From: Klebsormidium nitens
Taxonomy: Eukaryota > Plantae > Klebsormidiophyceae
Assembly (NCBI GenBank): GCA_000708835.1
Contig: DF237032.1
Span: 1-64,000, forward strand
Direction of reading: 5' to 3'
Length of the DNA: 64,000 bases
In this document: positions 1 through 64,000 of the stretch, piece by piece
Position numbering within the stretch: the first letter of the stretch is position 1
Layout of the letters: every line of letters starts with the position of its first letter
Notes under the pieces: generated by a model
Seen by the model: only the letters and a program-made list of their open reading frames with translations
The model's database searches: none
What the model was told of the DNA's origin: nothing
Made by a program: the position numbers and the translations under genes

Positions 1-133
1 ACCCTAAAACCCTAAAACCCTAAAACCCTAAAACCCTAAAACCCTAAAACCCTAAAACCCTAAAACCCTAAAACCCTAAAACCCCAAAACGATGACGTCA
101 TTTCCGAAAATTGCAAAAACCCTAAAACCCTAA
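1..133 (-). repeat. Telomeric repeat array (TTTTAGGG)n, chromosome left end
   Basis: Ten perfect ACCCTAAA units (1-80), one variant ACCCCAAA (81-88) and about two more units at 119-133. C-rich strand at the 5' end of the sequence. Confidence 0.97.
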
Positions 134-628
134 CCTTCATATTTAGAAATTTTCGCATATTCCGAAAAGCACGGAAAATTTTTGACGCGAATGCATCACA
201 ACGTGGTCTGATACCTGAAAACCTTCTGTTTTTCACTTGAAAACACAAAAAAGTGACGTCATACCCGAAAATTACGGAAACTTTTAAAATCGCGCGATAT
301 ATCTATTAAAATTTTGCACAAATCCTGAAGTCGCACGCAATGATGAGTGTGACCGTACTACGACACCAGCCGTCCGTATGTCAAAAATATATTTACGTAA
401 GTTCGATCAAATCATGCATATCAGATTCCTCATCTTGCATTGAAGTTAGGAAAAGAGTACATGAGAAACAGTGATACCGCTCGAACATATATGTATACGT
501 ATTGCCAGAGGCGACTGCATGATATTCTTACTCTTAGCACTTTGAATAGTATATAGACTCATATTAGTATACGCGTTGCCAAAATGCATGATCATCAATT
601 AGACATAGGCGGAGGTTGCCAGAGTTGC

Positions 629-836
629 CCGCGACGTTGCGCGACTTTCTGCGATTCTTCGCGACTTTACGCGACTGCTCCGCGACCGTACTAATGGGGG
701 ACTACTAAGCTTCAATGCCCCTCCGGGAGATATGTTTTCAAGCAAGTTTTGTGTTTAGATGCTTGTGATGCTCCGCGACTTTACGCGACTTTCCGCGACT
801 TTCCGCAACTTCCGTCCGCGACTTTCACCGCGACTC
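629..836. repeat. Subtelomeric ~10-bp minisatellite (GCGACTTT(A/C)C-like), two blocks
   Basis: 641-687 gcgactttct gcgattcttc gcgactttac gcgactgctc cgcgacc; 771-835 ctccgcgact ttacgcgact ttccgcgact ttccgcaact ... cgcgact. Confidence 0.8.
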
Positions 837-837
837 T

Positions 838-1470
838 GCACGGGCTAGTTATATGCACTTTCCGGGGTCGTGACAGTCCGTCGACGGTCGGGGAACTGTT
901 GCCCAACGGTTGCCCGACCGTCGGGCAACAACTCCGCGATATATTTGAAAATGTCGCAACACTCTTGCGACACTGCCTCAGTAATTTGCCCGTAAATAGG
1001 GGCAAATTAAAAAGACAATTACACGGCGTTTCAATTTCGCTCGATGACACACTCTCTACTTCAGGTGTTAAGCAGCCTAGGACATTAGAAACATACTGTA
1101 ACTTACAGCAGAGTGTGTCAATTGGGCATTTTAAAATGGAAATGGTGTCAATGTGCTTCGACAATGTGCTTAATTTAACAGGGTTGAATAAGTCGAGTCT
1201 CCGGAGCCCGGCACTCGAGTTTGACCTCCGGCTATCGGCAAAATCTGAGTCCAGGATCGGAACATTGTAGGCTGAAAGTTTGACTCGGCGGTCGGTTATG
1301 TCAACCCCGTATGAAAATCGAACGTCGAAAAGGTACTTCCGGTGTTGCGACAGTGTCGCGACAGAGTTGCAACCCTGTTGCAATGTTGTCGGTCAACCGT
1401 TGGGCAACGGTTCCCCGACCGTCGACGGACTGTCGCGACATCGGGAACTGCATATAACTAGCTCGTGTGC
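838..1470. mobile_element. Non-autonomous inverted-repeat (MITE/foldback-like) element with ~82-bp arms
   Basis: 838-918 matches the reverse complement of 1388-1470 with 8 mismatches and a 2-nt indel. No transposase similarity recognised inside, and no target-site duplication identified. Confidence 0.55.
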
Positions 1471-2384
1471 GACCTCCGGGTCCAGGATAGGCCTAGAAAT
1501 TATGGCCACAATGCCAGAGCTCCTTCCGACGCGATCAAGATCGGCTTGATCGAAATCAAGCTCCAGCTCCAATTGATCTAGCTTGACCGTCCGACGGCGT
1601 ACATCATGGGCCAAGTTCAATCGATCTTTAAAAGGTTGAATCATGAAAGAGAACATATCATCATGGCATGCCACCATGCGGCCAGCTAGTGTAGGCATGG
1701 CCTGCGGCATCATTGCATGTATCATATACGTCTCCCGGCTTGGCATATATTTACATACGCACGTGCACCTTGAGCCTGCGGAAACTTGCCGACCTTTCTT
1801 GATTGCCTGGCGGCCACCGTCACGCAGTTCTGCCAGGTTCTATCCGCTATACTATACATTGCATCATATGCAATATCAATACACCAATACACTAGACGTC
1901 GGATAATATAGATTCATAGTCGATCAATCATTGAATAACCAGTAATCTTGATAGAGTTATGTGCATTGCCGGATTGAGTTTTATGCATGCATGCTGAATT
2001 TGACCATGTGAGTGAACTTCAGAAGGGTTAAAGTGGGCGTGGGACCCGCGGGTCCCAATTTGATCGTACGCCGAGAATTCCACCGACTCCGATCAGTGCG
2101 AACGGTCGCGATTGGTCGTGACATCAGAAATCGTCAGCGTACCGGAGTACGTAGGTCACTACGGTACTTTGAAAGGTTAGAGGTATACCGCCGAAGTTGT
2201 ATGACGTCACGGCATACTTTGCCCGGTACAATCAAACTAGATGTACATAGGGCCGTTCGATGATCCCCAAATTTTCTTGGAGAATCTTGAATCGTCGGAT
2301 GGCCTGTCCGGGGTCGAATTAGGTGCCCGGCATGGCCCCAAAAGCAAGCCTTAATAGCTGGGTGTGGCAAAAAAGAAGAAGCAA

Positions 2385-2467
2385 AGTAGTTGTGATTTGA
2401 ACCCGGGACCTCGGACCTTTTGGCCACGTTTAGACGAGCGCGCTAGCCACCTGAGCTGCGGCGACTC
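2385..2467 (-). pseudogene. tRNA-derived Pol III element (tRNA pseudogene or SINE head)
   Basis: Minus strand reads CAGCTCAGGTGGCTAGCGCG (A-box/D-arm-like) ... GAGGTCCCGGGTTCAAATC (B-box GGTTCAAATC), followed by a T-run near 2369-2374. The acceptor and T stems do not pair. Confidence 0.55.
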
Positions 2468-2939
2468 GGTTGATTCCTGATTTAGGGAGCAAGCCGGTAT
2501 TTTAGGGAAAATACCGGCTTTACACCCCGACGCCCACTTTAATATTAGAAAAACCCTTGCCGATGGCTGGCCCCATAATGACCCAATCATCATGAGTCAA
2601 GATCAATGGCATTCATACAACCACTTTTGCATGGAATTGAATGCGATCTCAACAGATGTCGAAAAACAGTTCAGTGTAGCTAGGTGGATGTCTTACTTCA
2701 AGCAAGCAATGGGGCAGTCGATTTTATGATTTATTTAGGAAGACCCATTCGATTGGGCAAACATGCTCGAAACGACCTTCGAGCACTGGATGCTTTGTAT
2801 GCATGTTCCAATCGACCAATCAATGTGGCAACCGGTCGCCACACTGTTGTCAAGTAACTGTCGAGACTGCTCGCGCTTTGACTGGACCACAACCTTTTCA
2901 TGATGCGACTCTCACGTGTCAATTCCTGACCAGCCTAGG

Positions 2940-5900
2940 CTACGCCTTCTGCTGGACCTGCCTGTGGAGGGTGCTGAGCCAGTCGACGTAGCTAACCCCC
3001 CCGACCCCCCTGTCCTCGACCAGGCCCTGGTAGAAGAGCGCCTCACGCGGCTCCCCTTGGCGCACCAGCACCAGCGGCGGGTACACGCCCGCGCCCTCGC
3101 GCTGGTGCGCAATCAGCGCCAGCAGCTGCTGCGACGTTGCATTCTTCTGGGGCGTCAGCACAACCTGCAAGAAACACCACGGCGCTTAGCGCTGCCTGAC
3201 GTCTATGTAGCCCAAAAGTAAAGGGAGCATGCGAGACTCGTTTGGAGCCATCACAATCTCTTACGCAGTCACCTGGTAAGGTCGCGGGTGACCCACCTGG
3301 GTGAGGTCGGGCAGGCCTGCGGCTTCCGCCCCCAGGATGCTGGCGGCGTACTCGGGCGGCAGCTGCTTGCCCAGCCACAGCACCATGCGCAGGCCGTCGT
3401 CTAGCAGGAACGCGCCGCGCACGTCCAGCCGCTCCGCGCTCAGCGGCAGCGCCGCCGGCACAACCACCGTACCGTCAGGGCCGGGCCGCCCCACCTGTAC
3501 ACAAAGGGACAGACCGTCATTTGGGCGCAGACAACGACAGTTCCTCCCCCTTCGTGTTAGAGAAGGCCTCATTGCTCGGCACTTACGTGCACTCCCACTG
3601 GGCAGGCTGCCACCACGTGAGGGGGGCGCACCCAGCGGGCTGGGGCAGCGATGGTGCAGGACGCCGGGCAATGAGGTTTGAGGGGCGTGCGTTGCGGTAT
3701 TCGGGCCGTACCTCGGGGGGGAGGCCGTCCACACGGAAGAGCGTGGGGTAGAGCAGCTTGAGCAGGCGCGGCACGCTTAGCGTCATCAGCTCGTACCCCA
3801 CGAAGCTGCGCTCGTCGGGCGTCACCTGCGCACACCACGTTGCACGTCAGATGAAGGAGGCCAGCAGCCTAGCAACCGGCAAGCATGCCATGGAGTAAGC
3901 AGGCAAGTGGTCCCAGCAGCAAGGGGCAGCCGCGCTCGTCGGGCGCTCACCTCCTGGAAGCCGCCCCGCAGCGGCGTGGCCTTGGTGACGGCCAGCGCGT
4001 AGAGCGGCAGCAGGCGCAGCGTGTCCGGGTAGATGAGCCGCCCGCCCGCGGTGCGCAGCTGCGCGGCGGGGTACAGCTGGCGGTACTCGCGCAGCGCCTG
4101 GATGGCCTTGGCCGTCACCACGCCGCGCGCCGCCTCGAGGCGGTCCGACAGCGACTTCTCGACGGCCAGCTTGGCCAGCACGTTGACGCACGCGGCCGCA
4201 TCGGCGGCCTTGTACATGTCGCCCAGGTCGGCCACGAGCGGCGCGGCGAGCGTGTGCACGCGGATGCGGCGCTCGCCCGAGGAACTGGTATAGAGCAGCG
4301 CGGACTGGAAGTAGACCGTCTGCTGCGGGACGAGCTGCTCCTCGTGGCTGATCTGGATGGCGAACGCCTTGTCCTCGTCCACGCACGGCAGCGCCAGCAG
4401 GTCCGTGGAGCGGATGAAGAAGTGCCCGTGGAAGCTGCTGATCTTGAGCCCCTTGCCGCACCGGATGCGCATCACCGCCTCCCACGCCGTCTCGCGCTCC
4501 AGGTCGTGCTGCAGGTCCCACGCAAAGCGCGCTCCGTCCGCGGCGGGGGTGAAGCCGGGGTAGAAGTACACCTGCCCGCCCGTGTAGCGCGGCAGAGTGC
4601 CTGCACACCCACCGCGCATGTCAGTCGTGGACAACAGAGGCAGAGGGGGACAGCAGCGGGCCAAACCAGGGCACCTTCCCCGGCAGTTACTGGAGAAGAA
4701 ACCCATAGGACTTGACCGTTCAAAATCGCGAACGACAGGCAGAAAATCGTATCGGCAGCTGTTTTCATGGGTTCGGCGAGCGTCCACTGCAGACAGCGCT
4801 TACAAGACAAGCGGTGAATGTGTAATCGCATACTGCGTTTCAGGCCCCTTAACGGAGGCCAGCCCTGCCTTGCCTCCCCTGCCAGGGATGGCGCATGCTC
4901 ACCTAGGGACGCCACGTCGATGTACGAGTTGGCGAAGAGGTAGGCATTGACCCCGATCTGCACGCGGCTGAACTCGGCGGCCGTCTTCTTGTAGAAGGCC
5001 TCCTCTGCGATGCGCAGTGTGTGCTCGCGGTCGCTGCCGTAGAGGCGCGGGTCGTCCCCGCGCGTGCGCAGGCGGCCCGGCCCCAGGCTGGGCAGGCCGG
5101 CCTGGAAGAGCAGCACCTTGCCGCCCAGGCGCGCCAGCAGCAGGTGCGCCGCGCTCAGCGCAGGGCCCAGCGCGGCCTCCAGGTTGGTGCTGCCCGCAAA
5201 GAAGGCGGGCAGGCTGGTCAGCAGCGCATCCACCACAGCGCGGCTCTCGCTCAGGTTGACCAGCAGCTCGTCGGGGAGCGGCAAAAAGGGGTCCTCCAGG
5301 TCGGTGACCACGAGCATCTGGGGCGCCGCCAGGCTGGCCTTCAGGTTGTAGAAGTGCAGCGTGCTGTCGAAGGTGACGAAGCCGATGCGCGTGCGCGAGT
5401 CTCCGGGCAGCCGGTCCAGGCTGGCGCGCACCGCACCGCACAGCAGCTGAACAGGCGGACAGGTCGAGGTCAGAGCGGCGCAGGAGGACAGAGCAGAGCA
5501 CGCGGAATCTGCACTAGTCGCAAAAGGTATAGCGAAGGGAGAGCGACGGAAGACGAGCGAGCAAGAAAGCAAACGATGGTGCACTCCATGTTGAATAAAC
5601 CAAGATCATGCTGGCCGCATGCTCCAAGACGAACTCACCGGGAGCATGCCGGAGGCGACGGCGTTGGCGGAGACGTCGATGACAAAGAGGTAGGCGGGCG
5701 GCATGGGCGGGCGCACCATGTACTCCTGCGGCGCCACAAACTCCACACTGCCGCGCGCCAGCTCCGGCCGCTGGTCCGCGTCCTGGCGCCGCCCATTGGC
5801 GTCCAGCGCGCAAAAGTACTCCACCGGCACTGCGCACCACCCCGCAATTACGTAGGCTGTCAGCGTACAATAAAATGCTTGGGATATAGGGGCTGCTGAA

Positions 5901-7594
5901 AAGGGAGTATGAGGCCACCAGTGCAGAAAGACTGGGCCTGATCGGGCCTCCCATTAACGTATCCGCACCCACCTTCGTTAAGCAGGGCGCAGACATTGCA
6001 GCGCCAGCGGCGACCCCCATCGGTGAAGGTTACATACGGGTTGACGTATGTGCGGCAGCGCCGGCAGCGCACAATGCCTGAAGGGCCAAAGTTGACCACG
6101 GGGACCTCCTCCTGAAAAAGAAGCGACACAACACTATGCGTCAACTCCCTTCAATCCAAGAGCACTGCCAAGCGGTCAGAAAGAACCCAGGCAACCAAAC
6201 CTGTGCCGTACTATCATCCCATCGATGTCAACAAGGCGCAGGTGCGCTGGCTAGACGACAGTTCTGTGGCACGCTCACCCCTTTCTGGGGTCGCGCGAGG
6301 GGCTGCAGCACGGCCCCCAGCGGGAGGTGCCAGCGGGCGCGCAGGCTGCCGGAGCTGGGGATGGCGTTGCAGGTCAACCGGAAGAAGGTGGGCGGGCTGT
6401 TGGCTGCCGCTGTGAACGGCGGCACGTCGGCAACCGCCAATGGCCGCGGCAGCGCCTCAGCATTCGCGACTGTGTCCGTGGCCCCCCCGGGCCCCATTTG
6501 CGGCGTGAGGGTCAGGCTCTCAAAGTCCTCCACCAGCGCCTGCTGCTGGCCGTAGCCGTACGGGCCAGGCGCAGGGGGGTACCCCGCTGTGGCCGCCTGC
6601 TGCTGAAGGAGCCGCTGGCGCGGGGACTGCGGCGGGGGCTGGCTGGGCACGCCAGGCTCGCCATACGCAGGAGGTGGGCCGGCAAAGGGGACCGCAGCGG
6701 GGCCAGGGCCGGGCCCGCCAGCAGCAGGGCCACCCACCCCGAAAGAAGGTGGGGGCCGCACAGCACCCAGCGGAGCGGGGGGCGGCGGGCCCATCTGGGT
6801 GACAGGGGGGGCATTGTAGCCGGTGTAAGGGCTGGGGGCAGGGCGGACGGGGGCGGCTCCGTAGGTTGGGCCGGGAGTGGGGTAGGCGTTGTACGCAGGA
6901 GGCCTCACAGAAGGACCGGGAGGCTGCCCGTAAGGAGGTGGCGGCCCGGAAGGCTGGCTGTAGGGTGGGGGCGGGCCTGGAGGTCGGGCCATGGCAGGGG
7001 GCTGGAAAAAGGGAGTAGGGGGGCCCTGACTACTGGGGCCAGCCGGCATGGCAGGGGGGCCCACAGGGGGGGCACCGCCAGCAAAGGGAGGGGGGCCTGG
7101 CACCCCAGGAGCAGCATAGCGGACGGGACCAGGCACACCAGGAGGGGGGGCGCCAGGGGCAGGCGCAGAGGGGCGGAATGACGGGACGGGGCCAGGGGGG
7201 CCAGGCGGAGGGGCATTAGGCTGCGGCTGGGGGGGCTGGCCTGCACGTGCACACACAGACAGTCAGGACAGGCAGCCAGACAATCAGAAGAACAAACAAA
7301 ACCACCAGCCAAAGCAATGCAAGAGAGGGAAAGATGAATTGAATGCTGCTCCAGAGGTGCTAGTCTTTAAGCAACGGGAGTTAACCAGCACAGGTACGGG
7401 TGTGCAGCTTTGATTGCTCGATAGCACGAAGGACCAGTGCATGCATCCATGGTCCAGATAGCAACCTGCAACAGCATGCATAGGTGCGCAGATGCGCACA
7501 ATGCTCATGTGCCGCTGAGGCCATCCCCACCTGGTTGCTGTTGCTGCTGCCCCGGCTGCAAGTACGGCGGGGGAGGCCCAGGGGGGCGCTGCAT
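2940..7594 (-). CDS. SEC24A: COPII coat subunit Sec24, plant SEC24A-like; 9 exons
   Basis: Exons 7531-7594, 6279-7240, 5973-6111, 5639-5829, 4903-5446, 3951-4600, 3712-3825, 3297-3494, 2940-3164, all GT-AG with compatible phases. Pro/Gly-rich N-terminus; zinc finger [12 protein letters not shown]...RCNVC; vWA trunk AYLFVIDVS; beta-barrel ERRIRVHT; helical and gelsolin (GAFLLDDG) domains; ends LHRQVQQKA*. Confidence 0.93.
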
Positions 7595-8505
7595 TTTGGG
7601 GGCAGTAGGAAACGGCAGCAGTCCACCAGCACCAAAAGTTGCGGTGCAGATCTTTCCCTCAAACAAGGATCAGACCAAAGCGGCACACGACCTTTGTCTG
7701 CAACAACTTCCACCACGTGTTCAGCGCAAATCGAGGTTATCCTCAAGTGGTCGGGCAGCTACGCAAATCTCAGCAGTTGCTTTTAGGGTCGAAAGCCTAG
7801 CCTATGCAAATCGGACCACGATTTTGTGCACCGAATGGAATCCTGCCTGTACAGCACCTTGTATGCTGCACAGGAATGGCGAAAGCTCCGGATCAACTCA
7901 ACCAACAGAGGTGGTGATGACCGTTGTCGTCAGGCCGAGCAAGTGAGCACCTCAACTTCAGCTGCAAAAAGGCTCCGGCCACGATGCTAAGCAAACGAGG
8001 GCGGCTCACGGTCCATTTCCATGACCGCCATCCTCTCTGCAGGAGTGCTGGCATAACGTTTAATTCTTCCAATGATCAACTTCAAGTTCAAGTTCAAGGC
8101 TGGCAAGCTGGAAGAATTCTTATTTTTGGCACAACTGGTCCGTTACAAAATCGCCAAATTGTGGTGGCATACGTCCTCAAAAGACCTGATTCAAGATTTT
8201 GTTGTAGGATGATTTAGCCTTACATCAGATCGATCGGCGACAGGTCAGATGCAAATCAAATTGCCATACTGATAGCTTACATAGGGCGTCGTAATCAGGC
8301 AGCCTACTTGAAACGCCCCTCCGACTCGGGATCGGAGTCTGAGTAGCGACGACGGTAGCGTATCTTGTTCTGCCACTGCAAATTGCAGCTTGCTCAGTTG
8401 CTGACAGTGATTGCTGCGCAATCGGGGTGGCAAACGGTTGTGCGGGCCACCGTCCGCTGCCTGAGCTCTCAGGTGAGGCGCAGATTGAGCATTTGAGATC
8501 TTGCG

Positions 8506-11500
8506 ATGGCGTCTCCTTACCCGGGCGGCTTCGCTTCCCCCCCTGGCTCCCAGGGCCCTCCATTTTCTGCCCGCCCCGCCCAACCTGGCGCCCCCGTCCA
8601 ACAGAGCCCACCAATTGGCAGCTCTTTTGCCGGCGCCTCTCCTATGGCCGGTCCTTTCCAGCCCCCCGGCACGGCAGGTCCGCCGTTTGGCACCCCCCCG
8701 CAGCCTGCCGCTCCCTACCCCGGGGCTGCTCCCAGCCCAGCTGGATCAGCGCAGGGCCAGTACGGAGCCTCCCCGCAGAGGCCCTCAGGGCCGTATCCGA
8801 TGGGTCCCTCTGCGCCGGCTGGTGATGCCTACGCAGGGAGGCCTGCGGGGCCACCGGGTGGTGCGCGGCCGTATGGACCCCCCCAAGCACGGCCAGGGTT
8901 TGCAGGGCCGCAGGGAGGCCCTTCTGGCGCCCCAGGTTATGGAGGACCGCCACAATTTGGCGGGCAGATGCAGCCTGGGGGCGGCCAATTCGGGCAGGCG
9001 CCGCCCCAGCCAGGGATGTTTCGTCCACCAGGGGGCCCAGGGATGAGCGCGGGCCCTCCCGCTGCGCAGCCGGGAGGCTTCCCCGGGGCCCGCCCCGCTG
9101 CAGGGCCCCCTCCCCAGCAGGCAGGACCTCCTTCGGCGGCGCCAGGGTATGGGCCGCGGCCAGCCGGCCCGTCTCCCCCTCCTCCGCAGATGGCGGGGCA
9201 GCAGCAGAGCGGGTACGGCGGCCCCGGCAGCCAGCTGGGTGGGGCTTTCCAGAACCTGCAGATTGGCACAGGCTCCCCGTCCGCCACCGCTCAGCACCCA
9301 TTTGGGACCGGCGGCGCGGCAGCGGCAGGAGCGCAGCGCAGGGTATACCCGCAGGCATACACCACCGGGGGGCAAGGGCAGCCGCCAGCCAATTATGTGA
9401 GGGGGCAACGCTGGCTGTCTGCCTGCCACTGTCACCGGACTCCAGTCACCATGGCTCTCAGCCAGGGAGCACCATCTCCAGCAGTTGATCGTGATGCAAC
9501 CTTGCTGCGTGCTTCTGATTGCCGCCTTCCACCTGTTCAGTCTGACAAAACCCTAGGTGGAGACTGCTTGTTGAACGTTCTGCATATGCAACTCAATGCT
9601 TCTTTGGAAAGTAAGCCTGGGTATCACTGTGCTTTTGAGCTGATCAGGAATACTCAGGAATTCGTTCCGTTTGGAATCGAGGCTCCATTGAATGGAGCTA
9701 TATATATTGTGTGGCGAAATTGAGAAGCTGCCATCAGGGTTACACGGCTCTGAATGCTTGTTTTTGACCGCTCCCCACTGAGGCCTTTGTTGGTTCACTG
9801 CAAGTATAGTTAGCGTGGCCGGCCACACAGGGGGTGGAGAAAGTGGAGACGGTATTCATCCCTGCGCGGAAGATACTTGTGAAGATGTAGAGCAACGTCA
9901 GTAAGGTTTCAAGGGGCTTTTATTGCTGATTGGCCTTGAATGCTGCATTGGAAAGACAATTTACGATGGTTCTCTAGCCCCTGTCTTCTGGTCCAGTGCC
10001 CTGCGTTGACTGGTTGCTCTCGGCCACTTCTCCCAGGCTCCCCCCCCCGGCATGCCCAGCATGACCCCCCCCGCCCCCGCACGCATGGCCGCCCAGCCGC
10101 GCACCTCCCCCACCGGCCCCAGCCATATCGACCCCACACAGATCCCGCGCCCGCAGCCCGCGGAGACCATTGCGGTGTTTGAGACCCGCGTGGCGGGCGC
10201 CGCGAACCTGCCCCCTCCCGCCACGGGCGCGTACCTGGTGCGTGACACGGGCAACTGCAGCCCGCGCGTGATGCGCGCCACGCTCAACCAGGTGCCCGCC
10301 GCGGAGGACCTGCTCAAGACGGCGGGCATGCCGCTGGCGCTGCTCGTGCAGCCGCTGGCGCTGGGCGACCCGCGCGAGGAGGCGGTGCCGCTGGTGGACT
10401 GCGGGGAGGCGGGGCCGGTGCGGTGCAGCCGCTGCAAGGCATACATCAACCCGTTCATGCAGTTCGTGGACCAGGGCCGCAGCTTCACCTGCAACTTCTG
10501 CAACATGAAGAATGAGACGCCGCGCGACTACGTCATGAACCTCGGCCCAGACGGCAGGTCAGCCTGCATCCACATCACAGTGGGCTGCCAGTGTGTGCTC
10601 TGAACACGAGTGCCGTTTCTGTGCTGGGGGTCATCTCTTGGAGACCCTGGATTGTCCTTCGGATGCCTCCGCTTGACAGCATGTCAGTCAAGCATGCCCT
10701 CAAAGTTTCGAGTCGGTTTGCTGGCTAGTTTGACCACAACAAGAGTCGCATTCAGACTTTCGCTTACTCCTTGCACGCTCTGCATCTGACTGGTGCCTTC
10801 CTTCTTATACAGGCTTTACTCTGTGGAAACGCCAGATTGTATTGAGTCGTTCAACGATTAGTCAGTGCTTACTTGCCACTAAAAACTCTCGCTGACGACC
10901 TTCTTATACTGCGCACAGACGACGTGACGTGCTGGAGCGGCCGGAGCTGTCCCGCGGGAGCGTGGAGTTCGTTGCAACGAAGGAGTACATGGTGCGCCCG
11001 CCCATGCCGCACACGCTGCTCTTCCTCGTCGACGTCTCCCTCAACGCCGTCACAACAGGGTCAACCGCGGCGTGCTGCAGCGCCATTGCGCGCGCGCTGG
11101 CCGACCTGCCGGACGCGGACACTACGCGCGTGGGCGTGGCCACGTACGACTCGAGCATCCACTTCTACAACATCAACCCCAGCCTGGCGCAGCCGCAGAT
11201 GCTCATCGTGCCGGACGTTAAGGACCCGTACGCGCCCCTGCCGGCCGGGCTGGCGGTGCCGCTGCCCGCAGCGCGTCAGCACCTGGGCACGCTGCTGGAG
11301 GCGCTGCCGTCCATGTTCCAGAGCAACCGCGTCGGGGACTCCGCTATGGGCTCCGCCGTGAAGGCCGCCATGCTCGCGCTCAAGGCCACGGGGGGCAAGA
11401 TCCTCGTCTTCCAAGCAGGTCAGCGCGCCAACGCAGTGCGGTCTTCGCTCTTCAGGAGCCGAGATTTCATGGGGCATTGACTAAACCAGCCATGGTCCCT

Positions 11501-13851
11501 AGTGACTCACGGCCTCGGTTCCGGTTTCGATGGAGGGCATCTAACTTTCTGTCGGATCCTTTCCAAGCTGGCAACCGACTCGTTTTGAACACTTTCTTCA
11601 AACGAGATTCCTCTGTGAAAGGAGGATCTCCGTATACCCTGCGACGGGCTTCTCAAGCTTGCTTGCCGTCTGCTCCCCTGCTGAGCTCATCTCGTTCTGT
11701 TGCGTTGCTCCTGTGCGCAGTGTTGCCGTCGCTGGGCATCGCCTCGCTGAGCGCGCGCGAGGCGGAGGGCCGCACGGGCGGCGCGGTGGGCGAGAAGGAG
11801 GTGAACAAGCTGCTGGCGCCTGCGGACAAGGCCTTGGAGAAGCTGGCCACCGAGGCCGCCGAGTTCCAGGTGTCGCTCGACGTCTTTGTCACTGCGCAGG
11901 GCTACTGCGACGTGGCCAGCCTGGCGGTGCTGCCGCGGCTCACGGGGGGCAGCCTGTACACGTACCAGCCGTTCAACGCGGCCGCGGACAGCGCCAAGCT
12001 CTACAACGACCTGCGCTGGAACCTCACGCGCCCGCAGGGGCTGGAGGCGGTCATGCGCGTGCGCTGCTCACAGGTCAGCGCCCGAAAGTCTACCCCCTCA
12101 GCAGTGTGAGAACAGTTTGAGAGGATCCGAGGAGCAACATGCAACTTGCCTAAGTTCAAGCATGAAGGTCAGGATGTTGGCATGTATGGACTCGTAGATT
12201 CCTGGTGATCTCAACCGTTGCCTTGATTGGGTTCCGATCCTCTTGGAAGTGGGAGCAAGGTTTGAGTGGGTGCTGACGCGGGTGTTGTGCGGTGCTGTGG
12301 CGGTGTGCAGGGGCTGCAGGTGGCGGACTACTCGGGGTCGTTCTGCCGGCGCATCCCCACCGACGTGGACCTGCCCGCGGTAGACTGCGACAAGGCGCTC
12401 CTGGTGACGCTGCGGCACGAGGAGAAGCTGCCCGAGACGGCCGAGGCCGCCTTCCAGTGCGCGCTGCTCTACACCACCGTCACCGGCCAGCGCCGCATCC
12501 GCGTGCACACGCTCGCGCTGCCCGTCACGGCCGCGCTCGGGAACCTCTTCCGCGGGGCCGACCTGGACGCGCACTTCGCCTACTTCCTCAAAACAGGTGC
12601 GGACCCCGTTCTCATGGTTGCCCTGTGCCTTTTTGGAAAGAAACAATTCTGGCGATACTCAGACCAGGTCGCGGTACGGCTGCTCAACGCTTCCGACCGC
12701 CCTTCTCGTGGCGGCCTTGCTGATTTCTTTCTGTCGAGCTGCTGTCAGTCAGTCATTCAATTTGGTTCCGGGGCTCGTCCATATCCCCGTTGCTGCATGC
12801 CAGTAATCATGCTAAAGGGTTTAACCCAGAGACGATGACATTTCATCTCGAAGGGGCCAACATGTTGAGGACACTACGAAACGATCCATTGAGTTCCTTT
12901 CTGGGCATGAAGCTGTAGCGCCCCAGGTCGATCTGAAGGGGTGCTGGTTGTGGTGCAGCGGCGGCGGACGTGCCGCGCGTGCCGGTGCCCCAGATTCGCG
13001 ACTCGATCACGGCGCAGACGGTGTCCATCCTGCACGCATACCGCAAGCACTGCGCCACGAGCAGCAGCGCGGGCCAGCTCATCCTGCCCGAGGCGCTCAA
13101 GCTGCTGCCGCTCTACATGCTCGCGCTCGCCAAGAGCCCCGGCCTGCGCACTGACATGCGCCCCGACGACCGCGCCGCGTGGCTCGCCAAGGTCGCCGCC
13201 CTGCCCGTGCCCCTCGCCGTGCCGCTCGTGTACCCGCGCATGTTCGCCGTGCACGAGCTGCCGTCCGACGGCGCTGCCGCGGCCGCGGGCGGCGCGGGGT
13301 TGCCGGCGGTGGTGGGGCTGAGCAGCGAGAAGTTGGAGGCGGAGGGCGTATACCTGCTGGAGAACGGCGAGGACGCGTTCCTGTGGGCGGGCAAGGCCGC
13401 GGCGCCGGACGTGCTGGCCGCGCTGTTTGGCGTGCGCAGCCTGGACCAGGTGGCGCCGGGGCAGCTGCAGCTGGCGCGCCTCGACTCGCCGCTCTCGCAG
13501 CGCCTCAACGACCTGGTCGACGAGATCCGGCGGCAGCGCTGCTCCTACCTGCGCCTGCGCATCCTCAAACGGGGGGACCCCCTGGGTGAGCCACCCGCCC
13601 CACAGCTCGCCTCAGCAATGACGTGCGGCGCAGCACAAATGGGATTGTTGTCGTGTAAGGCTGCTTGCATGAAGTTTGAAGTGCTCGTGCGTGTTGTGTG
13701 CGTTGGTGCGATCTGACGTGGCGGTGTTTGGCGGTGTGGTGCAGAGCCGGCCTTCTTCCAGTGCCTGGTCGAGGACAAGGCGCAGTACGGGCAGTCCTAC
13801 GTGGAGTACCTGATTCACATACACCGGCAAATACAAAACAAGTTCAACTGA
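8506..13851 (+). CDS. SEC24: COPII coat subunit Sec24, plant SEC24B/C (CEF)-like; 7 exons
   Basis: Exons 8506-9396, 10037-10557, 10919-11418, 11721-12073, 12311-12596, 12959-13585, 13745-13851. Motifs NCSPRVMRAT, RCSRCKAYINPF...[45 protein letters not shown]; ends IHRQIQNKFN*. Confidence 0.93.
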
Positions 13852-14049
13852 ATGCACCAAAGTTACACCGCAAATAAGAGCCAGTAAAATCCGTTGAGTT
13901 AGATATACCAGACGTGAGTTGTGCAATGCTCTTTCGAACTGACTGTTCTTAGCTTCCTTACGCGGTTCACATCCAAGCCATGACCGATGCTGCCAGAGGA
14001 TAGGCTGGCTTAGTTAGCCAGTCTGGGTCCGAGTAAATACGACTTACTT

Positions 14050-14700
14050 TCAAGTTTGGTATGACAGAGAAAGGCGGCTTGTCGTTTCCGGGTTCGATAC
14101 GTCCTTGCCGGCCACATCGTACGTCCAGTTGTCATGGTCCAACCTTGCGAATGAGTGGACATGCAGGCTCGTAAATATGCAACTAATATCGATCGGGTCT
14201 ATCACAGTGAAGTTGGGCGGCTCAGCAAGTCGGGTATCCTTAGTACTAATTCGTATGCATGCTCCACTAATATTGCATATCAAGCTAAGTTGCATGACAT
14301 GCCAGCATGAGGTGATCATACATACTAACGTGCGTGCATGATATATCATTGGACACTCAATGTGCGCATGGTCACTGTCCATATGCACGTGTCCGACATG
14401 GTATTCGATTTATCTAGAGCTAGAACGTCCACACTTGCCATGGCACATATATGCACCGGCTATAGTCAAACGTATCATGAATATAGATTCGAACAAATAT
14501 AGTATGCCTGATCGTCTATATTAGCTATTCATGCAGTAGAAGCTATAAGTATAGATGTGCAATAACTTAGTGCCGCGCCGCCGCACATGCTCAATATGAT
14601 TGAATACATAGACGGTTCCTTTATAATCATAACTTTGCCTACCATATGTGCAAGATATGTGGCCGAACACCCGGCGTACACATGATGACCTAACAAGCAA
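14050..14700. other. Palindromic-tetramer-rich intergenic tract (between convergent SEC24 and RPL5)
   Basis: Dense CATG/TGCA/ATAT/GATC/CTAG, e.g. 14281-14420. No recognisable coding similarity. Confidence 0.55.
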
Positions 14701-15180
14701 CTGGGTCCGACCGGACCGCGAGTCCAAGTTGGCGGCAGCCTCAAAGCAGTGTATGGCCTGCACGCACTAGCCCCTGCTGTGCCGCGGGAGAAGCTGACCA
14801 GGGTCCAACGGACTTGAGCGCTGCGCACGCAGCTTATCATGATTAAAGAAGAGTCCGATCTCATTAACGAGTCCACATAATCGACGCCAAGGCCAGCCGC
14901 AGAGACCGTCTTCCATGAAGGGATGAAGGGGGTCACGCCTGGCGGCAAGGGGAACATCGAAGGCGCTGGTGGTTGACGTAAGATGCAGCCAAATAAGTCA
15001 ACGCAGGCTGCCCAGATGTTGTTCTCGTTCACTTTACAATACCTCATTCGTATATGTTTTACGAACTCTGACAAGGGCAGTGGAATCCAACAATACGATT
15101 GGACTGATGTCGGGAAACCCATTCCCAACTGCCAATGCGCGTCTTAGCACCCCACTCGATGGCCCTGCCGCAGCCTGTGT

Positions 15181-16947
15181 CTACTTGCCCTTTGTTCCTT
15201 GAAAGGGCATGCCGAGCGCGGTGAGCAGCTGCAGGCCCTCGTCGTTGTCGCGCGCGGAAGTGACAAAGGAGACGTCCATGCCGCGCACCTTTTGCACCTG
15301 GTCGTAGTCAATCTCAGGGAACATGAGCTGCTCCTGCAGGCCCAGGTGGAAGTTGCCCTTCCCGTCAAAGCTGCTGGGCTTGAGCCCCTGGAAATCGCGA
15401 ATACGCGGCAGCGCCAGGTTGATCAACCGGTCCAAAAACGCAAACATCGCCTCCCCCCGCAGCGTCACGCACACCCCCACCGGCACATCCTTGCGGATCT
15501 GGAACCCGGCAATGGCCTTCTTGGACCGTGTGACAACCGCCTTCTGGCCCGCAATAGTGGACAGGTCCTGCAGCGTGGACGCCAGCGACTTGGCGTCATC
15601 ACTGGCCTCCCCAAGGCCGCAGTTGATTACGATCTTCTGCAGCCGCGGCACGCGGTTCAGATTGGAGAAGCCCTCGGGGCCGTGTAGCCGCTGCAGCACT
15701 TTCTCTGTGTACAACTTCTTCAGCCGCGTGCTCGTCGCAGCCTCCGCCTCCGCCTCTGCCTCTGCGACGGCCGCCTGCGCAAGGACAGGCCAGGATTGCA
15801 AGGTGGGGGCAATGCGTGATTGCGTCTGCAGTAGCCAGCAATCGAGCTGAGGGGCCCGCAACACAACCACCGGGCCCCCAAGCTGCCGACGCCTGACCGT
15901 GATGGTAAAGTTCCTACGGCTCCTGAAAACGGGCTAGGAAAGGGGTCTCCCCCAACATTTGCACGTAGCTTCAACGCTGGGCCGGGCAGTGACGATTTGA
16001 AACGGCAGCCCAACCGTAGCATGGCTACGCTCGACCAGACTCCCGACTCATCAAGAGTCGCGCAGCTTTCCTACGCGCGTTCAAACTTCTGTGCTGTGGG
16101 TACTCGATTGCTGGCGTCGCTCACCTGAACCCTGAAGGAGCCCAACCGCCGGGCTTCCAGCTGTGAGCTTTGGGGCAGAGCAGGGCCTGCAACAGAATTA
16201 CAACCCGCCGGCACGCATCAGCAAGACAACCGTAATGGCAAAACGACTCATCAGGGGCAAACAAGGTGCATACTGGACGCTCAGATGCATAGGAGACAAC
16301 TTCTCCCAACGTGAGTAGCCCTGCAGGGGGGTGCCCACAATTTGTCTCGCTACATGTGCTGGCATATTAGGGTTGCCCAATGCGGAGGCTGTAAGCATTG
16401 GACAGCCAGGCTGTGCTACTCGCAGGCTCCGGGAATTGCAATGAACCTGTGCCCACATTCGCTGCCAGCTTGACAGACGGAGGGTCAAAGGAACTGGCCC
16501 GAGTAGGTGTCAGCGGCCCTACTCCCATCACCTCATCGACCTTGCACTCTGGAGAAGCAAACCCAGTCCAATGCACCGAGTGGCTCTTCAAGGAATGGCA
16601 AGACACCGAGCGCAAGCATAAAATCCCCAGCTGCCTCGCCTGCAGCAGGCTCCCTGTGGCAACGGTGTGCTTCTTCAAATCCTAGTTCGAAGTACTGTAC
16701 ATGATCATAACGCCATATAGAATGCCAAGAGAGACAACTGTTTGACCCTCTGCCAAGAGCAAGGGCAAAGAGAAATGTGTGTCTCACCTGAGATGGCTGA
16801 AGAGGAGGATCGAAGAGTCAGTGTGCTCAGGAAGCTTGACCGCACTGCACAGTTTCCTGGCGCTCCTGCTGTCGCTTCTCTGGGGCCTGTCACCTTTTGA
16901 AGCAGGCCGTAGCTCATGCCCCGGACACACTCCATGGCATGAGCCAT
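15181..16947 (-). CDS. RPL5: Nuclear-encoded plastid 50S ribosomal protein L5 (uL5c) with transit peptide; 3 exons
   Basis: Exons 16788-16947 (phase 1), 16125-16186 and 15181-15774. Mature part is cyanobacterial/plastid-type L5: VPRLQKIVINCGLGEA, GQKAVVTRSKKAIAGFQIR, FLDRLINLALPRIRDFQG, FDGKGNFHLG, FPEIDYD, RGMDV. Confidence 0.92.
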
Positions 16948-18133
16948 GCTGCCACACCTACCAACAATGCAAGCCCTCGAAAGAGGCCAAGAGCGCCAAC
17001 TCCTCCACCCCTTGCCTATGCCAATGCACGTACCTACGACGCTACGTCGCCTCTGATCAGGATATGCAAGCCTTGTGGCGACGGCCTCGGCTCATGCAAG
17101 GAACAAGTGGTAATGGTTCCAATTCCCTCATCTCATGGCGTAAGTTTCATTTGACGAGACTCTTTACTTGGCAAAAGAACCAATTATTACTCGGTACAGT
17201 TGGATAAAACTTTTATACTTGTTGACGAGGACTACCCGGCTCAGTCCGCGTGATATTCCGCGGAATTCCGAAACCGGAAGCAGGACGGAAACCCGGAAGA
17301 GGAAACGCTCAATGCAAGGATTCGGTATGCTCAAGCATGGAAGCTTCGCAGATTTTCAAGCTCTGTGATGATACATTGCACGTTCACGGCGTCATGCTGA
17401 CGGGTCGCCGAAACAATGCTTTGTATGATACCATAAGCGCTGAGGAACGGTGCATCATTGCACTAAGCCCGCCTGCCCTCTTTTAGCGTGGTGTACTCTC
17501 TCTCTCTACCCGATAAGGTAGGTTCGCCGCAGCTCGCACAACGTGCTACATAGTGCCATGCATGGTTCTTGAAATTCACAGATGCGTTCACATCAGTTCA
17601 AGTTTATGCGACAGGTCTGCTTAAGAGCATTCATACGAGGATGTATGATAAATCGCGTGATGCCATGGGCGGCCTCAATTGAATTACCAAACATTCGGGT
17701 CGAACGGTCAGAATGGATTTGGCTCGCAAGCTAACAATCAGATCACTAGCATTAATGAAAACCTGGCAAGCATGCCAGTGAGAAACGCAAGCATGCGGAT
17801 AACACCTTTATACATCAGGTGCCGATGAGTGGATGCATCTCTGCTTCAAGGATCATCTGAAAGGGATTATGTGACTTGAAAATGCAACCGAGCAGAATGT
17901 CTACTTGTACTGCCAGGCACCAACACCCCCACTGACATCGTCCATTGTACACGCGAGCTGCCCATTGCCCTGGCGGAGGGATTATGTTGTGGCTGAAGCT
18001 ACTTTGAAGACCATGTCCCCAATTGAAGTGAAGTAGCCAGAAACGACCCACTTGGAACCCCTTGCGCCCAACTTGGGGCTGCCGTCCAGGTAAAATAGCG
18101 AAGGTACAATTGCGTGCTAACCCTGGACGTCCC

Positions 18134-21100
18134 TTACAAAAGGAAGTCTTGAATTTTGTTCCTGGAGCAGGATCGAGAGGAGAGTGTCAATGCTTCATGT
18201 ATGTGCAACTCGATGAAAGTTGAAGCTTGACGAGATTGATGAATCCACCCTGAATCTTTTCAGCACTTAAGCCCGGAACTCAATAAGAGTGGCGCTTGTG
18301 AACATGGCACTCGAAAAGTCGTACTTAGCAACTAGAATACATTGGCGGTTCGGGGGGATCGACCTGAGTCCCCAGCCCCGACTTCGATGGTTGTTTTCCT
18401 CACCTCATGCGGTCTCTCCTTGCCTCCTCCGCCGCTCTCCCCCCTGCTCGGTCGAGCCACGGCAAGTCGTGCAGCCACGCCGGGTTGGCCGTTCCCCCCG
18501 TTCCTCCGAGCACCTGCTCCCGACAGCTGCGACAGCACGCCACGCCGCCCGGCCTCGCCTCCGACTGCGGGCCTGGCGGCACAACCCCTCGTCCCGCGCC
18601 ACTGCTGCCTCGGGAGTCTCCGTTGGAGGCCTCGTGTCCTACGGACGCAACTTCTACCCCTCGCCCGTCGCTCTCTCCGCCCGTGCTCCCTACCTCCGCC
18701 CCATTCTCCCGCAGCTGGTCCCCTGCCGGCGCCGCCGCTCCCCTCCGCTCCTCGGCCTGCTCTGCCCGCGCTTGTTCCGCAGTGTCGCGCCCCTCGTTCC
18801 CACCATCTCCCGCATCAGCCCCTAACCGCTGGCCTGGCTCGCTCTCGGGCCCCCTGGCTCCTCTTTCTCCCGCCCCCCCGTCCTGCACTTCTGCACTGGT
18901 CAGGGGTGCACGGCACAAGGCGCACAGGTTGACCCCATCCGCTGGCTCGGCCGCTGCCTCGGTGCCTTGAGCGGGCTGCAGGCGTGCACGGTGGCCGGGG
19001 GGCAGGGCAGGGAAGGCGTTGAACGGGAAGGGCTGCAGCTTGCCCGCGGTGCGCAGAATGGTGAGGGTGCGCCCGGGGAGGTCGTCCTGGGAGCACACAT
19101 CAAGCAGGCCCACGTCAGCAACGTTTCCGGGAGCAGCCGTCCCAGTTGGTGAGCAGTGCCGGCTTACTGCCTTAGGCACAGTACAACACTGCACGGCACG
19201 GAACAGTGTGCACAGGGCTACGAGAGAGGGCAGGGGGTGCGCAAAAATGCTACGCACAGGGAGTCGGCAGTGGGCCAGAATACGCGCACGGGAGCTGACC
19301 TCAATGAGGGTGAGGAAGTCTTGGGTGAGGCGGTTGAGGGACGGCCGCGCCGTAGGCCCTGCGTCCAGGCTGGGCACAAACGTAGTGGGCCACCTGCAGC
19401 CAAGGGCGCCTACATTAGCGCGGGGACGAGACGAGACTCGTCGGCAGTGGGTCAACCCGTGATATATGTGCCTGGCACGCTCCCTTTCTCTCATCTCATC
19501 GAGATGGGCGCTGCCCCTCCAACAGACGGAAGTCGCACAGCTCGCCGATGCTGCCACGTGGCACTTACCGGTTGAGCGTGCACAGCGTGGCCAGCTCCTT
19601 GATGACGCAGTCGCGGAGGGGGGCGATGACGGGCACCGTGCGGCGGCGGTCCACGGCCTGCAGGTCCGCGGGCAGGGAGAAGCCACGCCCCTGCGAGGTA
19701 AGGCGAAGGATGCGCAAGTGAGCTGACGCCGCCCTTCGGGAACCTGGGCTGCAAACAGCTGGCCTGCTTGAACGGCCCCGGTGCATATTCGTCCCATACG
19801 GGGCGCCAGCTTACAGGCCCAATGAACAACTTCAATACATACACTTCGCTCCTCCGGCTCAAGATACAGCGCCACATTAGCCTTGCTTGCTTCCACATTT
19901 CGGCGCCTCCCAGCAGGTCACGTCACTGTGTGGGCTGCTCGTGCTGCCCCCCTGCTTGCGCGTCCTCACCTTGACCGTCCCAGTCAGCACTTCCGCCGCC
20001 AGCCGGCTCGCACACACCCCTGTGGCAATCTTCGTGTATCCATGCTCCACCGCCACCTGCCACACCCACGCAAAAACTTCGTCAGGCAAGTGAGAAGGCA
20101 AACATATGGAACGGCGTCATCTCTTGATATAAGAAGCAGATGGTCGACTACTCTGTACAAGGTGGGAAACTGCTCCCCATGCCCAGAAGGACAGCTGTCC
20201 CAGTGGCCCGCATTCCTCACCTGCTGCAGCGCCTCTGTGCGCAGCATCTCCACCAGGTCCTCTTGCGCCGTTGCATCGGCTACGCGCGCCACCATTGCCC
20301 GCAGCCGCTCCCACGCCCCTGCCAATCCATCCGTATGGGGGACGCTGTAACCCGGCCTCCCTTCCTCCAACTGATCCCCTGAATCGTTTCGTACCACCCC
20401 CTTTGTCGCACTGTCCTGGCTGCCCCGTGGCATCGTGCCTTCTGGAGCAGCCTGATGTGCCTGGCTCCTCCCTTTCAAGAACAGCTCCTCCAGCCTGACA
20501 ACGTGCACGCGACAGCCCCTCTTCTCAAAAGGGGCTGCCAGCTTGCGTATCCGCTCAACGTCTGCATCCCCATCGTAGTGTGGGCGGGACAGGACGGCCG
20601 CCTCGCTGACAAAGACAAGCCCCAGACGGAAGACGGTCTTGCCGCGGTCGGCGGCAGCGGCCAGGGGGGTAGTGGCGTGCGACTGCAGCTCACTAAGAAA
20701 GTGCAGCAACACCCTGCATAGTAAAGCGCACAGGCTGGGGGCTGGGCGGGGGGAATTGGCAGAGGGGATTCGCCCGGGGGCAAGCTTCTCTGTGAGCTGG
20801 CATTGGCTACAGACACCAACTATGGCAAACAAAAAAGGGCCGCTCTAGGCCTTGTAGGCACGCACAAAAGTTCTGAGAGACATGGCGGTCATGGAGCCGG
20901 GGTGAAGGAAGTTCTCTCATTGAGAGGCTCAAGGCCTTGCAAACAGTTTGAATACAATTGGTTCGCAAGCTCAGGCAAACATTCAGCTGGGCGCCCTTAC
21001 GTGGACGAGTGCCCCCCTGAGAAGGCAAGCAGGACGGCATCGTGCGCCTGGACGAGCGCGTGCTTGTTGATCGCCGTCTTGACCTTGTACAGCAGGCTGG

Positions 21101-21617
21101 CCCGCAGGCACGCCCCACAGTACGGCTCGCGCTGATTGGCAATAACCTCAGCAGGGGCTGCACGGCACTTGACGCACAGTGGCGCTGCCGGGGCGCCCTC
21201 CCTGGCAGCGGTCTCGCCACTACCACCACCACCGCCATCGGACGTGTCTCCAGTGACCCTCACAGATGCCCCGTTTGCTGACATCCCCCTTGCTTCTTCG
21301 CCGTGCCGGTCGCATGCCGAGGAGCAAGATGCTGGCGTGCCACCACATAAACCGTTGACCCCAGGCGCCTGTGCCATTCCCCTGTCCTCATGCTGCTTGT
21401 TTGAGCCTGCACAGTCACCTGAGCTACACCCCATGCCATCACAACGTGGCCGTGCACTATGGGGGCCATTGCACAAGCTATGCCCATTTTCCGGTCTGAA
21501 AGGACGAGTTGAAACCTGGGAAAAGTTTTCATCCTCTCCATTCTGAGCGGCATCGTCGGTGGCATTGCTCTCAAACCCTAATTCCTCCATGTCGCTGACA
21601 TCGCAGCCTCCGCTCAT
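18134..21617 (-). CDS. CTU2: Cytoplasmic tRNA 2-thiolation protein 2; 7 exons
   Basis: Exons 21001-21617, 20221-20713, 19970-20056, 19569-19690, 19300-19393, 18404-19086, 18134-18161. Motifs CVKC, LLAFSGGHSS, GYTKIATGVCASRLA, GRGFSLPAD, PLRDCVIKEL, TILRTAGKL, CALC, CCRSC; ends KIQDFLL*. Confidence 0.88.
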
Positions 21618-22220
21618 GGCTGCTTCTACAGTTCTTCCTTCGAAGATGTTGTGGGTCCCAGAGCTGATGGCGGTGACCTGGTGGATACGCTGTGATGGCC
21701 CCTGCCAACCAGGGCCTGGCGTCTTTCACTGTCTAAGAAAGCAGCCAACACGCAAGCTGGAGCCAACGTGTAATTTGTAAATGTGGTTCCCCTGATACCC
21801 CTGAGTTCAAACGTTATCACAAATCCCTTCCTCAGTTGATCAAAATAGCTCAACCGACATGGAGATAAGCGGACAATGTATTGGGGCGCTATATTCACAG
21901 GACCTATGGCCAGTCGCCCGGTAAGGGTATATTCAGGCCTAATTGTAAATAATGCGGTTCTGATTGTGTGCCCGGCGGTTGCGAATCGAATCTGTATATT
22001 CTGCCGGACAATGGGGGCGCCAATTGTGTGATACATTGGCTCAACAATGCTGGACGGATTTACAGGTCGCCTTCAACCATTACCACGTCAAGAAAGACAG
22101 CTTGAAGTTGCAGAAGTTGCGTGGGCAGACGTTTCGTTGGGGCGCATTGGTAGGAATAATCTGTGTCGAAGGGGAAGAAGAACGGAGCAAGTATTCTGGG
22201 GAATCTCACGTGTTCTAGCA

Positions 22221-23792
22221 ATGGCGTCTGCAATGGGGTGTGTGCGGGGCATGAGCTTTGGGGTGCTGCAAAGAATGGCTTCTCCTATGAGGGCCCCTGT
22301 TATGAGCAGCGGGCTCCGCTCCAGCTTCCTTAGTGCCGCCCCTGTCCGCTCCTTCTCTTCTGCCATGGCAGGTGAGGCAATACATTGCTCGATCAGGGGG
22401 TGATAATCAGCGCTGGGCAGATTGTAATGTACACATTGACTGTGCTGTAATGCATCTTGCTCACGGAAGGCTGGTGTGATTGCGAGGGGTTGGAGTCACC
22501 ATTGCCAGCTTGAGGCCTATCATGAGCAGGCCACCTGCCAACTCCTTAAGTCTGGCAATGGAGGATGAGGGGCGCCTTTGTGATGTTTTACAGAGTGTCA
22601 GACAGCGGTATGACAGCGGCGTAGCAGCTTGTTGCAGGAAGAAATGTCTTCTCTCCAGCTTGAGTCTGTTAGAAAACATTCATGCTGATAGCAGAGCATC
22701 CATGCTGAGGTATCAGTCCCCATCTGCAATGTGATTTTGTGACTATCTGCAATATGACTTTGACTGACAGGCATTCGGTATGCTTCAGACTGGGTCTCCT
22801 GTCTCATATGGAAGTTTCCTCTGTCCGCTCTGCTAGACACGAGACCAGACTTTTGGAGTGTGCTTGATACGCCCGTGTCTTGAAAGCATTTCTTAAGAAG
22901 CGTGTTCTGGACCTGGTGCTTTGAGTCTTGGTGGCACACCCTGAAAAGTTGGGACTGTTTCACCTGACTGAAAGGACTCTTTCAACAGTGGATCACGGAT
23001 TTCCGCTCGGAACGGGTGTCTCAGATTCTGTTGGCTCAAGAAGCTCACGGCTGTGGTTCCAGCCGAAATGCTTGGCTGGCATTGAGGTACAGATGAGGCG
23101 ATCTTAAGAAGCCAGATTGGCCCAGCTTCTTCAAAGCCCCCAATCAATCACGCAAGTTTTACCGCGTGCGGTTTGCAACACATCATACTGCCGGTACATA
23201 AAGACAAACTCCACACTGCGCCGAAGGTTTTGTCTGAAGGTGCTAAAAACTCGGTTTTATGCTCCACCGGGATCAAGAGACTGGCTGCTAGCTTTGTGTG
23301 TGGAGCAGGTTTCACTGGTGCTAGAAATCTTGGATGAAGGGCTTGCCGACTATAACAGTTAATTGTGATAAAGTTTTTGAGGTGCAGACCAACTTTACTA
23401 TCGGAGTTGTTGCACCTCAGATTCCCCTGCAACCAGTACAATTTTCTGGTTGCGACGAACATACTCAACATAGTCGAGTCTATGAAGATGCTCCACCTGT
23501 TGCATAGCTCACCAACTTGTTTGATCGTCTTGCAGGCACCCCTCTCCAGCCCGGCTGCAGCCGGCTCCAATTCCTGGTGCGGCGGCCACTCACCATTGAG
23601 TGCAACAGAAAAGCTGGGCAGGGTGCCATGAAGCGGTCGCGCTCTCGCAAGTCTCGGGCGGCAGTTCACGGTTTCCGGGCACGGATGGCCACTCCTACCG
23701 GGAGGAGGGTCCTGCAGCGGCGTCGCGCGAGGGGTCGGGCGGACTTGTGCCCCGGCGGCAACCCGAAGGTGGCTGGAAAGAGGAAGTCGTAA
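22221..23792 (+). CDS. RPL34: Nuclear-encoded plastid 50S ribosomal protein L34 (bL34c) with transit peptide; 2 exons
   Basis: Exons 22221-22371 (phase 1) and 23536-23792. Mature part [42 protein letters not shown] matches plant plastid L34. Confidence 0.9.
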
Positions 23793-23999
23793 TTGAATAG
23801 CCGGAAGGTTAGGTAAGAAGGTACTGGACAATAGAAGAACCAAGGTCCTGCACGTGTTGTACGAAAGGCAAGAATTATTCGATTGGGGCACTTTGGATTG
23901 CCATTGATGGTTACTTGCTTGCACGAGCGTTCACTTACTTGTAAGTAACGCACCTTTGTCAAGGAAGATTTCCGTTTGTCTTTCACTTTATGCAGCATT

Positions 24000-24560
24000 G
24001 TATCAATATCTGATCAAGGTGGCCGCTTCTTTGAGCTCTTGCTTTGAAATGATCCTAGCTAGTACTTAGCTTGACCTGCACTTCAGCGCTGGCCGGGCTG
24101 CCGTGTTGCGATCGTTGGGATACATTTCGAAGCCACACGTAGACCACGACTGGCATGCATAAGCTGAACCATGACAAACACGCGATATTTTAAATCATAT
24201 ACATTCGACAGAGTACATATGGCATGAGGCCGCGGGGGTCAATGGAATTCCGCCCATGGTGCACTCGGCTGGCCCGGCGCGCTGGGCCCTTTAGTATAGA
24301 TCGATATCAGTACCAGGCCGGCCGCCGCTATATCGGACATGAGCGTACGTAGCTATATAGATCTAGCGCTAGCTACTAAAGTTGGCCGCACTGATGATCG
24401 CGCTGCCAGCACTAGCCATGTCAATCAATTAAATGATCGTAGACTAACGCACCTGGCAAGTGCACGATATTGAACGGGATGCTGCCGCCGAGCTAGGCGG
24501 CCGTGCGTGGCTGAATGCCCTAAGTTAACTCTGGTGTCAGTCAATGTTCATAGAGCGCAC
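24000..24560. other. Palindromic-tetramer-rich intergenic tract (between convergent RPL34 and coiled-coil gene)
   Basis: Hand count: 20 of 71 tetramers in 24301-24374 are self-complementary, against about 4.4 expected at 1/16. Confidence 0.7.
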
Positions 24561-24980
24561 TACGTCATGTTGAAAATATCGAGGTTGCGTTTCCATACGG
24601 GTAGCACATGTGTTTCACATGTACGTGGCATGTGCACAAAGGATTCATGCACCGGCCGGTGCATGTCTGTCTGACCGTGTCTTGGTAGCTGTGAGTTTTT
24701 GATTGTGCCCCACCTTGTTCCAAAGCCTGTTTACCTCGAATCTCAGAAAAACTCTTAGAAAATTTTCCAATTATGAACCGCACATGGAAAACTGCGCTAC
24801 AACCCCCATGGTTCAGGTCAAAATGCGCAAGCTGTGCCACGCAGCGGCCCGCTTCAACCCTTTCCGAGAATTTGCATTCTTGCTTGCTGTTGCTGCTCGG
24901 ACTGGTCAATCGTCCTCACTAATTTCACACGGCTCGCATGATCCATTAAAACTAGATCTGCGTCAATTTAAGTGACTGCA

Positions 24981-27900
24981 TCAGCAGCCTCTGGAAACAG
25001 TATCTTCCTGTTGGCAGTACGATTCAGGGCTGGTACAAGAAGGTCGCTCACGCCATGCTCTTACTTTGAAGTTCCACAATTTCCGCAATGTCCAGTTGCT
25101 AGTATGTGCAGGCGGATGATCATGACACGTGTGCCAATGATTTCCTGTCGGGTCCAGCTTCATGGAGACATAAGGGTAGCCTGGTCTACTTCCTGCGACG
25201 TTGTGCCTGTCTGTGCCTTCGCCTTCAGCAGCTGCGGCACCTTGAACGCCTTGCCGAACAGAGACTTGGGCGGCTCCCTCGGCGGCAGTCCCATCAAGAC
25301 CTTGGAGGCACTGGGTGCGAGGGTCCTCTTGGGCTTCAAGCCTTTGGGGACGTCCACGTGGCTGCTCGCCGGGGCCGTGTTCGTGGGGACGGCCTGCAGC
25401 GGGGCGCGCGGGGCCTACACATGCGAGAGTCACTTAGCGTCAGAGGACAGTAACTCATTTCACCAGGCGCAAGGAAAGACTCAGCACCCGCCTCTCGTGC
25501 GGACCCCAATACTGAAAGGCAACCGCTCTTGATGTCTAAACTGCGTTCATGGTACATCGCCAGCTCGCACACTCAGTGGCAACCGCTATTTATGGTCCAT
25601 AGCGGCACTCTCTATGGACCATAAATACAGCGTGACACTGACTCTCAGGTTATTCCAGGGTCGTGTTCCTTTGAACGAGCACCTCGGATTGTTGAACAGA
25701 GCACGGGCCCCGCTCTTCCCATCCGCCTCCAGACAGGCCGTCAAGTCGAATCAAAGGCTCCCTACCTGCTCGCAGCCCTGCCCCAAGTTCGCGGGCGGCG
25801 CCGCCGCCTGCTCCAGCTTGGCCCTCTTCGGGTCCCGCTCCAGGGGCTGCCCCGCGCCGCCGGCACAGGGCAACGGCGGCCGCCCAGACTGCCGGCTCTC
25901 CGCTAAAACCAAGGCATGTGAGAGAATCTCAAGAGGGGAGGTTCCTAAGCCGGTCGCCCACAACATAGAAGATGCAGTTAAAGCTTGAAAACCACGGTCA
26001 TGTACTGAAGCAAAACGACTTAGAGTACCCGGGTGCTCGTCTCAAACCGAGTCGGCAGCTCCGACCTCACAATTGCGTCACTGGACGGTCAGACAGAGGG
26101 TGACTATAATCTCCAACCCTTTTGACGACTCTGGCTGTTATCCAACCAAATGTAGTTCCACTTCCCTACTGAACGTTGGCGCCCCTCAAGTTACTTTCGA
26201 AACCACCATGAGGTTCCCTGCCCATTTCAAAACAGGGACGGGAGGGTTGCGGACGAGTGTCTTCTAATCTCGTTAATCGTGTGCCTAGGTTAAGAGACAC
26301 AAGCGAGCCCCTCACCGCTGATTGGCCGTTTGAGGCGGGGCGAGAACCGTCGCTCCGGGTCGTCCTTCCTGCGATTGGCGAGAACAGCAGCAAGAGTTGT
26401 TCACATTGTCTTTTCCGATGATCGTCACAAACATTACCTCGTGGCAGCTGAGTGACACGTCGTCACGGAACGCATGTCGATTACAAACGTAACGGCTCAC
26501 AAAAGCCCATAAAGCCTTTTGCAGACATGCCCGCCAGAGCGACTACGATCGAGACCGAAGCAGTTTGACCCGAATTCGATCCGTCCACGTCCGTCTTCCT
26601 TACTCGGGCTCCGCCGGCATGTCCTTCGCTTCCCGCTCCTTGCCTGCTCCGGCCTCGTGCGCTGCTTTGCCAGCTTCCTCCTCAGGTGCCACGTTGCTTC
26701 CGCCCTTTTCAGCCTTCGACTGGAGCGCACCCTACACCCAAGAAGGAGCACCTAAATCAATGATTGGAACGACGGTAGAAAAAGGGACCAGAAGGAGGAT
26801 GCGAGCTCCCTTTCTCGGATCTTGCGGACGATGGATTTAGTATGCTAGAGAGCGTTCCTCCCTCCGTGTGGCGGCTTACTTTGACGGCTTTGCCTGGCGC
26901 CTTCTTCTGTCGCTTGGGCGCTGGGGCTGCTTGCTCCATGGCGCCTCCCAGGTTGCGGGTGGGGGACTCGCGGGACTTGCGGGCCGGGCGGCGCTCAGGA
27001 ACCTGCATTGAACCAAAGAGCAACATGTACGATGAATAATCCAACAGCTCAAGAACCAACAGCACCGCGAAGAAGAACCATTCTCGTACAGCTCAAAATC
27101 AACGGCATCGAACAACTTAAGAATCAACGGCAGCTCAAAGAACACCAGTTTGCGGACAGCTCGAAGAGTAGCGGCACTTCGAAAAACATATATATGGACA
27201 GAAATGATTATCTTCTTGCCCGAAAAGCTCGAACCCTGCAGGACGTTAAGAGTTATGTAAGTGGGCCATATCACTCTGAACCTGAAAGCTTCATTGAAGC
27301 TGCATTTCAAATCGTCCCGGTGTCCTTTCCTCCACCCCGCAGAATGAACGTCAAAACGAAAGCTCCATCCTGAACAGCCACCGTTCCGCTCACCGTGGCC
27401 CCCGCCTCGCCGGCCAGCATGCGCAGGTCGCCGTTCTCCGCGCTCAGTGTTGCGTGGCTGGCCTTGAGTGCCGCCAGCTCCGCCTTGAGGGCCTGCACCG
27501 CATCCGCTTGCGCCGCGTGCTCCTGTTCCGCGACCTCCAGCTCGCGGCCCTGCTCCTCCACCACCTTGGCTAGCCTGGAGACGCATACGGCACGTTAACG
27601 AGCGTGTTGGCTTGCGAGACTGCGTTTGTAGCCCTATGGCGCTCGCCAGCTGCTGAAGGGTATAATTTGAGACACCATGATGCATGAGCAGACTGCCAAA
27701 ATCTGTTAGTTGTGACAAAGCTTTGGCAACAGAGATGCACAAGAGACCGTCAGTCATACAGTGTCTACTAACAGATATCGATTCATTTGCAGAGCTGTTT
27801 AAAATACTCGCTAGAGATCTTGTCTTGGTACAACAAACTGTCCTCATCAATCCCGATTTTGACAGAAGCGCCTCCACACAAACTGGTTCTAAAAGTCGAA

Positions 27901-30002
27901 GTGTCCCCTTGCCTGCCGCTCTCTTTCCTTGCCGCCCCTCGTTCCTTCTCCACCTTCTGGAGATCTCCCTGTGCGGCCGCTAGCTGTTGCTCCAACTGCA
28001 CCACCCGCTCATGCTCCCCACCCAGCCGCTCCGTCTGGGCCGCCTGCAGCGAGGCGGGGGGGTTTTATAGATCTGGAAGGCCTGCTCGGTGTCGTTCTGG
28101 GTCTCAGACGGACCAGTTGACGGAGCGGAGGGTACCTTACAAGGTGTTCCAAAACGGCCAGCACTCACAACGAGGACTCATCCGATGGTGAAGAAATTAA
28201 GGGGAGTCTGGCAAGAGCGCTCCAGCTTGTAGTATGCAAAGGAGTTGGCTAGTCACAAGGACACAACAAGCAGGAGTGCTGGGTTAGCGCAGCGACTGAC
28301 CTGGGTGCTGGTCAGCTCTTTCTGCAGATCCTCCGCGCGCTGCTGTAGCGCACAGTGGCTCTTCTCCAGGGCGGCCAGCTCCCTTTCCCCAGCCTGCACC
28401 GCTTTCTCAGCCTGCACCCTGGCTGCTTTTTCCTCGCGGAGGGCCGTAGCCAGGTCGTCCCGCTCAGCCTGGGCCTGCATGCGCGCCCGCTGTTCCTGCT
28501 GCGCCTGCTCGCGGACGACCTGCCACCGCTGCCGCATGCGCTCGCGCTCCAGGCGCTCCTTGGCTAACGTTCCCTGGCACCGCCAGAACAAGCTTCGTCA
28601 TTGACAAGTTGGGATTTGCAGCGAAGTCGGACTCCCCATTTTATTGACAACAGGCACCCTTCTGAAATGCAATGCATAAAGCCACACTTTGGGGGAGCAT
28701 GCTGAGAGCCTTAGGACTGTGAATAAGGGGGGTTTCAGACAGGTTCAGGCTCCAAGAAGGCGCCGCATTTGGATCTCAGGGATATGTAGATGTACAAGGT
28801 ACGGAGAATATAATCTATCCAGCTCTGCCAGGCAAGTTTTTAAAACGGAATAGCTGACGAAAAGGTGTGCCTTCCGGGGCTTGCACTGACCTCTTGCTCG
28901 ATTACCCACGCTTCAAGCACTTGCCGCTGCGCCTCTGCCTCCTCCAAGTCGTCCAGGGCAGACTCTGCACAGGGGAGGGTATAATTAAGCGGCAAAGAAC
29001 CCTCCTTTCTAATGTCAAGCACACAAGTTGCAGAGATGTTTCATCTATGTCTGTAACAGCAGCGGCCTCCTGCATGTCGAAATCTTAGGGCATCAATCAG
29101 CGGCTTTTTCACACTCTCACCCAGTCTGACCCGGAGAAGATGGGCCTCTTTTGTCGTGTTCAAGACGGCCAGCTGTAGCTCAGACTTCTCATACTGGAGA
29201 CCAGCCTCCCGGCCCACAGAAATGGCGCGTTGCTGAAGAAGGCAATAGAGGCAAATATCAATCAATCCTCTGTCTACTGAGAATGTACAGTACTTTTCCA
29301 TCTCTGTCACATGATCAAACACAGGGTGTAAGCCACGTGGGGCTGAGGTGTGATCAGCTGAAACGGACAAAAGCTTCGGGAACTAGATGATCCTGGCCCG
29401 ATCAAAGCGCTGACTTGCACCCGGGTATTGGCGTCCCTGTCAATGCGCTGGGGGCCAACATCCTATCTTGCTCATGCCAAAGTGGCCAGGGTGCACGCAC
29501 CTCGGCAGCATCCTCCACTGCAGCTCCCATTTCGGCCTCCCAGGTGTGCTTGAGTATCCTCTGAATCTCATGAGAGCAGCCCAGCCGCTCCATGGCCATG
29601 GATGCTTTGCGCTCGAAACCTACCAGCATCCTCACCACACTTGCTGGAAGGCCATCATCAGTTACACAGCACAGTCTGTCTGCAATCTACAAGCGCGCGG
29701 AGTGCCCCAGTCAGGAATCAAGCAAACGCACTCAAGCGGTTGCCAGAACACATAGCAGGGGCAAAGCAGCACTTCCTGTCAATTGAAGGATACTTGAGAG
29801 CAGATTTAACATGTTGACCATGCTGGCAGGGATGAAGGAATTACCATTGGCTTGCCTGCGCAGGCGAGGAATGCATCGTCACCGGAAGCCATTCTGTTGC
29901 CCAGCCGCACCAATGGCACGCCAAATGCTAGTACCTAATACTTACGAGTCTAGCTTGCCATTCTTGTCCAGGGTGCTTCGTGGTCTCTTGACTCTTGAGC
30001 AT
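24981..30002 (-). CDS. Uncharacterised multi-exon coiled-coil protein (~15 exons)
   Basis: GT-AG exons chain from MLKSQETTKHPGQEWQARL (29946-30002) through VVRMLVGFERKASMAMERL, ESALDDLEEAEAQRQ, KERLERERMRQRWQVVREQAQQE..., VQLEQQLAAAQGDLQKVEKE, AEQEHAAQADAVQALKAEL, KRQKKAPGKAVK, RRFSPRLKRPIS, RDPKRAKLE and APRAPLQAVPTN...FGKAFKVPQLL. Phases were checked for the first three and last few exons only; start and last exon are tentative. Confidence 0.7.
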
Positions 30003-30191
30003 TGCCACAAGCCGTCCAGGAAGTGGTCAAAGATGACAATGCCAATGGCCGAGCGCTGCGGTCCCAGGCTGCAGCCCTACCTATTTGAACTCGAATGCGG
30101 GAACGATTCCTGGCCGTTCAATGGAAGACTTGTGCAATCTACTGTAATCTTGGCCGTCCGATGTCCGAAGCAAAGCCGCTACTTTGCGAAT

Positions 30192-30250
30192 TCAAAGCTT
30201 GTGCAAGCTGTACCTACGGTATCAAAGCTTGTGCAAGCTGTACCTACGGT
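30192..30250. repeat. Perfect 30-bp tandem duplication
   Basis: tcaaagcttgtgcaagctgtacctacggt(a) twice, head to tail, upstream of the coiled-coil gene start. Confidence 0.9.
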
Positions 30251-31513
30251 GATTCATGAAATTTGAAATGGACTCAGACATGTGGCCGCGCACGTCCGGC
30301 TACCCGTCGCTCAGGCTGACTCGGAGCTGCATACGCGCGTCGAGTCCGCGGTCCGACTCCTAGCTCGCACTGTGGGCAGTACGGTGCGACTCGGCCTTTG
30401 GCCCTTTGGCCATCATTGTCCGGTTTTGTCATTCGCGTTCATTTGTTCACGATTGCTGGAGGGAGGCGTAGCGGTGAGGAGTGACATTTGAGGTGCTGTG
30501 GCACTCACATTGCGAAGCTTTGAGTTGGCTTGGCCAATTCGACCAATGATGCATTGTGATTGTTTGTATTGATATTATTATAGTTAAGGATTGTTCAATA
30601 CAATGTTATACCGGTATACTGTCATGCGTCATGATTGGATCGATTCGGCCATGCACATCAATGGGCGAATTCCGGTGAGCGGACATTCCTTGGCCCAGGC
30701 TTGCCTTTGGAACGTATATCTAAATTGCCGGGCAGGTGTAGCAATCAGAACCGTCTTGTCCACATTTGAGGATCGTCTGCAAACCGGCCATGGCCATGGT
30801 GCGGCACCCGGATATAGCTATAGCCCGGCGCTTACATCCAGTCGAAGATTCTCTATAGGACGCGCTTGCTACATGCTGCATGGGCCCCCCTTCTCCTCCA
30901 TGCAATGGGCCATTGCTCATGTGAAGAGCACCCGATCGCCCGCCCCCGCTCATGAACTCCCTCGTGCGACCCACTTTGTGAGGTTGAGCTGACAGCCGGG
31001 CAATTGTCGATGCAAGTTGCTGCAGGTTAAATTGGCCAAGGGCCTATCATTTAAGGTTGTTTACCTATTGGGATTCCACTATACTGTACTATACCATAGG
31101 ACAATCATTCGACATGAGAATTTTGGGGACGGCTAATAGTAATTCAAAACTGTACCAAATGAGAGGGTTGCTAACCGAGTGACCTTGCCAGTATCTCATT
31201 TGACTCGAGACGAACTTGACCAATCCCTGTTGTGCTTGTTACCTTCGGTCTACTAGGTCGGACATTACATAGCTGAGTGTCAACAGCCGCTTCTAATGTA
31301 CTTTTAAAAGGGACTCCGAATGCTTGGTCGGGGATCGAAAACAATTATCGACTTGCAATTGAACGTTATCAATCTTCGCTCCCCTAGCTATTCCATGCCG
31401 ACTCCTCGAAGTCTGCACAGTAGCCTCCAAGTCCTCAAAGATAGGGTGTTGCTGCCCATTTGGATACTCTGGCTCGGTCTCCTACTTTCACGTCATTTAT
31501 GACTCCCTTAACG

Positions 31514-34036
31514 TCATTGCTCATGTTCCGCGCCTCTCCCACCCGCATACACTGCTGCGCAGAATCCTTGCACTTCTGAAAGCTCCGCAATGCTTCTCAC
31601 ATACTTGTTGTCATCGGCTGATTCCAAAAGAGCATTTCCGACACCAGCCACATGCGGCAGTAGCTTGGCGAGTGGGATGCCATCCTCAGGACTATCTTGA
31701 AAAGCAAGCCGCAAATCAGACTGCATATCTGTGAGCAGGCAGTCAAGAGCCGCAGAAAGCACGTTGGCGAACTCCGAGCTGCACATTGCAAATGAGGAGA
31801 TCAAACTTCCTGCAACTTCCACAGAGTCGATTTGCCCATCGACGATATCCATGAAGCTTCAAGTCCACACCTTCCTTTACAGTTGAAACGAACAGCAGAA
31901 CTCAGAAGTTGTCATCATTAGTTGACTTAAAGGACCTGTTGTAAAGGCCTGCACATGCAGGGGCCGACGACGTGTCTACATTGCAAAACCTTGAATCCAT
32001 GAGGCTTTCAAGGTTTTGAAAGCGGCAGTACTTTTTTACCTGTTCAGAATCCCCCGTGTCTCGTCCATGAGAGCAGCCAGGTTCTCTTCGTCCTCTGCTC
32101 CCCATCTCTCTTCCGCATCACCCGACATTGCAGGAAGGGATACCGAGTTGTCGGCGGGAAGTACGTACTTGCCCCACTGCAACTCCTGGCTTTCGAGCTG
32201 CTGTCGGGTCTGTTGGAAGATGTCCCCCAGCTCAGCCAGCTGCACCTTGTCCCTCAGCTCTCTCCTGAGGGAACAGCCACAGTTTCAGTTTGCAGACTAG
32301 GCTGGAGCACCTTTACACAGGCAGCGGGCGCCACAGCTGGAAGCTGACAGCCTGACATTTCTGAAACTCGATACTTAAACATCTTTTTTGAACTCAGAAG
32401 CATCCAGTAAGGTTGACGACATTGCCCTCTTGGCATAGTCTAATTAAAAAAACCATGCCTTGCAAGCATCTACAGACAAAGACGAATCAAACGCATCCTA
32501 CCCAGCAAAGCACAGAGGTTAAGCACACATAACTTCTAAATCAGCGCTCTCAAGGCGATTGCCATGAAACCTATCAGTAAGTGAACTCTTCCTTATAGAA
32601 AACCAACCGGAATCGTACCTTCCCACGACTTGCTCGGTTGCTGTTTGGACATCATTCACTAAGTCCTTAAGACCCGTGTACGGCAGGTAGTCTACAAGGC
32701 CCACGAAACGATGCTGGCATGCTTTCGTCAAACGGCTGTGCAGCTCCTACAGGCAACAAACAAGGTTCTCGTGTTCATAGGCAAGCAAAATCGTGTTCAG
32801 AGACCCAAGTCAGGTGGATGCAAGCAGATCTGCTATTCTTGGCACAACTGTATCTGACAAACAAACGAATAGATCATCCCCTCATCAAGGTTACCTTCTC
32901 GACACTCAAGACGACTTGGGGCTGAAAGGGCCCACAACATATGTCATCTGAAGCCTCTGCAGCGGGACTCACTGGCAGTACATCTTCCGATGAATCCCTT
33001 GCAGTCTCCAGGTACACGCGGCGACCGAGGATGTTTAACTGCGTTCGCAGAAAGACATCAAGAAGTGCCACCGAGAAGACAGCGGACACTGTCCTGGTAA
33101 AACCTGCACAGACGCCGGAGCATTGTCATTCTACAGCGTTTCAGCACGCGTCAGTGCAGAACACCAAGATGAGAGCCCTTGTGCCTTGAAGGAGTTCAAT
33201 AAGAAACGATGACTTCACAGGACCTCCCTTCCACTTTTCCCTTACATTGCACCCTGCTCTTACTTACTCAGCACTTTGAGCTCCTCCCAGATGCCAATCT
33301 TCTCCTTGTGCCCGAGCGCTGCCGCTTGCCCCTTGCCAGCCATGAGCTTCTCTGTGAGGACTGATAGATCGACGAGGGTGAAGAGCTGGTCTTTGAGGTG
33401 GGGGAGGACCGAGGGGAGGGTTGTTGCATCGGCAATCTTCTGGATGCTCTCGAAGTGATGCTGCAATCTGCAGACGAGTACAGTAAAGGAGCAATTGGCA
33501 AGAGTTCTCTAAGGAAGAGGAGAAATCTAACAATCATACATGCTGTGGGAGGGAAGAGCAGAGATCAGCAATAAGCAAATCCATGACAGGCTGCACTTGA
33601 GCCTGAACGACACTCTATCAAGCGTGTTTCGCAAGAGGGGAGTGCAAACTGCTGTGGACTCACTGGAGTTCAGCATGCTCCTCCGCATCTTTCCGCTTGC
33701 CTTCCTTAGCAATCTGCTCTTGAGCAAGCGAGCGATAGTATCTGTATGCACAGTAGCCACCAACACCAGCAGCAACCGAGAGCGCCACAGCTCGCCGGTG
33801 CTTCCGTACCCAATACCTGCAGTAGTGACCAACGCAAATGAATAGCTGCACATCCCAAGCCAGAATCTTGGCAGGTCCAATTGCTGCTTTCGCAATCGAT
33901 GACTCACAAGCCATTCAAAACAAGGCCATCATTGAAAGCACATTTTGAGTGAAGAATCTGAGCGGCAGAACCAAATGCCCGGCAAGCTTCCTTACTTCAA
34001 GTTCACCCAGAAGTCTTTGGCCAGAGTTGTAGACAT
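31514..34036 (-). CDS. PEX3: Peroxisome biogenesis factor 3
   Basis: Exons 33996-34036, 33664-33816, 33268-33467, ~32910-33103, ~32620-32730, ~32040-32250, 31514-~31780. N-terminal WVRKHRR plus a TM segment; LQHHFESIQKIADATTLP; FTRTVSAVFSVALLDVFLRTQLNILGRRVYLE; LMDETRGIL; GIPLAKLLPHV. Confidence 0.9.
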
Positions 34037-35099
34037 TGCTGCTGCACTTGATATCCCCACTCGCTAAGCGAAGCAGAATCAGCCTGGTTCAGAATCGAAG
34101 TCTTTGAATTATAAGACGAATTCAAGTTGCTTGCTATGAAGACGCAAGAGTGTTTCCTGATCATCAAAATGCTGCCAGGTACCACAATTCTGGTGCAATG
34201 CCTGACCAGCTTCTCCAAAATCGCAGCTTGACAGTCGCCTTCACTGAAGGCTTCAGAAGCAAGGGGGAGCCGATCCTGCTGGGCCCGGGCGGTCAAACTT
34301 CACAGGCTCCACAGAAGAAAGTTCTAAGCATTGAACTTGAAGCAAAGAAGGGTTCAGGGAAGAAGAAACTCAACATGACAATATGTAGCTGCTTCGTCAG
34401 CTTGTGAAGCTGGGTCTCAAAACGGGTCTCAAAAGAGGGTTCAAGGAAATTCAGTTGGGTTTGAACTGGTTAATTTGGAACTGCTCGGAGCTGTACTGAA
34501 CTCAAGTGAAGGATCTCCGATCAACGCTTCTGGCAGGTTTGTTGCATGAGCTAGGCTCAAACGAAAGGAGGTCTAATCTTCGGTTGAGCTTTAACCCTAT
34601 CGGGGATCACGGGTCAGGGGAGTGCTCATGCATGGTGGAGTCGAGGACCTTTGCAAGCCTGCACGGACGACCCCCTGGGCCTGGGCCTTGGAAAACCCTG
34701 ATCAGAATCACTCGTAAGCTTCAGCCAGGCTTTCACAATCTCAAGCTCCCTGGAGAAAGAGAGGTGAAATTTCAGAGGGGACGTTGCATGGGCGCAAGGG
34801 GTTTTTAATTTCAAGAAATTTTCATTTTCTCGTGGGGAGCGCAAAAGTTTGCTCAAAGTCACCCTGGGCTCACAAAGCAAGATATTGGAAGGTTCAAAAG
34901 CGGGGTCTATTTGAGCCTGGGTCTGTTGTAAGCAAGAGTCGTGAGCGACCGATTTTGCAAGTTCAAGGTTTAGTTTATGAGGTGACCTGTCGCAAGCGCA
35001 GATAGTGAAAAATTACGTAGTTGCAGAGAAAAGGGAGAAAAAGCAGGGTTTATTGCGTAACACCTGTGTCCCAGTTAGCGGTTGCGCATTTCTGCAAGG

Positions 35100-38000
35100 A
35101 TGGGAACTTCCAACTCGACGAGGAGGTCTTCTGGCAAGCATGTCGCAGCATCTGGTGCTGGGGGCAGCTCAAGGAATCAACTGTCGCATCAACCGGAGGA
35201 GATTTTGCCTATTTATCGGAAGCCCGAGCTACAAGACTTTGAATGTAAGAGAAACTTGATTGAAGAGAGGGTTTATTGGTGGGAAGGAGCTTCAGCATCC
35301 TCTGTTGTCCTGTTGAAGAGCATTTTGACTATCTGGGTGAATTCCTTGTTCTTTGGTTTACTGAGTGGCTCTTCAAAGAGTGTGCTCGTGGTAGACGGTT
35401 GTGTGAGCGCACCCTAAAATTGCGCCGTGTGTTTGGCACCTACTTAACATGAATAGGTGTGTTACAAACAATTGCCCTTCTACTTACCTCATTTGTCTGT
35501 CACTGGTGCAGGTGTCATATGCAAAGACCTGGTCTACAAACCTGTTGTCAACGGTGAGTGCAGTTATCGTGGGGTAAATGAAATTGCCTGGGGTAAATGA
35601 AACTGCTTATGGAGGGGACATGATTGACAATCATCACTCGTCAAGGTTGCTAGAAACCCTTGCATAGTCTCACTTAAGACCTGCGAAGTGGGACGTTTCT
35701 GCTGACATTCCTGTCTGCTCTCTCCCCCCCAGCGTGCGGCCACGCCTTCTTTTGCTTCTGGTGCGCGCACGAGAGCATGGGCGCAGGTTTCCAGAACAGC
35801 GCCTGCCCCATGTGCCGCTCCACGTTCAGCCACATGCCGCGCGTGTGCGAGCTGGCGCACTCGTACCTCACCAAGGTGTGGCCCACTGAGTACGCAGCCA
35901 GGGCCGCCGAGGTGGAGGAGGAGGAGAAGCAGCGCAACATGTTCTCGCCTGAGCCGATCGGCCTGCCGCAGACTGCAGGGAAGAGGAGGCAGGTCGACGC
36001 ACTGTTCCGGAATGGAGGGGGGCAGGTGGAGAGTGCGGGCGCTACACATGCTGAGGTCCAGGCAACTAGCGCTGCCAGCAAGGGTTCATGTGGAGAAGAG
36101 CCGGCGCAAGCGGACACCACGCAAGCAACATCTACTGAGATGGTGCGGGAGGGTTCGGACGAGAATAGAGTGGAGGAGTTCACTGCTGGTGACTGCGAGT
36201 GCCTGCTGTGCAACAAGCTGCTGTTCCAGCCAGTGGTCCTCTCCTGCGGCCATGGTGAGCCACGCTTTCGAATCCAGCAGCTCTTATCCTTTTCCTCGCC
36301 ACCAAACGCATAACATTTTCACTCCTGGAATCTATGAGGATACACAGACGCTGATTCTTGCCTACATTTTAGAAGGTTGCATTTGAAGGTCTATGGGCTT
36401 CCCTTCTGACTCCTGGGCTTGTGAAGCAAAGCAGAACCCTTCGCGGCATTGCGGCCTTGGCGATCATCCTTTCCTTTGTGTACCAATTCTCATCTTTGTA
36501 TTCCTCTCCGCACTCCAGCCTACTGCTTCCTGTGCTTGGAGGAGCGCTTCCCCGTGGGCCGCGTTGTGTGTGCCTACTGCCAGAAGGCGCACCTGGAGGA
36601 CGAGGTCACGGTGTGCGGCCAGCTGCAGGAGGTGATACAGGGCGCCTTCCCTGCCGAGACGCACCAGCGCATCCGCCAGGAGCGCGCAAGGCTCGGCAAC
36701 CGCACCGGCCTCCTCAAGCGGGTCGCGCAGCAGGACGAGCAGCCGGAGGAGCCCAAGGGCTTCGTTCACTTTGGTGAGTTTGCGGGGTTATCTTCATCTA
36801 TCACCTTACTTTGTCTAGTCTGCAACGCAGCATGGGCAAATGGACTGGAGCCTGTCATTCGTCCTCCTCCGAGCTAAGCCTCCCCACGGTCAAAACGACA
36901 TTCGTCAGGCCATTGTGACAGTCAAACGTGTCCTCATCTTTGCGCAGGGATTGAATGCGACGCGTGCGGTGTGTATCCGATTGTTGGCGAGCGATACCAA
37001 TGCCAGGACTGCGAAGAGGAGATTGGGTTCGACCTGTGTGGGCGCTGCCACGCGGCCCGCGAGCAGCCCATGCTGGGCAGCTACCTTTTTCAACAGGTGA
37101 GCCACGCTGAGCCACTGTTACTGTATCTGCCCCATCTTTATGTTGCTCCCAGAGGGATGGTTTGAAAGCGTACACGAGAAAGAGTTTTGGCATAGAGGTT
37201 GCTTTCTTTCAAGTCCTGCTTTCTCAACAGTCTCCCCTTGACTCTTTTGTACACGACTATGAAAGTACGAAGTCTGTTGCAAGCAACAACCTTTTCACAC
37301 AAATTTTGCGATGGCGCTTTTCTTTTATAGCACAGTAGTCTCTTACCTCATCTTCCTGAACGGCTTTCTCTGCTCGCGCGTGCTGCAGAAGCACTTGCCG
37401 TCCCACCGCATGCACCGCGTGGCGCCTGTTCCAACGTTTCTGCACCAGGTCATGGACACCCATCCCGAGCTGAGCGTGTCCACCGTCATCAACATGGTGA
37501 GCAGCACAACAGTCTCCATTGGCGTACAGCCGTTTGCATCAAGCCTGTCCGAGTGCACAGGAACATTTCGGCGCCGTGCACGGTATCAATGTTCGGTTCC
37601 GGAGCACGGTATCCGAAGTTGAACTCGGGCCCAGGAGTACACCTCCCGAGCGATACGGTACCTGGTCTACCGTCCGCTTCACAAAGCAACGGTAGTTGTG
37701 ACGAGTACAACGATACTGTGCAGCAGAACCGAGCAATAGACTCGTGCACGGCGCTCAAAACATTACCGTGCGCTTGGACGGGTTTGATGCAAACTGCTGT
37801 AAGACAAAGGGTCCAGGCTCGGGCATGCAGCGTGGTCACAGTGGGCGCAGAACCTTGTGCGAGCATCGTCCCAAGAAAGTTGAAAGCATGGTTCTTCCGT
37901 AACACTGCTGCTTGATCGATGACAGCGTTGATGGCCGGGCGTGCTATCTTCCAGCAGCAGGATACAAAAGTGTATAGCCTCCCTTGAGGGTGTTGACTGA

Positions 38001-39334
38001 GTTGCTGTGCTGGCTTTCGTGCTTGCCGTAGCCATAGCCGATTGTGGCGTTTTGTGAATGAGAGCAGCCTTACAGATCTGGGTCGGGCATGTGCCGTTAA
38101 TCGGTATGATCGGTATCTGTATCCAATCTTGGCAAGTGGTGATGCTGGCTTGACATCCTTTTGAAGCGTTCCAGCAGAAGGTGCCTCCTTCGCCCTGTCC
38201 TTTGCAAGCTGGGGTTTGTGCTGTACTTGTTGACAAGTTCGTCGCACTACTTGCACAAGCATTCTGGGGCAGTCGTTCTTCTGCGCGCTAATCTCGCTCT
38301 CTCTATTGTTCTCCCAGGTCATGAGCATGGTTGACGAGAGGGGAGACGAGAGCGCTGGCGCGGCGCAGCACCGCAGCCCCCCACCAGACGATGACGTAGA
38401 CCTAGGGGAGACCAACCTGTTCGACGAGCCCGAGGCGCCGCAGCCGCAGGAGCACGGAACTGCAGCCAGCGGCCAAGGCGGAGCAGAAGTAGAGCCGCTC
38501 GAGTCCGGGTTTGAAGCTGGGGGGGGCGCTTTTCAGCACGACGAAACGGGGGCGGCTGCAGGGCCCCTGGACATGACGTCACGCCTGGTGAGGACGGTGC
38601 TGGCGCAAGCGGAGGTGGAGCAGGCAGTCGGCCGGACGGGCCTGGAGGAGGATGGCGCACCGGTGCAGGGGGCCCCGGTTGCCGCAGCCGGTGCAATGTT
38701 GGAAGGTGACGGGCAGTCACGTGAGGAAGCAAACGGCGAACGAGGGGATGAGGCATCGGAAGCGCAACCAGGGGCGGGGGCCTCATCTCGGCCTAATGCG
38801 GAGTGGGTGTGGGTCAACGACTCTAGTCAGCAGGCCGAGCTGGGAATGGAAAGGAACGTGGAGGAGTTGGCTGATGATGGGCCCGAGCAAGTGTCACGGT
38901 TGGGCGAGGTACCGGGTGTCGCTTCAGGGGAGGGTCAATCGGAAGGGGCTCAAGAGGGTAGCTTGGTTGCAACGATGGGTGACCAAGGAAGCGGCCATGA
39001 AGATTGTGTGGATCGCGGAGCGGAAAAGCAGGATGGAGTAGCAGGGGGGTCAAACGACGCACTCGATCAGGGGGAAGGTTCGAGGGCGGGTCTGGACATA
39101 GAAGGTCGACAAAGGGGTGCTGAGGAAGAAGGACATCAGATTTCAGTGGAAGAGGGGGCCATAGCAACCGATCCTCACAATCAAGCCGCTGTCGGGCCTT
39201 GGAGCGACGCTGGTCGAGGTCGAGGGTTCACGGAGGAGTGGTGCGCTGCGCATGACCATCAGCAACGTGCCAGCTGCGAGCCAGGCCTGCGAAGGAGCGA
39301 CTCGTACCATCAGCTGATGATGGCAAGTGCGTGA
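35100..39334 (+). CDS. PRT1: N-degron pathway E3 ligase PROTEOLYSIS1-like (two RING + ZZ domains); 7 exons
   Basis: Exons 35100-35244, 35512-35553, 35733-36254, 36519-36773, 36948-37096, 37389-37496, 38318-39334. RING1 CVICKDLVYKPVVNACGHAFCFWC...CPMC; RING2 CLLCNKLLFQPVVLSCGHAYC; ZZ CDACGVYPIVGERYQCQDCEEEIGFDLCGRC...QQKHLPSH. Confidence 0.9.
37527..37799. mobile_element. 273-bp MITE, Tc1/mariner (Stowaway-like) type, in PRT1 intron 6
   Basis: Terminal inverted repeats 37527-37582 and 37743-37799 (10 mismatches + 1 indel, 8 of them transitions), both beginning CAG. Flanked by TA (37525-37526) and TA (37800-37801). Confidence 0.8.
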
Positions 39335-39899
39335 CGACTGCCGGAGGGACAGCTTGCTAAGATGCTCGATTGTTGCGTAAAGGTTGGAGATCGCTGATGA
39401 AGTGTAGAGTCTGTATTTCTCGCAGATTTATTGAAGTTGGCAACCGTAATGGGCTTTGTACATTAGTTACAACAGTTACCGGGGTAGGCATTTTCTGCTT
39501 GGCATCACATTATGCCAAGTTGGTCATTGTATGTCATCTGTAGAACAGCTCGCCGCTTGTCAGTCTTGATTGGTTGGTCAGAGTCTGAAGCTGGGAGTCC
39601 GGGTCGATTTGTGTAAAGCTAAGCTAGAGAGCAATACGACCAGGAAGTGTACATGAGCTTGAAAGCTTGGTTCCGCGACGTGACGCCGGAGACTGAACAC
39701 ATGCAAGCCTGGGCCATTACCAATTCCGGCCGCCTGGGGGCTGTCAATCGTGTGTGCGTCTGATTCCATCCCTGTATATGTTACTAATTTCGTCAAAAGC
39801 ACAGTCCGATTCTATGCGCCCACGGCCATGAGGCAGCCGCGATCGAAGCATGACTGAGCTGCACACGTACATAGGTCTAGTACGGTTGAGCTTCTTAGT

Positions 39900-40800
39900 A
39901 TATGCGGCCCCCGATAAGCTTTTGTGATGATTCAATATACTGTTCTTCGGCTCGAGGAATTCAATGCTATCATATTCTGATCAAGTCCGACCGTGGTGCA
40001 TGCTAGCTATAATGAGGCCAGCCTACAATTATACGTTGCATGAGCCTAGCTGGATGAGTACGTCGATCACGGTCGGCAACTCGGTATATATCCATGCCCG
40101 GCTGTATGCTGGAAACTAGGCTGTTGCATGCCTCGCACATGCCGCGACGGCCGCCCGGTCATGAACATGTCATGCAATGATACTCTAGGCATGCACTATA
40201 GACGTACGTGACTCATGCGATCGCGATCGAGACAAATATGTGCATATATATGCAGAAATTTGCTAAACTGCCCGCCAGCGCCTGGCCGCAGTTTAATATT
40301 CATTGCAAAAGCTAGCTACTAAGTGGCCGGCCGACTATATACATGTGCGGCGGGCCACCCGGATCATTCGGTTTGATTCAACGCTATACCAGAGTCGTCG
40401 ACCAATCTAGTCCCCAGTTCATGCAATGAATCGAGCAGGCTTGCTGCTAACAAATTCTGCTAACAAAATCTGTCATGACAGAATCTGACGACCGTTGACC
40501 GAGTCGATCGCTCAATATGCAAGATTGCCAAATTCGAATCGTCAGCTTTCATGACGGATCCAACTATCTGTAATCCGCCTTGCACATAGGGTACTTATTG
40601 GTTTGTTAATCTTAGCTAGGTCGGTTGTCTAAGTCTAACTTGGTTTCTAGCTGCTAGCCAGCAACAAACTCATGCTTCAACTAATTATGCTGTCACCGTA
40701 TTTGAGCGCATGGCAAACCCGCGATGCTATAATTAGTTAGACGACAAGCGGCTGCGGGACTAAAGCAGCCCAACGACGACACTCAGTAAACTCGATCTAC
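39900..40800. other. Palindromic-tetramer-rich intergenic tract (between convergent PRT1 and GAUT)
   Basis: Hand count: about 28 of 117 tetramers in 40141-40260 are self-complementary, against about 7 expected. Confidence 0.7.
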
Positions 40801-40818
40801 ACTCTCAGCCCCGGTGGT

Positions 40819-43800
40819 TTAGGGCGGCATTATGTTGCATTGCTGCAAGAATTGGTGCCAGTAGGCGACATGTCGCGTCCAGTACCCTTGGTACTGTTTC
40901 ATCGCTAGCTCTAGCCATGGCTTGGCGTGCCCGTTGTAGTGCAGCACCGCTGCCTTCTCTATCGCGTCTATGCTCACGTTCGGGTTGCATCCTAGGCCCA
41001 GCAGGTGCCACGACTTGTCCAGCACTTGCGTCTTGCCGTAGAACGTCATCAGTGCGGGCGGCAGCGTGCCGAGGCGCCACAGCTGGCGGTCAATGTTCTG
41101 CACGGATCGGTCCATTGAGTTAGAAGCTCTGCACAGTCTTGCCTTGCTTGGACGAAGGGCGAGGAGTTCATGCTTTCCACGGATACCTTATAGAAAAAGC
41201 AGATTTTGGCAAATGCAAGCTCACTGAACCGAGTGCTGTGCGTCTTCAAGACACCACCTTATCCCATGTGCAACGGCAAATCGGACAGCGGTGTCAGCCT
41301 GCTTCTTTTCATCATTGGTGGGTCGCGCCCCTCCTCCGAAAGCAAAGCCGCCTTTTCTTCCGTCCACAACCCGCAAGCGCGAACCAGCTGCAATATACCC
41401 CCAACGCGCTCGCCGCGTTCCCGTTCCTCCCCGCCTTGCCCTCACCTTTTGCTGCCAGTCGTGGTAGACCTCGGTGTAATCCCCCGCGCGCCACGCCTCC
41501 AGATTGAACAGGTTCATCCCGAAGGCCCAGCCGCATCCTTGGGGGTCGAACCGGTCCGCGATCAGGGGGTTGCTGAAGTTGAGGTATGTGTGGAAGCGGT
41601 GAAACACCTCGCCGCACGTCTCGACGGCCAGGTTCACGTTGTCCCCCATCGGAATCGCCCACAGCGGGGACAGGTCGCGCTGCACCACAGTAATACAGCT
41701 TGAGATACAGGCCAGGTTGAGATGGGTCAAAGTCCGGGGAACAGGGGGAACAGGTGGGTTTACGTTGGGGCTTTAGGGTGGGTACAAGTGCAGTGCGCAT
41801 AGCTTTGCTTCTAGCGTGTCTCCATTTCTCCCGTTTTAAACTGAGCCTGGCTCGACTCGACCCGGAATCAAGACTTTGAGTAGGGGTAACGGATGCAAAG
41901 CGCCAAAATTTGCCTCCAGGGCGTTACTGTAGTGCATATCCACGATTCCACCGTATCTCAATCTGGCTCAACCCGACCCAAAATCTGACGAACCCCCCCT
42001 CGTATCTCAAGCTGGCTCAACAACCTGGCTCAAGTGGATTAGAAATTGGGGGGCTTACCTGCACGACGACGTCCTCGTCGAGGAAGAGCACTTTGGGCAG
42101 GTGCGGGAACATCTTGGGCAGGTAGAAGCGCAAGTGGTTCAGGATGGAGAGGTACTTGGGGTTGCGGTACTTGAAGTTGGCCAGCGCCGTCGGGTCCTGC
42201 CCCTCGCGGCTCTCGATGTCGACCATGGCGGAGCGGAAGTAAAAGTTGCGCATGTTGGCCTGCGGGGGGGAGGGCACATTCAATCAAATCAGTGAGTAGC
42301 AAACCAGGGAAGGGTAATCGGGATGGCCGGGGCTACTTAGGGGCCAAGGGTGGGTACGGGGTGGAGCGGGTAAGTTGGGATTACAATGATCCTGAACAGG
42401 CTTGGCTTACCAATAATGAATCAAGATTACAAGAGGCACGGGCGTTAGCTCGGGACCACTTCAGGCTCAGAAGCGGAGAATTGATTGGAACAACGGACTA
42501 TCCAGGCGAGTCGAGGAAAGGTGAAGGAAACGAAAAGCTCACCCATGTCAGCCGAGCTTTGATAGGAAAAGCAAAAATGGCTCGTTGGCTCACAATGGTT
42601 GCCCAAATTGCGGGGGCGTTTCCGAAACCTAGAATTCGAGTGAAATGCATTCGCAGATCACCACATTTGTCGGCTTTGCACTTCCCGCTCGTGCAGATGG
42701 CTTGGCATGCCATCGCTGAGATCCTGAGTCGGTCGGTTTCTGAATCAGCAACTGATCTCTCCGGTCCCTACAACGCTCCTTAATAACGAAAGTTTCGTCC
42801 TCGCGTCTCCCCTCACCTGCTCGATCTGTCGCAGCACCGGCACGTACTGCGGGTTGATCCACTCAAAATCGTCGAGCGACTTGATGTCCACCGTCATGTT
42901 GCGCGGCGGGTTGAGCACGAACCACGCCTGCATGGCCCCCAGGTTCATGCGGTCCGTCACTATGTGGAACACATGCCGTGACGGGTCCGCCGCCGCCTGC
43001 GCGGTGCTGTTGACGACCACGGCAGTCGCCAGCACGTTGTCCGAAAACAGTGCGTAGTGGTGCAGCGCGGGGTTGCCAACGGTCTCTGGATCGGCGGAGC
43101 GAGAACTGCAGCGGCGGGGGAAGCGTTCATTACCAAGCTCTTTCGAAGAAGCGTTCTGTGCTCGTTCTGACGAAGAGAAGGTGCATCAAAAGAAGGTCAC
43201 GCTCAGCATTGTAGAAGTCTGGGGAGCAGACAATGTCGCAGTCCATTACAGCTTTCAGAATCGAAACTGTTCGCTTCTGCCAATCGAGTCCCGCCAATCA
43301 CCAAGACTGCAGAATCTCCTGGGGCAAAGTCTACTGCTTTCCTCGGACAAGCTTCCAACCATCACGCCTCCTTTATATAGGAATCCCCTGCATGGCCGGC
43401 AGAGGTGCTGCATGGTTTGCAAAATTGAGGCTTTGGAAGCCGCCGCTCTCAGCACATTGAGAATCGTCCTGGTCGTGAGCAAGAAGTGTGCGCACGCTCA
43501 CCGAGTGGCGATGTCCGGGTGCTGCATGTGTTCCACCATGAGCTTCATGGCGAGGCAGTGCATGCCCTTGGGCACGGCTTTCGCCGCCATCTGGCTGAAC
43601 AGCTTGCTCTGCAGGTCCACCGTCTTGGTCTGCGCCTCCGCCGCCTCTAGTTTCTGCCGCAGCTTCGCGACCACCGCCGCGCTGTCATACTCCGCCTCCT
43701 TCCCGCGCACAATCAGCACTTTCAGCGCCTCCATGCACCCGCGCGCCTCGGGGGGGGACACCCGCAGGCCCGCCAGCAGGGCGGCCTGGCAACCCCCCTG

Positions 43801-45179
43801 CAGCTGCCCCGCAAAGTCGGTCGCCAGGTCAGCGTCCTCGTACTCCTCCGCAATTGCCATATACGCCTTGCCGAGGTTCACATAGCGCCGCAAGTACTTT
43901 TGCAGCACGGCCGGGTCGCCGCTGTCCACTTTCTTGCCGTCCTTGCCGCGAGTGCCCCGCGTGCGCGCCTTGCCGGGGGGAGCCTCGAGCACGGACCGAG
44001 CCCCCGCTGCGAGGTGGGGGAAGCCCTTATCCGGACCGCTGTCCGAACGTGCGGCGCTCACTACCCCGTCTTGTTCAACTTTTCTCAGTGTAACTTGTTT
44101 ACTGCTGTCTGCTGCGTCCACCCCCGTTCGACCACTTTGCGCCTGTCCACTGCCAGTCCCACCGTCGATATCGTGGTGCTGTCCTGTGCTACCATGGCTG
44201 TCTGTCCTACTCTGTGCGGTCTGCTCCCCAGCTGCCTCGACGGCCCCCACAGCCTGCACAAAGGGAAAGGGGATCAGGGTGAGATGACTGACTCACACAA
44301 GACATGAGCTGGGGCATCAATCACCAGCGTCCAAGATCCATTCTAGTCTTTGCTGAACTCAAGGCCATAAGAAGGACACAGATAAGACAATTGTTTATTC
44401 TTCTTGAGGATGGATCCATGGAGCCAAAGTGTGTCCGCTGCTTTGTCAGCTTTTTCCCCTGGAACAGTATTCGGCCGAGAATGACGCCTCTAGACATGTC
44501 GCTGGACAGTGCCAGTCTCTCACCTTTGCTGCGGCGCCTGTGAGCACTGCCAGGGGAGGCACTTTGTCAACTGGAAGCCGGAGTCCCGACTGCAAGAACA
44601 GGAACCACAGGGGAATATCAGGACCGATCTGACTGGCTCAATGCAGCACGGAGAACTCAGCAACAGACGTGCAAGACAATGTGTCTCTGAAAACGGAGGG
44701 CAATTTGCTGCTGCGCTGGGAGGACTAACAAGTGGCACTAAGGAGGATTGAGCTGATAAGAGTGTGCCAGGGTACCTTGATAGGCTCTCTCAGCAGCCGG
44801 CCTGCCGCTGCGAAGTAACCTACGCTGGGGCCCAAAGAGCCTGCACGCCAACAAAGGCATTCAGCTAGGGAGAAGGGGAGGAGCCACACATGAGGTCTTA
44901 TATGCTGACTATGAATGGGCAGAAAGTCAACAAATGCAGAATATAATGTTGGAACCAAAATTTCAGTCTCTCTGTGGTCTTCCTGACCAGCAGCCAAGTA
45001 GAATAATCATTCGATAGTCGGCTCTAACCTTGCTTGCTGGGCCCGATGCCTCGAAAGTCCGCTACGGTCAGGCATAGCAGCTGAAGGCCTAGTGTGAATG
45101 CGAGCAGCATGAAGAACGCGGCGCGGCACAGTCCCACAACGCTCCAGGGCTTCCCCCCCAGCCCCAGCGCCTTCTTCAT
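40819..45179 (-). CDS. GAUT: Galacturonosyltransferase (GAUT, GT8 family, homogalacturonan synthesis)
   Basis: TM-bearing exon starting at 45179 (MKKALG...[16 protein letters not shown]); [11 protein letters not shown]; [12 protein letters not shown]; [11 protein letters not shown]; [19 protein letters not shown]; FLDEDVVVQ (DxD); [12 protein letters not shown]; CGWAFGMN; LWRLGTLPP; HYNGHAKPW; stop at 40819. Confidence 0.92.
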
Positions 45180-47238
45180 CAGGAGCAGAACAACAGCCGG
45201 AGAACAGTCCCGGCGCACTACTCAAACACAACCTGAGAAGATGAGAAATGGATCAGCGAGGGGGTGAAACAGCGGTGCTGACTGCTTAATTGCGAGATAC
45301 AAAAACCAGATGGTGATGCAAAATTTCAACCTTGTAAGCTGCAACCACAACGGGTCTGCACCTTGAGGCCATGCTTACAGGTGCTGCAACACTAATCCAT
45401 ATCAGTTCCATATCATCAAACTGGCTGCCAACCTTGTGCAGAGTTGCATGTCATTTAGAACCAGCAGATTAGGCCCTACGCATCTCCAGAGGGTCCCCGA
45501 AGAGCTCCTGAGGCAGCATTTCTGGAGTACTCAGCTGATTGACCGACCACTGCTGAAGACAGACTGGCGAGCTTAACAAATGTACTGCCATGAAGTGTGA
45601 TCAGACTGCAAATGTGCCCTCCCTACATTCTTAGAATTGTAGCAGCAGCAGCCACAGTGGAAGCATGAACTGTGCTACACTGGCATCGGAGCTTAAAGTA
45701 GCAGCTAGCTTGTTGGTGCGTGGTATCACAATGACCAGAAGCTGAGCAAGGTGACCGTCTGTCAAGACAGCTTGATCAAAAGCATTCCGTGTGTCAGTCG
45801 CTCGACCCCTGCCATGCCAGCTGGCGGTGCACTCCCCAAGGTTCAAGAAGAAGAAGAAACTGAGCAGCCGGCGCCAAGTCCAGATCAGCTGGAGCAATAT
45901 TCTCACGTGCTGGGACGCACAATCCCAGATCTCCTGTGAGTGTGATAGATGCTCGGACTCTTCCACCAAGTCTGAACTACTGAATTAGCAAGTCCGCCTT
46001 CATTTCAAGCCGGTATCTCCACACAATGCTGTTCAACACCCTACCCTGCAGCCTGATTCGGAGACAAGCTTCGTCAATTACCTTGAGGTTGGACCAGGAA
46101 TGTCTGAAGTTGAAAGGTTTGCATCAGAACCAGGGGCTGTGCAGACCATTGTCCGATACTACACGCACTTCTTCTCTTCTGCTTCAGTGCCCTACGTTCT
46201 TGCAGCTTGTGGCACCGCCCCTTGCGTCCCTGTTCCGATCCTGAAATATTCCGCCCCTAGGGATAACCAGCCTGCGACCCGCATAAAGGCCCTCCTTGTC
46301 CTCCTCATAGGCCAGATCTACTCCATCTCATCTTCCAACAAAAGGCAAGCGGTGGGATGGTGGCAGAAAGTGGCCTGAAACAGCGGCATGGCTGCCAGCA
46401 CGCCTCAAGGTTGGCGACCCCATTGACGCCCATTGACGCACCAACTGTCCAGAGCACTGCACGTAGTCCTACAGCGCATCCGGTAGATCTGAGCGCAGGT
46501 GTTTACCGTTACGAGGTAGAGTGCTCCTGCTTATGATCCCAAGCAGATGGGATTTCGAGCGTCCGTTATCTGCCGAAGAATTGGCTTCGTTTTCTCTCAG
46601 CCACTCTTAGCCGTCAGATAAGAACAGTCGCGCGCTGGCCACCCTTTATTGCTGGTGATCACCTCACTTTACTGTTCAGCGATGGAGCTCCTCATTCGGG
46701 CTATGAGCTTCAAACTGGGTCAACGTATCTCAGAGCTTATGCTGTCTAGAGACTAGAGGTTCGCAAACGTCCGCATTCAAACCCTAACTCGCAAAATCCA
46801 ATGGCAAAAGCTTGCGATTTGAAACTTGAAAGGCGAGCTTGCAACATTTGAATTTCTCCTGTGTGAGGTGGCGCGCGTTTCTCTTTCCCTTTCTCCTCCT
46901 CCAACTTTCTCAAACGTAATCCATTTTCTGGTCGGAAAGAACTTTGGGGCCTTGATGGAGCAGATTATGTAGCAATGGCTCACTTATTGGAGCTGTTTTC
47001 AACCCTCCCTTCGCAGGGTTGATTGTGCCGAAAAACAGCTGAAGATTGATGCATTGCATAGCTGAACGTCCATCGCAGCCGACCATTGAGCACTGCATTA
47101 GATGCCAACATACTTCCACCCATAGAAGGAGAGGAGGTTGGGCATAAAAGTTGGAGCGGATGCATTCAATCTTGTAGCCTTCCCACAAAAAGGAAAAGAT
47201 CGATTCGAGTGCACTGCCTGCTTTGGTCCATCTAAGCC

Positions 47239-50200
47239 ATGGCGGGCGCAGTGGTTGCTGGCCTCAGCGTTGGGACACCAGTGTTGACGAATTGGCCAAG
47301 AAAAGTACCTTTTCGAGAAGACCAGCTCGCACTTGGTGCATTCATTCCTCAAGGAAGACGAGGACTACCGCAGAACAAGGTAGGTCAGTCAAGGCGCGGT
47401 TCCCAGGTCTGCCACTGGGGTGGCTGGCTTTCCAGTGGTACTACACGAGGTTTGGACCCGGCTTCTGGTCTATGCTGCCACTGTCAAAACGCTGGTGCTC
47501 TGCGCTTCAATTGGCAGAACAGAGGACGTGGCCAAAGACACCCACGGACCGTCACGGCGTCAGCCGGCGATGAGGTCAACAATGGCGCAGGGAGTGGTGG
47601 GGAGGAGCCGGAGTCGCAGGAGGCGCAGGTGGGTACCACAGTGTCCACCACACGCAGAGGCGCAGTGTCAGCCTTCAAATTTTAACAACAGTTTTCGCTT
47701 TTTCAGGCCTCCTTATGATGATGCTCAGAGTGTGTGGCCACCTTGACTGCTTGTCAATCCAATCCGGCACGAAACAGCCCACCTACTTCTGCAAACGCGT
47801 TGGCCATCAACCATGATTTCATTTCAGGTCTCAGGCATGGTGGTGTCGCAGGTGTTTACTTGTCCTCGGGTTGCTTGTAATGTTACTAATGCTACCAGAT
47901 GGCGGTCAGATATTCTCACATTGGTACGCCCTCGATTGAATCACCGGTACCCACCACTCTGGCATCGCATTCTCGGTGCCCAAGTCAGTGCCCATATCTG
48001 CATCCTAGTACTTAGCTCACCTATCGATGACCTCTCTCCCCCCCCCCCGCTTTGTGCGCAGGCCTGGCTGCAGGATCCGTCCCTCATGCGCCGCCTGTAT
48101 CGTGCCGAGTCCCCCGATGCAGTGCTCGAGATCCTGGAGAACCACTTTGGCCAGCAGCGGGGGGGCGTGGTGGGGAGCGAGGAAGGGGCGGCGCTCATCT
48201 TGGCCGCACTCGAGGCGGGCAATGCCGACCTGGCGTTTGGCATGCTGGAAGCGATGCGGGCGGCGGGGCTGAAAGCGCGGATGGGAAAAGGGGGGCATGA
48301 GTGGCGGTGGCGGTGGAGCCCCCCCGATGTGAAAGTGTACGCGGCGTTGGTGCGGGGGTTGGCCGCCAGCCTGCGGGTGGGGGAGGCGATTGATGTGGTA
48401 GGGCAAGTGCGGCGGCGGGGCTTGCCCAAAGGGGAGGAGGTGAGGCCCGGACGGTGGGGCAAGTAGCTTTGGAAGCGATCGAAATTTGTGAGAGCTCATT
48501 CTGCGGTCCAGCAAAACAAAAGGATGATTTCATAGAAAGTTGGGACGACTTTTGATCGATCACGTGTGTTTAGAGAGAGCTTGCAGAGATCCCCCATCGC
48601 GTCTGAGCTGCGACCTGTCTCGTTGTATGTGTGCAGGTGTCGTTTGGGAAGGTTGTGGGCTGCCCCAGTTGTCGCAACGCCTCGCTTGCAGTGGTGCAAC
48701 CACAGCATGGAGTCCAGGTGGGCACATAACTTTCGATTCAATGCGAAACGAGTTCTTTTAAAAGTTAGATCTGTCTGTTGGGCAGAAACAAAGTAAGAAC
48801 CCCAACCCAGAAGATCCCACGCTCCGCAACCAAACCCACCCCTAGTTCCCAGGCAAACCCCACCCTCCGCTGGGCTTGACTTTAGTATTCATACCGTTTA
48901 TTATTGCATTCGAAATAATGACGGGCACACCGTTGTCTCAGGATCAAAAGTCATTGATGATAGTTCCCGTCCTTGCTAGTCCGTTTTCCTATTTGACTGA
49001 AGAGTTGCAAGTCCTCATCACAACCACACTTCCTATAGTGCTGCCCGCCTGATGATTCTACAGTAAGAGAAAAGATGCATTTCACACAAGCACTGCTGAG
49101 CTTGTGACCCGTGTGTGGCTTTGCCTCGGCAGGTGGTCCCCTGTTCGCAGTGCCGCTACCAGTTCGAACTAGCGTCGGGAACCGTGACCGAGGCCGAGTC
49201 AGAAGCCATCAGGTGGGCCGAAAAGAGACGCACTTGAGGGAGTAGCCGTGCAGCGCTTGTTACCATATCCATCTTCCATTTCCCAGCTGGGTGGAAATGA
49301 ACGTTTCTCCAGCAATCAATCTGACACTTTCACTCCTGCTCTGTGGATGCAATCATCCACAGCCTGCTCTTGTCGTTCATACTGCCAGGATCCTGCCGTC
49401 ACGTGTTTTGGAAAGTTCGCAGTCTTCCTCACATAACACCTGTTTCTTCAATCTGCTTTCCGCAGCTCGGACCAGTCTCTCTTCCAGCGCGCCTTCCGCC
49501 TCCTCCGCTTCCGCCGCTCGCCGCCCCCCGCCGCCGTCCACTCCCTCGTGGTGCGCGCGCCCGACGGCGTCGCGCGCACCCACCGCTTCGCCACCGACTC
49601 CGTCGAAATCCCCGCGCAAGTCGGGGACCGCGTAACCGTTTGCTCGGCGTGCCCCTCCTCCGCACGAGGGCCAGGCCTCGGGCCCCTCCGCGGAAACACC
49701 CGAACGCCCGGTTGGCAACCCGGCGAACCGATGGCGCTAACCAACCACGCGACAGGGCGCGTGAACCGGCTTCTTCGCGCCCCCGCCAGGGAAGGGGCGG
49801 GGGCGGCGCGGGATTTGTCGATGCTGGTGCCGGCGATTGTGATTTTGGCGGGGGGGGATGCGGCGACGGGGCTGATCAGCCCGGATTTGCCGGGGTTACT
49901 GGCGATCGGGGTGACTGGGACGGTGGTCGCGGGGGGCTTGGCCAGGAGTTACTTGCTGCCGCGGTTGAACCAGGTGAGACAAGCGGAGGCGTGCGCTCTT
50001 GCGCTTGCGGGCGCTTTTACAAAATGTATCGGGCGCGTTGGCGCAATCTCCGGCCCCCTTTCAGGAAACTCAATCGAACGTTTCTCTGCGGCGAGGGGAG
50101 TGAAGGTGGTTCTTGCTTGGAGTTTGAGTTGCTCTCCTGGTACCGAAAGATGGTGTCACTTCGGCATCATTCTGTTCTTGTCGATTTCAATTGGCTTTCA

Positions 50201-52908
50201 GCGAGGGTGACTATAACAGATGTTCCTTTTGCATCTCCTCTTCCCAGAGCGTGCACTGCCTTCATTTGCCTATTCCTCTCACCCGTTTGTCGTTCCTCAT
50301 CCAAATGTCCCTGCCCGTCACTCCCACGCTTATCTACAGTAAACGTATTTATTCCGTGGCCCGCTATCCTCATTCCTCCATTGCTTAGACAGTGGAACGA
50401 AGGACTCTAGAACGTGTGCTTCTCTCGTGTCCGAGATCAACCCCGAGGGGGATCCCTCTTCGCGTTGCAACCGTCTATCCGTGTGGCCCAGCACGAAGCA
50501 CTCCATAAGCGATTGGTCGATCCAATCGCCTTTGCCCCAGGCTATGGCTACCCTGTCCCGTATCTCAACTCACTCCAAACGGCAATTCTAGCTTGCACTT
50601 ACAGCAACTATTACTGAGACACAGGAGGCCCAGGCACCTTAACCAGAACCCGTAACCCAGTGACGATGCGATCCGTACTCGCACCCACCCTAACCTCTCA
50701 GCTGACCCTACTTGTCCCCCCAGGTGTTATTGGTGAACGCTACAGTTTTCAAGAGGTTCCGGTGTGCTCGTCTGCTTCTTCCTCGATTCGCTCTCTTGCC
50801 TTTGGCGCTTGATTTTGTGGATTATCAGCCTAAAGCCTCGTCGGCTATGATTGACAATCCACACCTTTTCATTGACTTGGCAATAGAAGTCTTCCGGTCG
50901 CTACACCTTGAAAACCAAGAGATCTCGGCACAAAATCATGAAATAGAGACACCAAGCCCGCAGTTTGATGCGCAACTCGCGACCACCGCTCGCAGCTCCC
51001 CGCACACGTGGCAAAACGCATCGCGTTTTGGCAGGAGCTATTCGGCGCAGCCCGAGGCACTAAGCCAGCACCTGAATGATCCGATTGCGTTTGCTTCTGG
51101 CAGTGACTATTTAGCCCGCTTCTGATCTCGCTTCTCCTCTTCACCTCTCCTGGCAGCTCCCCACGCGCGTGGCGGAACGAGTGGCGGTTCGGCAGGAGCT
51201 GCTGGCGCAGCACGAGGCGCTGCAGACGCAGCTGGCGGGCCTGGCAGACGCGGCCGCGGCGGAGGTGCGCATGCTCGCGCGCATGTGCCAGCTGGCCAAC
51301 AAAATGGAGGCCGTTGGGGAGCCGGCCGCGTATTCTGCGCGCATCCGCCGCGTGCGGGAAGCCCGTGAGGGGCTGGACCAACGGCTCGCGGCGCGGCTCG
51401 AGCTCATGGACAGCTTTGCCAAGGTGGGCGCGCGAAAACGGTTGGGCGCAGCTTCTCCCGATACTGCAAAACATCGGTAGATGGGAGGGAGGAACGTTTT
51501 TCGGGGACAGAGTGGCGCTTGGGGGCTCTGGCTGCGCAAGTTGCATTCCCCCGGCATTGTGGTCTAGTGGAGTAGAAAGTCGTCTCTCTTGGGCCCGGAG
51601 TTGATTGCAAACGTGTCCCGGGACGACGGAACGGAATGGATGGTCAACGGCAAGTATTGCGGGGCTTTAATGAAACTTCTTGCGCACACCCCTTCTTTCC
51701 ATTTACGCTGCACAGTCGCTCTCCCCCTCAACCCTGTGCCATGGGCGGTATGCAGGTAGCGTCCATGATCGAGATCGAAGTGGAGATGGATAACGACGTG
51801 CTGGCCGCCGAGAGCGCGGGGGCTGCGGTAAGTGGGCGTTGTTTTGCAGTCTTTATAGGGTCGCATTTTGGCAATGGCCCGCACCGTCCCCTTCATCCTG
51901 GGCTGGTCTGCTCCAATGCCGCGCTGCCGGTCAGGCGGCCGCGCCCTTGACGAGGGTCTCCGTGGAGCCACCAGTTTGGAAGTGTCACGATTTGGCTGCC
52001 TGTGCAAGAGCTCGGACATAGAAAGGCCGTAATATTTGGATAAATACGTGTGAATGTTTAGCCCTTTCTAGGCCGGGATCTGGAATGAGGAAACCGGTGC
52101 GTCAGCACGTGGCGGGGTGTCGCAGGAACTAGCCGGCTTGGTATGCACAGTCGTATCGTAATTATCCTCGTACCTGTCGACCCCCGATGGTCCATACTTC
52201 TCCATGTTTTATTAAAAAGCTCGATAGACTAAAGTTCTATCTTACCGGGCAAAGACAAACTAAAAACCTTAACCCAAATATTCATGCGGTTCGCACTTAA
52301 ACTCAGCCCAACCCCCAAGCTAAACCCTCCCGTCCCCAGCAAATAAACTCATCATTCATAGCGCTTGTTAATTATAGTTTTGAGTTTGCGATGGTCCTTG
52401 CTGCCCTCTCCCACACTGGAGGCCCGAACTGACTCGACGAGGTGCCGCTCTAGCGGGTTTGGGAGCGTGCTTTTACAGGCATTTGGCCGATAGTCAAGTA
52501 GCGAGTTGGATTGTGCGGTTGAGCTCGACCACTTCCTGATGCGCTCTGCATTTGGGTGTTGCGCAGGCGAACATTGCGGAGGAGGTCGAGCGGCTGATGG
52601 AGCTCAACTCATTGCAATCGGTGAGACTCATCGTTGTCCTCACCGCTGTTTCGTTCACGTTAAGCAATGGGTCTGTGGTTCGGCCAGTCTGGAAGCTCCT
52701 GAAGCGGAGCAAGCGCATGCCTCTGTGTAATTTGCTAGCTACACTGCTTCAAAAAGCATTCACTCCTTTTGGCACGGTCCGGGCTGTGTGCTTGCCACCA
52801 CTAACGCTCCCTTTTGGTTGCCGCTGACAGCAATGGCAAATCCAGGCGGAGGCGAACGAAGAAGTCGAACGCTTGCTCAGAACGGAGTCGGTTCCCGAGT
52901 ATTCATGA
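47239..52908 (+). CDS. Probable plastid-targeted protein resembling Arabidopsis At1g64430 (annotated PPR-superfamily, uncharacterised); 9 exons
   Basis: Exons 47239-47628, 48062-48439, 48637-48717, 49133-49212, 49466-49973, 51157-51423, 51756-51827, 52567-52620, 52831-52908, all phase-compatible. WSPPDVKVYAALVRGLAASLRV; two CxxC (CPSC, CSQCRYQFEL); VRAPDGVARTHRFAT; C-terminal WQIQAEANEEVERLL. Homology is recalled, not searched. Confidence 0.75.
50991..51075 (+). pseudogene. Decayed duplicate of the 5' part of the downstream exon (pseudo-exon)
   Basis: cag|ctccccgcacacgtggcaaaacgcatcgcgttttggcaggagctattcggcgcagcccgaggcac is about 75% identical to cag|ctccccacgcgcgtggcggaacgagtggcggttcggcaggagctgctggcgcagcacgaggcgc (exon at 51157), with a 1-nt insertion. 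Confidence 0.7.
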
Positions 52909-53199
52909 CTGCAACCTTATGCAGAAGCAACCATTGATTCTGTGTTTGAAAGGATCCATGGGTGTTGTTTTGTTTTGCATGACGAAGTGCTGTATCACAG
53001 GCAAGAGCTGCCAGGCATCCTATTTTGAAAGTGGAGGGGTTGCGAACATCGGTTTTACCCCCGAGGGAGGCTTGCATTGCCAGCTTCAGAGTAAGCTCGT
53101 TTTCAAGAGTCAGGCCATGTTAGTTATTCAACTTACCAAGCATGTGCTCAAATGAAGCAGACTTTGGATCTCGACACGCTCCGACGAGCCATCATATTT

Positions 53200-54000
53200 T
53201 TGATATCACACTGATGCATTGCAGCCTGCAACTCTAGCTATACATTTTCAATTTGCACCAGTGGCGGCGGGGTCCACTGCGCTGGCATCATGGCGCACAT
53301 GACCGTCCCTGTCATTGTAATAGGCGGCTGCTATACGCGTCCATGCACCACTGCCAATCACGCATGACAAAGAGCTAGAGGTCGCAACACAAATAAAGTA
53401 TGGTGCACATGCATTGCTACATCACGTACTGTCCATACATGTGCTGGCATGACCCAATCACCGGATGTTGCTGAACGTTCTGGCACGTCGGATCTGAAGT
53501 ATCATCCGCACATGCTGCATGCCCCCGGCGGCCCATGGCATATGCATGATGCCTTCGAACATGGCGGCCATGGAAGCATGAATATGTCATGCATGGCGCG
53601 TGTGATGCAGTCTATCCTGATAGACAGCCGGCCACGGCTCGCATGCCCTATATGATCGATGAATGACATGTTCTCAGCTAGTTTTATTAGTATATGACAT
53701 GCAGTATAGATACAAGGGCCACAAACCATGCCACTGAGACATACATCTATGAACCTTCCTAGGCTCTGGGGCCCGATCAACACAATAAGTTGGTCACTCA
53801 AGTCACTGAGATGATCGATATTCTTAACGGCACCGCTGATGACTGGTCATCACCAATTGGTCTATACAAAACTATGTTAAACACAGGTTGTGCTCGCAGG
53901 GCCAGTCACTATCAATGTCATTCTATAAAGGGCATGTGTTGCTATTCTCCAATAATTTCCCTCGTGGTGACCAATCTGCTTTGCCAGCCACACTTGGAAC
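53200..54000. other. Palindromic-tetramer (CATG-dominated) intergenic tract between convergent genes
   Basis: CATG occurs 7 times in 53521-53600, against about 0.3 expected. Confidence 0.65.
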
Positions 54001-54485
54001 CTGATCTTGCTTGACTCTGACCCACTTACCCATGGGCGGCAGCAACTATCTAAACTTACACGTTTAAACTCCCCTCAATACGGCTTCGCAAAACTTGCTC
54101 AACAACTCTCAGACATTCCCTTACAGTGCCTCCGGACAAAAGCCTGAAGGATGCTTCTTCTGCTCTTCCTCAAAGCAGCAATCCCGCTCGCTCAGAAACG
54201 GTACAATCACTGTTACCCCTCACCCGAAGAGAGGGTATGACTCCAGACAAAGACCCCCCCAAGCGAGCAGCCGGGGTAATTTCCAGAAGCTGACAATCAA
54301 GTGGGATCGTTTGCAAGCAACCCTGCCAGATACATCCGCTCGAGCTTCACCTTCTCGCGCCCCCTCGCAAACAACGGTTTCTTCTCCACTTTCCATCCAA
54401 TGCCGGATACCAAGAAACATAGCACCCCGCCACTTTTGCCAAACTCGTCCGCACGCTCCCCACAACGCCTCAGCCACCTCCACTC

Positions 54486-57400
54486 CTATGCAGAAGCTTC
54501 TGTTGGTTGACTCCCGCCTCGTCCCATCCCCCCTGCCGCAGCAGCCGGCCCCCCCGTCCTCGGCGCAGGAGGGCCCCCGCTGCCTCCTCCGCCCCCTCTA
54601 CGCGGTGGTCGGTTGCCCCCTTGCGAATCCGCTGGCCCTCGGCTGCTGCTGCGGCCCCCCTCTAGGCTGCCTGACCGCCCCAAATGCCCTCCCTGCGGTC
54701 CAGGACCTCGGCCCCTCCCGCCCATCTCATGCCTCTCCCCCGGGGGGCCTCCCCGACCGCCTCCTCTCCCCCCTTCCCGACCAGAACTGTACCCCCCAGG
54801 ACCGCGGGGCCCCTGCTGACGGTCACGGCTGTATGGCCGGTCACTCCCCCGGCCGCCTGGCCCGCCCCGACCGCCGCGACCTGCAGCACAAAGAGAGCGA
54901 AGTGGAAAACAGATGATGACACAACCCGAGTATCAGACCGGTTAGTGCAAGCAAAAACGTAAGGGGAAGGTTGACTGGGGCCTCTCGACTTTCGGACCCA
55001 AGATGCTGCTTTAAACGGAGTGTTTGGTGATTCCTACAAAGGTGGGGATCGTGCATATCCGCAACATTCGCACCTATGGTTTCCATAGAGGCCGTGTTGG
55101 GTCCGAGGTGAAGGGGCCCAAGGAAGGAACCAGCAATGGGGGGGGATGAAGAACTTACCACCTCGGTTGGGGCCGGAGTGCTTCTGCTCGATGTACATGT
55201 GAGCGCCTTCAAAGTCGACCGGCGAAGACTGCATGGCCCAATAGACAGGTGTTACCACGACTGGACTCGCTTGACTCTTGCTTCCGCTTGTTCTTACGAG
55301 TCTCCATCCTAAGCATGGTTGCTTCAGCAGACACGCACAGCCCGCTTCTACACTGACACGGACAGACATGAGGTGGTTGAGCACTTTGCGCCTGGGTGAA
55401 TCAGCAAGCAACCACTAGTAACGAGGGCTGGAGGGCTGACCTCAACGGCTCTTTGCGCAGATGCTTGATCCTCAAACTCCAGGAATGCAAAGGTACTCTG
55501 CACACAGAGAAAAGACACTCAGTTAGCCCCACCGAGTTGAACAGTTTGCCTTCTGATCCTTGATTAAGGATTTTATGCTGAAGAATTCAACGACCTGACG
55601 TTCCGCTTTTGTCTCTGCAACGATATGTGTTTCATAAAACTTGGAAATCAGGACCAATGAAACATGGCCTTCAGAACAGCTCTCTGGCGGATCCCTTACC
55701 GACTCTTTCCTCTTGATGCTGATCCCGTTTGCCTTGAGCACCCCAAACTGGCTGAAACACCTCTGCATGAAGTCCGGCTCCGCGCTGGGCGGCAGGTTCT
55801 TAACGAAGATGGAGCGGGAGTCCCCTGCAGATGCCAAAGCCAGGGAAAGACTTAGCCATGAATGTGCAGTGAACGAACCTGCTATCAGACAATCGTAGCC
55901 AACCTCAGGAGAACAGGGCCAATTGGTCACACATGATTAAAGCGTGACAACCGAGATGATGGGACTCAAAACAACCTGAAGCTAAACGCCGGAGGTGACA
56001 AGGGACCACTTGTTTCCTACAGTAGAGCAGGGAAGCATGACGATGCAGCCACTTACGTTCAACATAGTCGGGCACCTCTTCTGCGTGTTCTGGCGGCGCC
56101 GGTGCTGAGACTGGAGCGGTCGGTGCGCCCTCCACAGGAGCGGGGGCCTGCGCACGCGCCTTCTCAGCGGCCGCCGCCTGCGCAGGTGCGGCGCGCATGG
56201 CGGCCTCCTTCTCCCGCAGCCTCAGCTGCAGGATGACATCAGCGCATCGTCAGAATCACAGCCCAGGCGCCACAGTGAAGACGCGTGTGGCATCATAGCG
56301 ATCCGAACAAAGCTGGAGCTCCTGATAAGAACCACATTTTTGCCGGCGGTCCCAAATTGACTCACAAATGTTGACTCACTGTTTGTGCATACGTCAGGGG
56401 CGCTTTGGGCTTGTCGTCCTCTTGTGCTGGCTCGGGGTCCACCTCCATAGGGCCAGTCTCGGCTGCTGCTGCTGCCCCCTTCTCGGCGGCCTGCTCCTCA
56501 GGCTCAGGTGCAAGCGCGTCGGTCGGCGCCTTCTCAGCAGCTGGCTCCTCGTCCTCTGCCGCGGTCTCCATTGCTTCTTCCTCAGCTGGCGGGGGGGGCA
56601 CCTCCTTGGGCTTGGCCACTGGAGGGGGGGACTCCATAACCTCCTCAGGCTCGTCATCCTTCACAAGCTCAGTCACTGCAGAAAAGTTCAAGATTCCAAT
56701 CAGGAATGTACATCACTGAATAAGATCCTGAGCGGCGGCGATACATCAGATCCTACCAGTCTCAAATCCACGGTGAAACCCTAGTCAATTTAGGCCTTCC
56801 AGTGAGCAACTTCGTCAGCATGGATTGGGCGAGCAACATTGACATCCGCTGTTACAACTTACCACCATGTACAAAGCAGGCCCACTTTCAATAGTCCCTA
56901 AGGTTTTAAGACCCTAAGCTTTAACCAAGACCCTAGAAGATCAAGTAAAGCTGGACAGGCAAAAGGCCAAGGTGCCTGGTTGATCCATTACCAAAGACTA
57001 CATGGGATTGTAAGATTTGCTCACTTCTACGAAACCCCATAATACCGCAGCAATTGATAGAACTTTTATTGATCACCACCAGCCCATCATACAAACCTCA
57101 GCAAATCATGTAATCGCCCGCGCGACACAGATAATCTTCAGCGGCACATTTTAAAAGATCATGTTATAAACCTGTGACAGGCAGTTAGCTTCCAATCAGC
57201 AGAAGCATACCTTGCTCTGCATCCGGTTCATTGTCCGGCTCCAACTCATCCTCAGGTCCTGCTTCCTGTACCCCATTTGCGAGGTGAGGGGTTGCAGCAG
57301 ATGCCGTAGTGGAAGCGGTCTTCGCTGCCTCGCTTTCCTCCACCAGGAACCTCAGGATATCGTTCAGGACAAAGTAGCCAGTCTCTTGGGGCGCCAGGAA

Positions 57401-58283
57401 GAAAGTGTGAACAAAGCGGCGCTTGGCCTGGGCTTTGGTGAAGAGGGACCCGGTGACCAGGACGATGACGCCGCCATTCAGAGAATACTGGGACTCCACA
57501 GAGCGAATCTCCGCTTTGGCTTCTCTGTAGTCTACGGAGCTCACTTTGGCGTGAATTGCCTGCACCAAATACAACCCGCAAACATGAGCACCGGTGCATC
57601 ACAGATGGCCTCACCATCTCATGGGTGTCCGTACAGAGGCCCATGCCGAAGACTCTGATGAAAGAATCACAGCACGCTTGAGCATAGGCAGCTGAAAACT
57701 GTTCAGGAAACTAACCTCTAGCCTCCAGATTGCATTCAGTATCTACTATCTAATTCAGATGGACCCTGGCCAGCACACACAATGTCCCAAGCTGGTGCTT
57801 TGATCACCTTTTGGCCGATGACCGTGTCAATCTGATCTTCTCCTTCAGGCCCTGCCTCAGCCCGGGTGAAGCTGCTGGCATCAGTGTAGAAGCGATGCAG
57901 ATGGTGCGTGTTATGGCACAGGATTGAATAGTACTGTTGAACAAAGGAAGTTCCCACCTGCAAGCACGGCAACAGTCAAAAGAAGGCAGACGGTAATGAT
58001 GCTTGCAAGGTGGTAACATCCCTGACTTTTCTTCAACCTGAGATAGACTTCACCTGAAAAGAGAAGACGAACGACTTCGGATGCAACCAGGAGACGAAGA
58101 AGTTGCAGAAACCTTTGCAGTCCAGCAGCCTGTGCACCCGTCCTCACTTCAAAAGCCCGTGTAATGTGTACCAATTGGCAGAAACACAACCAATCAGGCT
58201 TGCATCGTACATCTTAAGATACTTACCACATGTGCGGCTGGTTGATTAGGGCCAGTAGGTTGGATCTCATCGTTGGCAGCCAT
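54486..58283 (-). CDS. G3BP: G3BP-like RNA-binding protein (NTF2 + acidic linker + RRM + RGG tail)
   Basis: VGTSFVQQYYSILCH...LHRFY; SQYSLNGGVIVLVTGSL; FVHTFFLAPQETGYFVLNDILRF; TYAQT; RRM with SIFVKNLP and TFAFLEFED; Arg/Gly-rich last exon ending QPTEASA* at 54486; ATG at 58283. Confidence 0.9.
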
Positions 58284-58926
58284 TTGCTTGCACAGCCGGA
58301 ACGAGGGGCTGCATATCGAAAACGAAATCCTTCACAATTGTTCACTAATTGAGTTGTCCCAAAGTGTCAGAACGAACTTGAAGAAATGCAAGAATGCGTC
58401 CAGGATATCATAGGAAAGCGAACAACCTCAGGAAGCACACCCCCACATCCCAAAACGATGCAAGAAATCAATGGGGCATACAGCACACGAAGGACGCCTT
58501 ACCTCGCAGGCCCTTGCCGGACAAGCCACGCTTGCTCACGAATGCAGTCGCCTTCGTCAGCTAATGCAACTTCGAGCTCCCAAGCTGGCCAGATTGTAAA
58601 ATTTGCGCTGGAGAAGCCGAGGATGAAGCTTCTTCTGAAGGGCAGGGGGCAAACCCTTAGAGCTTCTTGATTCTGGTTGGATATCAATCTGCTAACGTGA
58701 TTCGCCTCACCAGATTCCGCGATCCTCTAAGGTGCCCCGCTCTCCTCCCCTGCTCAGCCGTCTCTCTGTTGCAAATCGCCTTGATTACCTGAGGTGTCTA
58801 CTCTTTCTGAACGGCTGACACCATTGATCAAGCGACGCCTTTCTTAGCGCCCTGCTATGATGCTACCATCTAGCGAAGCCAGGGGAGCACAGCCAGGACG
58901 GGCACTGGTTTTAGAAAGGGCGTGGA

Positions 58927-60623
58927 ATGTCGAGTGAAGCCTCATCTGCAGTTGGGGGAATTGGAGACGCTTTTCGTGCTTATGCCAAGCAGCTCGATGC
59001 GGTGAATGAGCGCAGAGAGAGACTGGTGAAGGCGAGCAGGGACGTCACAATTGCAAGCAAGAAAGTGATCTTTGCAGTGCACCGGTGAGAATATGACCAA
59101 AATATTCATCTAAAGGTTCTTCAAACTGCCCTTAATGATGACAAGCAAACCTTTGTTGCGCCCCTGGTTTACTGCATAGTCTCTGCATAATCTCTCAGCA
59201 TTGTTTGCAAGTGCACCACCACCAAAATACATCCTCTGCGTTCTCCATCCTGCTTATTGTTGGACCTGGCAAGTCTCACTTGAACGTTTTTCTGCAGTCT
59301 TCCAGCTGATGGTGCTGGTGGTGGGGCAGAAGAGGCCGCGTTGGGCCAAGCAGAGAAAGATCTGCAGCTTATCAGAAAGACCAGTATCAAGAGAGTAGCC
59401 CAAGAGCTTCAAGATGAGGACTACTGGAGGTTTAGCCGAGCTTTCTCCCCAGGGGTACGAAACATCTGTTGCTCGACATGCTATGAACGTCAGTGCTCAG
59501 ACATACTAAAAATCTGACTCTCATCAATGAGAGCACTTCTCAATGAAAGTCCACAGTGCGACTGGCGGTCTGCCTTGCAATCCAGGTACTTTGTTTAAAT
59601 CAATTGGCTTGAAAATGTGATGTTGTCGTCATCATTATCTGTCACCTTCCTCCGTCTTGCCAAGGAAGTTTGCTCTATCAACCGCTAAAGTCTGATCTCT
59701 TTGCTCGACCGCGGCTCTTGGGCTTGAGGTCACAAACCTGCATAACTTTATCTCGTTTGTGATTCAAACAGATGCAAGAGTACGTCGAAGCGACGGCTGT
59801 CCTGCATTACGCCAAGACGGGGCGCCTGCTGACGTATGCGGAAGCCAATGCGGAGCTAAGTGAAGTCCAGGATGCGGGGGGCCAAGCGTTCCGGCTTAGC
59901 GCCGCTGATTACCTTCTCGGGGTGAGGATGCCTGGTGGGAAGATTCCGAAGTTCAACAGCAGAAGCGTCACACTCTACGCAACATTCTCATAATAGCAGA
60001 AGCCCTTCCTTAGACTTGGACGACCTCCATGTTCCAATCTATGCTCAGGCCATAAGCTCCATCCAGAATCCATTCCTAAGGGCTAAATCTCTCCTTTTGT
60101 CTGGTGTACGTAGATCACTGATCTTACTGGAGAAGTGATGCGGCTGGCCATCAGCAGCGTGGCCGCAGGCAACAAGGGGGCGGCCGCCAGCATGGCCGCA
60201 TTTGTGGGGGCCGTCTACGAGGGTTTCCACGTTGTACCCATGGTGGCAGAACTGCGAAGGGACCTGGCAAAGAAGCTCGAGGTCATGCGCAGCAGCCTCG
60301 TCAAAATCGAGACTGGTACGGCCTGAATTCTCTGGTCGGCAAGTGATCTAAGTTAGTGATCCCCCCCTGGAATGCACTTTTGTGATTGCTGCACTTATCG
60401 TCGTTGTGCATTGTGGCTCGCTCCATGATTAGCATCTTTCCTTGGCAACCGTTATTGAGTGAAACCTGATCTGTAAGAGTGCAGCTGTGCATCACTGAGT
60501 TTTTCTTCCTTGTTCCCTGCAGCTAGCTACATGGTCCACGTACGTGGCTCTGAATATCCAGAGCAGTTTCTGGCGGAGAGGCTTGCGGAAGCACCCGAAG
60601 ATCGGTTGGACCCTGACATGTAA
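58927..60623 (+). CDS. TSNAX: Translin-associated factor X (TRAX/TSNAX); 5 exons
   Basis: Exons 58927-59084, 59298-59454, 59772-59921, 60114-60315, 60523-60623. RERLVKASRDVTIASKKVIFAVHR; FSPGMQEYVEA; DYLLGITDLTGEVMRLAI (TRAX-type acidic catalytic residues); KKLEVMRSSLVKIE; VHVRGSEY. Confidence 0.9.
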
Positions 60624-60839
60624 TGTACATTAAAGACGGAAGGCTACATGTTCAAATTCCATTTTTTGTGTCGATGTTTGAGTCTTTCCCTGCCGAAGGA
60701 AGATTGATTACCTTTCAAATGTCACCTAAATGTCAAGCCAAGCCTGTAGGGTTTTGCTTCGACCCAATTTTTCGACAGATCACTGTGGGCATGCAAACGT
60801 TTTGAGTCCATTCGAGTTGGAGCTAAGGTTCACTGCAAC

Positions 60840-60867
60840 TAGCCTAGTAGCCTAGTAGCCTAGTAGC
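60840..60867. repeat. 8-bp microsatellite (TAGCCTAG)3.5
   Basis: tagcctag tagcctag tagcctag tagc at the left edge of an intergenic tract. Confidence 0.85.
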
Positions 60868-60869
60868 TG

Positions 60870-61400
60870 TGTCAAGCACGCAACGTGCGGGCGTCACTAG
60901 GTTTGTCGGTGCAAGTGTTGCTGCACTAGACGGTTGATGTTCTAGGCTGGTGTGTATCGTGATGTAGATCGGATCATGTTGCAGTCGATCATGTCTAGAT
61001 ATCTGGCATGCATGCATGTAGGCTTGCACAATATACCACCCTGCCATGCCCTAGGCGCGATGGTGAGTTCGATGCATGTGCAGTTCAAATTATGATCCTG
61101 CATATGCAGGCCGGCGCGGAAGGAAGATATATACTCTCCGACGTCGTCTCATGCAGTCTGGGGCAATATGATAAAAGTGTTAATTCGGATCATGTATCTA
61201 TAAGATCGAATTCATATGGCTTGTCAGGACTGCATGATTGCAATTGTATGAACTTAGAGCGGCCGGCAACTGTAATTCCAGTTCGCGTTTCTGGCCAAAG
61301 ACTTGCAAATCTTTCTTCGACATCTAACCACAAGGACAGATGACTCTTCTTAGGGTGTACGTTGCAGTTTATTTGGGTTCCTCTGACATCCGACCACCAT
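60870..61400. other. Palindromic-tetramer-rich intergenic tract (between convergent TRAX and LPA1)
   Basis: e.g. gatcggatcatgttgcagtcgatcatgtctagatatctggcatgcatgcatgta (about 60968-61020). Confidence 0.6.
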
Positions 61401-61782
61401 AACAACTCTTTCAAGTATTGCTCAGACATTGTTGCGATTCTTTCGAACCTGATTAGATCAAGCCGCCTGGTGCCGTGCAGTTGACCAAGTGAGCCCAAAG
61501 CCATCTGCGCCTTGCATTGCTGCTTCCCCTGTGCCTGCCTCATTGACTGTCTCTATGCGAGCTCGTTCTATCATGTTCTTAGTCCGTCCGACTTCTGTGC
61601 GAGCTCGATTTCTATGGTAACCCCTCAGACCCCCTCGCCCTCCAACTGTACGTGCTCGATTTACCAAACAAGTGTCAATCACGGGGACCCTTTTGATAGA
61701 GTCGGTTCTATTGCATTTCAAAGCTTTGTATCGCAAATATGCTACAAAAAAAGTACTACACTCCGAGCAAACTCCGGCCAAG

Positions 61783-64000
61783 TTACGCAGCGTGCCCCGC
61801 TGGGCTGCTGCCGGCACTCCCCTCGTCCGAGTTCGCCCAAGTTCCCCGGCTCTCCTGCGCAAACGCCGAATGCGACCTGCGCCATTTTCTTGGCGACCGC
61901 CCGTGCCGCTGCCCCAGCCCAACTTCCGCCTCCCCCCCGGGGACCGCCACAGGACGCGACCTCACCCTGCCCCACTCTCCCCCGAGCGCTTCTTTTCCCC
62001 CGAGCGCCGACCCTCCAAGTCTCGCCCCCTCCGCTAACGTCGTCAATCTGCCCCGCGTTCTTCCCCCCTCTTTCCCCGCTACCCACGTGTCCTGATACAG
62101 CGGGTCCTCGCCCCCCCCGCTCACTGACGCATCTTCATCCGACGCCGCGGTGCTCCCGTCCACCGACCCTTCCTCCGGCTCCCCCCCCTGCTCCGCTGGC
62201 TCGTCGCTCAGCTCCCTCCCCCCCCCCGCTGCGCTCCTCCTCTTCCTCCCCCCCCTCGTCGTCGTCCTCCGACTCCCCGACCCGCCCCCGGTTCTCCAGC
62301 CCATACATCAACGCGCGTTCCACGCTCCTGCCGAGGCTGCTTCCGGCGCTCCCAATCCGCCCGGATCCTTGCGGAACGTCGACAAATGCGTCTCCGCCCG
62401 CCCCCCAGGAGGTGCTACCGGGCCACTCGGTCGGGACGGAGGGCCCGGGTGACTGGTGACTCGTTGGCGGAAGAGGGTTGTCCTCGTGCAACGCGGCGAG
62501 CAGGCTGCGCAAACAATCAATAACTTTAAAGTGAGCCTGGCAAGCGCGCTTGTACGCTTTCGACAGCTGAGTTGGATTTGAAGAGCGGCTAACAGCTGGC
62601 CTCTTCAAGTCGGCCTAAGGACCCAGTCTCACTGTCCCGCTTTAAATGTTCGACGCCCGCGGAAACCACAAAAGCGGGAAGCTTTGACGGACGGCGTCAC
62701 TGAAAGCTGACGGCGCCACTACCCTGGCCAATAAGCTCTCAGAACGGAATGGCAATTCTGTACGGACAACCGGAGCCGTCTGATGAAAGTACAGGCGCGT
62801 TGCAACGCCCAACGTGAATCAAAGTCGAGACGAGACCTCTAGATCGATGAATCGGGCAGCGGCTTGCCTGTAGCCGGTTACTCGTCTTGGCTGCTCTTAA
62901 CCACTAATGCTAACCCAACCCGGCCCGTGGCATAGTTCCAGCTATTCAAAATTTTGTATCTAAGAACCTTTGTTCTCACCTGCGGGAAGAGCCTTTGCGG
63001 CGGATCAGGCGCAGCATGCCCTTGGAGCCGACGGTCGAGTACTGCGCGACTGCGGCCTCGTACTCCGAGAAAACGACGCGCGCCGTGTTTGTTGCCGCGT
63101 CCAGGAGCGGCTCGCCCGCCTCGCGGCGGCGGACGGAGCTGGGGGAAAAAAGTCAAACTTTCAGAAAAGTCGTGCTAAAGTGATCTTGGGAAAAGGATGG
63201 GAGTAGATTGGAGAGGAATTGCGTGTCTTCTCTTCGTTTGACAGTGACGAAAGAGAGTGGACTTGTTAGTGAAGGAGTGTGGCTATATCCAGGAAAATAA
63301 CGAGGCATGGAACCTTTCGAGAAACTACGCACGGGTGTGGCACCATCAGGGTGGGAGAGCAGCGGACCATTGACAGCAGTCTGCCAACTTGAATAACGTT
63401 GCTTGCCACGAACTGACAAGTGGAGAGGAGTGACTGGTTGGCGAAGACGTGACCAAGCAGACTCAAAGTTTGTTGTAGACAGTAAACAGATTCTCCTGCA
63501 GTCCGCTTCCTGGTGTCGGCTGTCCCTCAAAAGGCTTTCTGCAAACTTTCGTATGTCCTGTATACCTAAATTGCCTCACGTGAGGTTCGCAAAAGAAAAC
63601 CGTCGTTAAGCAACTTCTTTAAAGAGGCGGATATTTCCGCAACCAGTTCCTGCCTGAGAAGAAGCTGACCGAAAGACTCCAAGTCGAGTCCCTTGCAAGC
63701 GCGCAAGCCCCCGCTTACCTAAACACCGTAGCATGGATCGCCGCAACGCTCCTGTCCACGTTCGTGTTATTAACCTTCGGCACGAGGTGCTTGTCCGCGC
63801 GCTTCCGCAGATAGTCCTGGATCGCCCGTATGTTCCGCATGTACTTCACGTACTTGTTCCGCCGCGGATCGAGCGTCATGTACTTCGCGCGCACCGCCAT
63901 GCGCTCCAAATGCTTCGCCTCGTTGCTGATGTACACCAGAAACGGCACGATGCTCGCGTGCCGCGCCATGAGCCCCATCACAAAGTTCAAGCTCAAATGC
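61783..64000 (-). CDS. LPA1: P-loop NTPase LPA1 (2-phosphoglycerate-kinase-like), 3' part; 5' end outside the window
   Basis: Exons 63719->64000 ([44 protein letters not shown]...[26 protein letters not shown]), 62980-63138 ([17 protein letters not shown]...[15 protein letters not shown]) and one starting at 62504. The 3' end is uncertain because of an apparent frameshift at 62218-62227. Confidence 0.88.

Follow-up and report, generated by a model that had tools for sequence, protein, structure and literature searches.

We report that the first coding exons of two ribosomal protein genes of the streptophyte alga Klebsormidium nitens, RPL5 (uL5c) and RPL34 (bL34c), are homologous, and that RPL5 was probably activated by a copy of the leader exon of its neighbor RPL34. 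Both genes lie within the window, the whole 64-kb stretch of DNA that was analyzed, together with a third gene (Table 1). A plastid-type rpl5 reading frame, present in K. nitens nuclear DNA as one intron-free exon, would have become a working nuclear gene by gaining a copy of the nearby RPL34 first exon. The copied exon corresponds to the N-terminal part of the bL34 presequence and has a phase-1 donor at its end; in RPL5, splicing joins it to a short linker exon of unrelated sequence, which is joined in turn to the L5 exon.

Table 1. Positions in the window of RPL5, RPL34, and the gene between them, with supporting evidence
Feature	Position	Strand	Description and evidence
RPL5 (uL5c) exon 1, coding part	16788..16947	-	translation; RNA joint 16185>16787; homology to 22221-22371
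RPL5 intron 1	16187..16787	-	601 nt, GT..AG, phase 1; RNA joint in 4/4 runs
RPL5 exon 2	16125..16186	-	62 nt; RNA joints on both sides; also in K. subtile transcript P0001
RPL5 intron 2	15775..16124	-	350 nt, phase 0; joint 15773>16124, cut +1, 4/4 runs
RPL5 exon 3, coding part with stop	15181..15774	-	Pfam PF00281 and PF00673; plastid/cyanobacterial relatives
CTU2-like gene	17835..21617	-	about 700 residues from 7 exons, whose six splice joints appear in RNA contigs
RPL34 (bL34c) exon 1	22221..22371	+	translation; spliced product GAQ81523.1; K. subtile transcript P0121
RPL34 intron	22372..23535	+	1164 nt, phase 1; sequence; exon mapping in L006 and L010
RPL34 exon 2 with stop	23536..23792	+	remaining presequence and L34 domain; Pfam PF00468

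Structures of the three genes and affinities of L5

RPL5 has three coding exons, the first encoding a 53-residue leader and the first base of a split Gly codon (with a 5' UTR extending to about 17044-17070), the second about 21 linker residues (GPALPQ...FRVQ), and the third an Ala/Glu-rich spacer followed by the whole plastid-type L5 protein. Both splice joints are used in RNA contigs from four runs in four studies, the segment skipped at the first having plus-strand ends CT..AC, and a K. subtile transcript shows the same three parts. The first-pass annotation had exon 1 spliced to the L5 body in a gene of two coding exons; the transcripts bear out the connection, which runs through the 62-nt middle exon that the two-exon model had missed. 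The introns part the leader from the organelle-derived L5 frame, itself intron-free. The precursor is 271 residues long, of which the first ~90 form the presequence, and RNA contig depth is 110 to 1400 for RPL5, compared with 15 to 100 for a neighboring gene. The leader is predicted to direct plastid import, and the protein would assemble into the 50S subunit. No RPL5 model turned up in the public K. nitens annotation. Exon 2 was compared with the start of RPL34 exon 2, because a match would imply a longer duplicated block; no significant DNA or protein similarity was found (p 0.13-0.9), and exon 2 was rejected as a copy.

The L5 body contains both L5 domains at full length (PF00281, E 6e-22; PF00673, E 1e-37). 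Its best 120 matches are plastid uL5c and cyanobacterial L5 proteins at 60 to 67% identity, the top relatives including plastid rpl5 of streptophyte algae, and in a tree the Klebsormidium L5 clade groups with Streptosarcina and Hormidiella rpl5, with weak support (60/78). Matches and tree together indicate descent from cyanobacterial/plastid L5 and not from a mitochondrial or cytosolic protein. Judging from protein names and lengths, rpl5 is plastid-encoded in Chaetosphaeridium, Mesotaenium, and several Klebsormidiophyceae. A paper on klebsormidiophycean plastid genomes describes many gene losses in a text that does not name rpl5. We infer that rpl5 has been lost from the plastid genome of K. 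nitens.

RPL34 exon 1 encodes a 50-residue leader and, as in RPL5, ends one base into a Gly codon. The gene model proposed earlier agrees exactly with the annotated K. nitens protein, to which the spliced product is identical, and is matched by the K. subtile transcript; both show use of the donor. The L34 domain, the N-terminal presequence, embryophyte orthology, and a shared intron place and phase all identify the product as bL34c, and the closest named relatives are chloroplast L34 proteins of Sphagnum, Cryptomeria, and Dendrobium. We note that the public K. nitens annotation gives this gene the name L35, which is an error. Looking for more RPL34 loci by exact match to the 54-residue L34 frame returned no record.

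The middle gene stands head-to-head to RPL34, lies upstream of RPL5 in the same orientation, and forms one open frame when spliced. Its presence between the copies is as first described; its naming as CTU2 is softened here to CTU2-like, the identity coming from a protein-atlas feature match (0.93) to cytoplasmic tRNA 2-thiolation protein 2, with no match of its exons to Pfam or PDB sequences.

A leader exon shared by RPL5 and RPL34

The two leader exons are identical at 27 of 53 residues over the whole exon (composition-adjusted BLASTP, E 8e-15), and recounting reproduced the identities given in the first-pass annotation, namely 13/18 and 12/19 residues in two blocks and 41 of 54 nt at the 5' end (codon alignment). 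When either leader peptide was searched against all 64 kb by tblastn, only the other copy was recovered (E 1e-11; the next hit had E 0.4). Within 14500-24500, the strongest inverted repeat pairs 16896-16947 with 22221-22272 (52 nt, 79% complementary) and begins exactly at both ATGs. A phase-1 G|GTGAG donor closes each exon, 5273 nt separate the two inverted copies, and the mature proteins are unrelated (Pfam L5 N- and C-terminal domains versus L34); on these points, as on the coordinates and translations of both exons and their ~5.3-kb separation, our results agree with what had been claimed. The two genes resemble each other in the leader exon only, with no similarity in the next exon or upstream of the ATGs, where alignment and a repeat scan revealed no shared promoter or 5' UTR. 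The further claim that similarity runs on into the intron did not hold up, since in K. nitens it is not significant (4/15 ungapped; p 0.34 with gaps), and past the first 20 nt or so of the introns none is detectable.

A search of relatives for the shared exon, as the first-pass annotation had suggested, located it in RPL5 and RPL34 alike in three or four related algae. These include a more distant relative known from metagenome data (species X; loci L002 and L003 and transcripts L004, L005, and L008), in which the two leaders are paired at 74% nucleotide identity over 183 nt. Because species X has the exon in both genes, the copying is old. The comparison of dN/dS between the exons, also suggested then, gave 0.1 to 0.2 for the leader exons, and 0.14 for the RPL5/RPL34 paralogues, whose synonymous sites are saturated (pS 0.71). 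The leaders share an invariant start, M-A-x-x-M-x-C-x-R-G-M, and each gene has its own residues common across species (His3 and Lys18 in RPL5; Arg18 and Phe13 in RPL34). The contigs of L001, L002, and L003 reach only 430 to 1020 nt upstream of the leader exons and stop short of any counterpart of the middle gene. An L34 relative from a compact-genome alga (L009) has different neighbors and no such leader and is not informative.

The site patterns give a hint, secondary to the homology itself, that gene conversion may have passed sequence between the two leader copies after the species split. First, 11 quartet sites group the leaders by species, compared with two of the other discordant kind, and seven group them by gene. 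Second, intron positions +6 to +20 match at 10 of 15 sites within species X (p 0.001), versus 3 or 4 of 15 between orthologues; intron similarity is limited to species X and to the comparison of the L001 RPL5 with K. nitens RPL34. Third, dS is 0.88 between the species X paralogues and 1.6 to 2.0 between orthologues, from only about 37 silent sites. Sites that group the leaders by gene are interspersed among those that group them by species, leaving no clean conversion tract.

Source and direction of the copied exon

It is plausible to ask whether both exons instead came from a third gene, or from a wider leader-exon family of plastid-targeted Klebsormidium genes, such that RPL34 was not the direct donor and its adjacency is incidental. 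No third gene with the leader was found in the 64-kb window by tblastn. A leader profile searched against 1.84 billion 50%-identity representatives matched only RPL34 of species X, and did not return RPL5 and RPL34 of K. nitens and K. subtile themselves; a word search with residues 1-51 of P0133, among proteins of 74 to 236 residues, gave only RPL34 and RPL5 orthologues and missed the known positive P0128; and a pattern scan of metagenomes for the leader found only an RPL5 transcript. The motif search proposed in the first-pass annotation has yielded RPL5 and RPL34 orthologues only, from searches that are not exhaustive and that missed known carriers. All three carrier searches have blind spots, and the absence of a third carrier is therefore a weak result. 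The restriction of two of them, to identity representatives and to a range of protein lengths, leaves room for a third donor; against it stand the lack of another carrier in the window, the single gene matched in the profile search and in the metagenome scan, the ancestral exon boundary of RPL34, and the short distance between the copies. We consider an origin outside this pair unlikely.

The direction from RPL34 to RPL5, as originally proposed, is supported by the ancestral place and phase of the RPL34 intron, the similarity of its leader to embryophyte leaders, the single-exon plastid-type L5, and, in species X, an RPL5 leader whose C-terminal half is closer to RPL34 than to the RPL5 of K. 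nitens. In RPL34 of both Sphagnum and Dendrobium, exon mapping (L006 and L010) places a phase-1 intron in the same Gly codon, with the boundary between exon 1 and the intron preceding the [10 protein letters not shown] motif by about 31-33 residues. Because the boundary is the same in a moss and an orchid, it is older than the Klebsormidium lineage. Weak but significant similarity links the RPL34 leader of Klebsormidium to the Sphagnum and Dendrobium leaders (p 0.003-0.017 in shuffle tests); composition-adjusted BLASTP of the K. nitens and Sphagnum leaders gave E 0.2, a result superseded by the shuffle and intron-position tests. Together with the fact that rpl5 is apparently still plastid-encoded in sister klebsormidiophycean genera, as short proteins without a leader, these observations indicate that the donor leader is older than the recipient gene. 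Had the leader originated in RPL5 and then taken the place of an earlier RPL34 first exon, the similarity alone would look the same, being symmetric, and gene conversion, if real, can carry sequence either way. That course of events is nonetheless very improbable given the intron place and phase, the embryophyte-like RPL34 leader, and the apparent plastid location of rpl5 in the other genera. To our knowledge, bL34c is nuclear-encoded in all green plants, which is established and likewise speaks against it.

Chance convergence of two Ser/Ala/Arg-rich transit peptides without common descent is hardly credible: transit peptides are alike in composition and GTGAG donors are common, but the composition-adjusted BLASTP and window tblastn values, the nucleotide identity at the 5' end, the inverted repeat, the identical exon end and phase, and the recurrence of the pairing in species X refute it. 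With RPL34 as the apparent donor to RPL5, proximity and the weak intron similarity argue for a local, inverted, DNA-level duplication as the putative origin of RPL5 exon 1, and the lack of similarity upstream of the ATGs and deeper in the introns weakens that case.

Known parallels and what the arrangement means

The probable copying of a leader from RPL34 to RPL5 is a case of an already known route of organelle gene activation. Documented presequence gains are mostly from flowering plants, with the donor mostly distant from or fused to the recipient. The presequences of rice mitochondrial rps11 were reportedly copied from atp2 and coxVb, in work by Kadowaki and colleagues dating from 1996, and a presequence exon is said to link cytochrome c1 and GapC, in work by Long and colleagues from the same year. 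These cases resemble RPL5 and RPL34 in that a presequence exon was duplicated or shuffled from an unrelated nuclear gene and similarity is restricted to the leader; they differ in being mitochondrial with donors that are not neighbors, whereas RPL5 and RPL34 are plastid-related and adjacent. We know of no report of continued sequence exchange between donor and copy for either.

The plastid ribosomal gene rpl32 in Populus and Bruguiera, fused to a Cu-Zn superoxide dismutase gene (Ueda et al. 2007; Cusack and Wolfe 2007; PMC4329224), offers a second comparison. In the account available in PMC4329224, this gene, like RPL5, moved into nuclear DNA and adopted the transit peptide of a plastid-protein gene already there, and the leader and the organelle-derived frame are on separate exons. 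By that same account, however, rpl32 was inserted in its host gene, with alternative splicing preceding duplication, whereas at RPL5/RPL34 the donor is intact and only its first exon was copied. The K. nitens genes are moreover separate, inverted, and 5.3 kb apart in a streptophyte alga, while the rpl32 case is in angiosperms. A further likeness is with land-plant nuclear uL5c (RPL5), the same protein, likewise nuclear with an N-terminal presequence. The Klebsormidium transfer is probably independent of the land-plant one. By protein names and lengths, Chaetosphaeridium, Mesotaenium, and several Klebsormidiophyceae still have rpl5 in the plastid, and the Klebsormidium protein groups weakly with klebsormidiophycean plastid rpl5.

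A wider reading is that strong purifying selection and repeated conversion between the inverted copies keep the leaders alike for a function particular to this pair of 50S proteins, for instance coordinating their import or translation through the leader or its mRNA, and that K. nitens has repeatedly activated transferred plastid genes via the leaders of neighboring plastid-protein genes. We regard this as rather doubtful; if true, it would suggest a general rule in which plastid DNA landing beside plastid-protein genes is what becomes functional.

The arrangement bears on the classic question of how an escaped organelle gene gains the address label that returns its product. Donor, recipient, and copied exon are all intact and close together, with splicing confirmed by RNA, and can be traced in several related algae; an intron shared with land plants anchors the arrangement. 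Together these features make it a good teaching case. RPL5 and RPL34 also form a tractable system for asking how much of a leader import requires and whether sequence still passes between donor and copy.

Leader exons and gene models

The first exons of RPL5 (uL5c) and RPL34 (bL34c) encode leader peptides identical at 27 of 53 residues with a single 3-residue gap (E 8e-15, composition-adjusted BLASTP), and a recount reproduces the identities given in the first-pass annotation (13/18 and 12/19 residues, 41/54 nt). In tblastn searches of each peptide against six frames of the whole window, the sole match is the other copy (E 1e-11), with the runner-up at E 0.4. The top-ranked inverted repeat in a scan of 14500-24500 is 16896-16947 / 22221-22272 (52 nt, 79% complementary), its arms lying 5273 nt apart and each beginning exactly at its ATG. 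Together, BLASTP, tblastn, and the repeat scan confirm the shared exon.

Coordinates of the RPL5 and RPL34 leader exons, associated features, and related loci
Feature	Location	Strand	Description
RPL5 exon 1, coding part	16788-16947	minus	ATG start, 53 residues + one base, then GTGAG
RPL5 middle exon	16125-16186	minus	62 nt
CTU2-like gene	17835-21617	minus	7 exons, between RPL5 and RPL34; six joints in RNA contigs
RPL34 exon 1	22221-22371	plus	ATG start, 50 residues + one base, then GTGAG
RPL5 exon 1 in L001	1045-1203		Logan contig of SRR23617307
Species X RPL5	L003		Genomic (JGI metagenome), with spliced transcripts L004, L005, L008
Species X RPL34	L002		

Both L5 domains (Pfam PF00281, PF00673) lie within one open frame, 15181-15774, and the phase-1 donor at 16788 has no in-frame join to any acceptor of this exon. 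A middle exon intervenes; it is the window counterpart of a 21-residue stretch between leader and L5 part in a transcript (P0001) of the close relative Klebsormidium subtile. RNA support comes from Logan contigs (four runs, one from each of four studies) aligned to 15050-21049; the runs were only guessed to be RNA from their listing, but their GT..AG joints show spliced transcripts. Joints 16185>16787 and 15773>16124, on the minus strand, are present in all four, showing that exon 16788-16947 is indeed spliced to the L5 exons; the model proposed from sequence alone thus stands for the leader and L5 body, with the 62-nt exon to be added between them. RPL5 comprises three coding exons that together encode 271 residues, and its contigs reach ~17044-17070, giving a 5' UTR of ~100-120 nt. 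Contig depth, which is a poor expression measure, is ~110-1400 for RPL5 versus 15-100 for the CTU2-like neighbor, 3 to 30 times as high across the four runs. A GAGGCA/GAGGCG repeat at the start of RPL5 exon 3 (15730-15774, minus) encodes an (Ala-Glu)n run just ahead of the L5 start; its length varies among K. nitens, K. subtile, and L001, it is missing in species X (a more distant alga known from a metagenome), and such an acidic run is unusual within a plastid presequence.

The RPL34 exons (22221-22371 and 23536-23792, plus) encode 135 residues that match K. nitens GAQ81523.1 exactly, and the structure recurs in a K. subtile transcript (P0121). GAQ81523.1 (22221-23792, plus) is labelled 'chloroplast ribosomal protein L35 precursor', although Pfam finds L34. 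No K. nitens RPL5 protein was found among matches of 109-346 residues, the best being the K. subtile transcript (97%), and the gene therefore seems to be unannotated or mis-modelled; this and the GAQ81523.1 naming are issues of the public K. nitens annotation.

The intervening gene has a spliced frame open over ~700 residues, starting CxxC ... SGGxSS. Residues 140-205 of its first exon adjoin cytoplasmic tRNA 2-thiolation protein 2 in a protein-atlas feature search (score 0.93), a match by which the earlier naming of this gene as CTU2 holds as CTU2-like; its exons have no match in Pfam or PDB sequence searches. It is in tandem with and upstream of RPL5, and head-to-head with RPL34, with ~600 nt between the ATGs (21617-22221), a probable bidirectional promoter. 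A Sec23/24-type gene (matches at ~6270-14100) is convergent with RPL5 and syntenic in L001 and L003. These exons have a further group of matches, of greater divergence, at ~4245-5772, which suggests a nearby paralogue or partial duplicate.

Age, extent, and constraint of the shared leader exon

The RPL5 leader is present in three further sources, K. subtile, L001, and species X. In species X it is common to both RPL5 and RPL34 (74% nucleotide identity over 183 nt), and residues are gene-specific across species, with His3 and Lys18 in all RPL5 and Arg18 and Phe13 in all RPL34 sequences; these patterns indicate that the leader copy is older than the separation of K. nitens from species X (89% identity between their mature L5 proteins). 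Outer flanks in relatives are syntenic with the window, with the Sec23/24-type gene beyond RPL5 and the same genes downstream of RPL34. L001, L002, and L003 all end 430-1020 nt upstream of the leader exons, short of any CTU2-like position. We note that the species X contigs break in low-complexity sequence (L002 1-200, L003 1-120; C-rich runs and ATGCAAA-type repeats) 430-515 nt upstream of the leader exons, and that assembly gaps mask the DNA between the genes.

Similarity begins at the ATG, with none detectable upstream (in the alignment region and the 14500-24500 repeat scan) or in the next exon. The intron similarity reported for K. nitens is not significant, with 4/15 matches past GTGAG ungapped and ~10/13 with one gap. 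However, 8/15 positions agree between the L001 RPL5 intron and that of K. nitens RPL34 (p 0.02), and 10/15 between the two species X introns (p 0.001), making a DNA-level copy that took in the intron start plausible.

Divergence of the leader exons
Pair	pS	dS	dN	dN/dS
K. nitens RPL5 vs RPL34 (paralogues)	0.71 (saturated)	2.30	0.33	0.14
Species X RPL5 vs RPL34 (paralogues)	0.52	0.88	0.16	0.19
RPL34, K. nitens vs species X (orthologues)	0.66	1.60	0.18	0.11
RPL5, K. nitens vs species X (orthologues)	0.70	2.01	0.21	0.10

Constraint is unusually strong for a transit peptide, with low dN/dS in all pairs (0.10-0.25), and the start M-A-x-x-M-x-C-x-R-G-M is invariant in 7/7 sequences of both genes. There is also a hint, from sequence comparison, that the two exons may evolve in concert. 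Of the informative sites in the quartet of both genes from K. nitens and species X, 7 pair the sequences by gene, 11 by species, and 2 in the third pattern; absent exchange, the latter two classes are expected to be about equal (binomial calculation, ~0.01). Silent divergence between the species X paralogues (dS 0.88) is below that of the orthologues (1.60, 2.01), and intron starts are alike within species, GTGAG.CA... in the K. nitens group and GTAAGCA.AGCTC.GG in species X, with orthologues matching at 3-4/15. The gene-grouping and species-grouping sites are interleaved and the counts are small, which argues against a simple conversion tract.

Direction of copying and origin of RPL5

In RPL34 of Sphagnum (L006) and Dendrobium (L010), the boundary of exons 1 and 2 splits a Gly codon after its first base (...SSFTG, ...SSFSG), ~33 residues ahead of a KRSRSRKS motif, and K. 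nitens RPL34 splits the same codon in the same phase (...SAMAG), 31 residues ahead of it, indicating that this boundary was in place before Klebsormidiophyceae and the land-plant line diverged. Klebsormidium RPL34 leaders resemble those of Sphagnum and Dendrobium at p 0.003-0.017 in composition-preserving shuffles, modest support because twelve tests were run, and the same shuffles give no signal with the Cryptomeria leader. The C-terminal half of the species X RPL5 leader resembles the RPL34 leaders of both species more closely than it does the K. nitens RPL5 leader, as expected if RPL5 began RPL34-like. The L5 body is of plastid/cyanobacterial type, and in an L5 tree the Klebsormidium nuclear clade (100/100) clusters, weakly (60/78), with the plastid-encoded sequences of Streptosarcina arenaria and Hormidiella parvula. 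Taken together, intron position, leader similarity, the species X pattern, and the L5 type and tree favor RPL34 as donor and rpl5 as a lineage-specific plastid-to-nucleus transfer, supporting the first-pass interpretation with an added exon and a weaker intron claim. Klebsormidiophycean plastid genomes have 8 + 22 gene losses, with rpl5 not named in the text (PMC4877394). Among the L5 matches (P0004 and P0111), a Cymbomonas uL5c record has an internal duplication of ~30 residues, and the rpl5 entered as 'Streptosarcina sp. YL-2023a' falls with Koliella, a trebouxiophyte (96/90), apart from S. arenaria, and may be mislabelled or a contaminant.

Further carriers and known cases

When 1.84 billion representatives were searched with a profile built from five leaders, the one true match was species X RPL34 (P0128, its exon 1 with readthrough into the intron), beside low-complexity noise; with a single protein kept for each 50% cluster, this library cannot reveal leaders on non-representatives, and the known K. 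nitens and K. subtile carriers were not among the matches. A word-based search with residues 1-51 of K. nitens RPL34, covering proteins of 74-236 residues, matched solely the RPL34 cluster and missed P0128, and a metagenome scan for the N-terminal pattern gave one confirmed locus, an RPL5 transcript. Within the reach of these searches there is no sign of a wider leader-exon family in this genome.

Transferred plastid genes either borrow a transit peptide from a nuclear gene already in place or acquire a new one, the standard case being rpl32, which in Populus and Bruguiera is fused to the gene for Cu-Zn superoxide dismutase (PMC4329224). RPL5 works in the same way, with a leader probably taken from an existing nuclear gene. 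It departs from the rpl32 case in that the copying was confined to exon 1 and a further, linker exon was recruited; the donor and the recipient are distinct genes, neighbours in inverted orientation, whose products belong to the same ribosomal subunit, and the lineage is a streptophyte alga. Rice rps11 and cytochrome c1 are mitochondrial parallels of presequence gain. A literature search found no report of leader-exon sharing between RPL5 and RPL34, which is a further example of a known route of presequence gain.
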